DNA of 64,000 nucleotides from Flavobacteriales bacterium. Lineage in GTDB: Bacteria > Bacteroidota > Bacteroidia > Flavobacteriales > BACL11. The notes beneath the pieces were generated by a model that worked only from the letters and a program-made list of their open reading frames with translations, had not been told where the DNA came from and did no database searches. The stretch is from positions 39,564 to 103,563 of the forward strand of contig JAAZYM010000078.1 of NCBI GenBank assembly GCA_014239655.1. The letters run 5' to 3'. Positions within the stretch are counted from its first letter, which is position 1. Each line of letters begins with the position of its first letter. Positions 1 to 64,000 of this stretch are shown here, in pieces. A program made the translations under genes and the position numbers.

Positions 1-122
1 ATAACAACACTTACTCTATATATAGAAGGAGAGAGTTCAATCTTGTTTTTTTGCCATCCTATCATAAAAAGAAAAATCATTAAAACATAAAAGACAAAAA
101 TAACTTCTATAAATAATATCAT
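1..122 (-). CDS. Glycosyltransferase family 2, N-terminal fragment running off the window edge
   Basis: Manual translation from ATG at 122 gives MILFIEVIFVFYVLMIFLFMIGWQKNKIELSPSIYRVSVV: a TM helix followed by the VSVVI-type first strand of GT2. Start overlaps the stop of the upstream gene (ATGA). Confidence 0.65.
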   Translation of the reverse strand, partial: MILFIEVIFVFYVLMIFLFMIGWQKNKIELSPSIYRVSVV

Positions 123-1102
123 GATTTTCTAAAAAACTTTAAACTAAATATAAAGAATGACCCTATAATGGCAGGAATAATTAAATTAACAACCCATAAA
201 ATAAAGGTAGATGACAAAATCCCAATCACATTACTCGAAAACTTCATAAATACTAAAAGAGCAACTGAACCTCTAACACCAATCTCAGCAATTGTTATGG
301 TTGGTGTTAATGTGATAAAGAAGAAGACTAGCATTACTGAAAGAATAGATTCAAAAAAATTAATATCTACTTCAAAAACATGTAATAAAATCAAAAATTG
401 AGAAGAAAAAATAAGATATCTCAAAACAGAATATAATAACACAATCATTAATTCTTTATGTGTATATAAGGATATTACATTTATATATTTATCTAGAAAC
501 TTAAAATATCTATAATTACTAATATATTTGACTAATAAAGATGCATTAAAATAAAAAAACAGAAAAAGAAAATTAAAAAAGAATAATAAAATAAAAGAAA
601 AGGACGAAATCTCTATATTAAAAAACGATAACATTGAATTGTCCTGTAAAAAATTTTCATGTAAAATAAAGAAAGATATTGATCCAAATAATATTGTAGT
701 TAACAGTTGAGCCATACTACAAAGAACAGTTATAAAGACAGCCTGTATTCTGTCGCTTTTCTCTAAACAGAAAACTCTCCCGCCATATTCACCAATTCTG
801 TTAGGTGTAAAGGAAGAAACTGTTATCCCCGAAAAGATTGCTCTTAGGGATGTGAAAATAGATATATCTTCAATCTTACTAATCATAAACCTCCATTTTA
901 ATGCCTCAACTAACCAATTAATAAACATCATACACACAACAATACTAATTGTTAAATATTTCTCTTTTAGGATAGCGAGTATTGAATCAAATCTAATATT
1001 ACCTAGATTATCATTGTAAAGCAATTCGTTGTAAATAAAAAAGAATGAAAAAAATACAATTACAATTTTAATTAAAATGCTAAGTGTTTTTTTAATAGGC
1101 AT
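119..1102 (-). CDS. Lysylphosphatidylglycerol synthase TM domain (flippase-like) membrane protein
   Basis: Polytopic hydrophobic protein with NWLVEALKW, FTPNRIGEYGGR and EIGVRG motifs. Confidence 0.8.
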   Translation of the reverse strand: MPIKKTLSILIKIVIVFFSFFFIYNELLYNDNLGNIRFDSILAILKEKYLTISIVVCMMFINWLVEALKWRFMISKIEDISIFTSLRAIFSGITVSSFTPNRIGEYGGRVFCLEKSDRIQAVFITVLCSMAQLLTTILFGSISFFILHENFLQDNSMLSFFNIEISSFSFILLFFFNFLFLFFYFNASLLVKYISNYRYFKFLDKYINVISLYTHKELMIVLLYSVLRYLIFSSQFLILLHVFEVDINFFESILSVMLVFFFITLTPTITIAEIGVRGSVALLVFMKFSSNVIGILSSTFILWVVNLIIPAIIGSFFIFSLKFFRKS

Positions 1103-1138
1103 TGTTTAGATTTGTATTACAATAATACAAGAAACCAA

Positions 1139-1690
1139 TTGATTAACGATAAAATAATATTAGGAATAGACCCAGGAACAACAATTATGGGTTATGGATT
1201 AATCAAGGTTCAAGGAAAAGATATTGAACTAATTAATATGGGAGTATTACATCTCTCAAAATTAAAATCACATGAATTAAAACTGAAAAGAATCTTTGAA
1301 AGAACATTACAAATAGTAGAAGAATATAAACCAGATGAGTTTGCTGTTGAAGCTCCTTTCTATGGAAAGAATGTACAGTCCATGTTAAAATTAGGAAGAG
1401 CCCAAGGAGTTGCAATGTCAGCAGCTCTTTATAGAGATGTCCCTATATTTGAATATAGTCCTAAAAAAATAAAAATGGCTATAACAGGTAATGGTAATTC
1501 TAGTAAAGAACAAGTTGCATCAATGCTAAAATCTCTATTAAATATTAAAGAATTACCAAAACATCTAGATGCTACTGATGGTCTAGCAGCAGCAGTATGC
1601 CATTACTTTCAAAGAAACACTTCTTCGATTTCTAAAAATTATTCAGGATGGAAATCATATATAACAGAAAATCCTAAAAAGATCAAATAG
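1139..1690 (+). CDS. ruvC: Holliday junction resolvase RuvC (start probably TTG at 1139)
   Basis: ILGIDPGT, AVEAPF, KLGRAQG and DATDGLAAA catalytic motifs. Confidence 0.97.
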   Translation: MINDKIILGIDPGTTIMGYGLIKVQGKDIELINMGVLHLSKLKSHELKLKRIFERTLQIVEEYKPDEFAVEAPFYGKNVQSMLKLGRAQGVAMSAALYRDVPIFEYSPKKIKMAITGNGNSSKEQVASMLKSLLNIKELPKHLDATDGLAAAVCHYFQRNTSSISKNYSGWKSYITENPKKIK

Positions 1691-2075
1691 CACTACTAAT
1701 TTGATTGGCGATTTCATTCATTTCTTCATTAGACAAAGAAATTTTTGGTGAATTAAAATTTATCTCACCAACATCATCTATAGGAATTAGATGAATATGT
1801 GCATGAGGAACATCTAACCCAATAACTACTATAGAAATCCTTTTACAACTTATTGCTTTCTTCATTGCCTTTGAAATAACTTGTGTAAATTCCCATAACT
1901 GTAAATACTCTTCTGTTGCTATATCAAAAATATAATCCACCTCTTTTTTTGGTATAACTAATGTATGGCCTCTCTTTAATGGATTAATATCAAGGAAAGC
2001 TAAAAAATTATCATTCTCATGAATTTTAAATGAAGAAATCTCATTTCTAACAATCTTAGAAAAGATACTAGACAT
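1683..2075 (-). CDS. HIT family nucleotide hydrolase
   Basis: SIFSKIV, FLDINP, GHTLVIPK and the HAHIH histidine triad. Confidence 0.95.
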   Translation of the reverse strand: MSSIFSKIVRNEISSFKIHENDNFLAFLDINPLKRGHTLVIPKKEVDYIFDIATEEYLQLWEFTQVISKAMKKAISCKRISIVVIGLDVPHAHIHLIPIDDVGEINFNSPKISLSNEEMNEIANQISSAI

Positions 2076-2077
2076 CT

Positions 2078-2551
2078 TTAGAAAGTAATATTTAAAATCT
2101 CAAACTTTATTGTCCCATTAGGAATAGTAATATCAACAATATCACCAACCTCCTTACTTATTAACCCTTTTCCAATTGGTGAACTTGCAGAGATCTTCTT
2201 TTGTGAGAAATCAGCCTCAGATTCTGATACAATAGTATAAGTCATCTCACTTTCATTCGCTATATTTTTAATTGTAACCTTTGACAATAATGAAACTCTA
2301 GAATCATCTAATTTACTCTCATCAATAATCCTAGCATTACTTATTTCTATCTCTAACTTAGCAATTCTAGCCTCTAGTAAACCTTGGGCTTCTTTAGCTG
2401 CATCATATTCAGCATTCTCAGATAGATCGCCTTTATCTCTAGCCTCAGCAATTTGACTTATTACATTAGGTCGGTCTATACTTTTAAGCTTATTTAGCTC
2501 ATCTTTTAAATCGTTAAAACCTTGTTTAGAAAGATAGATTATATCACCCAT
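2078..2551 (-). CDS. greA: Transcription elongation factor GreA
   Basis: GDLSENAEYDAAKEAQ and ISASSPIGKGL motifs. Confidence 0.98.
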   Translation of the reverse strand: MGDIIYLSKQGFNDLKDELNKLKSIDRPNVISQIAEARDKGDLSENAEYDAAKEAQGLLEARIAKLEIEISNARIIDESKLDDSRVSLLSKVTIKNIANESEMTYTIVSESEADFSQKKISASSPIGKGLISKEVGDIVDITIPNGTIKFEILNITF

Positions 2552-2594
2552 AAAAATGTAAAATAAGAAATCTGGTTAAACCTTAATTAATATC

Positions 2595-3695
2595 CTATAG
2601 ATTAATACGTGCACCTATAGCATGAGATCCTTGGAATGGATCAGTATGTCTATAAGAATAATCTAAACCAAAAGTACTTCCATTACCCATAGGTAGTTCG
2701 ATAGTGAATCCAGCAGAAGGCCCTCTCAATGCAGTAGTTCTAAGTTCGTCATCATTTAAACCCTCTTCATACGTATATCCAGCACGAACCATGAAATACT
2801 CTTTATATGAATATTCTGCACCTAATCTATATTGATCTTTTTGAAATGAATTAGATGTAAATGCTCCAGCACCAGTTAATCGATGTGTATTAATATTCAC
2901 GTCATATGAAAGCCCTATATTTAGTAATGCCGGAAGCTCAAATTCTGATGATCTTTGCTCTACTGTCATTTCATAATCTGGATTTAAGTAATTTCTAAAC
3001 GATATACCATCACCCGCAAACGACATTCTAGGGCCAACATTTTTTAATGAAATCCCGAATTTCAAATTGTCTTTTGCACCTGTTACATATTGGATACCAG
3101 CGTCCAAAGCAATTCCATTTGCCCCTACATTTGAAATCTGTTCAGAAATCATCTTTACTGTCATCCCTCCATAAATACTATTTGAAAATATCTTAGCATA
3201 TGAAAGAGCTATATTCATATATTTTGGAGAAAATGTCCCTATACCACCATCAGGAAGATCAACTGTTGTTATCTCAATATCTCCAAAATTCATATTCATA
3301 ACTGCAAAACCTAACACACCTGATTCTCCCATTTTTTGAGAAAATCCAAATGTACTTATACTACTAACAGAATTATTTGCATCAAACATCTTACTTCCAT
3401 ACTGTAACCATGAAGTTTGAGCGAATATTAATTCTGTTTTTGATGTAAATGCTAGACCAGCTACGTTAGAGTAGATTCCTTCTAATCCTCTAACTCCAGC
3501 TACATTTGCTCCGCCCCATCCAGATGTTCTTGCCCATGGATTAATCAATAATTCAGAGGCTCCAGCTTGACCTGCCCTTTGCTCATTACCAGCAAAAGTA
3601 TTAATACTGTAAAAGCATAAAATAAAAACTAAAAGCAGTCTTATTAATCTGTTAATTTCTTTCATATTCTTAATATTTATTTTCTCTATTATCAT
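2595..3695 (-). CDS. PorV/PorQ-family (FadL-like) outer membrane beta-barrel; start 3695 or 3665
   Basis: Signal peptide, then GQAGASELLINPWARTSGWGGA and IYSNVAGLA (the N-terminal plug signature of PorV/FadL-like proteins), ALDAGIQY, FGISLKNVG, and a C-terminal amphipathic strand. Confidence 0.85.
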   Translation of the reverse strand: MIIEKINIKNMKEINRLIRLLLVFILCFYSINTFAGNEQRAGQAGASELLINPWARTSGWGGANVAGVRGLEGIYSNVAGLAFTSKTELIFAQTSWLQYGSKMFDANNSVSSISTFGFSQKMGESGVLGFAVMNMNFGDIEITTVDLPDGGIGTFSPKYMNIALSYAKIFSNSIYGGMTVKMISEQISNVGANGIALDAGIQYVTGAKDNLKFGISLKNVGPRMSFAGDGISFRNYLNPDYEMTVEQRSSEFELPALLNIGLSYDVNINTHRLTGAGAFTSNSFQKDQYRLGAEYSYKEYFMVRAGYTYEEGLNDDELRTTALRGPSAGFTIELPMGNGSTFGLDYSYRHTDPFQGSHAIGARINL

Positions 3696-3697
3696 AA

Positions 3698-6600
3698 TTA
3701 GAATGTATCTAAATCTATTGGCCTTAATGTTCCAAACCACTTAATCACCTTCTCTCTCTTTTCACCATCTATCTCTGTAGCAACATGTATAATATAAAGA
3801 CCACTAGCAATCGGAATTCCAAAGCTATTCTTTAAATCCCAATCTATACTAGTCATAGCATCATCCTTCTTTAGCTTTCTGACCAAAGTACCATTAACGG
3901 TAAATATTGAAACTGTAGCAATAGGAGGTAAATTTGTAATCTTAATTCTATTGTCTAACTGATTCTGTTCATACTCTGAATAACCATAGTATGGATTTGG
4001 AACAACATTAATTAATTCCATAGCATCCTTAGCAACCTCAGAATCTCCTTTTGTAGCTACAAGATCGTTAGTGCTAAATTCATATATAGGGTTAAACGAA
4101 TTCTCTGGATTATATAATATTACACGTGCCTTACTACTTCCAGTAAATGAAACTGTTGTAGCTTGAAAAACATCTCCAGGAGAAAAAGTATTGCCATCAT
4201 GTGTTATTGTCTTTCCGCCCCATGTAGTAGCAGAATTCTCATATGCTACAACATACGTTTCTCCAATAACTAAATCGTCATTCTTAGTATAAAAATTTAA
4301 TCCACTAACTGTCTCATATTGTTTATATGGCTTACTAACACGAAGCTTGACTGTTGCTTCATTAGTTAATAATGATCTTCCTGGTGCTAATAAAGGAACA
4401 CCTACCCAGGATGAATTCTTAAACACCTTCCATTTACCAACTCCTGTTGCATCATCCTTTAATTGATGATAAATCCATTCACATCCATCATAATTAGGAC
4501 TATTATCAACATCAGAATAAGCTCCATTAACATAATCCTCTGTTCCTTTTACCCATGATTGTCCATTTATAACATAGATAAAATGCTTCCCTCCTAAAAG
4601 ATAATTTCCTCCAGAAATCTCTTGTGTTTGATTACTATAAAATGGAAATTGTTTTGTAACAATATTTGATGTTGGATTCCATTCCATATCATTACCGTTA
4701 TCACTTGTTAACCATGAATCCTCGGCAAAAACAATATTTAAACGCTCTCCAGTCTCTACATCTATAGCGTATCCAGGGAACCATCCCATCCCATTTCTAC
4801 CACTTCCATCTGGCGCACCAGTTTCATCAACTGATGGGCTTTCTCTTAATCCCATTTTCAGAGCACCACCAATAGCAAGATCAGGATTTTCTTGAGCTTC
4901 TACAATAACACATCTACTCCATTTTGCTACACTATCGGTAAATACAATATTGACAGAGTTAAGATTCTCCATCCTATTCTGCGAAGTAATAGAACTATTT
5001 AGTCCAGGACCATCATTATAATAAGAAACAAAACGATATGGAGCCCATGTTCCTCCTGTTGTTTCAAAAGTAAGATCTCCTATACCAAAAGGCACCTCTG
5101 AGAACGTCGTAGTAATTGTTTGCTCAATTACACTCTCAAAAACACTAGCTGGATCATCAGCCTGATTGTAATCACTATACAATCCATTATTATCATCAGT
5201 ATATGTCCCTGATCTTATCCAATTTAATCCCCAAAATTTTAAAAAGCCACCCTCATCATCACGATCTGGAACTCCACTTAACCATCTATCGTTAATATTT
5301 TCATATTCAATTGATGAAGAAACTAAACCATTATTATCAATATTTGTAGGGTCAGCACCAGGATTTAATGATTGCTTAACTTTTACATTTAATCCAAGGT
5401 CTGATATATATTGTTCAGAACCAACAGTAATTGATTGATTTGATGATCCTAAAACTGAACCATCTGAATTATTAATTAATTCCCAGCTATTATAAGAGGA
5501 GATAGCACTCCCGCTAAATTCAGGATCAAATAATTTAAATGTATAATTTCCCTGCGGAATTTTTACTGGATCAACAACAGTAATATTTATAGGGCCATTA
5601 CCAGCAACATATGTAGGATTATATACTCTATGATCATCACTATTTAAAATCTTCTTAATACTAGCCGCTGTTAATTCTAAATTATTACCTCCATTTCCAG
5701 TACCTTCAATTCTAGTAATAGAGACCCCATCTCCATATGAAGCGTTTAATGTAGTTCCGCCTTCATCAGGCTCTGTATAATGAGGTATTGCGCTATACAC
5801 TTTTATATTCCTTCTACCTCCAATATAGGGTTGATTTCTCCCATCATATTCTGTGCTATTTACATCATATGGGTCAGCATTCTCTTCAGCTCTATTATAA
5901 CCATAAGCTAACGACATAAAATAATATGTTTTATGATTTACTAATCTAGTATTACCAAGTGCAAACTTATCATCTGTAACTTGGAAAGAATATTCTGTAC
6001 CCTCATCTACAGAACCCAAAACACCATCACTTAATACAGAAGAAACCTCTTCAATTGGGGTATATACTCCAAGTAATGGATCTAAATATTGATTTACTAT
6101 TCCTGTTACTGTATCATTCACATCAGAACGAAAAACTAATCTTGCTAAATCAGGATCGTCTAAATCTGTTACAGAAACTGTGTTGTTTTTTAATTGATAT
6201 ACTAAATATCCCTGAAATGTATATGCTGAATCAGTAAGTAAATTTGCAGGCTTTGTTATATAAGGATCTTTTTCTCTATAACTCTCATCTATATTATTGG
6301 AAGTTGGTCCATTAGACAATGTAAAGATAAGTTCTTTGTCCAACTCTCGGACTTCTACGTCTGGAGCATCAGGACCATTTAAAATATTAAAATTATTATC
6401 AAATAATGCCTGTGCTTCTCTGTCATAAATTTTTACTAAAGCAATGGAAGCAGTTTGCCCTCCTGATTTTGCTCTTGCCCAAACTACACCAGTTGTAATC
6501 TCATTAACCGCTCCTGGTTGTAATGTAAAAGGTCCTGCTGATTGAAGAAATCTTCTGTCTGCAGGAATATTACCAGCTGTTTGTTCAGTCCACTCAGTAC

Positions 6601-7906
6601 CAGCAAAAGCATCATCTGATGTTCCTGGGAACATAAAATTACATAAATCAGTCGTTGTACCCTGACCAGAACCATGGCCATCACCACCATATGTCATAGG
6701 AACATTATCTTTCCAGATTCCTCTTAAATAGTTGTAAAAATGAGTCCCCTCTGAAGGATTACCTATTACAGTAAAGTCATTGTTATAATAAACAAACTTA
6801 GACATAATAATTTGCTCATTAAGCTCATCTATAGTTCCATCTCTATCGTTATCAATACCATCATTAGGATCTGCTAAAGGTCCTTGGAAAAAATCTACTC
6901 CAATTGCTGGGGGATTAAACCCATATCCTGCTGCTCCTTCATCCTCAGCATCCCCATTATAACAAAAACCTAAACCTAGATTAACATCACACCCTACATA
7001 ATCATCCAAATAATAACCTAAATCAGGATCTACCCATTGTCCAAAATATGTGTCATTCAGTGGTAATGTTGATCTATTAATAATTTTATAATTGTAAAAA
7101 GTCATGTCATTCACCTCATTATCAGCAGTAAAACCAAATGCTTGAGCATGAATTTCCAAACCTAAAGGAGAAGCCTCTGTCTCACTATGAATATTTCCTT
7201 GATCATTAAAGACCCACCATAATGTTTGATCTCCATATAATTTTGCATAATCATTTGATCCAGTAATATTATAATCTGGATAATCCCCATCATATGGATT
7301 GTAAACACCTCCATCTTGACCTGCGTCATAAAAAGGAGCTAAATTAAAATCTTGACCTAATGCAGGATTCCCATGTGCTGGCCAATTTTCAATAATATCT
7401 GGCATTACATACGTAGGGTCTAGATAGTTTGCTACATGCTCCTCAACTTCAGTTCTGGTAATTTTAAAATGTTTATCCCAAACATTACATTGCTCAGGAG
7501 ATATTGTTGCAGTTGTTGTATTTAATGGTCCCGTCCAAAAATCACTACCACCTTGTCTATATGTCATTGCTGCAACTTTTAATTGTCCTCCAGCATCTAC
7601 ACCTCCAATCCATAGGGCTCCGGCAAACATAGAATGCTTGTTTCCATCCTTTGGGATCTCATACCTAGCATCATCTAAATTCCACCACATATCACCTGCA
7701 GCCATGATAGTTGTTCTTACATTATTAACATCTAAATCTGTTTTTGATATAGATGGAGAACATCCTGAAGCAATCTTTGTATAAACAACATTACCTATAT
7801 TAGGATTAGGTATATTTTCTTTTGCAAAAACATTAATACATGCGAATGCTAATGTGAAAAGAATAATTCTCTTTGGGTTATTAATCATATATGCTATTTT
7901 TTTCAT
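3698..7906 (-). CDS. Large secreted protein (1402 aa) with a T9SS-type C-terminal sorting domain
   Basis: Signal peptide; acidic DGIDNDRDGTIDE calcium-binding-like loop; C-terminal domain INVVPNPY...IFTVNGTLVRKL...WDLKN...IASGLYIIHV. Confidence 0.85.
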   Translation of the reverse strand: MKKIAYMINNPKRIILFTLAFACINVFAKENIPNPNIGNVVYTKIASGCSPSISKTDLDVNNVRTTIMAAGDMWWNLDDARYEIPKDGNKHSMFAGALWIGGVDAGGQLKVAAMTYRQGGSDFWTGPLNTTTATISPEQCNVWDKHFKITRTEVEEHVANYLDPTYVMPDIIENWPAHGNPALGQDFNLAPFYDAGQDGGVYNPYDGDYPDYNITGSNDYAKLYGDQTLWWVFNDQGNIHSETEASPLGLEIHAQAFGFTADNEVNDMTFYNYKIINRSTLPLNDTYFGQWVDPDLGYYLDDYVGCDVNLGLGFCYNGDAEDEGAAGYGFNPPAIGVDFFQGPLADPNDGIDNDRDGTIDELNEQIIMSKFVYYNNDFTVIGNPSEGTHFYNYLRGIWKDNVPMTYGGDGHGSGQGTTTDLCNFMFPGTSDDAFAGTEWTEQTAGNIPADRRFLQSAGPFTLQPGAVNEITTGVVWARAKSGGQTASIALVKIYDREAQALFDNNFNILNGPDAPDVEVRELDKELIFTLSNGPTSNNIDESYREKDPYITKPANLLTDSAYTFQGYLVYQLKNNTVSVTDLDDPDLARLVFRSDVNDTVTGIVNQYLDPLLGVYTPIEEVSSVLSDGVLGSVDEGTEYSFQVTDDKFALGNTRLVNHKTYYFMSLAYGYNRAEENADPYDVNSTEYDGRNQPYIGGRRNIKVYSAIPHYTEPDEGGTTLNASYGDGVSITRIEGTGNGGNNLELTAASIKKILNSDDHRVYNPTYVAGNGPINITVVDPVKIPQGNYTFKLFDPEFSGSAISSYNSWELINNSDGSVLGSSNQSITVGSEQYISDLGLNVKVKQSLNPGADPTNIDNNGLVSSSIEYENINDRWLSGVPDRDDEGGFLKFWGLNWIRSGTYTDDNNGLYSDYNQADDPASVFESVIEQTITTTFSEVPFGIGDLTFETTGGTWAPYRFVSYYNDGPGLNSSITSQNRMENLNSVNIVFTDSVAKWSRCVIVEAQENPDLAIGGALKMGLRESPSVDETGAPDGSGRNGMGWFPGYAIDVETGERLNIVFAEDSWLTSDNGNDMEWNPTSNIVTKQFPFYSNQTQEISGGNYLLGGKHFIYVINGQSWVKGTEDYVNGAYSDVDNSPNYDGCEWIYHQLKDDATGVGKWKVFKNSSWVGVPLLAPGRSLLTNEATVKLRVSKPYKQYETVSGLNFYTKNDDLVIGETYVVAYENSATTWGGKTITHDGNTFSPGDVFQATTVSFTGSSKARVILYNPENSFNPIYEFSTNDLVATKGDSEVAKDAMELINVVPNPYYGYSEYEQNQLDNRIKITNLPPIATVSIFTVNGTLVRKLKKDDAMTSIDWDLKNSFGIPIASGLYIIHVATEIDGEKREKVIKWFGTLRPIDLDTF

Positions 7907-7925
7907 ATTACTAATTTCTTCTTAT

Positions 7926-10900
7926 TTAAAATTGAAAACTTAAACCAGCTCTGATCATTCTAGGTAAGCTATAATTACTAGGATTATTTACTGCTAATGA
8001 ATAAAGATATCTAAATGCGTCAGGACTATTCTGTGCATTAATAGCATTCTGAGCAGCAGAAGAAGTTAAATAACCATCATCATCTGGATTTCCAGTTGCT
8101 CTATAAACACTAATAATATTTCTTGCATCCAATAAATTCTGAATTTGAACATACACATTTACATTAGAACTTTTCTTATCAGACCATTTAATTTCAAATT
8201 CTTTATTAATCTTAGCGCTTATTCTAAACTGCCATGGCAGACGAGATCCATTCAAACTTCCTTCTAAAGTTGATCTATCATTAATTCCAGAAGCAGCTTC
8301 TTGTGTAATATTAGATTGCTTACTATAAGGGGTTCCAGAACCAGCTGAAAGAACCATATTAGCTCCTGCATTAGCAAAAATATTCTTACCAAACCAAACA
8401 GGACCATCATAATCTTTTCCTGAGCCATAATGATAATCAACAGAAGCAGATAATGCATGTCTTTGGTCATATGCTAATGGAATAGTTGATCTTAAATTTG
8501 GCTGACCCGTGTTAACTAAACTCTGTCCAGATGAAGCACTAGATCCAGTTCCATCGGCAAACTGTAATGTATAATTAGCTGTCATACTAATATTATTAGT
8601 TCTTCTAAGATCAAAATTAACAGACATTCCTTTTACAGTTCCAAAATCAATATTTCCATAAGTCAGATACTGCGCTGGATAAGCCCCTAAAACATTCACA
8701 ACTTGAATCATATCTCTTAATTCTTTATAGAATGCAGAAATTTTTAAAGCAGAACGTAATGATAATGTTTTAGCAAATCCCAACTCATAATCAACAGTCT
8801 TTTCAGATTTAAGATCAGGATTATTTAATAACGCACCAACTCTATCAGCCATAAATAAATAATCCACAGGCTCTAATCGATTTGATTGTGGCGGACGTTG
8901 TGTTAGAACATCATAATGAGCAAAAAATTGAGCCTCATCAGAAATTGGAAAAGAGAAAGCTATTCTTGGCATAAAGACTGTCTCTGGCGTATAATCTTCA
9001 AATGCATTATCAACATTAACCTCTCCTTTTAATGCTGCCACTGGATCTTGAAGATACGGTTGTATCTGCCCTCCTGCAGCCTCTGCTAATAAATTAGGAT
9101 CAGAAATTTGCAATCCTTCTGCATTATACCAAGTCTCATTATCTCTATAACCAACTATTGTTGAAGGATTAGATACATCATCTACATAGACAACATAATC
9201 ATCACCAATAGTTGTAGGATGACCATTTGGCGCTAAATCCTCCCAGAATAAATCTTGACTCATAAAACCAGTGATTGGATCGATGATCGCCGCTCCTGCT
9301 GTATAGGATTGGTGTAATAGATACTTATCAGATAAAACTTTTTGGTTTGCATCATATCTGTCAATTCTTAACCCAATATTGAAAATTAGATCTTCAATAG
9401 CAAATTTATCTTGAATATAACCAGCCGTATAGATAGGCTGAAAAGATGCAATCTCTCTAGTATAATTTCCATTTTCATCTTGTTTTTCAAAGAACTCTTT
9501 TAACGTTGGATTAGTAGTTAATTTATTACCATAGATATCATATCCAAAATAATACGCTAAACTTGAACCACTATTAAGAAGCTCATCTTGACTAAACATT
9601 CCAACATCAAATTGATTAGGTAATAAGGAATCAATATCAATAAATAAAGTTGAGGTAGCCTCTAAACCTAATGATGCTCTTAAACTTCTATCAAACCATG
9701 ATTGCTCAGTACCAACATATAATCTATCATAGTTGACGGTATCTTGGTAAACACCATTCATGTCATATACAGGATTTGGCTCAGCTAGATTACGCTGTAA
9801 AATATGCTTATTCGTTTGTTGCCTCATAAGACCCCACATTCCCATTGGGCCAATACCCCAATATGAATCATCTCTCTGTTCAAATTCAAAACCAAATGAG
9901 AATTCATGATCTTTAATATCTGCAGAACCAGAAGCTTTGAAAGTATATTGTGTGTTCTCTTGCTTAGCAGCCCCATTATACATACTACCATGATTACCAT
10001 ATAATGAATAAACTGAAGCTGGTAAGTCTCCATTTCTTAACCCCTGTCCTCTTAAATCAGCAGCTGTTCTAATAACACCATCATTCTCTGTCCCAACATA
10101 TGAAGCAAGACCATAATCGCTAAACATCCGATAATATGCATTTGTATAGTTAGCTAAATCAATATTTGTATACTCATTCTCATTGAATCTATATAGCGTG
10201 TCTCCCCAACCAGAATGAATCTGACCTGTATATATTATTCCAGTAGAGGAATCAATAGCAGAACCTCCATTATAAATATTCTTATTAAAAGTATGAAACT
10301 CTCCTACATATCCATATTTAAACAAGTCAAACTGATGATCCGCATCAACATAAGTATACTTGTTATTTGTATAGTCTCCCTGGATAGTAAAGAATGCATT
10401 CTTAATTGTTGCCGAACTATTCTCTTCATTAGACTCCTCGGAACCAAACTTCTGAGTTAATTTTCCAAAAAGACGATATGTTGTTTGAGATGACTCTCTA
10501 TTATTCGCAGAAGAAAACATTGAACGCCATCCAGAAAAATCTCTACTTGTTCTACTATAAAAAACCCCTCCCAATGAAAGAAATGTAGTATTTGTAGGTT
10601 TAAAGTCTAATTTTCCAGAAACATTAAATCTCTGTTCATTAGAATTAAGTTTTGCCTGAACATTTTCAAAATTCTCTTCAGTTAAAAAATCAGATTCGCT
10701 TAGAAAACCTGCAGCTGCGTTAGGTGCAATCCGAAATGGATTTTCTTGAAGACCCTTAAGTACATCATCTTTCACTTTCCATCTTCCTATAGCTGATGGA
10801 TCTGTATCGTCTACATTTCTATATTCTCCAGAAAGAAAATACCCAAGTATAGAGCTCCCTTTAGTTCCATCAGAATTTCTTTTCTTTAAGATAGGGCCGG

Positions 10901-11657
10901 ACAAACCAAATCCTAGTAAATTATAATTATACTTATCAAATAATGAAGAAGACTCTAACTCAATACCACCAAAAAACTTATTTGATGGGCCTTTAGTAGT
11001 TACAGCAATAATACCTCCAGTTGCATCACCATATTGAGCAGGAAGTCCTCCAGTAACAACAGTAATCTGTTCTATACCAGAAGTTGGCACACCAAGTGCA
11101 CCCCTTACTTTAATTCCATCTACATAATAAGCAGTTGCATTTTCTCTTGAACCACGCATATTTACCGCATCACCTTCATCTTTTTGATAGATCCCAGCTG
11201 TTGTAGAAGCCACAGAAGCTACACTTCTAGTTGGTAAAGCAACAATCTCTTCAGCTGTTTTAGTTTCACCAGATAAATTATCTTGATCTAATAACGGTTT
11301 TTTATATTCTATAATCTTAATCTCTCCTAGAGCAACCCCTTCTTGTAATTGAACATCTTGAAATGTTATCTTATTTGCTGAGATAATAACTCCCGTAATC
11401 TCAACCGTCTGATACCCAACAAATGTCGCTTTTACTGAATAGTTTCCTGGCTCAATTGGTTTGATTGTATATTTTCCGTCAAAATCAGTTGTTGTTCCTG
11501 CATACTGATCACCACCTTTCTCAATAACAACATTAGCAAAAGGAATTGGTTCTCCTGTCATTACATCATTTACAATCCCCTTAAGTGTCCCTGTTTGTGC
11601 AAAAGCGAAAGAAGCAAAAAAGACTAATGCAACTATTGAATAAATTTTTCTCAACAT
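7926..11657 (-). CDS. TonB-dependent receptor with N-terminal carboxypeptidase-regulatory-like domain
   Basis: Signal peptide; TGEPIPFANV...TTDFDGKY...VGY domain; plug NMRGSRENATAYYVDG and GGLPAQYGDATGG; NPDLKSEKT; C-terminal PRMIRAGLSFQF. Confidence 0.92.
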   Translation of the reverse strand: MLRKIYSIVALVFFASFAFAQTGTLKGIVNDVMTGEPIPFANVVIEKGGDQYAGTTTDFDGKYTIKPIEPGNYSVKATFVGYQTVEITGVIISANKITFQDVQLQEGVALGEIKIIEYKKPLLDQDNLSGETKTAEEIVALPTRSVASVASTTAGIYQKDEGDAVNMRGSRENATAYYVDGIKVRGALGVPTSGIEQITVVTGGLPAQYGDATGGIIAVTTKGPSNKFFGGIELESSSLFDKYNYNLLGFGLSGPILKKRNSDGTKGSSILGYFLSGEYRNVDDTDPSAIGRWKVKDDVLKGLQENPFRIAPNAAAGFLSESDFLTEENFENVQAKLNSNEQRFNVSGKLDFKPTNTTFLSLGGVFYSRTSRDFSGWRSMFSSANNRESSQTTYRLFGKLTQKFGSEESNEENSSATIKNAFFTIQGDYTNNKYTYVDADHQFDLFKYGYVGEFHTFNKNIYNGGSAIDSSTGIIYTGQIHSGWGDTLYRFNENEYTNIDLANYTNAYYRMFSDYGLASYVGTENDGVIRTAADLRGQGLRNGDLPASVYSLYGNHGSMYNGAAKQENTQYTFKASGSADIKDHEFSFGFEFEQRDDSYWGIGPMGMWGLMRQQTNKHILQRNLAEPNPVYDMNGVYQDTVNYDRLYVGTEQSWFDRSLRASLGLEATSTLFIDIDSLLPNQFDVGMFSQDELLNSGSSLAYYFGYDIYGNKLTTNPTLKEFFEKQDENGNYTREIASFQPIYTAGYIQDKFAIEDLIFNIGLRIDRYDANQKVLSDKYLLHQSYTAGAAIIDPITGFMSQDLFWEDLAPNGHPTTIGDDYVVYVDDVSNPSTIVGYRDNETWYNAEGLQISDPNLLAEAAGGQIQPYLQDPVAALKGEVNVDNAFEDYTPETVFMPRIAFSFPISDEAQFFAHYDVLTQRPPQSNRLEPVDYLFMADRVGALLNNPDLKSEKTVDYELGFAKTLSLRSALKISAFYKELRDMIQVVNVLGAYPAQYLTYGNIDFGTVKGMSVNFDLRRTNNISMTANYTLQFADGTGSSASSGQSLVNTGQPNLRSTIPLAYDQRHALSASVDYHYGSGKDYDGPVWFGKNIFANAGANMVLSAGSGTPYSKQSNITQEAASGINDRSTLEGSLNGSRLPWQFRISAKINKEFEIKWSDKKSSNVNVYVQIQNLLDARNIISVYRATGNPDDDGYLTSSAAQNAINAQNSPDAFRYLYSLAVNNPSNYSLPRMIRAGLSFQF

Positions 11658-11760
11658 AGTATAATGTTTCGTTTAAGTATAATTTTAAAGTTCGTAAAGA
11701 TATTAAAAAACATTAAAGATTTATTAAAAAAAACCATTTCTTTTTCTTAAAATTGCACTC

Positions 11761-12174
11761 ATGAAAACCACAAAATTATTATGTTATTTTATGCTCATTC
11801 TAATGTCCTGTAGCGATAGTAATGATTACATTAGAAATGTATATGTAAATATTGATATTGATCTTAGTTTACCTCAATATAGTGAAATTAATACCATTGG
11901 AAATAGTATGTTTATTGAAGGAGGAAATAAGGGTATAATAATCTATCATTATTCAAACTATGAATACAAAATATATGATAGAAATTGCAGTTATGAACCT
12001 TCTCTAAACTGCTCCTATATAGATTCAATTAATTCAAGTATTGCTCTTTGCAACTGTTGCTCCTCAGCCTTTTTACTTGATCAAGAAGGTAGTGCTGCTA
12101 ATAGCCCCGCATTATTACCTTTAAAGCAATACAATTCCAGTCTCAACAACACTTTACTGCATATCTTTAATTAA
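11761..12174 (+). CDS. Rieske-fold-like lipoprotein with non-canonical ligands
   Basis: Lipobox LMSC; YDRNCSY...LCNCCSSAF...G...PALLPLKQY follows the Rieske spacing. Confidence 0.7.
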
Positions 12175-13463
12175 TACCTATAGTAATCTGGCTTATAAGG
12201 ACCTTCAATTTTAACGCCAATATAATCAGCCTGATCTTGACGTAACTCTTCTAACTCAACCCCAATCTTTGACAAATGTAATCTAGCCACCTTTTCATCA
12301 AGATGTTTTGGAAGCATATAAACCTTATTTTCATAATTATCAGAGTTTTCCCAAAGTTCTAATTGAGCTAACACCTGATTAGTAAATGAATTTGACATTA
12401 CAAATGAAGGATGGCCAGTTGCACAACCAAGGTTTACTAATCTTCCCTCAGCAAGTAGAATAATATCTTTCTTATTAATAGTATACATATCAACTTGAGG
12501 CTTAATAGTATTTTTAGTGTGGCCCCAATTATCATTAAGCCAAGCAACATCGATTTCATTATCAAAATGACCAATATTACATACGATAACTTTATCTTTC
12601 ATAGCTTCGAAATGATGTCCCTGGATAATATCTTTATTTCCAGTAGTTGTAACAACAATATCAGCATCACCAACTACAGTACCCATTCTTTTTACAGCAA
12701 AACCATCCATAGCAGCTTGCAGTGCACAAATAGGGTCTATTTCTGTCACTATCACTCTTGCTCCAGCTCCTTTTAAAGATGCTGCAGATCCTTTTCCAAC
12801 ATCCCCATATCCAGCAACTACAGCAACTTTTCCAGCCATCATAATATCCGTAGCCCTTCTAATTGCATCTACTAACGACTCCTTACAGCCATACTTATTA
12901 TCAAACTTAGATTTTGTAACCGAATCATTAATATTAATTGCAGGAAGCAATAAAGTTCCTTTCTCTACTCTTTCATACAATCTATGAACTCCTGTAGTTG
13001 TTTCTTCAGATAATCCTTTTATTTCCTCGCATAATTGCGGAAATCTATCTAGAACCATATTAGTAAGATCACCTCCATCATCAAGAATCATGTTTAATGG
13101 CTTAGAATCATTAAATGCATGTAACGTTTGTTCTATACACCAATCAAATTCATCTTCATTCATTCCCTTCCAAGCAAATACAGGCACCCCAGTAGCAGCA
13201 ATAGCTGCAGCAGCTTGATCTTGTGTTGAAAAAATATTACAAGAAGACCAGCTTACCTCAGCCCCAAGATGAACTAATGTTTCAATTAATACTGCCGTCT
13301 GTATTGTCATATGAAGACAACCTGCTATTCGTGCTCCTTTTAAAGGCTTACTATCTCCATACTCCTCTCTAATGGACATTAAACCAGGCATTTCAGCCTC
13401 AGCTAAAACAATCTCTTTTCTACCCCATTCTGCTAAACTTATATCCTTAACTTTATAATTCAT
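12171..13463 (-). CDS. ahcY: Adenosylhomocysteinase
   Basis: [36 protein letters not shown] and GHPSFVMS motifs. Confidence 0.99.
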
Positions 13464-13484
13464 TAATTCTAATTTTTAGAAATG

Positions 13485-13510
13485 CAAATATACTAATATT
13501 ATTATATTTG
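13485..13510. promoter_or_regulatory. Back-to-back divergent Bacteroidota -7 promoter elements (TATATTTG on each strand)
   Basis: caaatata at 13485-13492 (minus strand, for ahcY) and tatatttg at 13503-13510 (plus strand) both match TAnnTTTG. Confidence 0.75.
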
Positions 13511-13514
13511 CCAC

Positions 13515-14096
13515 ATGGGTTTAATACTAAAAAAAGAAGAAAACAACTCACTAATTTCTGTTTGGGAAATCAATGAATCATTAGATGAAATTAAACACCA
13601 TTTTAGAAACCGGGAAGCACATAATTTTAAGAGTAAAAAAAGACAACTAGAATTTCTTTGTAGCAGACTCCTTTTAAGAGAAATTAATCCAGATCTAGAA
13701 ATTAAATACAACAAATTTGGTGCTCCAGAACTAAACAATCATAATTACGTGTCAATATCACATACAAGTAAACTAACCTGTGCTATTATAAGCAATAATA
13801 AGACTGGGATTGACATTGAATTAATATCTGGGAAAGCATTTAATATAAAAGATCGTTTTCTCTCCAAAAAGGACAATGTAGAGCTAAATAACAAAGAAGT
13901 AACTTTAGCATGGTCGGCAAAAGAATGTATGTTTAAGTGGTTCCAAAAAGGCGACGTAAACTTTAAAAAAGATATTGAAATAATATCAATTAAATACGCT
14001 CCAAAACAAGAAATAAATATTAAATTTAGAGACACTTCATATGTTTTAAAATTTCTGGAAATACAGAATCACTTTTTAGTGTATTTTTGCAAATAG
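13515..14096 (+). CDS. 4'-phosphopantetheinyl transferase superfamily protein
   Basis: YVSISHT, GIDIE and WSAKE motifs. Confidence 0.9.
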   Translation: MGLILKKEENNSLISVWEINESLDEIKHHFRNREAHNFKSKKRQLEFLCSRLLLREINPDLEIKYNKFGAPELNNHNYVSISHTSKLTCAIISNNKTGIDIELISGKAFNIKDRFLSKKDNVELNNKEVTLAWSAKECMFKWFQKGDVNFKKDIEIISIKYAPKQEINIKFRDTSYVLKFLEIQNHFLVYFCK

Positions 14097-14107
14097 AATT
14101 GTAGCCT

Positions 14108-14845
14108 ATGGGGATTTATCATAACATCTTAAAAAACAAAAAAGAAGGAAAGAAAATATTCGCTATTCTTATTGATCCTGACAAACAAAGTAACGAAGAG
14201 CTATTGTTTAGCATAGAAAATGCTAATCAATCTAATGTAGACTATTTTTTTGTTGGCGGCAGCTTATTAATTTATGATGCTCTTGAGAAATGCATACAAA
14301 CAATTAAAGAAAATAGCAGCATACCTGTTGTTCTTTTCCCAGGGAATACAATGCAAGTTAGTCAAAGTGCAGATGCAATATTATTTCTATCATTAATTTC
14401 AGGGAGAAATCCTGATATGCTAATTGGAAACCAAGTTATAACTGCACCTATACTAAAACAAACTTCTCTTGAAATTATCTCTACCGGATATATACTTGTT
14501 GATAGCGGAAAACCAACCACTGTCTCATATATAAGCAATACAAACCCGATACCATATGAGAAGAACGATATAGCTGCATGTACAGCCATGGCTGGTGAAT
14601 TGTTAGGGCTAAAACTGATATACGCAGATGGTGGAAGTGGAGCCTTAAATCCTATCTCAGCGAAAATGATTCAAGAGATTAGCGAAAATATTAATACTCC
14701 ATTAATAGTTGGTGGCGGTATCTGTAGTGCAGAAAAAGCAATTGAAAATTGTAATGCCGGTGCTGATATAATCGTTGTGGGTAATGCCATTGAAAAAGAC
14801 CCTAAATTAATTAAAGAGATCTCAGAAGCAATCCATTCTATTTAA
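14108..14845 (+). CDS. Geranylgeranylglyceryl/heptaprenylglyceryl phosphate synthase (GGGPS family)
   Basis: LIDPDK, FVGGS, VLFPG, LSLISGRNP, DGGSGA, IVGGGI and GADIIVVGN motifs. Confidence 0.93.
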   Translation: MGIYHNILKNKKEGKKIFAILIDPDKQSNEELLFSIENANQSNVDYFFVGGSLLIYDALEKCIQTIKENSSIPVVLFPGNTMQVSQSADAILFLSLISGRNPDMLIGNQVITAPILKQTSLEIISTGYILVDSGKPTTVSYISNTNPIPYEKNDIAACTAMAGELLGLKLIYADGGSGALNPISAKMIQEISENINTPLIVGGGICSAEKAIENCNAGADIIVVGNAIEKDPKLIKEISEAIHSI

Positions 14846-14854
14846 TTTTCCAAA

Positions 14855-15451
14855 ATGAATGAGGCAATTCAAATTCTACATACAATAACATCTCAAGTCA
14901 GTTTAATTGAATTTTTAGCAGTTTCTTTTAGTATTATATATGTTATACTAGCTGCTAATGGAAATATTTGGTGCTGGCTAGCTGCTATTATTAGCGTTAG
15001 TTTATATGTCTATATATGCTATAATGCAAAATTATATGCAGAAACTATACTTCAAGTATTTTATTTGCTTATGGCGTTTTGGGGTTATTTCTCTTGGAAG
15101 AGCATGAATACAAAGAATACTATACAAGAAATAACATTATCAAGCCATATTCTATTTATATGTTTTGGCGTTGTTTTCACATTCATCAGTGGATATTTAT
15201 TCAGTATTTACTCAGATGCAAAGATGCCTCTAGTTGATTCTTTTACGACAATTTTTAGTCTTATCGCAACCTATATGGTGGTTAAAAGAATACTTTCAAC
15301 CTGGCTTTATTTTATTGTAATTGATATAGTATCGATTTATCTTTATTACTCAAGAGACCTGTATTTTTCTTCGATTTTATTTATAATCTATAGCATAATT
15401 GCTGTTATTGGATATTATAATTGGACTAAAATTCTAGTTAACAATGATTAA
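14855..15451 (+). CDS. pnuC: PnuC-family vitamin/nucleoside transporter
   Basis: NIWCW, LYAE..LQ.FY...GY..W, DSFTT and W...I..D motifs. Confidence 0.9.
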   Translation: MNEAIQILHTITSQVSLIEFLAVSFSIIYVILAANGNIWCWLAAIISVSLYVYICYNAKLYAETILQVFYLLMAFWGYFSWKSMNTKNTIQEITLSSHILFICFGVVFTFISGYLFSIYSDAKMPLVDSFTTIFSLIATYMVVKRILSTWLYFIVIDIVSIYLYYSRDLYFSSILFIIYSIIAVIGYYNWTKILVNND

Positions 15452-15947
15452 AGTAATAATAACAGGCCCTGAATGCTCTGGAAAAACCACATTATGTGAT
15501 AATCTATCAAAACACTTTAATGCAAAAAAAGTGGATGAATATGCAAGAGAATTTCTCAATAAATCTAATAACAATTACAAATACAATGATTTAATTACTA
15601 TTGCTAAAAATCAATATAAAAATGAAAAAAATAATTATCTCGGGAAAATGATTTTTTGTGATACCGATTTAATAACGATTAAAATCTGGTCTGACTATAA
15701 GTACCAGAAATGTGATGATTGGATTACACAAAAAATTAATTCTCAAAAAAAAGAGAAGAGAATCTATATTTTATGTAAACCTGATTTGCCATGGGAATAT
15801 GATCCTCAAAGAAAAAACAAAGATAGTCGTGATGAGCTTTTCAATACTTATAAAAAAGAACTAATAAAAAATCAATATGAATTCTTTGTAATTCAAGGAA
15901 AAAACAGATTTAACAACACTATAAATTATCTGAAAAACATTATATAA
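15444..15947 (+). CDS. NadR-type P-loop kinase/ATPase (AAA_28)
   Basis: Walker A GPECSGKTT, EYAREF, FCDTD and LPWEYDPQR. Confidence 0.85.
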   Translation: MIKVIITGPECSGKTTLCDNLSKHFNAKKVDEYAREFLNKSNNNYKYNDLITIAKNQYKNEKNNYLGKMIFCDTDLITIKIWSDYKYQKCDDWITQKINSQKKEKRIYILCKPDLPWEYDPQRKNKDSRDELFNTYKKELIKNQYEFFVIQGKNRFNNTINYLKNII

Positions 15948-15977
15948 GAAGATTAAATTATCTACTTTTACGCAATC

Positions 15978-16057
15978 TTTTTTTAGGGGTGCCTTCAAAA
16001 CACGGGCTGAGAACATACCCATTGAACCTGGCTAGGTAATTCTAGTAAGGAAAATGC
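15978..16057 (+). ncRNA. TPP (THI-box) riboswitch, variant
   Basis: GGGGTGCC...GGGCTGAGA..ATACCC.TTGAACCTG.CTAG-GTAATT-CTAG..AGGAA lies directly upstream of a TonB receptor. Confidence 0.88.
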
Positions 16058-16116
16058 ATAAGTAGAAGCCGCTATAACCCTAGAAAAGTTTTATTTAAAA
16101 ATTAAAATGATACGTT

Positions 16117-18312
16117 ATGAAAATATCTAATTTCATTCTATTTATAATATGTCTTCCTAGTTTTTCTTTGGCACAAACAACTGATTCTGTAAATATAAAA
16201 AGAACCCTAAACGAAATAAATATAAATGCCATTCGAGCAGATTATACAACTCCAGTTGCATATACAAACTTATCAAAAACTGAAATCGAAAAATCAAACC
16301 TAGGACAAGATTTACCATTCCTTATTTCTCTCTCTCCATCCATAGTAACAACATCTGATGCGGGTGCAGGAATTGGATATACAGGTTTTAGAATAAGAGG
16401 AACGGATCCTTCAAGAATAAATGTTACTATTAATGGAATACCTATTAATGATTCTGAGAGCCAAGGTGTATGGTGGGTAAATATGCCCGATTTTGCATCT
16501 TCTCTTGAAAATATCCAAATACAAAGAGGCGTTGGAACTTCTACAAATGGAGCTGCAGCATTTGGAGCAAGCATAAACTTAAAAACAATGAATATAAATA
16601 ATGATGCTTATGTAGAAACCAATAATAGTATTGGCTCTTTTAACACATTAAAAAACAATATTAAATTTGGATCAGGAGTAATTAGTGATAAGTTTACATT
16701 TGATGCAAGGCTATCAAAAATTATCTCTAATGGATATATTGATCGTGCTTCATCAGATTTAAAATCACTATATCTTCAAGGAACATATTTTAATAAAACA
16801 TCAATACTGAAAGGGATAATTTTCTCAGGGAATGAAAGAACCTATCAAGCCTGGAATGGCGTTCCTCTCCAATATTTAGATACTAATCGGACATTTAACA
16901 GCTATACTTATGAGAATGAAGTTGACAATTATTTTCAGACACATTATCAACTTCACTACAAAAGAAACTTAAACTTAAATACAAATTTGAATGTTGCAGG
17001 TCATTTTACTCATGGTGAAGGATATTATGAACAAGAAAAATTAGATCAGAATCTTTCCAATTACAGTCTCTCAGATATAATTTTTGAAAATGACACAATA
17101 ACATCAACAAACTTAATTAGAAGAAAATGGCTTAACAACGATTTTTGGGGCATCACCTATTCTATAAATCATAAACAAGAAAGAATTAATCTAATTCTTG
17201 GAGGTGCATATAACAGGTATAGTGGGCAACATTATGGAAATATAATATGGTCAGAATTTGCAAGTGACAGTCATTATAATCATGAATACTACAGAAATAT
17301 TTCTACAAAATTTAACAATAATATCTTTATAAAATCTGATTATCGGGCATCAAGAAAGACATCTGTTTTTATTGATCTACAATTAAGAAACATAGACTAC
17401 AAATTTAATGGGAATGATATTGATGGGAATTTAGACGGACAAAATGTAGAATTAGAATTCTTCAATCCAAAATTTGGAATAACACACAAAGTAGATAAGC
17501 ATCAAGCTTTTTATGGATCATACTCGGTTGCAAATAAAGAACCCAATAGGAGTGATTATGTTGAGAGCAGTCCAAATTCAAGACCGTTGCATGAAACCCT
17601 TTATGACACAGAAATTGGCTACAAGTACAAAAATAAGAGGCTAATGTTTAATGCAAATCTATATTATATGGATTATGACAATCAACTTATAAAAACTGGA
17701 GAAATTAATGATGTTGGCTATTTTACAAGTAAAAATGTTAAAAAATCATTTAGACGAGGGATTGAACTAGAGGCGGCTTATTTAATAAGCTCAAGAATAC
17801 ATATCAGTGGAAATCTAACTCTAAGTGAAAATAAATTGGATATTTTAAGACAATTTATTGATAATTGGGATACAGGAATTCAAAACGAAATAGTTCATCA
17901 AAACACTGATCTTGCATTTTCACCAAAAATAATATGGGCAACAAATGTTAACTTTAAACTTAATAACAACACAGATATTAACTTTAATTCAAAATATGTA
18001 GGAGAGCAATTTATTGACAATACATCTTCTACGGAGAGAATGCTTAATGATTATCTAATAAATAATCTGCAGATTAATTATAGCATTAAGAATCCTGTTT
18101 TTAAAATAGCTAAAATCAGTTTGCTAATAAATAATATCTTTAACAACGAATATATCAGTAATGCCTGGCTATATAGGTTCATATCTAATCATTCAGATCC
18201 TAGAGAAAATGATCATTATGTTACTAAGGGTTCAGATAATATTTATAATATGGCTGGTTACTTTCCACAAGCTAAAAGAAACTATCTATTTGGATTAACA
18301 TTAGGATTCTAA
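16117..18312 (+). CDS. TonB-dependent receptor, probably for thiamine or a related compound
   Basis: Plug TSDAGAGIGYTGFRIRG, NGIPINDSESQGVWWVNMPD, QRGVGTSTNGAAAFGAS; C-terminal GYFPQAKRNYLFGLTLGF; riboswitch upstream. Confidence 0.93.
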   Translation: MKISNFILFIICLPSFSLAQTTDSVNIKRTLNEININAIRADYTTPVAYTNLSKTEIEKSNLGQDLPFLISLSPSIVTTSDAGAGIGYTGFRIRGTDPSRINVTINGIPINDSESQGVWWVNMPDFASSLENIQIQRGVGTSTNGAAAFGASINLKTMNINNDAYVETNNSIGSFNTLKNNIKFGSGVISDKFTFDARLSKIISNGYIDRASSDLKSLYLQGTYFNKTSILKGIIFSGNERTYQAWNGVPLQYLDTNRTFNSYTYENEVDNYFQTHYQLHYKRNLNLNTNLNVAGHFTHGEGYYEQEKLDQNLSNYSLSDIIFENDTITSTNLIRRKWLNNDFWGITYSINHKQERINLILGGAYNRYSGQHYGNIIWSEFASDSHYNHEYYRNISTKFNNNIFIKSDYRASRKTSVFIDLQLRNIDYKFNGNDIDGNLDGQNVELEFFNPKFGITHKVDKHQAFYGSYSVANKEPNRSDYVESSPNSRPLHETLYDTEIGYKYKNKRLMFNANLYYMDYDNQLIKTGEINDVGYFTSKNVKKSFRRGIELEAAYLISSRIHISGNLTLSENKLDILRQFIDNWDTGIQNEIVHQNTDLAFSPKIIWATNVNFKLNNNTDINFNSKYVGEQFIDNTSSTERMLNDYLINNLQINYSIKNPVFKIAKISLLINNIFNNEYISNAWLYRFISNHSDPRENDHYVTKGSDNIYNMAGYFPQAKRNYLFGLTLGF

Positions 18313-18379
18313 ACTATATGTTAAACACTAATGTATAGGCTGGTTTTTTTTCGTAATTTTGTAAGAAATTAACACACCT

Positions 18380-18976
18380 ATGGAGTACAATACCGCAAGA
18401 AATCAATTAATCCTTCCAGAATACGGAAGGCATGTTCAAAAAATGGTTGAATATGCAACTACACTAAACGATAAAAAGGAAAGAACTAAATGTGTTAATG
18501 CTATAATTGATTTTATGGGCCAAATGAACCCTCATCTTAGAGATATTAAAGAATTCACTCATAAATTATGGGATCATCTTTACATTATGTCTAAATTCAA
18601 GATTGATGCTGAATCTCCATATCCAATACCTGAGATTGAAAAACTACAAGAGAAGCCAAAAAAAATGCCATATCCTAACAACAAGATTAAATTCCCTTTT
18701 TATGGAGCAGCATTAGAAAATATGATAAGATTTACTGTAGCTATGGATGAAGGTAGGCAAAAAGAAATAATGACTGGGATGGTTGCAAACCATATGAAAA
18801 AATCATACCTGCTATTTAACAAGCATTCTGTTAATAATGATACAATCAAGCTACATCTTGATCAACTCTCAAATAACAAACTAAAGATTCCGGCAGATTT
18901 TGAATTTATACGATCTGAAAGTGTTGTTACAAGAAACCCTAAGGTCTACAAGAAAAAATTCAAGAAAAGACGATAA
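18380..18976 (+). CDS. DUF4290 domain protein
   Basis: MEYNT.R..L..PEYGRHVQKM and HKLWDHL motifs; usual position before murA. Confidence 0.85.
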   Translation: MEYNTARNQLILPEYGRHVQKMVEYATTLNDKKERTKCVNAIIDFMGQMNPHLRDIKEFTHKLWDHLYIMSKFKIDAESPYPIPEIEKLQEKPKKMPYPNNKIKFPFYGAALENMIRFTVAMDEGRQKEIMTGMVANHMKKSYLLFNKHSVNNDTIKLHLDQLSNNKLKIPADFEFIRSESVVTRNPKVYKKKFKKRR

Positions 18977-20284
18977 ATGACTACTTTTAAAGTTAAAGGA
19001 GGACACAAGCTTAATGGTGAAATTTATCCACAAGGAGCAAAAAATGAGGCTCTCCAAGTCTTATGTGCCGTTCTTTTAACATCTGAAGAAGTTACTATTG
19101 ATAATGTTCCAAATATTAGGGATGTAAATGTCTTAATTGATCTTCTAAGAGATCTACAAGTTGAAGTAAAGGAAATCTCCAAAAACAAATACAGCTTCCA
19201 ATCTAACAATATAAACGTAGATTATCTATCTAGTGAAGAATATAAAAAGAAAAGTAGTTCAATTAGAGGTTCTATTATGATGATTGGACCTCTATTAGCT
19301 AGATATGGAAGAGGTTTTATTCCAAGACCTGGTGGAGATAAAATTGGGAGAAGAAGACTAGATACTCATTTTAATGGATTCGAAAAGCTTGGCGCTCATT
19401 TTGAGTATGATAGTAAAGAAGAATATTATAGAGTTTCTGCCAAAGAATTAAAAGGGACATATATGCTCTTAGATGAAGCATCTGTAACAGGAACAGCAAA
19501 TATTATTATGACTGCTGTTCTGGCTTCTGGAAAAACAACTATTTATAATGCTGCATGTGAGCCTTATTTGCAACAATTATGCAAAATGCTTAATAGTATG
19601 GGGGCTAAGATTACTGGAGTGGGGTCTAATCTAATTAATATTGAAGGGGTAGAGAATTTATCAGGATGTACTCATAAAATACTTCCCGATATGATTGAAA
19701 TTGGAAGTTTCATTGGTTTAGCTGCAATCACAAAATCTGAGATTACAATTAAAAATGTGTCTTACGAGAACCTTGGCATCATTCCTTCAGTTTTTAAAAA
19801 ACTAGGGATTAAACTTGAAAGAAAAGGTGACGACATCTATATTCCTTCTCAGGAAAATTATACTGTTGAAAATTTTATTGATGGCTCAATCCTTACTATT
19901 TCTGATGCTCCTTGGCCAGGTTTTACCCCTGATTTGTTAAGTATAATATTAGTTGTTGCCTCACAAGCTAATGGCAGTGTACTCATTCATCAAAAAATGT
20001 TTGAATCAAGACTATTTTTTGTTGATAAACTAATTGATATGGGAGCGCAAATCATCTTATGTGACCCTCATAGAGCTACAGTTATTGGATTAAATCAAAA
20101 TTCAAAATTCAAGGCAACAACAATGGTTTCTCCAGATATTAGAGCTGGAGTATCTCTATTAATTGCAGCTCTAGCAGCAGATGGAGAAAGTACAATTCAT
20201 AATGTTGAACAAATTGATAGAGGATATCAAAATATTGACTCTAGATTAAATGCTTTAGGAGCAAAAATTACAAGAACAAACTAA
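18977..20284 (+). CDS. murA: UDP-N-acetylglucosamine 1-carboxyvinyltransferase
   Basis: GAKNE, PGGDKIGRR (Asp at the catalytic Cys position), SVTGTAN, PWPGF and DIRAG motifs. Confidence 0.98.
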   Translation: MTTFKVKGGHKLNGEIYPQGAKNEALQVLCAVLLTSEEVTIDNVPNIRDVNVLIDLLRDLQVEVKEISKNKYSFQSNNINVDYLSSEEYKKKSSSIRGSIMMIGPLLARYGRGFIPRPGGDKIGRRRLDTHFNGFEKLGAHFEYDSKEEYYRVSAKELKGTYMLLDEASVTGTANIIMTAVLASGKTTIYNAACEPYLQQLCKMLNSMGAKITGVGSNLINIEGVENLSGCTHKILPDMIEIGSFIGLAAITKSEITIKNVSYENLGIIPSVFKKLGIKLERKGDDIYIPSQENYTVENFIDGSILTISDAPWPGFTPDLLSIILVVASQANGSVLIHQKMFESRLFFVDKLIDMGAQIILCDPHRATVIGLNQNSKFKATTMVSPDIRAGVSLLIAALAADGESTIHNVEQIDRGYQNIDSRLNALGAKITRTN

Positions 20285-20291
20285 ATCAGAA

Positions 20292-20804
20292 ATGACCAGA
20301 TTAAATACTCTTGTTATAATTAGTCTCCTTTTTTCTAATATAATTTTCTCTCAAGAGCCAGGAATAGAGATTGGAGATAAAGCTATTGAGCTATCATATA
20401 ACAACCCAAATGGTGAAGAAATGAATTTATCTGATATTAAAAATAAATTAGTCCTTATTGACTTCTGGGCATCTTGGTGTGGTCCGTGTAGAAGAGAAAA
20501 CCCTAATCTAGTAGATGCATATAAAAAATATCATAAAACTAAATTTAAAGATGGAAAAGGATTTGAAATCTATAGCTTGTCGCTTGATAAGAGTGAAACT
20601 GCCTGGATTAAAGCTATCGGTCAAGATCAATTATTCTGGGAATATCATGTTTCAGATCTTGGAGGATGGCAATCGGAAGGCTCTCAAAAATATAATATTA
20701 GAAGCATTCCCTCAAATGTCTTAATTAATGGAAAAGGAATAATAATTGCTAAGAACCTAAAAGGCCAAGCTCTACATAGGTTTTTAGATTCTCAAAAAAA
20801 ATAA
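20292..20804 (+). CDS. TlpA-family thiol-disulfide reductase
   Basis: Signal peptide and LIDFWASWCGPCRRENP. Confidence 0.93.
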   Translation: MTRLNTLVIISLLFSNIIFSQEPGIEIGDKAIELSYNNPNGEEMNLSDIKNKLVLIDFWASWCGPCRRENPNLVDAYKKYHKTKFKDGKGFEIYSLSLDKSETAWIKAIGQDQLFWEYHVSDLGGWQSEGSQKYNIRSIPSNVLINGKGIIIAKNLKGQALHRFLDSQKK

Positions 20805-20876
20805 CTGCCAAATTGTCTCTAAATCATTCTCTGGCAAAGTTTTTGCATTAATATGTTTTATAAATTATAAACTGAT

Positions 20877-21365
20877 ATGACTGCTAAAAAAAATTCTACA
20901 AAAAAGAAGACTACAAAAAATCAAAAAGAGAAAACTGTTAGTATAAAAGAACAGTTACTAATAGAGAAAGATAAAAATCTAAGATTATTTGCTGAATTTG
21001 ACAATTTTAGAAAAAGAACAGCTAAAGAAAGAATTGAACTTTTTAGCACAGCTAGTCAAGACATTATGACTTCTTTACTGCCAATACTTGATAATTTTGA
21101 AAGATCTTTCAAAGTGAACCAACCGAAAGAAGATGATGGTATATTATTAATATATAATCAATTTAAAGCAGAACTAGAAAAAAAAGGACTAAAAGAGATT
21201 GAAAATCCTATTGGAAAAACATTAGATACAGATTTTCATGAAGCGATAACAAATATACCAACTGAAAATGAAGAAGATAAGGGAAAAATTGTTGATGTAA
21301 TTGAAAAAGGATACCTACTTTCTAGTAAGGTTCTAAGATATACAAAAGTAGTTGTAGCAAATTAA
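20877..21365 (+). CDS. grpE: Nucleotide exchange factor GrpE
   Basis: RLFAEFDNFRKR, LLPILD, FHEAI and KGY motifs. Confidence 0.96.
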   Translation: MTAKKNSTKKKTTKNQKEKTVSIKEQLLIEKDKNLRLFAEFDNFRKRTAKERIELFSTASQDIMTSLLPILDNFERSFKVNQPKEDDGILLIYNQFKAELEKKGLKEIENPIGKTLDTDFHEAITNIPTENEEDKGKIVDVIEKGYLLSSKVLRYTKVVVAN

Positions 21366-21378
21366 ATTAACTAATTAA

Positions 21379-22485
21379 ATGGCAAAGAGAGATTATTATG
21401 ATGTTTTAGGGGTTAGTAAGAGTGCTGACAATAAAGATATTAAGAAAGCATATAGAAAAATTGCTATTAAATATCATCCTGATAAAAATCCTGGAGATAA
21501 ACAAGCAGAAGATAAATTTAAAGAAGCGGCTGAAGCTTACGAGGTATTAAGTAATAGTGAAAAAAGACAACAATATGATCAATTTGGTCATGCCGGAATG
21601 AGAGGTTCTGCAGGTGGATTTGGAGGCGGAATGAATATGGATGACATATTTAGCCAATTCGGTGATATCTTTGGTGGAGGATTTGGAGGATTTGGTGGAG
21701 GAAGAGGAGGAAGAAGAGTAATAAAAGGATCTAACCTAAGAATTAGACTCTCACTAAATCTAAAAGAAATTCTTGAGGGAGTAGATAAAAAAATTAAGGT
21801 TACTAGATTAGTTAATGCTGAAGGAGTAACATATGATACTTGCTCTACTTGTCAAGGTACAGGTCAAGTTACCCGGATCAGCAATACTATTCTAGGACAA
21901 ATGCAAACATCCAGCACATGTCAATCCTGTAATGGAGCCGGAAAATCAATTAAAGATCGCCCTAGTGGTAGTGATCCAAATGGTATGATTAAAGAGCAAG
22001 AAACCGTTAAAATTACCATCCCTGAAGGAGTTGAAGATGAAATGCAACTAAAAGTAAGCGGTAAAGGAAATGCTGCTCCTTTTGATGGTATAAATGGTGA
22101 TTTACTAGTTCTGATTAATGTTGAAGAACATGAATCGTTGATTAGAGATGGGAAAAATCTTCATTATGATCATTATATCAGCTTTGCTGATGCTGCACTA
22201 GGAGCATCTACTCAAATCCCTACAATAACAGGAAAAGTAAAAATTAAAATAGAAAAAGGAATCCAAAGTGGTAAAATCTTAAGATTAAAATCTCAAGGGT
22301 TACCATCATTAAATAGTTATGGAAAAGGAGATTTACTTGTACATATAAATGTATGGACACCTCAAAAAATCAGCCCAAAAGAAAAAAAGTTCTTTGAAGA
22401 AGCTCAATCGTCCAAGAACTTCCAACCACAACCTTCAGAAAATGATAAATCTTTCTTTGATCGTGTTAAAGAGATGTTTGGCTAA
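21379..22485 (+). CDS. dnaJ: Chaperone DnaJ
   Basis: J-domain with HPD, G/F-rich region and two CxxCxGxG repeats. Confidence 0.97.
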
Positions 22486-23382
22486 ATGAAAGATATTTTG
22501 CTTTCTGTAGAAGATGTTGTAAAAAATTACGGTGATTATACGGCACTGGACAAAGTAAATATATCTGTACCTAAATCAAGTATCTATGGCCTTCTAGGGC
22601 CAAATGGAGCCGGAAAAACAACATTAATGAGGATTATTAATCAGATAACTGCTCCTGATCAAGGGAGAATAGTATTTCATAATGAATTGTTAAATAAAAA
22701 ACATATTAAAGACATTGGTTACCTTCCAGAAGAGAGAGGGCTATATAAAAAGATGAAAGTCGGTGAACAAGCTCTTTATTTAGCACAATTAAAAGGAATG
22801 CCATATAAGCAAGCAATAGAAAAACTTAAGTTTTGGTTTGAGAAACTAGAGATAACCCACTGGTGGTCAAAAAGAGTTGAAGAATTATCAAAAGGAATGG
22901 CTCAAAAAATTCAATTTGTCGTTACAGTAATTCATCAGCCAAAATTATTAATATTTGATGAGCCTTTTAGTGGCTTTGATCCTATTAATGCAGCTATAAT
23001 TAGAGAAGAAATCCTACAATTAAGAGAAAATGGGACTACAATAATATTTTCTACACACAGAATGGAATCAGTAGAAGAGATTTGTGATCACATAGCTCTC
23101 ATTAATAATGCTAAAACTATTCTAGAGGGCCCGATAGATAAAATAAAAAATGACTTTCAAACCGAAACATATGAAGTTGTTTTATCTAGAGGTAAGTTAA
23201 CAGGAAATAATCAATTCTCAATAATCTCAGAAAATAATAATATTTATAAGATTAAACTAAATACGGGATGCTCATCAAGTCATCTTTTAGAATCTATAAC
23301 TAAAGAACATGAAATAATTTCATTTAAAAAAGATTTTCCAAGTGTGGAAGATATTTTTATTAAATCTATTAATAATGAATAA
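22486..23382 (+). CDS. ABC transporter ATP-binding protein (NatA/YhaQ-like)
   Basis: GPNGAGKTT, LSKGMAQK, FDEPFSG and STH motifs. Confidence 0.95.
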   Translation: MKDILLSVEDVVKNYGDYTALDKVNISVPKSSIYGLLGPNGAGKTTLMRIINQITAPDQGRIVFHNELLNKKHIKDIGYLPEERGLYKKMKVGEQALYLAQLKGMPYKQAIEKLKFWFEKLEITHWWSKRVEELSKGMAQKIQFVVTVIHQPKLLIFDEPFSGFDPINAAIIREEILQLRENGTTIIFSTHRMESVEEICDHIALINNAKTILEGPIDKIKNDFQTETYEVVLSRGKLTGNNQFSIISENNNIYKIKLNTGCSSSHLLESITKEHEIISFKKDFPSVEDIFIKSINNE

Positions 23383-24640
23383 GATTTTTCTAATTATTAG
23401 AAGAGAATACCTTGTTAGGGTAAAAAAGAAATCGTTCATTGTAATGACAATTTTAGCACCGATTTTAATGGTTGGATTAATCTTAGCTCCAGTATTTCTC
23501 GCGAATCAAGATCAAGAAAAAAAATTAATTGCTATTGTTAGTGATGATGAAAAATTTACTGATGGTATTATTGATGAAGAATTATTACATTTTACTTCAA
23601 TTGATCAAAGTGAGTCAAAAAACTACAAGTTAAACCTTTCTGATTCACCTTATTATGCACTCTTAGAAATAGAAGAAGATACAATATCTCTTTATTCATT
23701 TCAACAAATCAGTATAACTGTTAGAAATTCTATTGAAAATCAAATAGAAAAAATAATTGAAACCGATAATTTAAAGCAAGCGGGCATAGATATTGAAGTA
23801 ATTGAAAATGCGAAAACTATAATCAATATTGAAACAAAAATAATTGATAATGAAGGCCTAGAAACTTCAGCAAATACTGAAGCAAGTATTGGTATAGGGT
23901 TTCTAACCGGACTATTAATCTACATGTTTATTTTTATGTATGGAACAATGGTTATGAGAGGTGTTATTGAAGAAAAAACAAACCGAATAGTAGAAATAAT
24001 AATCTCTTCTGTAAAGCCTTTTCAATTAATGATGGGAAAAATTATTGGGATTGCTCTTGTAGGATTAACTCAATTTATTTTATGGATTATATTAACACTT
24101 TTAATTTCAACATTTGCGGAATTATTTATAATCAGTCCTCAAGAATTAACAGAAGCAACAAATACAACAAATCATTCTGTGCTCTTAAGTGAGTTAAATA
24201 GATTAACTGGAGGAATAAATTTACTTAGAATTTTTGTTTCTTTTCTGTTTTTCTTTCTTTTTGGATACCTCATGTATAGTTCATTATTTGCAGCAGTTGG
24301 ATCTGCAGTTGATGCTGAAGCTGACACACAACAGTTTATGCTACCAATAACCATACCTTTAATCTTATCATTTATCTTAATTCAACCAGTAATGGATAAT
24401 CCTGATGGAGCATTAGCCTTTTGGCTTTCAATTATTCCATTAACTTCACCAATAATCATGATGGTAAGACTCCCATTTGGAGTTGAGTTATGGGAACTTG
24501 GTTTATCAATGATCCTCTTAGTTATAGGTTTTATTACAACAACATATTTAGCCGCTAAAATTTATAGAACCGGAATACTAATGTATGGTAAGAAAATAAG
24601 CTATAAAGAACTCTGGAAATGGCTCTCATATAAGGGTTAA
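23375..24640 (+). CDS. ABC-2 type permease (NatB/YhaP-like)
   Basis: REY..RVKKKSF, GVIEEKTNRIVE and GKIIG motifs; ATG at 23375 overlaps the ATPase stop region. Confidence 0.92.
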   Translation: MNKIFLIIRREYLVRVKKKSFIVMTILAPILMVGLILAPVFLANQDQEKKLIAIVSDDEKFTDGIIDEELLHFTSIDQSESKNYKLNLSDSPYYALLEIEEDTISLYSFQQISITVRNSIENQIEKIIETDNLKQAGIDIEVIENAKTIINIETKIIDNEGLETSANTEASIGIGFLTGLLIYMFIFMYGTMVMRGVIEEKTNRIVEIIISSVKPFQLMMGKIIGIALVGLTQFILWIILTLLISTFAELFIISPQELTEATNTTNHSVLLSELNRLTGGINLLRIFVSFLFFFLFGYLMYSSLFAAVGSAVDAEADTQQFMLPITIPLILSFILIQPVMDNPDGALAFWLSIIPLTSPIIMMVRLPFGVELWELGLSMILLVIGFITTTYLAAKIYRTGILMYGKKISYKELWKWLSYKG

Positions 24641-24817
24641 TTAGCTCATTTTTGACTGAAAAACAGTACTTTTTAGTAAATTCTTATAAAAAACAAGCCC
24701 TTTTTACTAAAAAAATTAACACCTTAAAATATTGATTAACAATAAGTTAACAGCGATACACACAATTTAATGTTAAAAAAGTGAGTATTCTATTATGCTA
24801 GTTTAAATAGAGTAGTT

Positions 24818-24825
24818 TATCTTTG
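24818..24825 (+). promoter_or_regulatory. Bacteroidota -7 promoter element TATCTTTG
   Basis: Matches TAnnTTTG, 28 nt before the porin ATG. Confidence 0.7.
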
Positions 24826-24853
24826 TCGCGTATTAACTAATAAATTATATAAC

Positions 24854-25963
24854 ATGAAAAAGAATTTACGAAACATATTAGCCCTTGCATTAGGTCTAAT
24901 GACAACTGTATCTTTTGCTCAGGACTGGAATGTAGATTCTAGAACTAGAATAGATATGAGTGGTGATGCAGACTACCAACAAGGTGCTCAAAGAGCTACT
25001 CTTGGTGCTACTTGGGGTGGTTCTGACTGGGGTATTCACCTTAGTACAGATGTACACTACACAATAAATGATGCTGATGAAGCTGCACTTCCTGCACTTT
25101 CAGTATATGAAGTATATGCTTCTACTAATCTATTTGGATTTGCTGATATGACTATTGGTCGTCAAGCATTAGAGTATGGATCAGGTACGTTCCTTGCTAA
25201 AAATGATTGGGCAGATGGTACTAATAGTACTAGAAACTGTGTAGATGGTATGACTTTTGCTATTGACAATGACTTTGTAGGTTTAGACTTAGGTCTAGCT
25301 CAGAGAGATAATGGTGATGGTTCAGACATGATAGATGCAATGTGGTTAAATGCTTCTAAGTCTTCTGGAGACTGGAGCGCTAACTTATTCTATGCTGACT
25401 ACTCAGTAAACGATATGGAAAATTGGGGTGGCGTTGGAGTTGAAGCTAATGCAATGGGACTTGATTTTGCTTACTCTGCTATGGGTGGAGCACTAGATCT
25501 TAATGTTAGCTATAACACTAGTTCTGTTGGAGCTACTGGTTCTGAAGCTACTGAATATGACATGATGGACGTTTCTGGTACTTATACTGTAAATGATGAT
25601 ATGGCATTAACTGCTGGTAGAGCAACTTACGGTGAGAATGGATTTAGTGATGTAGTTGGATTAGGTAACTCTGGAAACGGAGCTAGCTCATGGACAACTC
25701 ACGGTAATATTGGTCACTTAGGAGCTGATCAAGAAAACATGTATATTGGTGGTACTTACAATATGGGTGCTTTCTCTTTAGCAGCTACTATGCATACAGT
25801 AACTGAGACTGATAATGACGACTACGAAAGAAAAGCTACTGAAGTATCTGTAGGTTATTCTTTAGGAGATAACGCTTCATTATCATACAAATTAGTATCT
25901 GACAACAATGGAGGAGATGAAGATACTAATTACAACTGGTTAACTTTAACTATTACTCCGTAA
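24854..25963 (+). CDS. Outer membrane porin-like beta-barrel (alginate-export/AlgE-like motifs)
   Basis: Signal peptide; YEVY, IGRQALEYG...NDW and R..DG motifs; alternating beta-strand pattern; acidic loops. Confidence 0.7.
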   Translation: MKKNLRNILALALGLMTTVSFAQDWNVDSRTRIDMSGDADYQQGAQRATLGATWGGSDWGIHLSTDVHYTINDADEAALPALSVYEVYASTNLFGFADMTIGRQALEYGSGTFLAKNDWADGTNSTRNCVDGMTFAIDNDFVGLDLGLAQRDNGDGSDMIDAMWLNASKSSGDWSANLFYADYSVNDMENWGGVGVEANAMGLDFAYSAMGGALDLNVSYNTSSVGATGSEATEYDMMDVSGTYTVNDDMALTAGRATYGENGFSDVVGLGNSGNGASSWTTHGNIGHLGADQENMYIGGTYNMGAFSLAATMHTVTETDNDDYERKATEVSVGYSLGDNASLSYKLVSDNNGGDEDTNYNWLTLTITP

Positions 25964-25981
25964 TTAGTTAATAAATCTTAT

Positions 25982-26013
25982 AAAAAAGAGTTGCAATTGC
26001 AACTCTTTTTTTT
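25982..26013 (+). terminator. Intrinsic terminator
   Basis: aaaaaagagttgc-aatt-gcaactctttttttt perfect inverted repeat with U tract. Confidence 0.9.
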
Positions 26014-26124
26014 GCTCTATATCTAGCAATTAACAATAAGGTGTTAAGAAAACATATAAGATTAATAGCTCAATGTAAATAGCTTTCTTATCTTGCGCCC
26101 AATATTAATATTAAATTTTAAACA

Positions 26125-26553
26125 ATGAAAAAAGTATTTTTTACAGCAGCACTTGCAATGACTACGTTATTTGCTTCTGCTCAATTCATGGTTGTAACTA
26201 CAGTTCAAGAGGCATCAGAAGAAACTGATGGGTTTGAAATGGAGCAAGTAACTGACAATATTGGTCTTGGTTACATGCTTAATGATCAGCTTACAGTTGG
26301 TATACAAAAAGCTGGTGAAGATGCCAACGGAGATGCTACATATAATATGTGGGCTCGTTATAACTTTGGAGATAATATGTGGGCTTTAGTTTCTGCGCCA
26401 TCTGAAGAGGCTAGTGATAATCTTTCTGTAGGTGTAGGTTATTCTCTAAATGTATGGAATGCATTATACGTTGAGCCTAGCTACACTATGTCTTTAGCTG
26501 ATGATAGTGATGATGAAGGAACACTTAACTTAGGATTAGCATATAGATTCTAA
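26125..26553 (+). CDS. Small outer membrane beta-barrel protein
   Basis: Signal peptide ending ASA-Q, about 8 amphipathic strands and C-terminal Bam signal LGLAYRF. Confidence 0.75.
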   Translation: MKKVFFTAALAMTTLFASAQFMVVTTVQEASEETDGFEMEQVTDNIGLGYMLNDQLTVGIQKAGEDANGDATYNMWARYNFGDNMWALVSAPSEEASDNLSVGVGYSLNVWNALYVEPSYTMSLADDSDDEGTLNLGLAYRF

Positions 26554-26573
26554 GATAAAAGTTGAAAAACCAT

Positions 26574-26602
26574 AAAAAAACCACCTTAGAGGTGGTTTTT
26601 TT
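26574..26602. terminator. Bidirectional intrinsic terminator between the small OMP and alaS
   Basis: aaaaaaaccacct-tag-aggtggttttttt between convergent genes. Confidence 0.9.
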
Positions 26603-26612
26603 ATATCTGTAT

Positions 26613-29207
26613 TTATTTAGAAAATAATTCTTTAGCTTTTTCCAAAGCTTTAGAAATTCCGCTTATATTAGAACCTCCAGCTGTTGCATAATTAGACTGA
26701 CCTCCTCCAGATCCCGAAATTTCTTTTGCAATATCATTAATATAAATAGTTGCATCAAGACCTTCTTTAACTAAATCATCTGATATTATGATGCTTATAA
26801 AAGCTTTATCATCTGATTGAGCTGCTAAAACAGCAATCACTCTATCTTGCTTTCTAAAATAAAAAGACATCTCTTTCATTAACTTTATATTAAAATCCAC
26901 CTTCTTATATATATAATTAACCCCCCCTAGAGGCTCTAAATCTTTAAGAAGCTTATTAGCAATAGCAGATAATGATTGTTTCTGCAAGACCTTAAGTTCT
27001 TTTTCTAAGCTTAAATTAGTATCCTTAAGCTTTGTGATTGAGGTAATTACATCCTTATTTTTTAATAATTTCTGAGCATCATATACTATCTCGTCTTGAT
27101 TGTTTAGATAATCTAAAGCAGCAAAACCAGTTATAGCCTCAATTCTTCTAATGCCAGAAGCCACAGATGTCTCGGTAGTAATTTTGAAAAGACCTATCTC
27201 ACCAGTAGAATTAACATGCGTACCTCCACATAGTTCTTTTGACTCATTAAACTGAATAAGTCGTACCCTATCTCCATATTTCTCTCCAAATAACATAAGA
27301 GCTCCTAATTTTTTAGCCTCTGATAATAAAATATTATTTTTTTCCATCAGCAAAATATTCTTAAGTATCTTACTATTAATGCTGCTTTCAATGTTTTTAA
27401 GTTGATCCTGATCAACACCAGTAAAATGCGAAAAATCAAAACGAAGATGTGTGGTAGCAACTAGAGATCCTTTCTGTACAACATGATCTCCTAAAACAGA
27501 TCTAAGCTGAGCGTGTAATAAGTGAGTGGCTGTATGATTTCTTGAAATAGCCTCTCTCCTATCTAAATCAATAGATGCTAAACAAGATAATGAAATATCA
27601 GAAGGTAACCTTTCAATAATATGATAAATTAAATTGTTTTCCTTCTTAGTGTCAATTACACGAATTTCCTCTTTATCAAAAGACAAGAGACCAGTATCAC
27701 CAATCTGTCCTCCTCCTTCAGGATAAAATGGAGTCTGATTAAGACAAATATGAAAAACATCTTTCTCTTTTATAGATACAGATCTATATCTAGAGATAAT
27801 TGTTTTAACTTCAAAGGAATCATACCCTATAAACTCTTCCTTACTGTCTTTTGAAATAATCTCCCATTCTCCAACAGTATTATCTGCAGATTCTTTTGAT
27901 CTATTTTGTTGTTTCTTCATTTCAGCTTCAAACTCATTCTCATCAAAATCTATGTTTTTTTCTTTCAATATAAGACGCGTTAGGTCTTTAGGAAACCCAT
28001 ACGTATCATAAAGCTCAAAAACCTGAGCACCAGAGATATTAGATTTAGCTGAAACAAAAACCTCTATTCTCTTTAACCCTCTATCTAATGTTCTAAGAAA
28101 AGATTCCTCCTCTTGTTTTATAACACTCCTTATTAATTCCTTTTGAGCGCTTAATTCACTATAATAATCTCCTAAACCTTGCTCTAAAACATCTACCAAT
28201 TGATAGATAAAAGGATGTTTTAAATCTAAAAAGGTATATGCATAGCGAATAGCTCTTCTTAATATTCTTCTAATAACATAGCCAGCTTTAATATTTGAAG
28301 GAAGCTGCCCGTCTGCTATAGAAAAAGCTACTGCCCTTACATGATCAGCAATAACACGCATTGCAATATCATCTTTCTCGTCCTTCCCATATTTCTTCTT
28401 AGATAAAGTGGATATTTCTTGTATTAATGGTTGAAAAAGATCTGTTTCATAATTAGACCTTACCTTCTGCATAATCATACATAAGCGTTCAAACCCCATT
28501 CCTGTATCAACATGCTGTGTTGGGAGTCTATCTAGGCCACCATCTTTTTTTCTATCATATTGGATAAAAACGAGATTCCATATCTCAATAACATCAGGGT
28601 GATCTTTATTTATCAGGTCTTTTCCTGGAATAAGTGAAATTTCATTCTCAGGTCTATTATCATAATGAATTTCTGTACAAGGACCACAAGGGCCTATATC
28701 TCCCATCTCCCAGAAATTATCTTTTTTATTACCAGTTACTATATTAGATTCTTCTAAATAATTCTTCCAAACATCTAATGATTCTGAATCCATATTAATA
28801 TCATCATCATCATCTCCCTTAAAGATTGATACATATAATCTTTCTTTATCTAGCTTACATTCTTTAGTAAGAAAATCCCATGCCAACGATATCGCCTTTT
28901 CTTTTGAATAATCTCCAAAAGACCAATTACCAAGCATTTCAAACATTGTATGATGATATGTATCATGCCCAACCTGTTCTAGGTCATTATGTTTTCCAGA
29001 AACTCTAATACATTTTTGAGAATTAGAAACGCGCTTGTCCTCTGGAGTGTCAATTCCTAGGAAAAAGTTTTTAAATTGATTCATTCCAGCATTAGTAAAC
29101 ATTAAGCTGGGATCGTTTTTCACCACAATAGGTGATGATCTTAATATTTTATGATCATTAGCTTTAAAAAACTCCAAAAATAATTTTCTTATTTTATTAG
29201 ATTTCAT
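26613..29207 (-). CDS. alaS: Alanine--tRNA ligase
   Basis: FTNAGMNQFK, HHTMFEMLGNWSFG, DTGMGFERL, editing HTATH and ELCGGTH motifs. Confidence 0.99.
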   Translation of the reverse strand: MKSNKIRKLFLEFFKANDHKILRSSPIVVKNDPSLMFTNAGMNQFKNFFLGIDTPEDKRVSNSQKCIRVSGKHNDLEQVGHDTYHHTMFEMLGNWSFGDYSKEKAISLAWDFLTKECKLDKERLYVSIFKGDDDDDINMDSESLDVWKNYLEESNIVTGNKKDNFWEMGDIGPCGPCTEIHYDNRPENEISLIPGKDLINKDHPDVIEIWNLVFIQYDRKKDGGLDRLPTQHVDTGMGFERLCMIMQKVRSNYETDLFQPLIQEISTLSKKKYGKDEKDDIAMRVIADHVRAVAFSIADGQLPSNIKAGYVIRRILRRAIRYAYTFLDLKHPFIYQLVDVLEQGLGDYYSELSAQKELIRSVIKQEEESFLRTLDRGLKRIEVFVSAKSNISGAQVFELYDTYGFPKDLTRLILKEKNIDFDENEFEAEMKKQQNRSKESADNTVGEWEIISKDSKEEFIGYDSFEVKTIISRYRSVSIKEKDVFHICLNQTPFYPEGGGQIGDTGLLSFDKEEIRVIDTKKENNLIYHIIERLPSDISLSCLASIDLDRREAISRNHTATHLLHAQLRSVLGDHVVQKGSLVATTHLRFDFSHFTGVDQDQLKNIESSINSKILKNILLMEKNNILLSEAKKLGALMLFGEKYGDRVRLIQFNESKELCGGTHVNSTGEIGLFKITTETSVASGIRRIEAITGFAALDYLNNQDEIVYDAQKLLKNKDVITSITKLKDTNLSLEKELKVLQKQSLSAIANKLLKDLEPLGGVNYIYKKVDFNIKLMKEMSFYFRKQDRVIAVLAAQSDDKAFISIIISDDLVKEGLDATIYINDIAKEISGSGGGQSNYATAGGSNISGISKALEKAKELFSK

Positions 29208-29301
29208 ACTAGAAAGATTTTAAAGTCTTATGGTTAACATCAATATTCTTTAATAGCTTATAATAGTGTAATATTACTAAATTTGCACTAATAATTTTAA
29301 T

Positions 29302-30273
29302 ATGGCAAAGATAAAATATTATTACGATACTAAAACATTAAGCTATAAGCGGATTAAATTGTCAAATACTGAGAAAGCTAAGAAGTATCTTCTTTTTATA
29401 TCCTCTAGTCTTTTGCTTTCTCTTATTATAATTTTCATGTTTTTTCAATTTTTTGATAGTCCAAAAGAAAAAAGATTAAAAAATGAGATTGAAAATCTTA
29501 CCGATCAATATAATATCATTGATAATAATATAAAAGAAATAGAAATAGTACTTGATGACATACAAAAAAGAGATGACAATATCTATCGAACTATATTTGA
29601 AGCAGATCCAATACCTAATTCAATAAGAAAACAGGGGTTTGGTGGTGTAAACAGATACAAAAAACTTAGTGGCTTCTCAAACTCAGAAATAATAATCAAT
29701 ACAACTAAGAAAATTGATCAACTTACAAAACAATTATATCTTCAGTCAAAGTCATTTGACGAAATAATAAATCTCGCTAAAAACAAAACAAAAATGCTCT
29801 CTTCTATTCCAGCTATTCAACCTGTCTCTAATAAAGATCTAAGCAGAATGGCTAGCGGATATGGGTATAGAATACATCCTATATATAAAACAAGAAAATT
29901 ACATGCAGGTATGGATTTTTCTGCTAAAAATGGCACTGAAATATATGCCACAGGAGATGGAGTAGTCTCAAAAGTTAGAAAAAGTAGAAGGGGGTATGGA
30001 AATCATGTAAAGATTAACCATGGTTTTGGATATGAAACATTATATGCTCATATGTCAAAATATATTGTAAAACGAGGGCAGAAAGTTAAACGAGGAGAAA
30101 TCATCGGATATGTAGGGAATACAGGGACCTCAGTTGCGCCTCATTTACATTATGAGGTACATAAAGACAAAAAAAATATAAATCCAGTAAATTTCTACTA
30201 TAATGACCTAAACCCTGATGAATATGAGAAAATGCTTGAGATATCATCTCAATCTAATCAGTCTTTTGACTAA
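29302..30273 (+). CDS. M23 family metallopeptidase
   Basis: N-terminal TM and coiled coil; HAGMD, YAHM and PHLHYEV zinc motifs. Confidence 0.95.
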   Translation: MAKIKYYYDTKTLSYKRIKLSNTEKAKKYLLFISSSLLLSLIIIFMFFQFFDSPKEKRLKNEIENLTDQYNIIDNNIKEIEIVLDDIQKRDDNIYRTIFEADPIPNSIRKQGFGGVNRYKKLSGFSNSEIIINTTKKIDQLTKQLYLQSKSFDEIINLAKNKTKMLSSIPAIQPVSNKDLSRMASGYGYRIHPIYKTRKLHAGMDFSAKNGTEIYATGDGVVSKVRKSRRGYGNHVKINHGFGYETLYAHMSKYIVKRGQKVKRGEIIGYVGNTGTSVAPHLHYEVHKDKKNINPVNFYYNDLNPDEYEKMLEISSQSNQSFD

Positions 30274-30285
30274 ATAAGTCTATAA

Positions 30286-30609
30286 ATGAAGGAACACAAA
30301 AAACTTTTCTACCAAATTGGTGAAATTGCTAATAAACTAAATGTCAACGTTTCTTTAATTAGATTCTGGGAGAAAGAATTCGATGTACTAAAACCTAAAA
30401 AAAATAAAAAAGGAAACAGGTTATTTACACAAAAAGACTATGATAATCTTAAAATAATATACCATCTAGTTAAAGAGAGGGGTTTTACTCTAAATGGCGC
30501 AAAAAGAAAATTAAAAGAAAACAAAGAAGACAAAACAGATAGTCTAAGTATTGTAAGTCATTTAAAAGAAATTAGAAAATTTTTAGTTGAACTAAAGGAG
30601 CAACTATAA
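30286..30609 (+). CDS. MerR-family transcriptional regulator
   Basis: YQIGEIA...SLIRFWEKEF...GNRLF winged helix. Confidence 0.92.
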   Translation: MKEHKKLFYQIGEIANKLNVNVSLIRFWEKEFDVLKPKKNKKGNRLFTQKDYDNLKIIYHLVKERGFTLNGAKRKLKENKEDKTDSLSIVSHLKEIRKFLVELKEQL

Positions 30610-30613
30610 ATAT

Positions 30614-30946
30614 ATGGACCAAGATTCTATAGATAAAATTAAGAACAAACTATCTAAAGAAGTAGCTGAAACTAAGCTAAAAATATCAAAATATAAGGAA
30701 TTAAGCAAGCCTATCCCTCCAGAGAATTCAATTGGACGAGTAAGTAGAATGGATGCTATAAATAACAAAAGTGTAGTTGAAGCTGCACTAAGAGAAGCGG
30801 AAAATAAACTCAAACAACTTGAGATAATTAATAAAAAGATTGGAGATGCTGATTTTGGAATATGCAACTCATGTAAAGGAAAGATTCCTTTTGGCAGGCT
30901 AATAATTAGACCACATAGCCAGCTATGTGTAAAATGCGCAAAATAA
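30614..30946 (+). CDS. TraR/DksA C4-type zinc finger protein
   Basis: Coiled coil plus FGICNSC...IPFGRL...P...LCVKC. Confidence 0.9.
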   Translation: MDQDSIDKIKNKLSKEVAETKLKISKYKELSKPIPPENSIGRVSRMDAINNKSVVEAALREAENKLKQLEIINKKIGDADFGICNSCKGKIPFGRLIIRPHSQLCVKCAK

Positions 30947-30953
30947 AGTACAA

Positions 30954-31739
30954 ATGAAAATTATTAAGCACGCCCTCAGATATATCAAATATCTCTTTAA
31001 ATCCCAGAATCATTATTCTATTCACTCTCCAACTATATATAATTTCATAAGTAATGTTATTTATTCAACAACATCCAAATCTGAAACCAAAGAAATTGAA
31101 GAATTAAGAGTCCAATTATATGCAAATGAATCCTTTATTAATATTAAAGATTATGGAGCTGGAAGCAATATCAACAATAATAATAAAAGAAAAATAAAAG
31201 AGATTGCAAGAAATTCATCAAAAAATTCAAAATATGGTAATTTATTATACAGAATAGTTAAATCCCTAAATCCTAACACTATTTTTGAGCTTGGAACATC
31301 ATTCGGAATCAGCACCTGTTATCTAGCAAAAGGGAGTCCACAAACAACTATAACAACATTTGAAGGTTGTAATGAATCGGTAAAAATAGCTAGCAACAAC
31401 TTTGCTAAGTTAGAGTTTAATAACATAAAAATAATACATGGGAATTTTAAAGATACCCTAGAAAAGGAATTTGCTCGAAATAATAATCTCGACCTCATTT
31501 TTATTGATGGAAATCATACTGAAAATGCAACAATTAAGTATTTTGAATTAGCCTTAAATCATTCACATAACAAAACAATTATTATTTTTGATGATATTCA
31601 CTGGTCAAAAGGAATGGAAAATGCATGGAAGCATATAACAAGATCTAAAAAAACTACTGTAACTATTGATTTGTTTTTTGTAGGAATAGTTTTTCTAGAT
31701 CCAAAATTAAGTAAAGAGAATTTTATAATTAGATTTTAA
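30954..31739 (+). CDS. Class I SAM-dependent methyltransferase
   Basis: ELGTSFG, FIDGNH and FDDIHWS motifs. Confidence 0.9.
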   Translation: MKIIKHALRYIKYLFKSQNHYSIHSPTIYNFISNVIYSTTSKSETKEIEELRVQLYANESFINIKDYGAGSNINNNNKRKIKEIARNSSKNSKYGNLLYRIVKSLNPNTIFELGTSFGISTCYLAKGSPQTTITTFEGCNESVKIASNNFAKLEFNNIKIIHGNFKDTLEKEFARNNNLDLIFIDGNHTENATIKYFELALNHSHNKTIIIFDDIHWSKGMENAWKHITRSKKTTVTIDLFFVGIVFLDPKLSKENFIIRF

Positions 31740-31745
31740 TAAACT

Positions 31746-32294
31746 ATGAAAATATATACTAAAGAAGGAGATAAAGGTAGAACCCAGTTATTTGGAGGAA
31801 CCGAAATCTCGAAAGACAATCATAGATTGAAATGCTATGGAACAATTGATGAGCTAAATGCATATATCGGACATATACATGATCATAATATAAGCGAAGA
31901 ATCAAAAAAAATTACATTAATAATACAAAATACTTTGTTTGACTTAGGAAGTAATGTAGCTTTTGATCAAAAAAATCAAAAAATAAAAGTTCAATGTATA
32001 AATGAAGAAGATGTTAGTGTAATTGAAAAAGAAATTGATAGAATGGAAGCAAAACTTCAAGTGTTAAGTAACTTTATCTTACCCTCAGGACATCCAATTA
32101 CTTCATTATGTCATATTGCTAGGACAGTATGTAGAAGATCGGAAAGAAATCTAGTGGCATTAATGAAGACCGAGAAAGTAGATCTCTTAAATATTAAGTA
32201 TCTAAATAGGCTCTCTGATTTTTTATTTGTTCTTGCTCGTTATAATCTATATAAACATGGGCTAAAAGAGATTAAATGGCAAAAAAAGACCTAA
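31746..32294 (+). CDS. PduO-type cob(I)alamin adenosyltransferase
   Basis: KIYTKEGDKGRT, YGTIDELN, RTVCRRSER and YLNRLSD motifs. Confidence 0.95.
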   Translation: MKIYTKEGDKGRTQLFGGTEISKDNHRLKCYGTIDELNAYIGHIHDHNISEESKKITLIIQNTLFDLGSNVAFDQKNQKIKVQCINEEDVSVIEKEIDRMEAKLQVLSNFILPSGHPITSLCHIARTVCRRSERNLVALMKTEKVDLLNIKYLNRLSDFLFVLARYNLYKHGLKEIKWQKKT

Positions 32295-32344
32295 TTCTTA
32301 GTATAATTAACTAAAAAAATTACTTTTGCAAAAAAAACGTTGTT

Positions 32345-32572
32345 ATGTATTGGACATTAGAACTGGCATCAAAGCTAGAAGACGCTCCCTGGCCTGCAAC
32401 TAAAGATGAATTAATTGATTTTGCAATCAGATCAGGAGCTCCAATGGAAGTTGTTGAAAATCTTCAAGAATTAATTGAAGATGAGCCTGGTGTGCTATGG
32501 GAAACAATAGAAGATATTTGGCCAGATTACCCAACTAAAGAAGATTTCTTCTTTAATGAGGATGAGTATTAA
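32345..32572 (+). CDS. DUF2795 domain protein
   Basis: MYWTLELAS.LEDAPWPATKDELID signature. Confidence 0.92.
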   Translation: MYWTLELASKLEDAPWPATKDELIDFAIRSGAPMEVVENLQELIEDEPGVLWETIEDIWPDYPTKEDFFFNEDEY

Positions 32573-32645
32573 GCTCTTTTCCACCTCTTTTCTTTTGTAT
32601 ACTATCTTAATTAGGATTATTTTTGTTACATCATAATTTAAAACA

Positions 32646-35600
32646 ATGGCAGGAATCTTTAATGTTATTACTAAAATTTTCGGGAGCAAATACGATAAAG
32701 ACTTAAAAGAAATTAAGCCAATTGTTAAAGAGATTCTCAATGAACACAACAAAATATCTAAACTTACAGATGACGAGTTAAGAGAACAGACTAACTTACT
32801 TAAGAAAAAGATCAACGATTTTATTAGTGATGAAAAAGAAAAAATTCAACGTCTCAAAGAAAAATCAACTCAAAAAACTGTTTTAATAAAAGATAAAGAG
32901 AAACTCTATGAAGAAATTGACAATCTTGAAAAAGAAATAATTAATAAAACAGAAGAGGTATTAGATAAAATTCTTCCAACTGCATTTGCTGTCATTAAAG
33001 AAACAGCAAAAAGATTCACCGAAAAAAGCATCATAACTGTAAAAGCAACAGAATTTGATAGAAATTTAGCTGCAAAAAAAGATTTTATAACAATAAAAGA
33101 TAATAATGCTATATATCAGAATTCCTGGAATGCAGCAGGAAATGATATTACATGGGACATGATACATTATGATGTGCAGTTAATAGGTGGTATTGTCTTA
33201 CATAAAGGAAGAATTGCTGAGATGCAGACTGGAGAAGGAAAAACACTTGTAGCAACATTACCAGTCTACCTAAATGCGTTAACTGGACTAGGAGTTCATC
33301 TGGTTACTGTCAACAACTATCTTGCTAAAAGAGATAGTGAGTGGATGGGGCCTTTATTTCAGTTTCATGGATTAAGTATTGATTGTATTGATAATCATCA
33401 ACCAAATTCTGAAGAAAGAAGACAGGCTTATCTAGCAGATATAACATATGGAACTAATAATGAATTTGGTTTTGATTACCTAAGAGATAATATGGCAAAA
33501 AGACCTGCCGACTTGGTGCAAAGAAAATTGCATTATTCAATAGTAGATGAGGTAGATTCTGTTTTAATTGATGATGCAAGAACACCTCTCATAATATCTG
33601 GACCAACTCCTCAAGGAGATGTTCATGAATATAATGAGCTTAAACATAAAGTAGACCAATTAGCTCAAGTTCAGAAGAAATACGTGACATCTATACTTTC
33701 AGATTCAAAGAAATTCTTTAAAGAAGGAGATAAAGATAAAGGAGGTTTTAACCTATTTAGAGCCTTTAGAGGATTGCCAAAAAATAAAGCTTTAATTAAG
33801 TTTCTAAGTGAAGAAGGAATCAGAGCTCAACTTCAAAAGACGGAGAATTTCTATATGCAAGACCAGAATAAAGAGATGCATATTGTTGATGAAGAATTAT
33901 TTTTTGTTATTGATGAGAAGAATAATTCTATTGAATTAACAGAAAAAGGATTGAATCTGATGACCACATCAATTGACGATAAAGATTTTTTTATTTTACC
34001 TGATGTTGGACAAGAAATTGCTGAAATTGAGAAATCAAATATATCGGAAGAAGAAGAGGCAATAAAAAAAGAATCATTATTAAGAAATTTCTCTATTAAA
34101 AGCGAAAGAATTCATACAATCAACCAGCTACTTAAAGCATACACATTATTTGAGAAAGATGTTGAATATGTTGTTATGGATAATAAGGTGAAAATTGTGG
34201 ATGAACAGACTGGAAGGATAATGGATGGAAGAAGATACTCAGATGGATTGCATCAAGCGATCGAAGCTAAAGAAAATGTAAAAATAGAAGCTGCCACCCA
34301 AACATACGCTACAGTTACATTACAAAATTACTTTCGAATGTATAATAAGATCTCTGGAATGACTGGTACAGCTGAAACTGAAGCTGGAGAATTTTGGGAA
34401 ATATACAAGTTAGATGTAGTGTCAATACCAACAAACAAACCTATCCAAAGAAATGACAAGGATGATCTGGTCTATAAAACTAACAGAGAAAAGTACAATG
34501 CTGTTGTTGAAGATATTGATACTCTTAGCAAGGAAGGAAGACCTATACTTGTAGGGACAACCTCTGTCGAGATATCAGAACTATTAAGCACCATTCTAAG
34601 AAAACGAGGCATCAAACACAATGTACTAAATGCAAAATTACATCAAAAAGAAGCAGATATTGTAGCAGAGGCTGGAGATAAAAGCATAGTAACAATAGCA
34701 ACAAATATGGCTGGTAGAGGAACAGATATAAAACTATCAGATCAAGTAAAGAACTCAGGAGGCCTTGCTATAATAGGAACAGAGAGACATGATTCTAGAA
34801 GGGTAGACAGACAATTAAGAGGAAGGGCAGGTAGACAAGGGGATCCAGGGTCATCTCAATTTTATGTCTCATTAGAAGATAACCTTATGAGATTATTTGG
34901 CTCTGAAAGAATTGCAAAATTAATGGATAGAATGGGGTTAGAAGAAGGAGAAGTTATTCAACATTCTATGGTAAGCAAATCTATTGAAAGAGCACAAAAA
35001 AAAGTTGAAGAAAATAACTTCGGAATACGTAAAAGATTACTAGAATATGATGATGTAATGAATCAACAAAGAGAAGTAATCTATAAAAAGAGAAGACATG
35101 CCTTATATGGAGATAGAATCTCTCTTGATATATCTAACAGTATATTTGATACGTGTGAGAATATCATTAACGAAACTCATGAAACAAAAGATTTCGAAGG
35201 ATATAAATTAGCATTAATAAGATTATTATCAATTAATAGCCCAATATCTAATGAGGATTTTAAAAATCTAGATAAAGAAGAAATAATTGATCAAACATTT
35301 GAAAAATGCTATGAAAATTATCAAATAAAATCAAAATCAATTACAAAACAAGCGTTCCCTGTGATAAAAGATGTATATGAAAAACAAGGCGCTACATATG
35401 AAAATATAATAATTCCTTTTACCGATGGAATGAAAACACTCCAGGTAGTAACTAATCTGGAAGAAGCTGTGAAATCTGAAGGAGGAAACATACCTGAATC
35501 TATTGAGAAGAGCGTCACATTAGCAATTATTGATAATATCTGGAAAGATCATTTACGAGAAATGGATGACTTAAAACAATCTGTTCAGAATGCTGTATAC

Positions 35601-35918
35601 GAACAAAAAGATCCTTTATTAATTTATAAGTTTGAATCATTCAATCTCTTTAAAAAACTAATCTTTAAGATTAACAAAGAAATTGTATCATTTCTATTAA
35701 AATCTGGTCTTCCATCAAGCTCCGATCAGATAACTGAAGAAAAAAACACAAATACTAATAACAATCTTCAAACAAGCCGACCTGAAAACACTACATCTAA
35801 CAACTCTGAAAGCCAAAAAGTGCAGAAAGTACAACCTGTAAGAGTAGAACAGAAAATTAATAGAAATGACCCTTGTCCTTGTGGTTCAGGAAAGAAATAT
35901 AAAAAATGTCATGGATAA
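32646..35918 (+). CDS. secA: Preprotein translocase subunit SecA
   Basis: [38 protein letters not shown] and [17 protein letters not shown]. Confidence 0.99.
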
Positions 35919-35950
35919 TTTAACAACATAAATTATCCAGGCCTCCTATC

Positions 35951-37039
35951 TTATTTTAAATATCTAAAATCGTGATTATCTTCAATTCTTTGCAACAGAT
36001 TATATATAAGATGTATTACATTTTTAACATCATCTTTACTTACAGACTCAACAGTTGTATGCATATATCTTAAAGGAAGCGAAACTAAGGCAGATGCAAC
36101 ACCACCTGTTGCAAATGCAAAGGCATCTGTATCGGTACCTGTTGCTCTAGAAGCAGCACCTCTTTGGAATGGAATATTATTAGATTCTGCAGCTTTAATT
36201 ACTAAATCTAATAAATTATTTTGTACTGATGGACCATAAAATAAGACAGGACCATCTCCACATTTTATGTCTCCTTGTTTAATTTTATCTATCATTGGAG
36301 TATGCGTATCATGACATACATCAGTAACTATTGCAATATCAGGCTTAATTGTCTCAACAATCATTTGGGCGCCCCTAAGACCAACCTCTTCTTGAACAGA
36401 ATTTGTTATATACAAACCAAAAGGAAGCTTAATACTATTCTCTTTCAAGAGCCTCGCAACTTCAGCAATCATGAACCCTCCAATTCTATTATCTAAGGCT
36501 CTCCCTACATAGTATCTATTATTAAGAGTCATAAACTCATCCTCATATGTAACAACAGATCCAACATGAACTCCTAACTTCTCAACTTCATCTTTTGTAG
36601 TACAACCACAATCAAGAAATATATTATCTAATTTAGGTGGTTTTTCATCAGCGGCCGTTCTAGTATGAATTGCTGGCCATCCAAACACTGCTTTTACTAT
36701 GCCTTTTTCCGTATGTATATTTACTCTTTTTGATGGAGCTATTTGATGATCTGAACCACCATTCCTTCTTAAGTAAATAAAGCCCTCTTTTGTAATATAG
36801 TGTACAAACCAAGAAATCTCATCAGCATGAGCTTCAATTACTACTTTATATTTTGCTTCAGGATTAATTACACCAACAACAGTACCATAAGTATCCACAA
36901 AATGGGTATCAATATATGGTTTTATATAATCAAGCCATAACTGCTGTCCTTTACTTTCAAAACCAGTAGGAGATGGATTGTTAATATACTTTTCTAAAAA
37001 TTCTTCGGAATCCTGAGTAACTATTTTATTTGCTTTCAT
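35951..37039 (-). CDS. M42 family aminopeptidase
   Basis: AHADEI, ALDNRIG, VQEEVGLRGA and RYMHT motifs. Confidence 0.93.
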   Translation of the reverse strand: MKANKIVTQDSEEFLEKYINNPSPTGFESKGQQLWLDYIKPYIDTHFVDTYGTVVGVINPEAKYKVVIEAHADEISWFVHYITKEGFIYLRRNGGSDHQIAPSKRVNIHTEKGIVKAVFGWPAIHTRTAADEKPPKLDNIFLDCGCTTKDEVEKLGVHVGSVVTYEDEFMTLNNRYYVGRALDNRIGGFMIAEVARLLKENSIKLPFGLYITNSVQEEVGLRGAQMIVETIKPDIAIVTDVCHDTHTPMIDKIKQGDIKCGDGPVLFYGPSVQNNLLDLVIKAAESNNIPFQRGAASRATGTDTDAFAFATGGVASALVSLPLRYMHTTVESVSKDDVKNVIHLIYNLLQRIEDNHDFRYLK

Positions 37040-37042
37040 ATT

Positions 37043-38977
37043 CTATTTATTAAATAAATCTACCCCTCTTTCTAACCAATCCTTAAAAAGAGATACAGAG
37101 CCATAATCCTGATAATTGGCCGGCTCAATCAGCTGATTTTCATTATGATCTAACATCACATAATAAGGCTGAGAATTAGTGCCAAAATTATTGGCCTGTA
37201 ACACCATCCATTTATCACCAGTTGTTTTTACTTTCTTTTCCTTACCTGCCATCATTGTTGTATACTGCTCATCTTTAGGTAAATCAATTCTTTCATCGAC
37301 GTATAAGGATACCAACACAACATCATTACGCAACATCTCTTTAACATATTGATCAGACCAGACTTGTTCTTCCATTTTTCTGCAATTAACGCATGCATGG
37401 CCAGTAAAATCTAGCATTAATGGTTTATCAATTTTTTTTGCATGCTCTAAGGCTTCTTTATAATCGTGGAAAACCATCAAACCTTGTGGCCCTATATGCT
37501 GACCATTAGAAGAATGTTTTATATCATTAGAGCCAATCTGTACAGCACCAACACCCTGAGGAGATTCACTATACTGCATTGGTGGTGGGAAGGCATTAAT
37601 TATCTTTAATGGAGCACCCCATAATCCAGGTATCATATATATTGTTAATGTTCCAGTCAAAATAGCTACTGAAAATCTACTTACAGAAATATATTCTAAA
37701 TCCGAATCATGAGCAAATTTTAAAAACCCTAATAAATACATGGTAAGTAATGCAAAAATTACAATCCAAATAGCAATAAACAACTCTCTCTCTAATAAGT
37801 GAGTCTGTAAAACAAGATCAGCATTTGATAAAAACTTAAATGCTAAAGCTATTTCTAAAAACCCTAATGTCACCTTAACAGAATTTAACCAGCCTCCAGA
37901 TTGAGGTAAAGAATTTAACCAGCCAGGAAAAGCTGCAAAAAAAGCAAATGGTAAAGCAATAGCAAGAGAAAAACCTAACATCCCAATAATTGGGCCAAAA
38001 TAACCCCCTGTAGAAGCCTCAACTAATAAGGTTCCAACGATTGGTCCAGTACATGAAAATGAAACTAAAGCAAGAGTAAAGGCCATAAAGAAAATTCCTA
38101 TAAGACCTCCTTTATCAGATGCTTTATCTGTTTTATTTACCCAAGACGTAGGAAGCTGCAATTCAAATGCCCCAAGAAAAGATGCTCCAAAAATTAATAA
38201 TAATAAGAAGAAACCTATATTAAAATAAACATTCGTAGCCATATTATTTAATGCATCTGCACCAAAAATAGATGAGACTCCAACGCCAAGCGCAACATAA
38301 ATAACAATAATTGAAATACCATAAATTATAGCATTGGCAATTCCCCTTGCTTTTGTCTTAGATTGTTTTGTAAAAAATGATACTGTCATTGGTATCATAG
38401 GAAATACACATGGTGTTAAAAGCGCAGCAAAACCACTTAAAAATGCTATAAAAAACAAAGCCCACATTGACTTTTCTTCAGTTTCATTTAAGGGTTTGCT
38501 TGCAGAAGAGATTAAGGATTCATCAATACCATCAATTTGAAATTCAAATTCTAATGCTTCCGGGGGTAAACATTGAGTACTATCACATGTCATATAATAA
38601 ACCTCTCCCTTAAGAACAAAATCTTCAGTAGAATAAACCTGTACTTTTACTGTGAAAAGTGCTTCTTTTTTAAAATACTTGAGAACAACATCATAATTTG
38701 GATCAAAATCTTCAATAGGAACACCCTCATTTACCCCATCTGCATCAACACCATAAGTATTAGTAGATGGATTAAAAAAAGAAAACTCTGTTGATACTGG
38801 GCCTTCACCAGCATCTTGTGAATAAATATACCAACCATCATCTATAGTTGCCTTAAAGTTTAATTCTATCTCAGTATCAGAAACCTTTTTTTGTGAAAAA
38901 TCCCACTTTACTGGATCAAAAATCTGTGCAGATGATAAAAAAGTTAAAGCTGTAAAAAATATTATTAATCTCCTCAT
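37043..38977 (-). CDS. dsbD: Protein-disulfide reductase, DsbD family
   Basis: N-domain C....CLPP, TM LTPCVFPM and FSCTGP, thioredoxin ACVNCRKME. Confidence 0.92.
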   Translation of the reverse strand: MRRLIIFFTALTFLSSAQIFDPVKWDFSQKKVSDTEIELNFKATIDDGWYIYSQDAGEGPVSTEFSFFNPSTNTYGVDADGVNEGVPIEDFDPNYDVVLKYFKKEALFTVKVQVYSTEDFVLKGEVYYMTCDSTQCLPPEALEFEFQIDGIDESLISSASKPLNETEEKSMWALFFIAFLSGFAALLTPCVFPMIPMTVSFFTKQSKTKARGIANAIIYGISIIVIYVALGVGVSSIFGADALNNMATNVYFNIGFFLLLLIFGASFLGAFELQLPTSWVNKTDKASDKGGLIGIFFMAFTLALVSFSCTGPIVGTLLVEASTGGYFGPIIGMLGFSLAIALPFAFFAAFPGWLNSLPQSGGWLNSVKVTLGFLEIALAFKFLSNADLVLQTHLLERELFIAIWIVIFALLTMYLLGFLKFAHDSDLEYISVSRFSVAILTGTLTIYMIPGLWGAPLKIINAFPPPMQYSESPQGVGAVQIGSNDIKHSSNGQHIGPQGLMVFHDYKEALEHAKKIDKPLMLDFTGHACVNCRKMEEQVWSDQYVKEMLRNDVVLVSLYVDERIDLPKDEQYTTMMAGKEKKVKTTGDKWMVLQANNFGTNSQPYYVMLDHNENQLIEPANYQDYGSVSLFKDWLERGVDLFNK

Positions 38978-40293
38978 AAATTATCTTTTAAAAGAGTTGC
39001 AATATACGTCTTTTTAGTTTTAGATGTAATCTTATAACGATCATCTATTCTATATCCAATGATCCAAACTATATCTTTTCCAGAACATAAAATAAAAACT
39101 TTTTCTTTTGAAAAAACGTCTAATTTTATATCAATGAAAAAATCACTTATTTTCTTAAATGAGTCCATGCCCAGGGGGATAAACTTATCTCCATCTTCCC
39201 ATTTCCGTATTTTAAGTGGGAATATTAATTTGTCTTTATCTAAATAAGCAATATCTTGATTAGAATCATAAGAAAGCAAATCAGATATAGCAAACTGCAT
39301 TTTTAATGGAGCATCTATACATGCTATGTTTTTTTCAATACAACAACTCTCCTGTATACTATCATCTATAGGTTCTAGAAAGAGATACTCTCTATCAATT
39401 AATAATTGATGTGAAGAAGAAAAAAATCTAAGACCACTTCCTTTATTTATAGCCTTAGCTATACTCTCTATATCATTAAAACCGTATTTATGGAAAACCT
39501 CATATATATATACCTCTGGTGGAGACAAAGCAGCTAAATGATTCTTTAATATTTTGAACCCTGCCTTATGCTTAGTAATTATCCTATCTAAATCAGATTG
39601 GATCGAATTCTTATATATGTAATATACTTTATCAAGTATATCAATCTCTCTAGAAATAGTTTTTGAAATACTTGGATTCATCTCTTTCAACAATGGAACT
39701 AAGTTGTGTCTAATATTATTTCTCAAATATTTATCTGATATATTACTAGAGTCTTCTCTATATTCTAATGAATATTTATTGACATAATTAACAATCATAT
39801 CGCGAGTAGCGAATATTAGAGGCCTAACAACATACTTGTTTTTGTTGTTTATACCTAACATACCTTTAATGCCTGTCCCTCTTATAATGTTTATTAAAAA
39901 GGTTTCAATATTATCATCATAATTATGTGCAACAGCAATATAATCAGCAGAAATATTCTTTCTTATCTTTTCCAACCAAGCATATCTTTGTTCTCGAGCT
40001 GCCATCTGTAGAGATATCTTCTCTTCAGTTGCATATTGATTTGTGCTAAAACTAGTAGTATGAAAAGGGACTGTATATTTGGTCGCCAACTGTTGAACAA
40101 AAGCTAGATCTTCATCCGATTCCTTTCCTCTTAGATTAAAATTACAATGTGCAAATTCAATATTATATCCTGACCTAATAAGTAAATCTGCTAAACATAT
40201 ACTATCAATTCCTCCACTTATCGCCAATACAATTTTAGAATCTTTACGAAAAAGATAATTATGATCTATATATTCTAAAAAATTACTCTTCAT
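38974..40293 (-). CDS. tilS: tRNA(Ile)-lysidine synthetase
   Basis: PP-loop SGGIDS, AHCNF, AAREQRY, EDSSN and RNNIRH motifs. Confidence 0.96.
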   Translation of the reverse strand: MKSNFLEYIDHNYLFRKDSKIVLAISGGIDSICLADLLIRSGYNIEFAHCNFNLRGKESDEDLAFVQQLATKYTVPFHTTSFSTNQYATEEKISLQMAAREQRYAWLEKIRKNISADYIAVAHNYDDNIETFLINIIRGTGIKGMLGINNKNKYVVRPLIFATRDMIVNYVNKYSLEYREDSSNISDKYLRNNIRHNLVPLLKEMNPSISKTISREIDILDKVYYIYKNSIQSDLDRIITKHKAGFKILKNHLAALSPPEVYIYEVFHKYGFNDIESIAKAINKGSGLRFFSSSHQLLIDREYLFLEPIDDSIQESCCIEKNIACIDAPLKMQFAISDLLSYDSNQDIAYLDKDKLIFPLKIRKWEDGDKFIPLGMDSFKKISDFFIDIKLDVFSKEKVFILCSGKDIVWIIGYRIDDRYKITSKTKKTYIATLLKDNL

Positions 40294-41590
40294 CTAAGGT
40301 AAATTTTAATAAATCAAATGTCGGTTTTGCTTTAATCAAACATTCCTCATATTCTTTCATTGGTATAGATTTTGAGGTAATGGCTCCGCCAACAGACAAG
40401 GACAAATATTTTGTTGAGCTGTCATATAAAAGACTACGAATTACAACATTAAAATCAAAATCTCCAGATGGAGTGACATAACCAACAGAACCTGAAAATA
40501 AGCCGCGCTTACTCTCCTCGTATTTCTCAATCAAATTTAAAGCCTTGAACTTTGGTGCACCAGTCATTGAACCCATTGGAAATGTTGTCTTAACAACATC
40601 TGTAAAATCTGTTTCATCGCTAACTTCTGAAGATACTGTAGAGATCATTTGATGCACATTAGAAAAAGTATAAACACCACATAATACATCAACATTTACT
40701 GAGCTATCTTGTGCAGTCACGGACAAATCGTTTCTTACAAGATCAACTATCATTATATTCTCGGACAATTCTTTCTGGTCTTTTAATAAATCATGAAATA
40801 ACTCAGAATCTTTCTTAGAATCATGAGATCTCCTACTTGTGCCCTTAATCGGTTGAGAAATAATTTTATTTTTTTTCTTATATAAGTATCGTTCTGGACT
40901 ACAACCAATAACACTGATATTATCAATATTAAGAAACGAAGAGAAGGGAGATCTTGTTGTTTTGTTTAAATTATAAAAAAGCTTAGGCGAAGATATATCT
41001 GCCAATTCATTATAAAATTCTTGACAAAAATTCATCTCATAAATATCCCCTCTCTGTATATGCTCTTTAATACGTCTAACTTTATTCAAATAAGATTCTT
41101 TTGTTTCTCTTCTTTCTAAACTTAATGAGTTAATCTTTTTTTTATCTATCTCTGTATTCATGATTTCTTTGTAAATACAATCTATCTTATCTTTATTATC
41201 GAACGTTTCGATAGTTAGAATATTATCTTTAAGCAGAAACACGTGTTTAGGAACAAAAAAGACTGTGTTTTCAATATAAAAATTATCTGTATTTTCTGAG
41301 CGCAAATCATAAATCTCATTCTTCAAATCATAAGAAAAACAACCAAACAACCAGTCATTCTCCTCCTTATAAAAATACTTTAACTTATTAAATGAATCAT
41401 TACTAGATCTTAATACTTTAATGGAATCAAATGCGAAAATTGCATCATATTGAAAATATCTTTCCGGGAATTTTCCTTGAGAAAAATTTGAATCTAATAA
41501 ACATGAGTATTTATACTTGTGAGTATAAAAAATCATTTTATTTATAAAGTCTTCTTTATTAATAATCTGATATGTAAAATTATTTCGCAC
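40283..41590 (-). CDS. pabB: Aminodeoxychorismate synthase component I (chorismate-binding)
   Basis: GDIYE, SPERY, PIKGT, ENIMIVDLVRNDL and FPMGSMTGAPK motifs. Confidence 0.85.
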   Translation of the reverse strand: MRNNFTYQIINKEDFINKMIFYTHKYKYSCLLDSNFSQGKFPERYFQYDAIFAFDSIKVLRSSNDSFNKLKYFYKEENDWLFGCFSYDLKNEIYDLRSENTDNFYIENTVFFVPKHVFLLKDNILTIETFDNKDKIDCIYKEIMNTEIDKKKINSLSLERRETKESYLNKVRRIKEHIQRGDIYEMNFCQEFYNELADISSPKLFYNLNKTTRSPFSSFLNIDNISVIGCSPERYLYKKKNKIISQPIKGTSRRSHDSKKDSELFHDLLKDQKELSENIMIVDLVRNDLSVTAQDSSVNVDVLCGVYTFSNVHQMISTVSSEVSDETDFTDVVKTTFPMGSMTGAPKFKALNLIEKYEESKRGLFSGSVGYVTPSGDFDFNVVIRSLLYDSSTKYLSLSVGGAITSKSIPMKEYEECLIKAKPTFDLLKFTLDEE

Positions 41591-41641
41591 AAGGCAAAAA
41601 TATAAAATACGTAAACAATAAATTTACTACATTTGAACTTA

Positions 41642-42046
41642 ATGAAGAAATATCTAATTATATTACTGTTAACTCCTCTTCCATTGTTCTCACAAATATT
41701 TAATCAAAAATCAGATCTAATAAAAATAAAATATGAATCAGATCTTGATAATCTAATTAATAAAAATCATAAAATAAACCAACAAAAAGACGGTATATTA
41801 GGATGGAGGGTTCAATTAACCTTTAAAAGCACAAAAGAAGAAATTAAAAAAATAAGAGTAAACTTTATAAAACTATACCCTGAAATACCTACGTATCTAA
41901 CATATGACTCTCCATATTATAGAATATGTGTAGGTAATTTTAGATCAAAACATGAAGCTATTAAGCTGAACAACTTTATTAGAAAAAACTATATTGAAGC
42001 GTATCCGGTTCAGAAAATCATCCCAATCTCCTTATTACGGAATTAA
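41642..42046 (+). CDS. SPOR-domain-like secreted protein
   Basis: Signal peptide; GWRVQL and [16 protein letters not shown] motifs. Confidence 0.8.
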
Positions 42047-44526
42047 CTTAACTCTCTCTTTATCTCGATATTATCGTATCCTTCAATAATATCTCCTACC
42101 TTAATATCATTAAAATTCTCAATTGACATTCCACATTCAAAACCTTTCTTGACCTCATTTACATCTTCCTTAAATCTTTTTAAAGAAGATAGGTTCCCAG
42201 TGTAGACCACAACACCATCTCTAATTAATCTAACCTTACTTTTTCTTGAAAGGTTTCCATCCAGAACCATACAGCCAGCAATAGTCCCAACCTTTGATAT
42301 TTTAAAAATATCTCTAATTTCTATATTACAAATAATCTTCTCTTCAACATCAGGGCTTAACATTCCTTCCATTGCTAATTTTAAATCCTCTATAGCTTTA
42401 TATATTATAGAGTAAAGTCTAATGTCTATATTTTCAGTTTCTGCTAATTTTCTAGCCTGTAATGATGGTCTAACTTGAAAACCAATAACTATTGCATTAG
42501 ATGCAGCAGCCAGCATAACATCAGATTCTGAAATTTGTCCAACTGCTTTCTGAATAATATTGATTTTTATTTCTTCATTTGATAATCCTTCTAAAGAATC
42601 TGAAAGGGCTTCAATAGAACCATCAACATCACCCTTAACAATAATATTAATCTCCTGAAACTCACCTAATGCTATCCTTCTTCCTATCTCGTCTAGCGTT
42701 AAATGCTTCTGTGTTCTTACACTCTGTTCTCTCTCCAATTGCATCCTTTTAGTTGCAATCTTCTTTGCTTCCTGTTCACTATCCATTACAAAAAACTCAT
42801 CTCCAGCAGTAGGAGCACCATCCAAACCAAGTAGGACTACTGGAGTAGAAGGACCTGCTTCATCTCTCTTATTACCTCTTTCATCAAGCAATGCTTTAAC
42901 TTTCCCAGAACATCTTCCTGCCAAAACATAATCACCAACCTTTAAAGTTCCTTTTTGCACTAAAATAGTTGACAAGAAACCTTTTCCTTTATCAAGAGAT
43001 GCTTCAACTACTGTTCCTTGAGCATTTCTATTAGGATTTGCCTTTAACGCCAACATCTCTGATTCTAACAATACCTTCTCTAATAACTCTTGAATACCAG
43101 TACCTTCTTTCGCAGAAATATCATTAGACTGATACTTTCCTCCCCAATCCTCCACCAGCATGTTAATTTCTGCTAATTCCCCTTTTATTTTTTCTGGATC
43201 TGCTGTAGGAATATCAATCTTATTAATTGCAAAAATTATAGGAACTCCTGCAGCTTGCGCATGACTAATTGCCTCTTTAGTTTGTGGCATAACCTTATCA
43301 TCAGCAGCCACAACAACAATGACAATATCTGTTACTTTTGCACCCCTTGCTCTCATTGCCGTAAATGCAGCATGACCAGGTGTATCTAAAAAAGAAATCT
43401 TCTTATTATCTTTTAGGGTTACCTCATAAGCTCCTATATGCTGAGTTATACCGCCAGATTCTCCAGCAATAACATTACTATTTCTAATATAATCCATTAA
43501 AGATGTCTTCCCATGATCTACATGGCCCATTATAGTTACAATAGGTGCCCTAGGTATCATGTCTTCCTCATTATCAACTTCTTCTTGAATATCTTCTTGA
43601 ATATCTGCTGTAACAAATTCCACTTCAAGACCAAAATCCTCTATTAACATCTCAATAGTCTCAGCATCTAACCTCTGATTCATACTCACCATGATACCTA
43701 AACTCATACATGAAGTTATAATCTCTGTTACACTAATATTCATAAGTGAGGCTAATTCATTAGCTGTAGCAAATTCTGTTATCTTAATAACCTTATCTGA
43801 CTTAACCTGTTCTTCTATCTCTTGATCTAAGATTGCCTTATGCGCATCCCTTTTTTCTTTTCTGTTCTTTACGGAAGATTTTTTTCCAGAACCTTGAAGT
43901 TTAGCAAGGGTTTCTCGAACTCTCTTTTGCGCTTCCTCAGGAGAAATCTCAATATTTTTTGTTTTTGGCTTTCTAGAATTATTAAACTTTTTTGGATCAA
44001 TCTTTTTCTTTAAAATCCTTTTTCTTTTCTTTTTAGAATCTTCCGTATTTATATTTGATGCTGCAGCTGGCTTATCAAATTTTGTTAAATCAATCTTTTT
44101 CCCAGTTTGTGTTACCCCTTTTATCTTCTTGGATTTTGCTTTTATTAAATCATCATTTTTTTTATCAAGACTTTCATCGGTACTGGTATCCTTATTTACT
44201 TCTAAATCCTTCTTAACTTTTATAGCAATTTTATTTTTCTCCTTTAGAATATCCTGCTCTTCTTTTAACCTCCCCTCCTCCTCTTGTTTAATAATTTCTT
44301 CAGCTTTCTTAAGTTCCTGTTCTTTCGCTAATAATTGTGCAGAGATTTTAGCTGCTTTAGAGGAATCAAATTCCTCAAGTAATTGCATATATACATCCTT
44401 AGAGATCTTTGAATTAGGATTTAACCCAGAGATTCCTTTGTTAGATAAAAACTCTAATATCCTATCAATCTTTACATTAAATTCTCTAACTAACTTACTT
44501 AATCTTACACTATCCTGTTTAGACAT
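42043..44526 (-). CDS. infB: Translation initiation factor IF-2
   Basis: [23 protein letters not shown] and NKID motifs. Confidence 0.99.
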
Positions 44527-44540
44527 ATATAAATTTAATT

Positions 44541-45782
44541 TTAATCCTCAAGCTCTGATTTAAATATATTCAACACTTCTTCTACCGTTTCCTTCTCCAG
44601 ATCTGTTCTAGCAATTAAATCATTAGCTTCTATAGCCAATACACTTCTAGCGCTATCACACCCTATTGCTTTTAAAGCATCTAAAACCCAATCTTCAATC
44701 TCATCTACAAACTCATCAATTGCCACATCATCTTCGTAGCTTGCTGCATCTCTAAAGACATCAATCTCATAACCAGTTAATCTACCTGCAAGACCAATAT
44801 TATTTCCTCCTCTGCCAATAGCCAAAGAAACTTGATCAGCATCCATTATAACTTTTGCTCTATTATTTTCTTCATCAATAGTTACTGAATTTATTTTTGC
44901 AGGACTTAATGCTCTAGTAATTAATAACTGCTGGTTCTCTGTAAAATTAACTACATCAATATTTTCATTCCTTAATTCTCTAACTATTCCATGTATTCTA
45001 GACCCTTTCATTCCTACACAAGCTCCAACAGGATCAATCCTATCATCATATGACTCAACACATACCTTAGCTCTCTCTCCAGGATTTCTCACAACATTTT
45101 TAATTGTAATAATACCATCAAAAACTTCAGGAACCTCCATCTCAAACAACCTTTCAATAAACTCAGTTGCAATCCTTGAAAGAACAATATTAGCCTTATT
45201 GTTCTTAATATTTACCTCCTTAATAATTGCTCTTACAGATTCTCCTTTTTTAAAGAAATCTTTTGGTATCTGTTCTGATTTTGGTAATGACATATCATTA
45301 CCTTCATCATCAGTTAATAATATTTCATTTCTCCAAATCTGATAGACTTCCCCGTGAACAATCTCACCTATCCTAGATTCATACCTTTTAATTAACACAT
45401 CTCTATGTTCTTCATGGATCCTTGAGATTAAATGTTGCCTAATAGATAATACCTGTCTTCTACCAAACTCCGAATCAAAGCTTACTAGCTCTGATAACTC
45501 TTCACCTACTTCATAGTCATCTTCTATTTTAAGAGCATCAGAGAGAGAAATCTGTGAGATCTCATTTTCTACATCCCCATCTGCAACAACCTCTCTGTTT
45601 TTCCATATTTCTAAATCACCTTTATCCACATTAATAATTACATTAAAATTCCCCTCATCATCATATTTTTTTTCTAAAACAGATTTAAAAACATCCTCTA
45701 AGATGTTCATCATTGTTTCTCTGTCAATGTTTTTAACATCCTTGAATTCAGAGAACGATTGAATAAGATTTTCTACTTCCAT
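44541..45782 (-). CDS. nusA: Transcription termination factor NusA
   Basis: [21 protein letters not shown] and AIGRGG KH motifs. Confidence 0.98.
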
Positions 45783-45788
45783 TAAATT

Positions 45789-46244
45789 TTATTTAAAGTT
45801 TATTTTCAATTTTGTTTCTTTTATTTCTTCAAAAGGTATCATAACATCATTTAATGTATATTGTTTGTTATTTCCCTTGTCTTTCTTTAACACTTCTAAG
45901 GTTATATTATCATTATATTCTTTCAAAAGACCAGAGATTTTTTTACCATCCCTCTTTTTTACCACAACCTCTTGTCCTTGATGTTTCAAGTATTGCTCTT
46001 TTATCTTCAAGGGATTTGTAAGTCCAGGGGAACATACTGTTAATTCATAATCTTCATCATCCCTGTCAAAATTATCATGTATATGCCTGCTTATTGCTAA
46101 GCAATCATCTACATGAACTCCACTATCTCTATCAAAATATATTGTAATAACATTAGTGTTGCTAACTGTTATATCAACAATATAACCATTTAGCTCAACA
46201 GCCTTTTCTAATGCAACCTTTCTTATGTCTTCTTTTAATAACAT
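45789..46244 (-). CDS. rimP: Ribosome maturation factor RimP
   Basis: DDCLAISR and YELTVCSPG motifs; first gene of rimP-nusA-infB. Confidence 0.93.
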   Translation of the reverse strand: MLLKEDIRKVALEKAVELNGYIVDITVSNTNVITIYFDRDSGVHVDDCLAISRHIHDNFDRDDEDYELTVCSPGLTNPLKIKEQYLKHQGQEVVVKKRDGKKISGLLKEYNDNITLEVLKKDKGNNKQYTLNDVMIPFEEIKETKLKINFK

Positions 46245-46249
46245 GGCTT

Positions 46250-46278
46250 AATAAAAGAAGGGGCTCCTGCCCCTTCTC
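46250..46278 (-). promoter_or_regulatory. rimP leader hairpin / attenuator
   Basis: Minus strand GAAGGGGC-AGGA-GCCCCUUC-UUUUAUU lies between a TATCTTTG promoter (46300-46307) and the rimP ATG. Confidence 0.7.
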
Positions 46279-46353
46279 ATTCATTCATATTTTTCCATGC
46301 AAAGATACAATCTTTTTCTTAATCATGCAAAAACAAGCAAAATTGTTTATATA

Positions 46354-47496
46354 CTAATTAAGAGCTTCCGCTTTCTTTTTTGATGTATTAAAAAAGTCTT
46401 CAGGGCCTGTAGTAAGGTCTCTACTCATCTGATAAGCTTTTTCAAACATCTGTTTAGCTTGTAATGTGTCTCCTGATGCTAATAGTATATCTCCCATAGA
46501 ATCATATGCATTAGGCTCATCAGGATGAACAGTAATATATACATCTAGATGGTTTTTTGCTGCATCCATATCTCCTTTCTCCATCATAAAATATGCCATC
46601 ATATTATTCAATATGCTTGATTCAGGAAATCTCTTTAAGCCAATCTTCACATTAGCAATCCTTTTGTCAATATCTTCTAAATAATACGCGTACCAAGCTC
46701 TTAATAATGGGTCATTAGCTGCGTATAACAAAGCATCCTCATACTTACTTAATCTTTCCTCCTTAGATGAAGATGGTGTCATTGTCTTAATAGTATACCT
46801 TTCAGCTAATGAAGCTCCTTCTAATTTTGGTTCAATCTCATCTATTAAAGCAAGTAGCTCATCCTTTTTTCCATTAAGATATAAATAATGCATCTTGCCT
46901 AAATGAGCAACTGCTAAATTTGGATCTAACTCTACAAGACTATCAGAATAAGCTAATGCATCATTATTTCTCAGATTAGCCATAGCATATCTCATGCTAT
47001 TATACATTGATAATGCCCCCTCAACTTCAGTAGACGGCCATACAAAAGAATTTGATGCTCTATTAAGATCCCAATTCATCCATGAATGTCTCTTAAAAAC
47101 TAACTTACCCATTTGCTTTCCAATTATTGAATGGAAACCAGATTTTGTTGTTTTTATTCCAGAAACATAACCGCTTAAATTACCATAAACACTAGCTACA
47201 TTTCCAAAAACTTCAATATCTCTTACTTCAGCAACCATAGAGTCTTCATAAAACCATTCTGCTTTTATTTTACTGTGATCATTTACCCAATCTGGCCTTC
47301 CTACCCATCCATTAGATAAATTATATAGCATAATTGAATCCCCTATATTCTCTTTAAAAGATAAAATAGCATCCTCACCATCAATCTGATCTGAGAAATG
47401 TGTAAGAACAAAATCTTCGACCTTGTTTTTATCTAACGATGAATTACATGCTGAAAATATTACAGCAAAAAATAATAAATAAATTGTCTTTTTCAT
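46354..47496 (-). CDS. Lipoprotein with putative NTF2-like N-terminal domain and TPR repeats
   Basis: MKKTIYLLFFAVIFSAC lipobox; C-terminal HPDEPNAYDSMGDILLASGD...AKQMFEKA TPR pattern. Confidence 0.7.
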   Translation of the reverse strand: MKKTIYLLFFAVIFSACNSSLDKNKVEDFVLTHFSDQIDGEDAILSFKENIGDSIMLYNLSNGWVGRPDWVNDHSKIKAEWFYEDSMVAEVRDIEVFGNVASVYGNLSGYVSGIKTTKSGFHSIIGKQMGKLVFKRHSWMNWDLNRASNSFVWPSTEVEGALSMYNSMRYAMANLRNNDALAYSDSLVELDPNLAVAHLGKMHYLYLNGKKDELLALIDEIEPKLEGASLAERYTIKTMTPSSSKEERLSKYEDALLYAANDPLLRAWYAYYLEDIDKRIANVKIGLKRFPESSILNNMMAYFMMEKGDMDAAKNHLDVYITVHPDEPNAYDSMGDILLASGDTLQAKQMFEKAYQMSRDLTTGPEDFFNTSKKKAEALN

Positions 47497-47532
47497 ACCT
47501 GTTATTGTTTTAGTTATTTTTGATTTATAACC

Positions 47533-47564
47533 TAAAAGGCCCACAAAAATATGCGGGCCTTTTA
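47533..47564 (-). terminator. Intrinsic terminator after the T9SS surface protein
   Basis: taaaaggccc...gggcctttta inverted repeat. Confidence 0.75.
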
Positions 47565-47583
47565 TAATTTTATAACTATAAAA

Positions 47584-50565
47584 TTATTGTAAAATTACTT
47601 TCTTAGTAAGAATACTATCTATCTTTCTTAGTTTAACAAAATATATTCCATTTGAATAATTTGATAAATCTAATTGATTAGAATATTTAACATTATTATG
47701 TTCTAAGTTTTCATTATATATTTCATCTCCTAATACATTCATAATTGAGAGAGAAATAATATTATTATTCACAAACTCTATATTAAGCAATCCACTTGTT
47801 GGATTAGGATATAGTAATAATGTAGAAGGATCTAAATCATTAATATCCGTGCTTGTATAAACATATTGATTACTCCAATCTTGACATCCATTTGAATCGG
47901 TAACAGCACACCAATAAGTTCCGCTTGAATCTGGAAGTATCCATTGTGTTGTCTCATTGGTATTCCACTCATATGTATATGGAGGTGTACCAGTTGATAC
48001 AATTACAGATAATGTGTCACCATTTTGAACTACTGTAGCGTCAGTTGGACTATCATGAATTGTAAGATCTAGCGTTACTGTACTATCACAACCATTAACA
48101 TCAGTATATACATTAGTATACATTCCTGTTGAATCATAAGTCACACCATCCCAGTCATATGAATCACAAGCAGACATTGTAACTGTTGATGAACTACTAT
48201 TGTTAATTGTAAGATCTAACGTTACTGTACTATCACAACCATTTGAACCAGTATATACATTAGTATACATTCCTGTTGAATCATAAGTCACACCATCCCA
48301 GTCATATGAATCACAAGCAGTGATTGCAACCGTTGATGATGAACTGTAGTTAATTGTAAGATCTAACGTTACTGTACTATCACAACCATTAACATCAGTA
48401 TATACATTAGTATACATTCCTGTTGAATCATAAGTCACACCATCCCAGTCATATGAATCACAAGCAGACATTGTAACTGTTAACATAGGATCGCAACAAA
48501 TAATCTGTGAAAAAGATTGAATATCAACATGGCCTAATTCAGAAGTGATTGTTGTTGTGAAATTCAATAACGTGGTATTTGGATTAACAAATAGATTGCT
48601 GAATGTAGCAGTAGAAACATAACCATTCGTTGAGGAATTTCCATCTGCAGGACTTGTAGCAATAACACTTACGCCTCCAGTACTTAGATTTGCAACTCCA
48701 AAAGTACCCAAGACAACTCCAGAAGGATCAACTGACTCTACTTCAAAGTCATCTACAGTATTTATTGTACTTAATACTAGGTTCGAGTTTACATTAGTGC
48801 CACCAGCAAATAAAACATTCGCACTACCAACAACATCACCAACAACTAAACCAGTGATATCAAATGAGCCTCCATCAGAAACAAAAACTGCTGAATCAAT
48901 ATCAGCTTCACCCGCATCTTGAGACACATCAATAGTTAAGTCAGTTAAAGTATTACATGTATTATCTGATGTCCCAACAGTAACAGTTGGTGAAAAATCA
49001 ATACATGACATATAATGTGTGAAACTTTGATTATCAACCTCCCCTAATTCAGAAGTAATTGTTGAATTGAAATTTAGCATTCCACTTGTTGGATTATGAA
49101 ATACACTATTGAATGTTACACTAGATGAATTTCCACCAGTTAATGAATTATTATCTCCAGGGCTTGTAGCGGTTATACTAATACCTCCTCCACTTAAATT
49201 CTCAATTGAGAATGAATTTCCTAATGAATCAGAAATCACTGCAGTAGTACCAGTTAAAGAACTAACATATAAGCTAGTGTTATACGTTCCAAGGCTATTA
49301 GTAAATGAAGCAGATCCAATATTATCTCCAATAGCCATTGATGATATTGTAAATGAACCTCCATCAGAAACAAATAAAGCGCTTGCCATATCTGTCTCCC
49401 CAGCATCTTGACTAACATTAATTGTTAAGCTAGATAAACTATCACAATCATAATTAGATAATGATGTTGAAACTGTAGGTGAAAAATCAGCACAAGACAT
49501 TAATACATTGATTGATTGATTATCAACTTGCCCAATCTCTGAAGTAATTGTTGAAGTAAAACCTAAAACTCCAACACTTGTATTATTATAAATATTAGTA
49601 AGAGTTACAGAAGATGAATTTCCGCTTGTTGTATAATTATTATCTCCAGGACTTGTTGCGCTTACACTAACACCTCCTCCACTTAGATTCTCAATCAAAA
49701 AAGAATTAGAAAAATTATCAACCAAAGTAGCAGAGCTTCCACTTACACTACTTACAAATAAATCAGTAGTATATGTATTAGATGTAGTAGTTACAGTAGC
49801 GTATCCTACCATATTTCCGACACTCAATGATGCCAAATCAAATGAACCTCCATCGGTCATAAATAAAGAAGCATCCATATCAATTTCACCAGCATCCTGA
49901 CTTACCTGAATAGTTACATCAGTTAAAAGTCCGCAGTCATTATTAGATAAAATTAGATTCACGCTAGGAGAAAAGTCAGCACATCCCATAAACTGAACAA
50001 TGGATTGATTGTCAACATCCCCTAACTCAGAGGTAATAGTAGATGAAAACGTTAATACTGATGTTGACGGATTAACAAACAAATTATTAAACGTTGCATT
50101 TGATGTGTATCCTCCTGTTGTCGTGTTGCCATCACCAGGACTTGTTGCTGTAATCTCAATCCCATTAGTTAGATTCTGAAGAGTGAAAGACCCTAATGTT
50201 CCACTGTTATCAACAGAAAGCACAATAGTACTCCAAGAAGATGTTGCGCCAACAATTAAGGTAGAGTTAATTGTAACACCAGAAGTTAATGTCATATCTG
50301 CTGTTCCTAATGTATCTCCAACATTTACACTTGCTAAATCAAATGAACCCGCATCTGATGTAAATACAGAAGAAGCTATATCAGTCTCTCCCTGATCTTG
50401 ACTAACATCAATACTTAAATCAGCAAGCTGTCCGCAATTTAGATTAGATAAGTTAACACCAACTGTTGGTGAGAAGTTTTGTGAATAACTATTTAAAGAA
50501 ATTATAGATGCTGCTAAAAAGAAAAATAGGTTCTTTAAAAAGTTTAAATTGTAGTTTTTTTTCAT
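47584..50565 (-). CDS. Repetitive Ser/Thr/Asp-rich T9SS type A cargo (surface protein or adhesin)
   Basis: Signal peptide; 4 repeats of ~165 aa; 3 repeats of 49 aa; SprB-like GTPPYTYEW; CTD LYPNPTSG...SNGIYFVKL...KKVILQ. Confidence 0.88.
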   Translation of the reverse strand: MKKNYNLNFLKNLFFFLAASIISLNSYSQNFSPTVGVNLSNLNCGQLADLSIDVSQDQGETDIASSVFTSDAGSFDLASVNVGDTLGTADMTLTSGVTINSTLIVGATSSWSTIVLSVDNSGTLGSFTLQNLTNGIEITATSPGDGNTTTGGYTSNATFNNLFVNPSTSVLTFSSTITSELGDVDNQSIVQFMGCADFSPSVNLILSNNDCGLLTDVTIQVSQDAGEIDMDASLFMTDGGSFDLASLSVGNMVGYATVTTTSNTYTTDLFVSSVSGSSATLVDNFSNSFLIENLSGGGVSVSATSPGDNNYTTSGNSSSVTLTNIYNNTSVGVLGFTSTITSEIGQVDNQSINVLMSCADFSPTVSTSLSNYDCDSLSSLTINVSQDAGETDMASALFVSDGGSFTISSMAIGDNIGSASFTNSLGTYNTSLYVSSLTGTTAVISDSLGNSFSIENLSGGGISITATSPGDNNSLTGGNSSSVTFNSVFHNPTSGMLNFNSTITSELGEVDNQSFTHYMSCIDFSPTVTVGTSDNTCNTLTDLTIDVSQDAGEADIDSAVFVSDGGSFDITGLVVGDVVGSANVLFAGGTNVNSNLVLSTINTVDDFEVESVDPSGVVLGTFGVANLSTGGVSVIATSPADGNSSTNGYVSTATFSNLFVNPNTTLLNFTTTITSELGHVDIQSFSQIICCDPMLTVTMSACDSYDWDGVTYDSTGMYTNVYTDVNGCDSTVTLDLTINYSSSSTVAITACDSYDWDGVTYDSTGMYTNVYTGSNGCDSTVTLDLTINNSSSSTVTMSACDSYDWDGVTYDSTGMYTNVYTDVNGCDSTVTLDLTIHDSPTDATVVQNGDTLSVIVSTGTPPYTYEWNTNETTQWILPDSSGTYWCAVTDSNGCQDWSNQYVYTSTDINDLDPSTLLLYPNPTSGLLNIEFVNNNIISLSIMNVLGDEIYNENLEHNNVKYSNQLDLSNYSNGIYFVKLRKIDSILTKKVILQ
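48061..48481. repeat. Three tandem near-identical 147-bp intragenic repeats
   Basis: Units begin at 48061, 48208 and 48355 (tgtaagatcta.cgttactgtactatcacaacc...). Confidence 0.95.
48495..50475 (-). repeat. Four diverged 163-167-aa domain repeats
   Basis: FSP starts at 50475, 49974, 49485 and 48996; shared VSQD.GE.D, DGGSF, ATSP.D.N and TITSE.G.VD.QS motifs. Confidence 0.92.
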
Positions 50566-50733
50566 AATATACTTGTTATGTTAATAAATCTGTTCCTTTC
50601 CCAAGTTTAACAGAAAGACAAATTTATTAAAAAAAACATTCTACCGCAAGAATTTTACTAGAATAAACTTACTTAAAACGAAACAAGTAGGTATTAACAC
50701 CTATCTAAAGAGGAGTACAAGGAGGGGAGAAAG

Positions 50734-50806
50734 TTGCCCGACTAGGGATCGAACCTAGACTCTTCTGCACCAAAAACAGACGTGTTGCCAATTACACCAT
50801 CGGGCA
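50734..50806 (-). tRNA. tRNA-Gln(TTG)
   Basis: TGCCCGATGGTGTAATTGGCAACACGTCTGTTTTTGGTGCAGAAGAGTCTAGGTTCGATCCCTAGTCGGGCAA folds as a cloverleaf. Confidence 0.96.
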
Positions 50807-50954
50807 AATAAATTTTGAAAAGCAAAAATAGAAATAATTAATTACCAGCAAAAAGAAATTAATCAATTCCTTGATAAGGTAAAATTTAATAGTTAAACTA
50901 ACTTTAAATTTATAAATTCGCATTCACAAATTAACATCAAACTAAACATAAATA

Positions 50955-53900
50955 ATGGAATCATTTAAAAAATTTAACAATATTATTGGATGGTCAGTAT
51001 TTGCTATTGCATCTTTTGTTTATCTTTCCACAATAGAACAGACAGTTAGCTTTTGGGATTGCGGAGAGTATATTGCTACTGCATACAAGCTTGAGGTTGG
51101 CCACCCCCCCGGAGCTCCATTATTTCAGATGTTAGGTAGGCTGTTTTCATTATTTGCTGAGCCAGGAACTAGCCAAGTAGCTGTAGCGGTAAATATTATG
51201 TCCGCATTGTGCAGTTCATTTACTATCCTTTTTCTTTTCTGGACAATTACTGCATTTGGAAGAAGAATCTCTTCTTTCAATGTAGAGAAAGAAGAAGACC
51301 CTTTCAAAATGATAGCTATACTTGCTGCCGGTGTTGTTGGTGCATTAACTTATACTTTCTCTGATTCATTTTGGTTCTCTGCTGTTGAGGGAGAAGTTTA
51401 TGCAATGTCATCATTTTTTACAGCGATAACATTTTGGTGTATCCTAAAATGGGAGGAAGAATCGGATCAACCCTCTTCAAATAGATGGCTAATCTTAATC
51501 GCATATCTTATTGGACTATCAATAGGGGTTCATTTACTAAGTTTACTTACGATTCCAGCTATGGGAATGATATATTATTACAAAAAATACAAATACACTA
51601 AAATAAATGCAATAAAAGCATTTATAATTTCAATGGCAATCTTAGGATTTGTACAGGGGATAATTATACCTAGTGCAGTAGGCTTAATCTCTTCATTTGA
51701 ATTATTCTTTGTAAATACAGTGGGGCTTCCTTTTAATTCAGGAAGTATTATATACCTCATAACAATAATTGGTCTCATCACATTTGGACTCATCTACACC
51801 AGAAAAAACAATAAACCTTTAATGAACAGTATAGTGCTTTCATTTATGATGCTACTAATAGGTTATTCTTCATTTGCTATACTAGTTGTTAGGTCTAATG
51901 CTAACCCTCCAATTGATGAAAACAACCCTGAAGATGCTGTTGGATTATTATCATATCTAAAAAGAGAACAATATGGAAGTTGGCCTATTGTATACGGACA
52001 ATACTTTAATGCAAAATTAGATAATAAAAAACCTTATCTAGATGGAAATCCTACTTATGCTAAAGATGACAAAAAGGGAAAATACATTATCATTGATGAT
52101 CGTAAAAAATCTATACCTAACTTTAGTGCAAAATACAAAACATTCTTTCCAAGAATGTGGAGTAACACTCAAAGTAGACATGCTGCAGGTTATAAACAAT
52201 GGGCAGGATTAAGAAATACAGAACGAACTCCAACTTTTAGTCAAAACTTAAAATTCTTTTTTAATTATCAGATTGGTTGGTCATACTTAAGATATTTTAT
52301 GTGGAATTTTGCAGGAAGACAGAATGATTATATGAATATGGATGGAAACTCATTACATGGAAATTGGGAAAGTGGAATTTCATTCATTGATAATTTAAGA
52401 CTAGGAACCCCTTCTGACACTATCAGTCCGGATCACCTAAAGAACAATAAAGCAAAAAACCATTATTATTTCTTACCACTGATACTAGGTTTAATTGGAA
52501 TGCTTTTTCATTTCAAGAAACATAATCAAGATGCTTTAGTTGTATTGCTGTTCTTTTTATTTACTGGTGTATTAATAATCATATATCTTAATGTTGTTCC
52601 TTTCCAACCAAGAGAAAGGGATTATGCTTATGTAGGGTCCTTTTATGCTTTCTCAATATGGGTGGGTATTGGACTACTTGGAATATATGATTTCTTAAAA
52701 CAAAAAACCAATGCTAAAACAAGTATTATAGCAGCATCAACTATTTCAATGCTAATGGCCCCAATCTTATTAGCAGCAGAAAATTGGGATGATCATGATA
52801 GATCTGGAAGATATACTGCACTAGAAGTAGCCAAAAACTACCTCAATTCATGCGCAAAAAATGCTATTCTATTTACAAATGGAGATAACGACACCTTTCC
52901 TTTATGGTATGCTCAAGAGGTTGAAGGAATCCGTACCGATATTAAGGTTGTCAATCTATCACTATTTAATACTGACTGGTATATTGATCAAATGAAAAGA
53001 GCTTCATATGAAGCTGCTCCAATACCTTCATCATTAGAACATGACGACTATAGAAGAGGTACACGAGATTACACTCCTATCCAAGAAAAATTTAAAGAAT
53101 TTAAAGAAGTTGGTCAAGTTGTTAAATTTATAAACAGCAAGAATACTAAGGCAATGCTTAATACATCTTCTGGATTAAGAAACTACTGTCCAACTAAAAA
53201 ACTAAAACTTACAGTTGACAAAGAAAAAGCAAAACAATTTGTTCCTGTTGAATATCACAATGAAATTGTAAATGAAATTAAATGGAAAATATCTGGAAAT
53301 GGTATTTACAAAAATAAATTAATGGTATTAGATATACTAGCTAATTTTAACTGGGATAGACCTATTTACTTTGCAATTACAGTTGGAAGAGATAATTTTA
53401 TGGGGCTAGAGAAATACTTCCAGCTTGAAGGATTAGCATATAGATTAGTTCCATACATTTCAAACTCTACTGATGGACAAACCGGCGCAATAAATACTGA
53501 AGTAATGTATGAAAATCTGATAAATAGATTTAAATGGGGAGGCTTAAATAACTCTGAATTATACTTTGACGAGACCAATACCCGAATGGTTATGAACTAT
53601 AGAAACAACTACGCCAGATTAGCTGAAAATCTATTTACTAAGAAAGATACTCTAAGAGCAATAGAAGTGCTTGATAAATGTATATCTGAATTTCCAAGAG
53701 AAGTAGTAAGCTTAACATACTTTACTATCCCTATAATTGATATTTATTATAAAGCAAAAGAAAATCAAAAAGGAGATGATCTTTTAGCAACAATGATTGA
53801 TGATTATCTAACTGAATACAGATATCTATCTGAATTTAAAAAAGGGAGTGGCTTAAAACAAAACTTCAATATTTGTGGGCAAGTGCTTGGGAGTTTAACT

Positions 53901-54059
53901 AGAGTATTACAACTTCATCGAAGAAACGATGACTCATTTACTTATTCTAAAGAAGATAATACCTTTTACAGATCAAAAGAAGGATCTGATAAAGAAGAAA
54001 TAAATTATTCTTCATATAGAATAAATACATTTCTAGATGAGTTCTATGCTTTACAGTAA
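50955..54059 (+). CDS. DUF2723 membrane glycosyltransferase (GT-C fold, TMEM260-like)
   Basis: SFWDCGEYI, VGHPPGAP, SAVEGEVY, QPRERDY and TNGDNDTFPLWY motifs; multiple TM helices. Confidence 0.9.
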   Translation: MESFKKFNNIIGWSVFAIASFVYLSTIEQTVSFWDCGEYIATAYKLEVGHPPGAPLFQMLGRLFSLFAEPGTSQVAVAVNIMSALCSSFTILFLFWTITAFGRRISSFNVEKEEDPFKMIAILAAGVVGALTYTFSDSFWFSAVEGEVYAMSSFFTAITFWCILKWEEESDQPSSNRWLILIAYLIGLSIGVHLLSLLTIPAMGMIYYYKKYKYTKINAIKAFIISMAILGFVQGIIIPSAVGLISSFELFFVNTVGLPFNSGSIIYLITIIGLITFGLIYTRKNNKPLMNSIVLSFMMLLIGYSSFAILVVRSNANPPIDENNPEDAVGLLSYLKREQYGSWPIVYGQYFNAKLDNKKPYLDGNPTYAKDDKKGKYIIIDDRKKSIPNFSAKYKTFFPRMWSNTQSRHAAGYKQWAGLRNTERTPTFSQNLKFFFNYQIGWSYLRYFMWNFAGRQNDYMNMDGNSLHGNWESGISFIDNLRLGTPSDTISPDHLKNNKAKNHYYFLPLILGLIGMLFHFKKHNQDALVVLLFFLFTGVLIIIYLNVVPFQPRERDYAYVGSFYAFSIWVGIGLLGIYDFLKQKTNAKTSIIAASTISMLMAPILLAAENWDDHDRSGRYTALEVAKNYLNSCAKNAILFTNGDNDTFPLWYAQEVEGIRTDIKVVNLSLFNTDWYIDQMKRASYEAAPIPSSLEHDDYRRGTRDYTPIQEKFKEFKEVGQVVKFINSKNTKAMLNTSSGLRNYCPTKKLKLTVDKEKAKQFVPVEYHNEIVNEIKWKISGNGIYKNKLMVLDILANFNWDRPIYFAITVGRDNFMGLEKYFQLEGLAYRLVPYISNSTDGQTGAINTEVMYENLINRFKWGGLNNSELYFDETNTRMVMNYRNNYARLAENLFTKKDTLRAIEVLDKCISEFPREVVSLTYFTIPIIDIYYKAKENQKGDDLLATMIDDYLTEYRYLSEFKKGSGLKQNFNICGQVLGSLTRVLQLHRRNDDSFTYSKEDNTFYRSKEGSDKEEINYSSYRINTFLDEFYALQ

Positions 54060-54065
54060 ATTATT

Positions 54066-54677
54066 TTGTTTGTAAAGACGCCAACAGGTTTAGCGAAATT
54101 TCTTTTTCCATCTATGATCTGGAAAAATAAAACCACTGAAAAAAAGATATGGTTAACTTTTGATGATGGCCCAGATGAGATAGTTACTGTCTTCTTATTA
54201 TCCGTTTTAAGAAAATTAAAAATCAAAGCAACGTTTTTTCTTATTGGAAAACAAGTAAAGAAGCATCCTATAATCACAAAAAAAATATTAGATGCTGGTC
54301 ATTATATTGGAAATCATTCCTATTCCCACATAAACGGCTTCCTCAAATCAAAAAAAGAATATGTTAGTGATGTTGATCGAGCAAATTATCTTATAGATTC
54401 TAAAATATTCAGGCCTCCATATGGAAAGATCCGGCCTATCCAATTAAGACATCTTAAAAAGAAATACAAAATAATCATGTGGGATATCCTTAGTTGGGAT
54501 TTTAAAAAAAATATATCTTCAGAGAGACTATACAAGAATGTTATTGATAATGTAGAGAACGGCTCCATTATTGTTTTTCATAACAATATGAAAAGCTATA
54601 AAAACTTAAAACAAAATCTAGAGAATATATTATTAAAATTACAAAAAGAAGGATATACTTTTTCTACTACTTGGTAG
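54066..54677 (+). CDS. Polysaccharide deacetylase (CE4/NodB)
   Basis: LTFDDGP, GNHSYSH, FRPPYG and IIVFH motifs. Confidence 0.93.
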   Translation: MFVKTPTGLAKFLFPSMIWKNKTTEKKIWLTFDDGPDEIVTVFLLSVLRKLKIKATFFLIGKQVKKHPIITKKILDAGHYIGNHSYSHINGFLKSKKEYVSDVDRANYLIDSKIFRPPYGKIRPIQLRHLKKKYKIIMWDILSWDFKKNISSERLYKNVIDNVENGSIIVFHNNMKSYKNLKQNLENILLKLQKEGYTFSTTW

Positions 54678-55440
54678 CAATACAAAAATAATCAAGACAA
54701 TTATCTGTTAAATCTTGAATTGCATAATCCTCAACCTTAACAGAATCAACTATACTCTCGTTGTTAGCTTTTAATTTATTTCTATTGAACCTATTTAATA
54801 TATCATATGGGACTTTTAAAATCCATCTAGGCATAATGTACTGTAAATTAAAAATGTCAAACTTTGTTATCTTAGATACGGACTCCTTGTTTTTACTATA
54901 ATACTCCATGACTACATCATTTCCATAGACACCTTTAACAGTAAGATTATGAAAATATTTTCTTAAAATATTTTTCATTTCAGAAGGCCTATATTCTCTT
55001 ATATGCCATGGATTTCGGGACAATGACATGAGTTTATTTGGTGTAGTAAGAAGTAGTTTTCCTCCGGGTTTTAAAACCCTATATATTTCTTCAAGAAAAT
55101 AATTGTCATCTTGGATATGCTCTATTACCTGAAAGGTAACTACAAAATCAATACTATTAGCTTCTATATTTTCCAATGGTGGAATTTCCATCTTATAAAA
55201 AACAATGTCATTATCTTTCTTTATTTCATCAGATATAAAAGTATCAAACTTATCTACTCCAATATACTTATCTGAAAATTTAGCCAACTCTTTAATTCCA
55301 TACCCTTCGCCGCATCCTATCTCTAGTACCGTTCCATTTATTAATGTAGCCGCCTCTTTATATGCTACCATATGTCTTTGAAAAATAACATTCTCAGAAG
55401 GGTCTAAATGTGAGCTTCTCTCTGCTGTCTGTATTGCCAT
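54667..55440 (-). CDS. Class I SAM-dependent methyltransferase
   Basis: VLEIGCGEGYG, FQVIEH and RVLKPGG motifs. Confidence 0.92.
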   Translation of the reverse strand: MAIQTAERSSHLDPSENVIFQRHMVAYKEAATLINGTVLEIGCGEGYGIKELAKFSDKYIGVDKFDTFISDEIKKDNDIVFYKMEIPPLENIEANSIDFVVTFQVIEHIQDDNYFLEEIYRVLKPGGKLLLTTPNKLMSLSRNPWHIREYRPSEMKNILRKYFHNLTVKGVYGNDVVMEYYSKNKESVSKITKFDIFNLQYIMPRWILKVPYDILNRFNRNKLKANNESIVDSVKVEDYAIQDLTDNCLDYFCIATK

Positions 55441-55473
55441 ATAAAATCTATCTAATTTACAAAAATAATAAAA

Positions 55474-56241
55474 CTAATTTGCTAATTCTAGAAGAACTGG
55501 GCAGTGATCAGAATGCCTGGCCTTAGAAAGAATAGCAGACCTATTAAATATTTTTCCTAATAAATCAGACATCATTATATAATCAATCCTCCAGCCTAGA
55601 TTTTTAGCACGTGCATTAGCACGATAACTCCACCAAGTATACTGATGAGGCTCTTGATTGTTAATTCGGAATGAATCAAGAAAACCTCTAGCCATAAATC
55701 CAGTCATCCATTCTCTCTCTACAGGTAAAAAACCTGACATATTTTTGTTTCTAATAGGATTATGAATATCTATTGACTTATGACAAATATTAAAATCACC
55801 GCAGATTATTAAATTAGGAACCTGCTTTCTAAGTTGTAATATATATGTTTCAAATAATTTAAGAAACCTTATTTTAAAAGATTGTCTAAGATCTCCACTG
55901 CTTCCTGATGGAAAATACACACTCATTACAGAGTAATCTTCATAATATATTCGGATTACCCTGCCCTCATAATCAATATCATCAATCCCACAGCCATATT
56001 CTACATGATCTGGTTTCTGCTTGCAAAGAATAGCAACACCACTATAACCTGGCTTACAAGCAGAATGAACATAGCATTTATAACCATTTTTTTGAAATAG
56101 CATGCTATCAAATTGCTCTGGCATAGCCTTGATTTCCTGTAGACATACAATATCTGGATCTATAGATGCCAGCCAACCAACTAAATCCTTTTTAATAGCA
56201 GCTCTAATACCATTAATATTATATGTTATAATCTTAGTGAT
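55474..56241 (-). CDS. xth: Exodeoxyribonuclease III / AP endonuclease, extended beyond the ORF-track call to a probable ATC start
   Basis: In-frame upstream extension TKIITYNINGIRAA...PDIVCLQEIK, then GYSGV, EGRVI, GDFN, WRIDY and SDHCP. Confidence 0.92.
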   Translation of the reverse strand: MTKIITYNINGIRAAIKKDLVGWLASIDPDIVCLQEIKAMPEQFDSMLFQKNGYKCYVHSACKPGYSGVAILCKQKPDHVEYGCGIDDIDYEGRVIRIYYEDYSVMSVYFPSGSSGDLRQSFKIRFLKLFETYILQLRKQVPNLIICGDFNICHKSIDIHNPIRNKNMSGFLPVEREWMTGFMARGFLDSFRINNQEPHQYTWWSYRANARAKNLGWRIDYIMMSDLLGKIFNRSAILSKARHSDHCPVLLELAN

Positions 56242-56242
56242 A

Positions 56243-57136
56243 CTACCGAAGTCTAAATTCTGACTCTGTTATATAAACATCATCTATAAATAATTTCACA
56301 ATATAATTTCCTTCAATTAAAGGAATATATCTCTGCCAATCAATACAAACAAATAACTGCTGATTCTTATATTCAACATTAGTTTTTGTTGAAAACATTA
56401 TTTCTTTCTGATTTAAGATTGTGTCTGAACCAGATAAAATATTATCATTAGGATCAATATATTGTATTAAAACATCTTTACTGCCAGTATCAGCAATAAG
56501 ATTTGCCGCTATATAAAAACATGCCCTTAAAGTCTGGGTCTTCTCAGCAGATCGTGTTGAAACTTCTTTCCCAGTTCCTCTATATCTAAATGGCTCAACA
56601 GAAATATCCATAATCTTTAAGCTTGATCCTTTGTTTACTTTCTCTGATAATTTAATATTAGTCTTGTTTAGCTTATAATTTTTCCAATTGATATTCTTAT
56701 TGACTTTAATAACACTATCCTTTTCAATACTTAATCGCTCCGTAACATAAAAAAGAGAATCTATATCCTTAATATAATTTTGAGATATTCTTTTTAAATT
56801 TTCAATTTTAATTCTAGCCTCTTTTAAATCATTTTTATTTCTAATAAGACTACGAATCTCTACAATCTGCTTTTGAATTAGAGAATCTTTTTGATATAGT
56901 TGATTATTAAGATCCCCATACTCTTCCAATAAATCATCATGCTCATCTATTAAATCATCCAGCTCATCTCTTAATATATTCTTTTGTTCAATAAACTGAA
57001 TCTTCAAATCCATTTGATGTTTCATGCTTTCTTTCTGATAAAAGATAAAGAATATTAGCACGAAAATTATAATAAAAAGAGCTATTAATGCTTTCTTATT
57101 TCTTAATGAACTAATAAAATCAAAAAACTTATTCAT
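56243..57136 (-). CDS. Membrane-anchored coiled-coil protein with C-terminal beta-rich domain
   Basis: N-terminal TM helix, long heptad region, C-terminal strands ending GNYIVKLF. Confidence 0.7.
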   Translation of the reverse strand: MNKFFDFISSLRNKKALIALFIIIFVLIFFIFYQKESMKHQMDLKIQFIEQKNILRDELDDLIDEHDDLLEEYGDLNNQLYQKDSLIQKQIVEIRSLIRNKNDLKEARIKIENLKRISQNYIKDIDSLFYVTERLSIEKDSVIKVNKNINWKNYKLNKTNIKLSEKVNKGSSLKIMDISVEPFRYRGTGKEVSTRSAEKTQTLRACFYIAANLIADTGSKDVLIQYIDPNDNILSGSDTILNQKEIMFSTKTNVEYKNQQLFVCIDWQRYIPLIEGNYIVKLFIDDVYITESEFRLR

Positions 57137-57210
57137 ACTGTAATTATTAAAACATCTTAAAGTAAGTTAATATTGTTTTTACTTCTATTTTTTATTAATA
57201 CAATGATACG

Positions 57211-57239
57211 AAAAACGGAACACTTTAAAAGTATTCCGT
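57211..57239 (-). terminator. Intrinsic terminator after tRNA-Ile2
   Basis: Minus strand ACGGAAUACUU...AAGUGUUCCGU followed by UUUU. Confidence 0.75.
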
Positions 57240-57243
57240 CTAG

Positions 57244-57317
57244 TGGGCCTAGCAGGGCTTGAACCTGCGACCCCTTGATTATGAGTCAAGTGCTCTAACC
57301 AGCTGAGCTATAGGCCC
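57244..57317 (-). tRNA. tRNA with CAT anticodon, probably tRNA-Ile2 (lysidine-modified)
   Basis: GGGCCTATAGCTCAGCTGGTTAGAGCACTTGACTCATAATCAAG...GGTTCAAG...TAGGCCCA. Paired 1:72 and no GGG/CCC anticodon stem rule out the initiator; elongator Met is not fully excluded. Confidence 0.9.
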
Positions 57318-57377
57318 TCCTTTTAAAAAGGATATGCAAAACTATCAAATTTGTTGAATTATATGTAGTTTTATTTT

Positions 57378-57998
57378 ATGAAAAAAATTGAGAATATTAT
57401 TTTTGATTTAGGAAATGTTATTCTAAATATTGACTACAAAAAACCAATTCAAAAATTTATTAAACTTGGATTATCCGATGCCGCGAATCTTTATTCTAAA
57501 TCTTCTCAAATAAAAACATTTGATTTACTTGAAACTGGAAAAATTTCAGAGCAGGAATTTATCTCAGAAATACAAAAACTAATACCAAACGCTACTTCTG
57601 AAGAAATAATTCTCTCATGGAATGCTATTTTAGGAGATCTTCCGGAAAGCAGAATTTTATTATTACAAAAACTAAAAGATAATTTTTCATTATATCTTCT
57701 AAGCAATACAAATTGCATACATATTAAAGAAATTAAAAGGCAACTTGGAAAGAAGGAATATGCTATTTTTTACAATATTTTCAGTAAGGTTTATTATTCT
57801 CATGAAGTTGGAATGAGAAAGCCTAATTCAAACATTTTTAATCTTATCTTAAATGAAAATAATCTGGATCAAAAAAAAACATTATTTATTGATGATTCTA
57901 TACAGCATATTGAAAGTGCTAAAAATATTGGATTACAAACTCACCACTTACTTAAAAGCGAATCTATCGAATCTATTTTTCCTGACATAATTCTATAA
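57378..57998 (+). CDS. HAD family phosphatase
   Basis: FDLGNV, LLSNTN, RKP and FIDD motifs. Confidence 0.92.
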   Translation: MKKIENIIFDLGNVILNIDYKKPIQKFIKLGLSDAANLYSKSSQIKTFDLLETGKISEQEFISEIQKLIPNATSEEIILSWNAILGDLPESRILLLQKLKDNFSLYLLSNTNCIHIKEIKRQLGKKEYAIFYNIFSKVYYSHEVGMRKPNSNIFNLILNENNLDQKKTLFIDDSIQHIESAKNIGLQTHHLLKSESIESIFPDIIL

Positions 57999-58371
57999 GA
58001 ACACCTAAAGTGTCTTTAGGATGTAAAAAACAGATAAGTTTATTGTCTGCCCCTTCTTTTGGGATTTCATTTAATACTCTTATGCCTTCTTTCTTTATGC
58101 GCTTAATCTCAAATTGAATATCTGTCACCTTAATAGCAATATGGTGGATTGAGCTACTATTTTTTTCTAAAAACCTTGAAATTGCATGATTCTTATTGCC
58201 CGATTCTATTAACTCTATCTTCGAATCTCCTAAATCAAAAAAAGAAGTTATTACATCCTCAGATTCAACATATTCAGTTTTATAATTTACTCTTCCTAAA
58301 ATAGATTTAAAAATAGAATTAGCTTCCTCTATATCTTTAACTGCAATGCCAATATGTTCAATATTTTCCAC
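57973..58371 (-). CDS. mce: Methylmalonyl-CoA epimerase
   Basis: IEHIGIAV, KIELIE, IHHIA and FLHPK..GVLIELC motifs. Confidence 0.9.
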   Translation of the reverse strand: MENIEHIGIAVKDIEEANSIFKSILGRVNYKTEYVESEDVITSFFDLGDSKIELIESGNKNHAISRFLEKNSSSIHHIAIKVTDIQFEIKRIKKEGIRVLNEIPKEGADNKLICFLHPKDTLGVLIELCQEK

Positions 58372-58373
58372 TA

Positions 58374-59330
58374 CTAGAATATCCAGAAATTTGTATGGCG
58401 ATTATGTTGAATTGCAGGTAACTGAAAAGATATAATGAATTCATGTGTCCCATAATTATAATTCATAATCTCACCCGTTAGCTGATGATCATAAGAGTAT
58501 CCAACATGCATTCTATTTGATTTAAATCCAAAACTAAATGAGAGTGTTCCGTCAGATCTATAACCACATCCCATCCAATTATGATTTAAATATTTTACTC
58601 TTGTAACAAAGTCTATAATTTGCTTTTGATCAATAGCATCCCTCAATAATAATATTGGCTCTACACTCCAATCATTATTAATAATATCAATGTTATATGA
58701 AGCAAATGAATAAAAACTCATAATTTGTATGTTGTTTCCAAAACTTGTCTTGCCAACCGATTGATTAGACTGTGAAAGAACTTCAGCATTAAAGGGTGAT
58801 TGTAACATATTCAAACATGAAAACCCCAATGACAAACGTTCATTATACAAATAAACTCCTGATGAGAGATCATATGAAATAGAGGTGAATGTAGATGCAG
58901 AGAAAGCAGGGTCTTGATTCTCTGGAAGATCTTCAAGATCAAAATTTAATGAATAATATAAGAGACTAGGTGCAATCCCAAAAGACAAAAAGGTGCGATT
59001 AGAATTTAAAGGCACATGAAAAGCATATGATAACTTTAAATCTGTTTTTACTGATGGATTCGTATTTTCAAAGCTAAAAACAGCTCCTAATGCAGAATTT
59101 TGATTAACTAATTCATGATAACTAATAGTTGTAGTAAATGGTGCGTCTTCAAAACCTAACCATTGCTGACGGGTCTGAATTACTAATGGATTATATGTTT
59201 TGCTTCCACTTACTGCTGGATTATAAACTATCTCATTATTAAAAAATTGACTATATATAGTCTGTTGTTGAGCCTTAACAACTGTTATAGAAAAAACAAT
59301 AACTATGAAGATAATAATATAATTTCTCAT
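58374..59330 (-). CDS. PorP/SprF-family T9SS outer membrane protein
   Basis: SQFF.N...YNPAVSG, RQQWLGFEDAP and GYSYD...GTHE motifs. Confidence 0.9.
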   Translation of the reverse strand: MRNYIIIFIVIVFSITVVKAQQQTIYSQFFNNEIVYNPAVSGSKTYNPLVIQTRQQWLGFEDAPFTTTISYHELVNQNSALGAVFSFENTNPSVKTDLKLSYAFHVPLNSNRTFLSFGIAPSLLYYSLNFDLEDLPENQDPAFSASTFTSISYDLSSGVYLYNERLSLGFSCLNMLQSPFNAEVLSQSNQSVGKTSFGNNIQIMSFYSFASYNIDIINNDWSVEPILLLRDAIDQKQIIDFVTRVKYLNHNWMGCGYRSDGTLSFSFGFKSNRMHVGYSYDHQLTGEIMNYNYGTHEFIISFQLPAIQHNRHTNFWIF

Positions 59331-60433
59331 TAGCGCACAATTGTTAGTGTTCCTTTAAATACACCCCCTATATCATCAATACTAATTACATAATAATAGG
59401 TCGCTGAGGGTAAAATATTTCCATGCATGTCGACACCTTTAAAAGCATCATCTATAGAATTTATGTAATTTCTTCTTCTATATACTTGATAACCACTCTT
59501 TGAATAAATCTCTACCAAAGCCTGAGGGTATATATGAATATCTATAATCTCCCAAATATCATTTATTCCATCATTATTTGGTGAGAATACTTTTGTTGGT
59601 GACAAACAAACATTGTAATCTGGTTTTATCTCAACAGTATCTTGAGTAAGACAGCCATTGTTATCAGTTATACTAACATAGTATATATCAGGAGACAGTT
59701 CTTTAATACAAGAATATGAAGAGTCTTCATAAATTTCAGAATAATCATTAGACCATGAAAATAAGAATGGAGGATTACCCTCACTAACATAAACTCGTGC
59801 TTCTCCAGATTTATCATCTACACATATTACACCTACAGAAGATGTAAAAGTTTGCATAGATGGAATTGGATTGATCTTCAAGTATTTTGTTCTTAAACAA
59901 CCATTTACATCAATAATAGTTAGAGAATAAGGAAGTAACGGATTAGGTTGTAGGTTGTTTATGTTTCTGGATGTATCTCCAGTTGACCAGAGTGTAGAAT
60001 AGGGAGGTGTCCCACCAAAAATACTTGTAAGTACATCTGCAGAATCCATCTCATTACATTGACCAGTTAACTGAAATTCGGCATTAATCTCAAATACTTG
60101 CTCAATTCTTATAGTATCTAGAGGGTTGCCAAATATATCTAAGTTAGAGCATAATTCCTGTGAACTAGTGTCTCCTGGAATTATATTACTTACTATAGTT
60201 AAAGTATAATCCCCAGCAAACAATCCAGATAAATTCTTTGAATTACTTGTAAATCCATTAGGACCATTCCACCAAAATGAAATATTAGGATCAGTAAAGC
60301 TAACATCAATAGAGCCTGTATTATCTGAATAGCAATTTACATGCGAATAACTATCAAGTGTAAACTGACACTGTGCTATTAACTGATTTTGAGTTAAAAT
60401 AGAAAACAAAAGTAAAAAAACAAACTGTCTCAT
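59330..60433 (-). CDS. T9SS type B (gliding-motility C-terminal domain) cargo with SprB-like repeats
   Basis: GGTPPYSTLWS and GNPPFLFSWS repeats; CTD FSPNNDGIND...LPSATYYY...GTLTIVR. Confidence 0.88.
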   Translation of the reverse strand: MRQFVFLLLFSILTQNQLIAQCQFTLDSYSHVNCYSDNTGSIDVSFTDPNISFWWNGPNGFTSNSKNLSGLFAGDYTLTIVSNIIPGDTSSQELCSNLDIFGNPLDTIRIEQVFEINAEFQLTGQCNEMDSADVLTSIFGGTPPYSTLWSTGDTSRNINNLQPNPLLPYSLTIIDVNGCLRTKYLKINPIPSMQTFTSSVGVICVDDKSGEARVYVSEGNPPFLFSWSNDYSEIYEDSSYSCIKELSPDIYYVSITDNNGCLTQDTVEIKPDYNVCLSPTKVFSPNNDGINDIWEIIDIHIYPQALVEIYSKSGYQVYRRRNYINSIDDAFKGVDMHGNILPSATYYYVISIDDIGGVFKGTLTIVR

Positions 60434-60466
60434 CTATTTGGTATAATTATAATGGCAAATATAAAG

Positions 60467-60496
60467 AAAAAATGCTCGCTTTAAAGCGAGCATTTT
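60467..60496 (-). terminator. Intrinsic terminator after tRNA-Cys
   Basis: aaaatgctcgct-ttaa-agcgagcatttt perfect inverted repeat with U tract on the minus strand. Confidence 0.85.
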
Positions 60497-60497
60497 G

Positions 60498-60568
60498 AGG
60501 TATCGAGCGGATTCGAACCGCTGTAGATGGTGTTGCAGACCACTGCCTAACCGCTCGGCCACGATACC
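60498..60568 (-). tRNA. tRNA-Cys(GCA)
   Basis: GGTATCGTGGCCGAGCGGTTAGGCAGTGGTCTGCAACACCATCTACAGCGGTTCGAATCCGCTCGATACCT folds as a cloverleaf. Confidence 0.96.
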
Positions 60569-60624
60569 TTTTTAAAAGAACAAATTTAAATATTCATAAG
60601 TATATAGCAAAATCCCATTAAAAA

Positions 60625-61188
60625 TTATTTTCTACTTAGACTACTCATTGTTCTATCAATCCCTATTGTACAAAAAGAAAAAACTATTTCCTTAGTAATA
60701 TCTATCTTTTTATCAAGCTCTACTAATTGATCTTTACTCCATTGACCTAAAACATAATCTGTCTGGAAGCCTCTCGGGAAATCATTTCCAATACCAAATC
60801 TTAATCTAGGATAAATATCCCCTCCGATACAAGAGGAAATATCCTTTAATCCATTATGTCCACCTGAAGAACCTTTTGATCTTAACCTTAAATGCCCAAA
60901 AGAAAGTGACAAATCATCTGTTATAATTATTAAATTATCAAGATGGATCTTCTCTTGATTCATCCAATAACTAACTGCTTTACCACTTAAATTCATAAAT
61001 GTAGTTGGTTTCAAAAAAATCAAAGTTCTTCCCTTATACTTTATTTTACACGAAAGACCATGCTTAACTTGTTTATAGGAGTCACCATGCTCACTAATAA
61101 TAGAATCTAATATTCTAAATCCAATATTATGTCGAGTATTCTCGTACTCAGAACCAGGATTACCTAATCCAACGATTAAGTATTTCAC
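60625..61188 (-). CDS. pth: Peptidyl-tRNA hydrolase
   Basis: LIVGLGNPG, TRHNIGF, KPTTFMNLSG and GGHNGL motifs. Confidence 0.98.
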   Translation of the reverse strand: MKYLIVGLGNPGSEYENTRHNIGFRILDSIISEHGDSYKQVKHGLSCKIKYKGRTLIFLKPTTFMNLSGKAVSYWMNQEKIHLDNLIIITDDLSLSFGHLRLRSKGSSGGHNGLKDISSCIGGDIYPRLRFGIGNDFPRGFQTDYVLGQWSKDQLVELDKKIDITKEIVFSFCTIGIDRTMSSLSRK

Positions 61189-61190
61189 TG

Positions 61191-61871
61191 TTATTGATCT
61201 TCTTTACTTTCTTCTGCAGAATTTTCAGCTGGTTTCTCTGTAGAAGAATCTCCTTCTTGAGTAGTTCCCTCTTCAGTAATTCCTTCTTCATTTTCCTCCT
61301 CTTCATCAGCAACCTCCTCTTCAATCGCCGCTCTTGCTGTTTTAACCCCGACAACAACAGAACCATCTGGCGCCAAAAATGAATAATCATCAGATTTCAG
61401 ATCTCTAATATAAACAAACTGTCCAATATTCAAATCTGAGATATCTATCTCAATCGCATCAGGCAATTTAGATGAGATAGCTCTAGTAACTATCTTTTTT
61501 CTTCTAAACAATAAGTTTCCACCATTTCTAACTCCAATTGCCAGTCCATTTAGGATAACAGGAATTTCAACAGTAATTTCTTTATCATCAAATACTTCAA
61601 GAAAATCTATATGTAATATCTTATCTGTAACAGGATGAAACTGAATATCCTGCATAATACAAGAGGTCTTAGTTCCTTCAATATCTAATTCGACAAGAAA
61701 AACATCGGAAGTATATACAAGTTTTCTTAGATCATTTTCATGAGCACAGAAGCACACTTGCTTTTCTCCCCCGTAAAGCACACATGGAACTTTACCCTGA
61801 TTTCTTAACGCCTTAGAGTCAGATTTCCCAACATTGTCTCTTTTTTTTACGCTAATTGCTAGTGATTTCAT
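61191..61871 (-). CDS. rplY: 50S ribosomal protein L25 / Ctc
   Basis: VPCVLYG and QFHPVTDKILHIDF motifs; acidic tail. Confidence 0.96.
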   Translation of the reverse strand: MKSLAISVKKRDNVGKSDSKALRNQGKVPCVLYGGEKQVCFCAHENDLRKLVYTSDVFLVELDIEGTKTSCIMQDIQFHPVTDKILHIDFLEVFDDKEITVEIPVILNGLAIGVRNGGNLLFRRKKIVTRAISSKLPDAIEIDISDLNIGQFVYIRDLKSDDYSFLAPDGSVVVGVKTARAAIEEEVADEEEENEEGITEEGTTQEGDSSTEKPAENSAEESKEDQ

Positions 61872-61883
61872 TTAATTTTAATT

Positions 61884-62831
61884 TTAATTTTTATTGTTAT
61901 CTAAGAAAAAGTGTCTTGAAATAGATTCGTTTTTTAGAACAGCATCTATTGAACTTGCAAACAACTTGGAAATAGATATTTCTTTTACTTTTGATGAGCC
62001 ATGCTCTTTAGGAATTGTATCAGTGACAGCAACTTCTAATAATATAGAATCATCAATTCTTTGATAGGCTGGTCCAGAAAAAACTCCATGTGTACAAACA
62101 GCTCTAACAGTGTTTGCTCCCATCTCAATCATTAAATCTGCTGCTTTGGTTAGTGTTCCTGCTGTATCAATCATATCATCAACAAGAACAACATCCTTTC
62201 CTTTTACATCTCCTATAAGTAGCATCTTACCAACTACATTAGATTTCTCTCTATGCTTGTAACATATTACAATTTCAGATTTTAAAAACTTTGCATATGT
62301 GTTCGCTCTATTAGAGCCTCCCATATCAGGAGATGCTATTGTTAGATTAGGTAAATTTAAAGATTGGATATAAGGTATAAAAACACTCGATGAATATAAA
62401 TGATCTACAGGAATATCAAAAAACCCCTGTATCTGATCAGCATGTAAATCCATGGTTATCACCCGATCTACTCCGGCTGAAGTTAATAAATTGGCTATTA
62501 GTTTAGCCCCTATTGGTACTCTTGGCTTACCTTTTTTATCTTGTCTGGCAAATCCAAAATAAGGAATAACCGCGTTTATTTTATAAGCTGATGCTCTTCT
62601 AGCAGCATCAATCATTAATAATAATTCCATCAAGTTATCTGCAGGCGGCATAGTCGATTGAACTAAGAAAATATTTGCGCCTCTTATTGATTCATCAAAT
62701 GATGGTTCAAATTCACCATCACTAAATTCAATAACAGTTTCGTTACCTAATTCCGTTCCATATGCTTCACAAATTGCTAATGCAATTTTTTTTGAAGCTC
62801 TAGCAGAAAATATTTTAAATGGTCTATTCAT
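61884..62831 (-). CDS. prs: Ribose-phosphate pyrophosphokinase
   Basis: FSDGE, PYFGFARQD, DLHADQIQGFF and VDDMIDTAGT motifs. Confidence 0.98.
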   Translation of the reverse strand: MNRPFKIFSARASKKIALAICEAYGTELGNETVIEFSDGEFEPSFDESIRGANIFLVQSTMPPADNLMELLLMIDAARRASAYKINAVIPYFGFARQDKKGKPRVPIGAKLIANLLTSAGVDRVITMDLHADQIQGFFDIPVDHLYSSSVFIPYIQSLNLPNLTIASPDMGGSNRANTYAKFLKSEIVICYKHREKSNVVGKMLLIGDVKGKDVVLVDDMIDTAGTLTKAADLMIEMGANTVRAVCTHGVFSGPAYQRIDDSILLEVAVTDTIPKEHGSSKVKEISISKLFASSIDAVLKNESISRHFFLDNNKN

Positions 62832-62946
62832 TATTATATAAAAATGGGGTGCAAATATAAAACTTTATATCTAATATTTTAAAGTTTCTAAATTTTAAAA
62901 AAACTATTGATATGTGATAGTAAAATTCTATTTTTACAATCCACTT

Positions 62947-63028
62947 GCCCAGGTGGCGGAATTGGTAGACGCGTTGGTCTCAAACACCAATGGGGAAACT
63001 CGTGCCGGTTCGAGCCCGGCCCTGGGTA
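62947..63028 (+). tRNA. tRNA-Leu(CAA)
   Basis: GCCCAGGTGGCGGAATTGGTAGACGCGTTGGTCTCAAACACCAA...GGTTCGAG...CTGGGTA with a variable arm. Confidence 0.96.
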
Positions 63029-63050
63029 CAAAAAGAATTTTATTGACTAA

Positions 63051-63485
63051 ATGAACATAAAAAAACAAGACAGATATGACTATGCTTATCTAAAACTTGC
63101 ATTAGAATGGTCAAACCTATCATATTGCTCTAGAAAAAAAGTTGGAGCCCTTATAGTGAAAGATAATATGATTATTTCCGATGGTTACAATGGAACACCA
63201 ACAGGTTTTGATAATAGCTGTGAAAACAATCAAGGGGAGACACATTGGTATGTTCTACATGCTGAAGCAAATGCAATATTAAAGACGGCAAAATCAAATC
63301 ATAATTGTTCAGGAGCAACGCTATATCTAACCCTTTCTCCATGTCAAGAATGTAGTAAGCTAATCCATCAATCAGGGATAAAAAGATTAGTTTATATGGA
63401 TAAATACAAAGATGCCTCAGGGATAGAATTCTTAAAAGAAGCAGGAGTAGAAATTCGTGAAGTAATGAAATCTGAATTGCCTTAA
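63051..63485 (+). CDS. dCMP deaminase family protein
   Basis: GYNGTP, HAEANA and SPCQEC zinc motifs. Confidence 0.94.
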   Translation: MNIKKQDRYDYAYLKLALEWSNLSYCSRKKVGALIVKDNMIISDGYNGTPTGFDNSCENNQGETHWYVLHAEANAILKTAKSNHNCSGATLYLTLSPCQECSKLIHQSGIKRLVYMDKYKDASGIEFLKEAGVEIREVMKSELP

Positions 63486-64000
63486 TGAAAGAAAAATATA
63501 ACCCAATAATCTTTTCTCTTCTTATTGTCTGTGGAATCTTAATCGGTGTAAACATCTCTAAACCAGCAAAGACACCTATAAATAATAAGATAAACTCTAT
63601 CCTACAATTAATTAACTCTCACTATGTAGATAGTTTAAGTAATCATTTTGAAGAAGATGTGATTAATTCGATCATTAAAGATCTAGATCCTCACACTACA
63701 TATATTTCAAAGAAGAATTATCAATCAGTAGAAGAAAACATGTTAGGTGGATTTAGCGGAATTGGCATTGAATTTAACATTATAGATGATACAATTGTTG
63801 TAGTTTCTCCGATAAACGGAGGTCCTTCTGAAAAACTAGGAATAATCTCAGGAGATAGAATTGTTGAAGTAGACAGTTCTAATGTTGCAAGCATAGAGAT
63901 CGAAAATAGTGGTGTCATCAAAAGACTTAGAGGAGAAAAAGGAACTAGCGTTTCGATAAAAATAAAAAGACGAGGGATTAAGAATCTGATTGAATTTAAT
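63485..64000 (+). CDS. S41 family C-terminal processing peptidase (partial, runs off the window)
   Basis: Manual translation MKEKYNPIIFSLLIVCGILIG...YVD...LDPHTTYI...FSGIGIEF...GGPSEKLGIISGDRI, which includes the start of the PDZ domain. Confidence 0.9.
   Translation, partial: MKEKYNPIIFSLLIVCGILIGVNISKPAKTPINNKINSILQLINSHYVDSLSNHFEEDVINSIIKDLDPHTTYISKKNYQSVEENMLGGFSGIGIEFNIIDDTIVVVSPINGGPSEKLGIISGDRIVEVDSSNVASIEIENSGVIKRLRGEKGTSVSIKIKRRGIKNLIEFN

Follow-up and report, generated by a model that had tools for sequence, protein, structure and literature searches.

The window, that is, the whole 64,000-nt stretch of DNA analyzed here, contains a cassette of three adjacent genes on the minus strand and, beside it, a lipoprotein gene on the plus strand:

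7926..11657, minus strand: TonB-dependent transporter gene (1243-aa open reading frame)
3698..7906, minus strand: cargo gene, for a predicted secreted protein with a T9SS-type C-terminal domain (CTD) (1402-aa open reading frame)
2595..3665, minus strand: PorV/PorQ-family barrel gene (356 aa from the ATG at 3665)
11761..12174, plus strand: lipoprotein gene, a possible fourth component (137 aa, lipobox read in the sequence)

As the preliminary description had stated, the three cassette genes are co-oriented and closely spaced. The transporter and cargo genes are 19 nt apart (7907-7925), and the gap between cargo and barrel is 32 nt with the ATG at 3665 or 2 nt with the ATG at 3695. The barrel open reading frame stays open to a GTG at 3740 (2595-3740, 381 aa), and the ATG at 3665 agrees with the N-termini of aligned homologs. 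The earlier statement that no SusD, CAZyme, or regulator gene adjoins the cassette also holds, since none was found among the neighbors, and the flanking genes are housekeeping genes (greA, HIT, ruvC, and AdoHcy hydrolase). Scans for sigma-70 promoters (47 promoter-like sites versus 51.8 expected) and terminators (5 terminator-like sites versus 4.0 expected) gave chance-level counts and are therefore uninformative on an operon. All three genes are covered at at least 95% identity by contigs from marine metatranscriptomes (four runs, four studies). Contigs from two of the four runs bridge the cargo/barrel junction; these are assembled contigs of RNA libraries, in which DNA may be present, and a contig spanning two genes is no proof of a single transcript. 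None of the RNA-library contigs listed bridges the transporter/cargo junction, which says nothing either way.

The 1243-aa protein had been described as a TonB receptor with very large loops, and both parts of this description proved sound. We identified a signal peptide (by eye), a CarboxypepD_reg-type N-terminal extension at residues 24-105 (Pfam PF13620, 63.5 bits; PF13715, 52.5 bits), a plug (PF07715, 42.2 bits versus a cut-off of 23.9), and a barrel predicted to be of the 22-strand type with ∼500 extra residues beyond the canonical core. A candidate TonB-box-like beta-strand motif between the extension and the plug was also read by eye. An AlphaFold2 model of residues 110-1243 (pLDDT 87.5, pTM 0.85, 41 sequences) matched PirA (Z 38.5, 504 residues aligned, rmsd 3.4), Cir (Z 37.9), and BtuB (Z 37.4), and Foldseek recovered PirA at E 5.6e-27. 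Pfam and the model together indicate that the plug and a complete transporter fold are kept; PF00593, which is on record for most homologs, was not reported for this protein at E ≤ 0.01. Classical transporters align to only ∼500 to 630 of the 1134 modeled residues, as expected if the loops are very large. The transporter was rejected as a SusC protein because it reached 51 bits against TIGR04056 (cut-off 368.25) and matched model positions 2-207 only. Neither PorF nor Oar was named among its NCBIfam or Pfam matches.

The cassette had been proposed to be a self-contained set of three genes. The order of the trio is indeed kept, but the lipoprotein gene, which is transcribed divergently upstream of the transporter, is conserved as well. 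A homolog lies within 700 nt of the transporter on the opposite strand in 15 of the 50 Flavobacteriales-type loci having a transporter, and 3 kb away in one further such locus, so the cassette may not be strictly a three-gene unit. None was found in loci of other classes. The 137-aa product is predicted to be a cysteine-rich, faintly Rieske-like lipoprotein, in which the lipobox is followed by acidic and polar residues. It matched no Pfam family at E ≤ 5, one of its homologs matched Rieske at E 0.11, and an Atlas search led to Bacteroidota-only clusters of ∼140 aa.

The cargo begins with a signal peptide (by eye) that has no lipobox. Based on an AlphaFold2 model of residues 30-700 (pLDDT 81.7), its N-terminal module, at about residues 49-508, is predicted to be a galactose-mutarotase-like beta-supersandwich, followed by further beta-rich parts and by an insert at about residues 700-1260 that is common to the class only; domain limits were set from distant homologs. 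The best structural match of the module was the GH15-type N-domain of 9ju0 (Z 19.1, 253 residues aligned, rmsd 3.2). The fold was clear from the all-against-all structural search only, the Foldseek TM-scores being low (0.15 to 0.28). The modeled module has a carbohydrate-enzyme accessory fold, which by itself shows no function, and no catalytic or known binding domain was recognized by Pfam or structure comparison. The full-length cargo matched no Pfam family at E ≤ 0.01, four pieces of it searched at E ≤ 1 yielded nothing besides the subthreshold CTD, and a sequence search against solved structures returned chance-level azurin matches only (E 0.27).

The first description of the cargo as a secreted protein with a sorting-type CTD is compatible with the profile scores, though the type-A match is weak (NCBIfam TIGR04183 Por_Secre_tail, 26.3 bits versus a cut-off of 23; Pfam PF18962 Por_Secre_tail, 16.9 bits, below its cut-off of 27). 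This divergent, type-A-like T9SS domain occupies about residues 1298-1390 and is followed by a conserved C-terminal tail. The cargo CTD (30 bits) ranked 42nd of 44 CTD matches in a genome-wide scan, and that of PorU ranked 44th. The alignment shows invariant residues and ∼10 to 14 conserved residues beyond the last strand, unlike the seven ordinary CTDs of the same genome that we examined. Judged from its sequence, the host genome encodes a T9SS, including SprA (2555 bits versus a cut-off of 200) and a PorU-like 1118-aa gene directly before PorV. We found no SusC protein above the cut-off and no SusD (PF07980) match anywhere in this 88.5%-complete genome.

The third gene had been described as a PorV/PorQ-like barrel, and it matches the PorV/PorQ family model NF033709 at 132.4 bits (cut-off 90) over profile positions 3-325 of 326; in a genome scan with the same model it scored 130.6 bits. 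It falls far below the equivalog cut-offs for PorQ (NF033711, 67 versus 220 bits) and PorV (NF033710, 57.3 versus 250 bits), and it scored 38.8 against PorV2 (NF052325, cut-off 325). In the phylogenetic tree, barrels whose genes adjoin a cargo of this type make up one clade (30 rows; support, 100/100), and the PorV clade (100/100) and a PorQ-like group (100/97) both lie apart from the cassette barrels, although the branch uniting all 49 cassette barrels is weak (77/92). We also considered and rejected the possibility that the barrel is simply the housekeeping PorV, since a PorU-PorV pair is found elsewhere in the genome, on contig C11 (438 bits), as is a PorQ-like gene adjacent to cmk, on contig C6, and the tree places the barrel in its own clade as a third paralog.

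Complex prediction placed the CTD on this barrel. A model of the barrel with the last 163 cargo residues scored 0.91 (runs of 0.92, 0.91, and 0.91) versus 0.02 for the best control, a mark that 58 out of 80 solved complexes attained, as did 2 out of 110 mismatched pairs; because the alignments were of our own making, these counts hold only roughly. Across runs, at least 92% of contacts agreed and the partner pLDDT was at least 68. The predicted interface takes in the conserved cargo tail. The score of 0.91 may partly reflect memory of solved PorV-substrate structures and, because close cousins of a true partner can pass too, it shows no preference for the cassette barrel over the housekeeping PorV.

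The cassette is kept well beyond the host. Genome searches for the cargo family covered the family level and 150 genomes; all 21 high-quality genomes from the host's taxonomic family contained a member of the cargo family. In these small genomes the cassette is single-copy and 60 to 90% identical among relatives. A transporter homolog lies directly upstream of the cargo homolog in 38 of 38 loci with an upstream flank (L005-L043, the host's own locus included; L009 lacks the flank), and the order transporter, cargo, barrel was found in all 19 loci of other classes with enough downstream flank. Eighty named loci from Flavobacteriales-type metagenome-assembled genomes (MAGs) were found with a 10-row alignment; of those with the needed flanks, 50 of 69 have a transporter, 41 of 57 have a barrel, and 36 of 51 have both. 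MAGs labeled Vicingaceae and Cryomorphaceae carry full cassettes. Outside the phylum, the sole lead was an Atlas hit to a Fidelibacterota cluster (score 0.91).

The host locus is not unique, being one member of a large family that is multi-copy in other classes. Five complete genomes had 3, 14, 17, 6, and 16 PorV-family matches, and we examined 20 further PorV-like paralogs from three genomes of other classes with 9 kb of upstream sequence each. Of these, 18 follow a related transporter, 16 of them as the last gene of a transporter, CTD cargo, barrel cassette and 2 directly after the transporter; the remaining 2 stand alone and group with PorQ. The N-terminal parts of the cargo vary among paralogous cassettes (705 to 1319 aa). 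As a separate observation, GWxTD proteins are frequent downstream neighbors of cassettes in other classes; no GWxTD match was found in the host genome, a negative that is uninformative because control genomes did not match either.

Distance matrices for 19 cassettes from the three genomes were strongly correlated (transporter/barrel, r = 0.93; transporter/CTD, r = 0.86; barrel/CTD, r = 0.80), at values attained by none of 2000 permutations. Linked genes co-diverge anyway, so this result indicates inheritance as a unit, not binding. It would be surprising in the extreme if the adjacency were meaningless and three unrelated outer-membrane genes had become neighbors by chance, given the conserved order and orientation, the recurrence of the layout in paralogs, and the co-divergence of the three proteins.

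The reading that we consider most likely, at slightly better than even, is that the three genes form one operon for an outer-membrane capture-and-import module. All three proteins would reach the periplasm via Sec, and the cargo would then cross the outer membrane through the genome's T9SS by virtue of its divergent type-A-like CTD. Neither the housekeeping PorV nor the PorU sortase would receive the CTD; together with the family-specific C-terminal tail, it would be bound at the extracellular face of the barrel encoded downstream. The barrel would thus be the private carrier of the cargo and afterwards its permanent membrane anchor, as PorQ is for PorZ and PorV is for PorU. Anchored in this way, and possibly in contact with the transporter, perhaps as the lid or capture subunit that the preliminary description had envisaged, the cargo would expose its supersandwich module and capture what is probably a glycan or another polymeric substrate for import by the co-encoded TonB-dependent transporter with its ∼500 extra loop residues. 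Such a module would be equivalent to a SusC-SusD-type pair, but dependent on the T9SS and independent of SusD.

An unlikely but still credible alternative is that the proteins are coupled functionally without forming a physical complex. The cargo would then be a T9SS-secreted enzyme or binding protein, perhaps released or lipopolysaccharide-anchored after CTD cleavage, the barrel would be a transport shuttle only, and the transporter would import the products, much as in a SusD-less polysaccharide-utilization locus. A second transporter gene of the same genome fits this model in that it is followed after 65 nt by a gene for a BD-FAE esterase that has a strong ordinary type-A CTD (55 bits) but no barrel of its own. 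Similarly, cargo paralogs of ∼1340 aa stand without transporter and barrel in 15 of the 51 Flavobacteriales-type MAG loci with both flanks (∼3 in 10), so the cargo family can exist outside the cassette. However, a shuttle used in transit only would need no private barrel per cargo, as the housekeeping PorV already serves 40-odd CTD proteins, and the tight co-divergence of barrel, CTD, and transporter also argues against this alternative. The predicted fold of the N-terminal module is typical of carbohydrate-active enzymes, but the lack of a recognized catalytic domain in the cargo counts against an enzyme. The CTDs themselves point both ways: other cassette cargoes have ordinary type-A CTD ends, whereas the cargo CTD here is among the most divergent of the genome, next to the retained CTD of PorU.

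Somewhat further from our preferred import model is the proposal, which we consider quite improbable, that the TonB-type protein imports nothing and is instead a partner in secretion, assembly, or structure, comparable to PorF in Porphyromonas. It would assist in inserting or holding the cargo-barrel pair, and the three proteins together would make up a surface layer or envelope-integrity structure. Oar in Myxococcus is another possible parallel. The single-copy cassette, with 60 to 90% identity and presence in all high-quality genomes of the host's family, shows the pattern of a core envelope component, but elsewhere the expansion to numerous divergent copies in one genome, whose cargoes vary in their N-terminal parts, looks like substrate diversification. 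The two cassettes with a barrel directly after the transporter also fit this proposal. In the available text of PMC8564354, the TonB-receptor-like PorF (PG0534) is required for gingipain secretion and the TonB-type CHU_1606 copurifies with PorV, which would fit a role in secretion. Against this, the cassette transporter keeps its full plug and the kind of N-terminal extension that Bacteroidota importers typically have, and PG0534 is described in that text as having no plug (PMC8564354).

If the capture-and-import model is correct, its implications extend beyond this genome. Bacteroidota feed on polymers by means of TonB-dependent transporters with surface partners, and the known partners are lipoproteins such as SusD, BtuG, and XusB. 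The recurrence of the trio across the phylum points to a so far undescribed design of nutrient-capture machine, in which the T9SS would build import machines and not merely export enzymes and adhesins. The PorV-family paralogs, of which some classes have many, would be given a function, and abundant marine Flavobacteriales with 1.5-Mb genomes, apparently lacking SusC/SusD, would acquire a candidate main route for high-molecular-weight uptake. More tentatively, and with some doubt, we suggest that these cassettes may be the T9SS-dependent equivalent of SusC-SusD throughout the phylum. Carriers of a third T9SS class, beside PorV and PorP/SprF, would each permanently tether a capture subunit to or next to its own transporter, the 6 to 17 PorV-family genes per genome outside Bacteroidia would mark the main polymer-uptake loci, and the single copy in streamlined marine Flavobacteriales without SusC/SusD would be a core nutrient gate. 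The families on the labels of cassette-bearing MAGs presumably include cultured genera, and the occurrence of the cassette in these MAGs and in marine RNA-library contigs makes the model testable. Our literature search found no description or functional characterization of this architecture, in agreement with the preliminary description.

Among known systems, the closest parallels for the CTD-barrel pair are found within the T9SS. According to the available parts of PMC10202324, the CTD of PorZ stays on PorQ and that of PorU on PorV, and cognate PorV-like barrels are proposed to protect CTDs. The predicted cassette pair is similar in that a T9SS protein would be bound through its kept CTD to a PorV-family barrel (PMC10202324, in part). 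The order porU then porV in this genome also mirrors the cargo-then-barrel order of the cassette, and the CTDs of PorU and the cargo are both among the weakest type-A profile matches. The cassette differs from these pairs in that its barrel belongs to a separate clade and reaches neither equivalog cut-off, and its cargo is related to neither PorU nor PorZ. Moreover, the cassette pair always comes after a TonB-dependent transporter, and other classes carry it in multiple copies.

The SprB-SprF pair, which to our knowledge includes no transporter, relies on PorP/SprF-family carriers and type-B CTDs, in contrast to the PorV/PorQ-family barrel and type-A-like CTD of the cassette. It is alike in having a dedicated carrier barrel encoded beside its cargo, and type-B cargo is described as staying on the PorP/SprF-type carrier after export (PMC10994853 and PMC10202324, as far as their available sections go). 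In BamG-BamH of the Bacteroidota BAM, a FadL/PorV-like barrel likewise holds a large surface protein via extracellular loops, as outlined in the accessible portion of PMC12578637; the surface protein there, BamH, is a lipoprotein, unlike the cargo, and the two proteins belong to the BAM complex, with no T9SS signal or transporter involved. PorF and CHU_1606 resemble the proposed cassette in that a TonB-type outer-membrane protein is tied functionally or physically to PorV or the T9SS (PMC8564354), but their genes are not described as adjoining a cargo and a private barrel.

SusC-SusD, BtuB-BtuG, and XusA-XusB resemble the cassette in that the gene for a TonB-dependent transporter has, as its neighbor, one for an accessory protein exposed at the surface, and the fold matches of the transporter include XusA-XusB and BtuB3-G3 structures. 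As in SusC-SusD-type pairs, the transporter has a CarboxypepD_reg-type N-terminal extension and the units have multiplied and diversified within genomes. In the known pairs, however, the accessory protein is a lipoprotein sitting directly on the transporter, whereas that of the cassette has no lipobox, carries a T9SS CTD, and is accompanied by its own barrel and by a transporter that fails the SusC model. The cassette is a real, widespread, and uncharacterized variant that joins two known principles.

The cassette comprises three open reading frames in the window:

7926-11657, minus strand: TonB-dependent transporter, 1243 aa
3698-7906, minus strand: cargo, a predicted secreted protein with a probable T9SS C-terminal sorting domain (CTD), 1402 aa
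2595-3740, minus strand: barrel, a PorV/PorQ-family outer membrane protein, 381 aa from GTG

As in the preliminary description, these genes are co-oriented, with a spacing of 19 nt between transporter and cargo and a short second gap. For the barrel, the ATG at 3665 is the most likely start codon (356 aa, 32-nt gap to the cargo), because the resulting N terminus agrees with 30 homologs in the alignment. In the transporter, Pfam matches identified a TonB Plug and, at the N terminus, a domain of CarboxypepD_reg type; no Pfam family was matched by the cargo or the barrel. Based on NCBIfam models, the cargo C terminus is a probable type-A T9SS sorting domain, narrowly above cutoff (26.3 versus 23 bits), and the barrel belongs to the PorV/PorQ family (132.4 versus 90 bits), well under the equivalog cutoffs of PorV, PorQ, and PorV2. 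Read by eye, all three proteins begin with a putative Sec signal peptide. Housekeeping genes flank the cassette (greA, HIT, ruvC, AdoHcy hydrolase, and others).

Divergent from the transporter is a gene for a predicted 137-aa lipoprotein (11761-12174, plus strand), whose lipobox precedes acidic and polar residues (compare the general concept of a surface-lipoprotein export signal); it also has a conserved cysteine-rich motif and faintly resembles Rieske proteins (E 0.11 for one homolog; 11% of one Atlas cluster). A homolog is similarly placed in 15 of 50 related loci, and none was found in the other-class loci examined. Elsewhere in the window, a PnuC-type nicotinamide mononucleotide transporter adjoins an AAA_28 protein, followed by an ordinary 731-aa TonB-dependent receptor (14855-15947 and 16117-18312, plus strand), and a further type-A CTD protein lies in a 998-aa frame (about 47587-47814, minus strand).

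Fourteen runs recorded as RNA contain part of the window, as assembled contigs of RNA libraries that possibly include DNA. Contigs at ≥95% identity cover all three genes in four marine metatranscriptome runs, each from a different study, and 30 of 30 bins were covered in one run. The cargo/barrel junction is bridged by contigs in two runs (3593-3920 and 3565-3907); no bridging contig for the transporter/cargo junction was found among those listed.

The cargo family has thousands of members at 60 to 90% identity, none of them named. We found the cargo in 62 of the 68 genomes of its own taxonomic family and in all 21 high-quality ones. An even sample of the phylum yielded it in 85 of 151 genomes (E ≤ 1e-5), although many of the weakest matches may be CTD only; in this sample it was found in none of the 10 genomes of one family of its own order and in none of the 31 genomes of another family. 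Gene order supports the proposed co-conservation. A transporter homolog lies directly upstream of the cargo in all 38 loci with an upstream flank (39 loci from genome searches), and wider stretches taken for the 20 most distant loci revealed the order transporter, cargo, barrel in 19/19 with a downstream flank (about 940 to 1140, about 1000 to 1190, and 340 to 376 aa, respectively). Among the best 80 named loci, all from Flavobacteriales-type MAGs, the transporter was present in 50/69, the barrel in 41/57, and both in 36/51 with the needed flanks; 15 of the 51 with both flanks hold a cargo paralog without transporter or barrel.

Such orphan paralogs are about 1340 to 1430 aa long and share the same CTD and tail (L054, L062, L071, L072, L076, L083, L094, L098, L099, L102, L103, L109, L113, L114, and others), and in at least one case an orphan (L054) and a full cassette (L066) occur in one MAG. 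Cassettes of other classes are often followed by a GWxTD-domain protein (five loci: L125, L135, L136, L141, and L143), and others by a multiheme cytochrome c with TPR repeats (L126, L128, and L129) or an NHL-repeat protein (L134 and L138). Behind one complete cassette and its GWxTD gene are three more cargo paralogs in tandem, without their own transporters or barrels (L135:10663-19998). The GWxTD family had no match in the window's own genome, but a control search was equally matchless.

Five complete genomes contain 3, 14, 17, 6, and 16 PorV-family matches, and nearly every paralog in them is preceded by a gene whose C terminus fits a CTD profile built from the cargo, as does that of PorU upstream of PorV. 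In three genomes, we examined 20 additional PorV-family paralogs together with the 9 kb upstream of each: 16 followed a transporter and a CTD cargo, two were directly behind a transporter, and two stood alone. At L178 and L182, where the barrel directly follows the transporter, a cargo-like gene lies elsewhere in the same stretch, and the two barrels are sisters in the tree. The 16 additional cargoes range from 705 to 1319 aa, and nine match the N-module (the cargo's N-terminal beta-supersandwich part). Only the window cargo's subfamily has the extra C-terminal tail; other cassette cargoes end like ordinary type-A CTDs. Pairwise distances among 19 cassettes of three genomes covaried (r of 0.93 for transporter/barrel, 0.86 for transporter/CTD, and 0.80 for barrel/CTD; 0 of 2000 permutations as high), indicating that cassettes were inherited and duplicated as units, although co-divergence alone is no proof of binding.

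The window's own genome (1.46-Mb assembly, 88.5% complete, Flavobacteriales-type) encodes SprA, a PorU-like gene directly followed by a true PorV (438 bits) on contig C11, and a PorQ-like gene adjoining cmk and lon on contig C6. The type-A CTD profile has 44 matches in this genome, among which the cargo's CTD ranks 42nd (30 bits) and PorU's own last. In a maximum-likelihood tree of 62 PorV-family rows (those >430 aa trimmed to the last 400 residues; one very long branch unplaced), support was 100/100 for the PorV clade, 100/97 for the PorQ-like group, which includes both stand-alone paralogs, and 100/100 for the 30 barrels adjoining window-type cargo; all 49 cassette barrels fall on one side of a weak branch (77/92). 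Given the separate PorU-PorV and PorQ-like genes and the barrel's placement outside both groups, we ruled out a housekeeping PorV, and the barrel is a third paralog, probably the dedicated one that had been proposed.

No transporter of this genome exceeded the SusC cutoff (best, 130.9 versus 368 bits), and we rejected a SusC assignment for the cassette transporter (51 bits, N-terminal 207 model positions only). We describe the SusD domain as not found rather than absent because the genome is incomplete. A second transporter, of 946 aa and with CarboxypepD_reg, Plug, and barrel, occurs on contig C19 (L194:3113-7638, minus strand). The gene 65 nt behind it encodes a BD-FAE esterase of 539 aa, whose ordinary type-A CTD scores strongly (55 bits), and no PorV-like barrel adjoins the pair. 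Pairing of a transporter with a T9SS cargo may be more widespread in this genome, in which no SusD was found.

The transporter model (residues 110-1243, 41 sequences; pLDDT 87.5, pTM 0.85) predicts a classical plug-in-barrel fold resembling PirA (Z 38.5 over 504 aligned residues at rmsd 3.4; Foldseek E 5.6e-27), Cir (Z 37.9), and BtuB (Z 37.4). Only about 500 to 630 of the 1134 modeled residues align to classical transporters, and the protein therefore has roughly 500 extra residues, consistent with the very large loops noted in the preliminary description. Its N-terminal extension matches solved extensions of a TonB-dependent receptor (E 4.9e-5) and a SusC homolog (E 1.2e-4). The cargo model covers residues 30-700 (31 sequences, pLDDT 81.7) and contains a predicted galactose-mutarotase-like beta-supersandwich. 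The top structural match was the dextran dextrinase N-domain (Z 19.1, 253 aligned, rmsd 3.2), followed by N-domains of GH15, GH94, GH65, and GH116 enzymes, aldose epimerases, and the YidC periplasmic domain; Foldseek TM-scores were low. Structure comparison detected no catalytic domain in residues 30-700, and the common accessory fold predicted for the N-module is no indicator of function.

We also modeled a complex of the 356-aa barrel and the C-terminal 163 residues of the cargo, using a 31-row alignment for each. The predicted complex scored 0.91 (runs 0.92, 0.91, and 0.91) versus 0.02 for the best control, a mark reached by 58/80 solved complexes and 2/110 mismatched pairs; runs shared ≥92% of contacts, with partner pLDDT of ≥68. 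The predicted interface includes the conserved CTD start and the C-terminal tail and, by our own count, 11 of 17 invariant CTD-alignment columns. This agrees with the earlier suggestion that the barrel holds the cargo, but because PorV-substrate complexes have been solved (PMC10994853), the model may reproduce a known interface, and its score is no evidence of preference for the cassette barrel over the housekeeping PorV.

The best-supported explanation, which we favor with moderate confidence, is that the cassette is a capture-and-import module: T9SS would deliver the cargo to the surface, the private PorV-family barrel would carry and then anchor it via the retained CTD, and the adjacent transporter would import what the cargo captures. 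The barrel's carrier/anchor role is the better-supported half, resting on gene adjacency, the barrel's separate clade, co-divergence, the predicted complex, and PorQ/PorV precedents. The transporter's link to the other two is drawn from synteny and co-divergence alone, with physical contact hypothetical. The main alternative, which we consider less likely, is a functional link without a physical complex. Less probable still is a role for the transporter in secretion or structure like that of PorF, to which the Oar/PopC case of Myxococcus may be a parallel. In Cytophaga hutchinsonii, a TonB-dependent receptor that resembles PorF copurifies with PorV, and PorF is needed for gingipain secretion and described as plug-less (PMC8564354); the cassette transporter has a Plug.

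For the barrel's proposed carrier/anchor role, the nearest precedents are the PorZ CTD, which stays on PorQ, and the PorU CTD, which stays on PorV, with cognate PorV-like barrels that may shield CTDs (PMC10202324). The carrier-protein concept for T9SS (PMC10994853) and BamG, a FadL-like barrel that holds the surface lipoprotein BamH (PMC12578637), are comparable. No description of a cassette of transporter, CTD cargo, and PorV-like barrel was found in the literature, mostly outside subscription journals, in line with the earlier statement that no functional characterization of this architecture was known. What was not found in print is the combination of both halves and its phylum-wide, multi-copy spread. 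Because both halves have precedents, one in transporters paired with surface proteins and the other in T9SS cargoes that have cognate carrier barrels, we rate the cassette as a variant built from known principles rather than as categorically new.

Follow-up and report, generated by a model that had tools for sequence, protein, structure and literature searches.

A TPP-type riboswitch with a shortened P4–P5 arm upstream of an outer-membrane receptor gene in a small marine flavobacterium

The window analysed here, a stretch of 64,000 nucleotides from a small marine flavobacterium, carries what is by its sequence a TPP-type riboswitch placed before a gene for uptake across the outer membrane, and this riboswitch is a variant that belongs to a known but poorly described kind. 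We put at about one in two the reading that it is functional and belongs to a TPP-type sub-lineage widespread in Bacteroidia, with its own promoter and a TonB-dependent thiamin receptor as its target, and that it likely acts as an OFF switch reading the thiamin pool. What is new here is the defined architecture of the variant, its distribution, its gene associations, its coexistence with canonical copies, its switching helix and its auxotrophic context.

When positions 15850–16200 were searched with Infernal, 15975–16068 of the plus strand aligned to RF00059 over the whole of the model (1–105) with a score of 45.1 bits (E = 7.5e-8 for the 351 bases searched, 7.3e-8 for the whole genome). The score does not reach the gathering score of 54.3 but is far beyond chance, and the element was missed for this reason in a default Rfam scan of the whole window, which returned four tRNAs only. 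It is the single RF00059-type match in the 1.46 Mb genome (88.5% complete), and the genome-wide search with RF00059 gave the variant and no second, canonical TPP riboswitch. The stretch is present in 20 public runs from 12 sea-water studies, and contigs from two independent studies cover the junction with no differing letter across 15984–16158, so that the bases on which the sequence-only reading was built are the same in both. The parts of the element are as follows.

15975..16068 (+): full match to RF00059 (TPP/THI element), from the Infernal alignment
15978..15984 (+): 5' strand of P1, a run of U, common to P1 and to the alternative anti-aptamer helix (Infernal; duplex analysis)
15986..16020 (+): pyrimidine-sensing arm, canonical in the Infernal alignment, with P2 (GGGG 15986–15989 with ACCC 16017–16020), the P3 hairpin and J3-2 (CUGAGA, 16007–16012)
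16024..16030 (+): J2-4 and the 5' strand of P4, GAACCUG, in which G16030 corresponds to thiM G60 (from mapping to the Rfam consensus and published passages)
16031..16035 (+): 5' strand of P5, GCUAG, in which G16031 is the sole nucleotide remaining of the 5' junction and forms a G.U pair with U16046
16036..16041 (+): loop L5, GUAAUU, a loop partly fixed by our search pattern
16042..16046 (+): 3' strand of P5, CUAGU
16047 (+): A facing G16030 (a G.A juxtaposition), in place of the canonical junction strand C77-G78-U79
16048..16050 (+): 3' strand of P4, AGG, pairing with CCU 16027–16029
16051..16056 (+): 3' strand of P1, AAAAUG, making a weak A-U P1 (Infernal alignment)

The sequence-only reading had described a canonical pyrimidine-sensing half joined to an altered P4–P5 arm, and both parts of that description held. 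The bases are as it gave them (GGGGUGC at 15986–15992, CUGAGA at 16007–16012, ACCC at 16017–16020, GAACCUG at 16024–16030 and G-CUAG-GUAAUU-CUAG-UA-AGG at 16031–16050); GGGGUGC, CUGAGA and ACCC align with high posterior probability, and Infernal, which matches the whole model, puts deletions exactly in both strands of J4/5. The reference for the junction comparison was the Rfam consensus CCUgAUccGGuUAAUaCCggCGuAGGGA, standing in for the E. coli thiM string. The arm is 16 nt long, against 18 nt in canonical arms of the same order; each junction strand is one nucleotide shorter and the CG is lost, just as had been claimed, and the pairing of P5 is perfect (C-G, U-A, A-U, G-C). P3a is absent. The RF00059 features retained are the pyrimidine arm, J2-4, P4 (including U59-A80) and G60, whereas C77 and G78 of J5-4 and A61 of J4-5 are deleted or replaced and no CG precedes AGG. 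The internal loop formed in thiM by A61, C77 and G78 is thus represented by G16030 opposite A16047 and one extra pair, G16031-U16046, after which come four Watson-Crick pairs.

For the E. coli thiM aptamer, whose structure is PDB 2GDI as cited in passages of bioRxiv 10.1101/2025.01.21.634073, the same passages describe G60 and A61 as coordinating Mg2+ and C77 and G78 as hydrogen-bonding the beta-phosphate. Passages of PMC3764141 place G60, C77 and G78 among the most conserved positions and identify residues 39–43 as the pyrimidine-recognition motif. The phosphate-binding role that the sequence-only reading had given to these thiM residues is backed by these two sources. In the variant the roughly 3 x 3 J4/5 loop, the Mg2+-pyrophosphate pocket of thiM, is collapsed to a G.A juxtaposition and one new pair, and P4 and P5 therefore make up an almost continuous helix.

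These changes are not private to the assembly. A TPP match at E ≤ 0.01 was found in 55 of 61 genomes (the window's own and 60 relatives), with the element kept in 8 of the 9 other searched genomes of the genus and in most of the family. In contrast, the match is above the cut-off in only 11 of the 61, so annotation that relies on riboswitches undercounts thiamin transporters in these bacteria, and standard annotation largely misses the variant because most copies lie under Rfam's cut-off. We read 51 loci of the relatives individually and assigned them to classes by regular-expression patterns: a short arm, with 16 or 17 nt between CCUG and [A/U/G]AGG, is present in 42, the canonical arm of 18–20 nt with CG in six, and three (L047–L049) fit none of the patterns. 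The CUGAGA and ACCC cores occur in every classifiable related locus, both being required by the regular expressions. When all species genomes were searched for a pattern tailored to the short 3' strand, at least 120 of them proved to carry the short arm. Among the matches listed, nearly all are Bacteroidota (Flavobacteriaceae, Saprospiraceae, Chitinophagaceae, Cytophagales, Bacteroidales and Marinilabiliaceae), and those from elsewhere are three Gallionellaceae-type betaproteobacteria and one Verrucomicrobiota cell. In these four (L093, L099, L102 and L056 respectively) the short P4–P5 arm precedes thiC, and the three betaproteobacterial elements have GUGAGA instead of CUGAGA in the pyrimidine sensor. 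The short arm outside Bacteroidota may have arisen independently or been transferred.

The commonest form of the variant is CCUG-GGCRG-GUAAUG-CUGCC-AAGG, and a second form has a bulged G and a UAGG end. Across 103 distinct 16-nt arms, the continuous P4–P5 helix is paired in 88.0% of cells compared with 70.1% in shuffles (none of 500 as high), both sides have changed in 165 cells compared with 43 in shuffles, and no slid register of the helix exceeds 53% pairing. In place of the loop, the new pair (columns 15–30) is GC in 37 arms, CG in 23, AU in 16, GU in 9, UA in 6 and UG in 1, with 11 other or unpaired; it is therefore a standard pair in 92 of the 103, and in 46 of these it has changed on both sides. 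Mismatches at this position (A.A, A.C) are commoner in the family to which the window belongs. Our search pattern fixed the lengths, part of the loop and a W at the last position opposite G60 but left the P5 positions free, so the pairing is not imposed by the search; G60 is opposite A in 90 of the 103 distinct arms, U in 11 and G in 2, a preference for A or U that the pattern partly imposes. GAACCUG and the P4 pairs C-G, C-G and U-A are invariant in all 103 arms, and both were fixed by the pattern. The L5 sequence in 142 loci with 16-nt arms is GUAAUG in 94, GUAAUU in 35 and something else in 13, subject to the same partial fixing of the loop. Both strands of P1 differ between subgroups by eye (UUUUU/AAAAU in place of AAAAA/UUUUU).

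An even sample of 401 genomes from the phylum contains the canonical-length CG pattern in 76 genomes and the variant pattern in 34, all 34 belonging to the window's order or class; controls with reversed patterns gave 1 and 0 matches. Both riboswitch types are present in 16 of the 401 genomes, and in 13 of these 16 the copies lie 15–24 kb apart on one contig. In those genomes (G042, G056, G058 and ten others) the canonical switch is linked to thiS/thiC and the variant to a receptor, and the 15–24 kb spacing suggests that these Flavobacteriales genomes share a longer conserved region devoted to thiamin. One relative (genome G010) has a second variant copy, L035, on the contig that also carries L012, about 98 kb away. 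L035 is mismatched in P5 and altered in L5 (GUAGUU), and precedes a 357-aa ORF without a Pfam match at E ≤ 1e-5; L035 may be a decaying duplicate or a switch acting on a different gene.

Within the window the RF00059 match ends 49 nt upstream of the receptor gene.

16117..18312 (+): TonB-dependent outer-membrane receptor, 731 aa, candidate thiamin receptor (Plug 2.1e-10; TonB_dep_Rec_b-barrel 2e-19)

The sequence-only reading had proposed collecting similar variants with their downstream genes, and these are mostly TonB receptors (70 of 77 among the matches listed). Two loci, L003 and L015, are without a qualifying downstream ORF. The genes downstream of each class are distributed as follows.

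Variant found by pattern, among the matches listed (n = 77): Plug 70, thiS/thiC 5, thiD 1, none 1
Variant in relatives (n = 24): Plug 21, thiS/thiC 0, thiD 0, none 3
Canonical, window's order (n = 4): Plug 0, thiS/thiC 4, thiD 0, none 0
Canonical, phylum sample (26 of 30 loci tested): Plug 12, thiS/thiC 12, thiD 1, none 1

The five thiC-linked variants among the matches listed come from the three betaproteobacteria, the Verrucomicrobiota cell and one Marinilabiliales genome. The canonical junctions before TonB receptors belong to other Bacteroidia families. Because these canonical TonB-linked aptamers have L5 GUAAUK and an A at position 79, as the variant does, the short junction seems to have been derived within a receptor-linked sub-lineage rather than to mark transport control in general. 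We considered the variant as a general signature of transport control and rejected this, given 12 of 26 canonical CG loci before TonB receptors, which means that transport control does not need the variant, and 6 of the 77 listed variants before thiC or thiD.

Two further features flank the aptamer in the leader.

15963..15970 (+): candidate Bacteroidota-type -7 promoter box TACTTTTA, 15 nt before GGGG
16078..16088 (+): anti-aptamer element CCCUAGAAAAG, complementary to 15978–15988 (the 5' strand of P1 and the GGG of P2)

The duplex between 15978–15988 and 16078–16088 has 11 bp and an energy of -13.0 kcal/mol, and none of 300 shuffles is as good. Of 38 related leaders, 27 have a comparable duplex at p ≤ 0.05 (mean z -2.7), in most cases 28–42 nt upstream of the ATG; the relatives have a small variable hairpin past P1 and then the conserved element, which by eye differs between subgroups in step with the 5' strand. 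We compared duplex energies with shuffles because a MAFFT alignment of the leaders misplaced the downstream element between subgroups. With the element blocked, the predicted openness of -20 to +13 rises by 0.11 on average, compared with 0.015 for control segments of equal length, and the element beats its controls in 22 of 26 leaders, in a test that is biased towards this result by construction and uses leaders that are kin. The effect on accessibility in the window's own leader is small (+0.038, compared with -0.011 for 4 controls). Pairing of the downstream element with P5 (CUAG) was rejected as an alternative, as L017 and L019 keep the element by eye though their P5 is CUUGG/CAAGC. Transcription termination was also rejected as the platform: no terminator-like site is present in 15850–16250, and the hairpins that follow P1 are weak by eye.

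A TAnnTTT[G/A] box occurs in 37 of 42 related leaders compared with 6.9 expected from shuffles, and is 12–15 nt before GGGG in 32. We take TAnnTTTG to be the Bacteroidota -7 promoter element, which the TACTTTTA box fits, and the receptor gene is therefore probably a transcription unit with its own promoter. A 151-nt contig from an oligo-dT RNA-Seq sea-water library matches 15971–16121 without difference, from just before P1 to the start codon. Coming from an RNA library, where DNA carry-over is possible, this contig hints that the leader is transcribed.

We infer the direction and level of control from this arrangement. In the absence of ligand, 16078–16088 would pair with 15978–15988, the aptamer would unfold and the A/U-rich start region would be open; with ligand bound, the aptamer would keep its 5' strand, and the element so freed would help to occlude the start region, giving less receptor. 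Because of the conserved anti-aptamer helix and the promoter-like box, the element is probably a live, translational OFF switch. Translational control of this unit is consistent with the behaviour of OMthi in Bacteroides thetaiotaomicron, for which passages of bioRxiv 10.1101/867226 describe an mRNA level that is unaffected by thiamine and a reporter that responds.

The gene content of this organism bears on what the switch could sense. No match to ThiC, ThiE, ThiD or TPK was found in this genome (88.5% complete), and ThiL is present with 302 bits. ThiG gives weak partial matches only, one of which is a GGGP-synthase-family gene. That gene, at 14108–14845 in the window, belongs to the geranylgeranylglyceryl/heptaprenylglyceryl phosphate synthase family (NF003198, 290.7 bits), an archaeal-type ether-lipid enzyme family, and is the source of the weak 'ThiG' match in the genome search. 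Five genomes of the family that are 99–100% complete have ThiL in all five and neither ThiC nor ThiE in any, and TPK was found in none of ten family genomes. With ThiL and without ThiC, ThiE or TPK, thiamin (or TMP) would be imported and TPP made via TMP; since imported thiamin passes through TMP, thiamin, TMP and TPP are all expected in the cell. Two genes upstream of the riboswitch are relevant to this route.

14855..15451 (+): PnuC-family inner-membrane transporter, candidate PnuT (PF04973 4.9e-50; TIGR01528 89.5 bits)
15444..15947 (+): NadR-like small kinase (AAA_28), candidate thiamin kinase (PF13521 3.7e-26)

The kinase gene ends 28 nt before the RF00059 match, and the PnuC-family gene, being upstream, is outside the control of the riboswitch. 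Among 39 TonB-type loci with a qualifying upstream ORF, 29, from several families, have an AAA_28 ORF immediately before the aptamer. This conserved position, the neighbourhood of PnuC-like and NadR-like genes and the presence of ThiL without TPK point to the product of 15444–15947 as a candidate thiamin kinase converting thiamin to TMP. A tie between the variant and salvage through TMP (no TPK) was rejected: TPK is present in 18 of 33 variant genomes, in 0 of 12 with canonical TonB-linked elements and in 0 of 10 of the family. TPK thus does not track the variant, and provides no metabolic correlate of the junction change.

With the pyrimidine arm, J2-4, P4 and L5 canonical, the aminopyrimidine end of thiamin compounds would still be recognised, and an RNA that depends little on the diphosphate would read the pool of thiamin, TMP and TPP rather than TPP alone; this is the ligand range that we infer. 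The residues lost (A61, C77 and G78) are the phosphate and Mg2+ contacts described for thiM in the passages cited above, the cell is expected to contain all three compounds, having ThiL and no TPK, and passages of McCown et al. 2017 (PMC5473149) report that many TPP riboswitches with variant P4–P5 regions bind thiamin, TMP and TPP about equally. Several observations pull the other way. Among the matches listed, short junctions precede thiC in 5 of 77 and thiD in 1 of 77, where a TPP-specific signal would be expected, and canonical CG junctions precede TonB receptors too, in 12 of 26 loci from other Bacteroidia families. Many variants have a G-rich 5' strand beside G60 (CCUG-GGC) that may hold a metal-phosphate; identity with the variants of McCown et al., which are unpublished and without sequences, is assumed; the accessibility effect in the window's own leader is small, and the presence of TPK does not follow the variant. 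The broader proposition, that the loop-less junction marks a 'total thiamin pool' subclass used for uptake by Flavobacteriales and some other Bacteroidia and that a TPP-selective switch is kept for synthesis, often 15–24 kb away in the same genome, we hold at somewhat short of even odds. The variant might alternatively still be TPP-selective, which we regard as a serious possibility although on balance unlikely: pyrophosphate and metals would be held otherwise, perhaps within the major groove where the G.A step and neighbouring purines lie, and affinity or kinetics would be tuned so that uptake is shut off at a TPP level different from that for biosynthesis. This would fit the invariance of G60 (although fixed by the pattern), the extra G residues beside it in the dominant form (CCUG-GGCRG), and control of thiC in 5 of the 77 listed matches. 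It would also fit passages of bioRxiv 10.1101/867226 in which B. thetaiotaomicron reporters for transport genes respond from 100 nM thiamine and the one for biosynthesis from 10 nM, an instance of differently tuned switches in one cell. But both residues that bond the beta-phosphate in the thiM passages are gone, as is A61, which holds one Mg2+, a specific new pocket is made less likely by the nucleotide beside G60, which within the window's family can be G, A, U or C, and the discrimination between the three compounds is reportedly lost in the P4–P5 variants described in the passages of McCown et al. 2017 (PMC5473149).

The sequence-only reading had taken the element for a selected variant class that senses thiamin, TMP or another B1 vitamer. 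The variant class stands, being conserved and covarying, but another vitamer in the sense of a pyrimidine precursor is improbable. Such a ligand, whether HMP, a salvage precursor or a degradation product imported by the receptor, would suit an intact pyrimidine pocket beside a changed distal one, and precursor dependence is frequent in marine bacteria according to the abstract of PMC11452348. However, the genome has no match to ThiC, ThiD or ThiE and the five complete relatives none to ThiC or ThiE, so that a precursor could not be converted to thiamin and sensing it would be without purpose; moreover, the aptamer closes only around a ligand that spans its two arms, and L5 and P4 are still conserved. 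We give very little credence to a decaying, non-functional remnant of a TPP riboswitch or to an assembly error. The score under Rfam's cut-off and the weak P1 of A-U pairs would favour this reading, but the same bases appear in the contigs of two independent studies, and the element is kept in 8 of the 9 other genus genomes searched and in most of the family. Covariation of P5 and the new pair, the alternative helix, the fixed distance of a promoter-like box and the consistent association with genes likewise argue against decay. Selection rather than decay, as had been suggested from the perfect P5 pairing, is well supported by these comparisons: the variant is conserved across the order and beyond, P5 and the new pair covary, a switching helix is present and canonical copies coexist with it in 16 genomes.

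If the pool-reading interpretation is correct, nature would have divided the work of a single riboswitch fold between two specificities. Were the whole pool read, marine flavobacteria would regulate B1 scavenging by a signal other than that used for synthesis, which would bear on models of oceanic B1 limitation and cross-feeding. Replacement of the pocket by a G.A juxtaposition and a new pair also amounts to a natural test of how the two-armed TPP fold can close without the phosphate contacts. The set of variants described here supplies concrete sequences for the still-unpublished study mentioned in 2017.

The window element resembles the TPP riboswitch (RF00059, thiM) in having P1–P5, GGGGUGC...CUGAGA...ACCC, the J2-4 GAACCUG, the A residues of L5, a position in a 5' leader and a thiamin-related regulon. 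It departs from it in that the J4/5 loop (A61, U62/C77, G78) is replaced by one covarying pair with G60 opposite A, in its score of 45.1 bits against the cut-off of 54.3, and in being without P3a. Among regulated systems in Bacteroidota, Costliow and Degnan (PMC5613172) reportedly described in 2017 transport operons of Bacteroides, OMthi and pnuT-tnr3, under TPP riboswitches. The arrangement in the window is like OMthi in that a TPP-type riboswitch directly precedes a TonB-dependent receptor in a member of Bacteroidota. A PnuC-family gene and a NadR-like kinase are syntenic with the receptor here, but both are upstream of the switch, in contrast to the Bacteroides operons, where such genes lie behind it. 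A further difference is that neither the window's genome (88.5% complete) nor any of 10 relatives gave a TPK match. In passages of bioRxiv 10.1101/867226, the B. thetaiotaomicron transport genes appear to be controlled in translation, their mRNA level staying constant; that preprint uses neither the word aptamer nor the word junction.

The HMP-PP riboswitch (thiS motif), described in passages of Atilho et al. 2019 (PMC6478431) as a small thiS-linked aptamer that sits within an intrinsic terminator, provides a second comparison. Unlike that class as described there, the window element has the full TPP fold, is without a terminator and precedes a receptor gene; the two are alike as diversified forms of thiamin-pathway sensing, the HMP-PP class being a natural riboswitch with a ligand other than TPP. 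The closest likeness is to the variants of McCown et al. 2017, which are given as 'in prep.' and whose sequences, taxa and genes are absent from the main text (PMC5473149). Among papers outside subscription journals, our search found none that describes the present junction or follows up that study. The main text states that the variants occur in many bacteria, sometimes alongside canonical ones in one genome, and our variant is like them in its altered P4–P5 region, in being numerous and spread over many bacteria, and in coexisting with canonical copies, in relatives rather than in the window's genome. The binding of thiamin, TMP and TPP was reported there for their variants, and identity between those and the window's variant is assumed. 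The ligand range proposed in the sequence-only reading is plausible, and agrees with this existing but undocumented claim from the Breaker laboratory.
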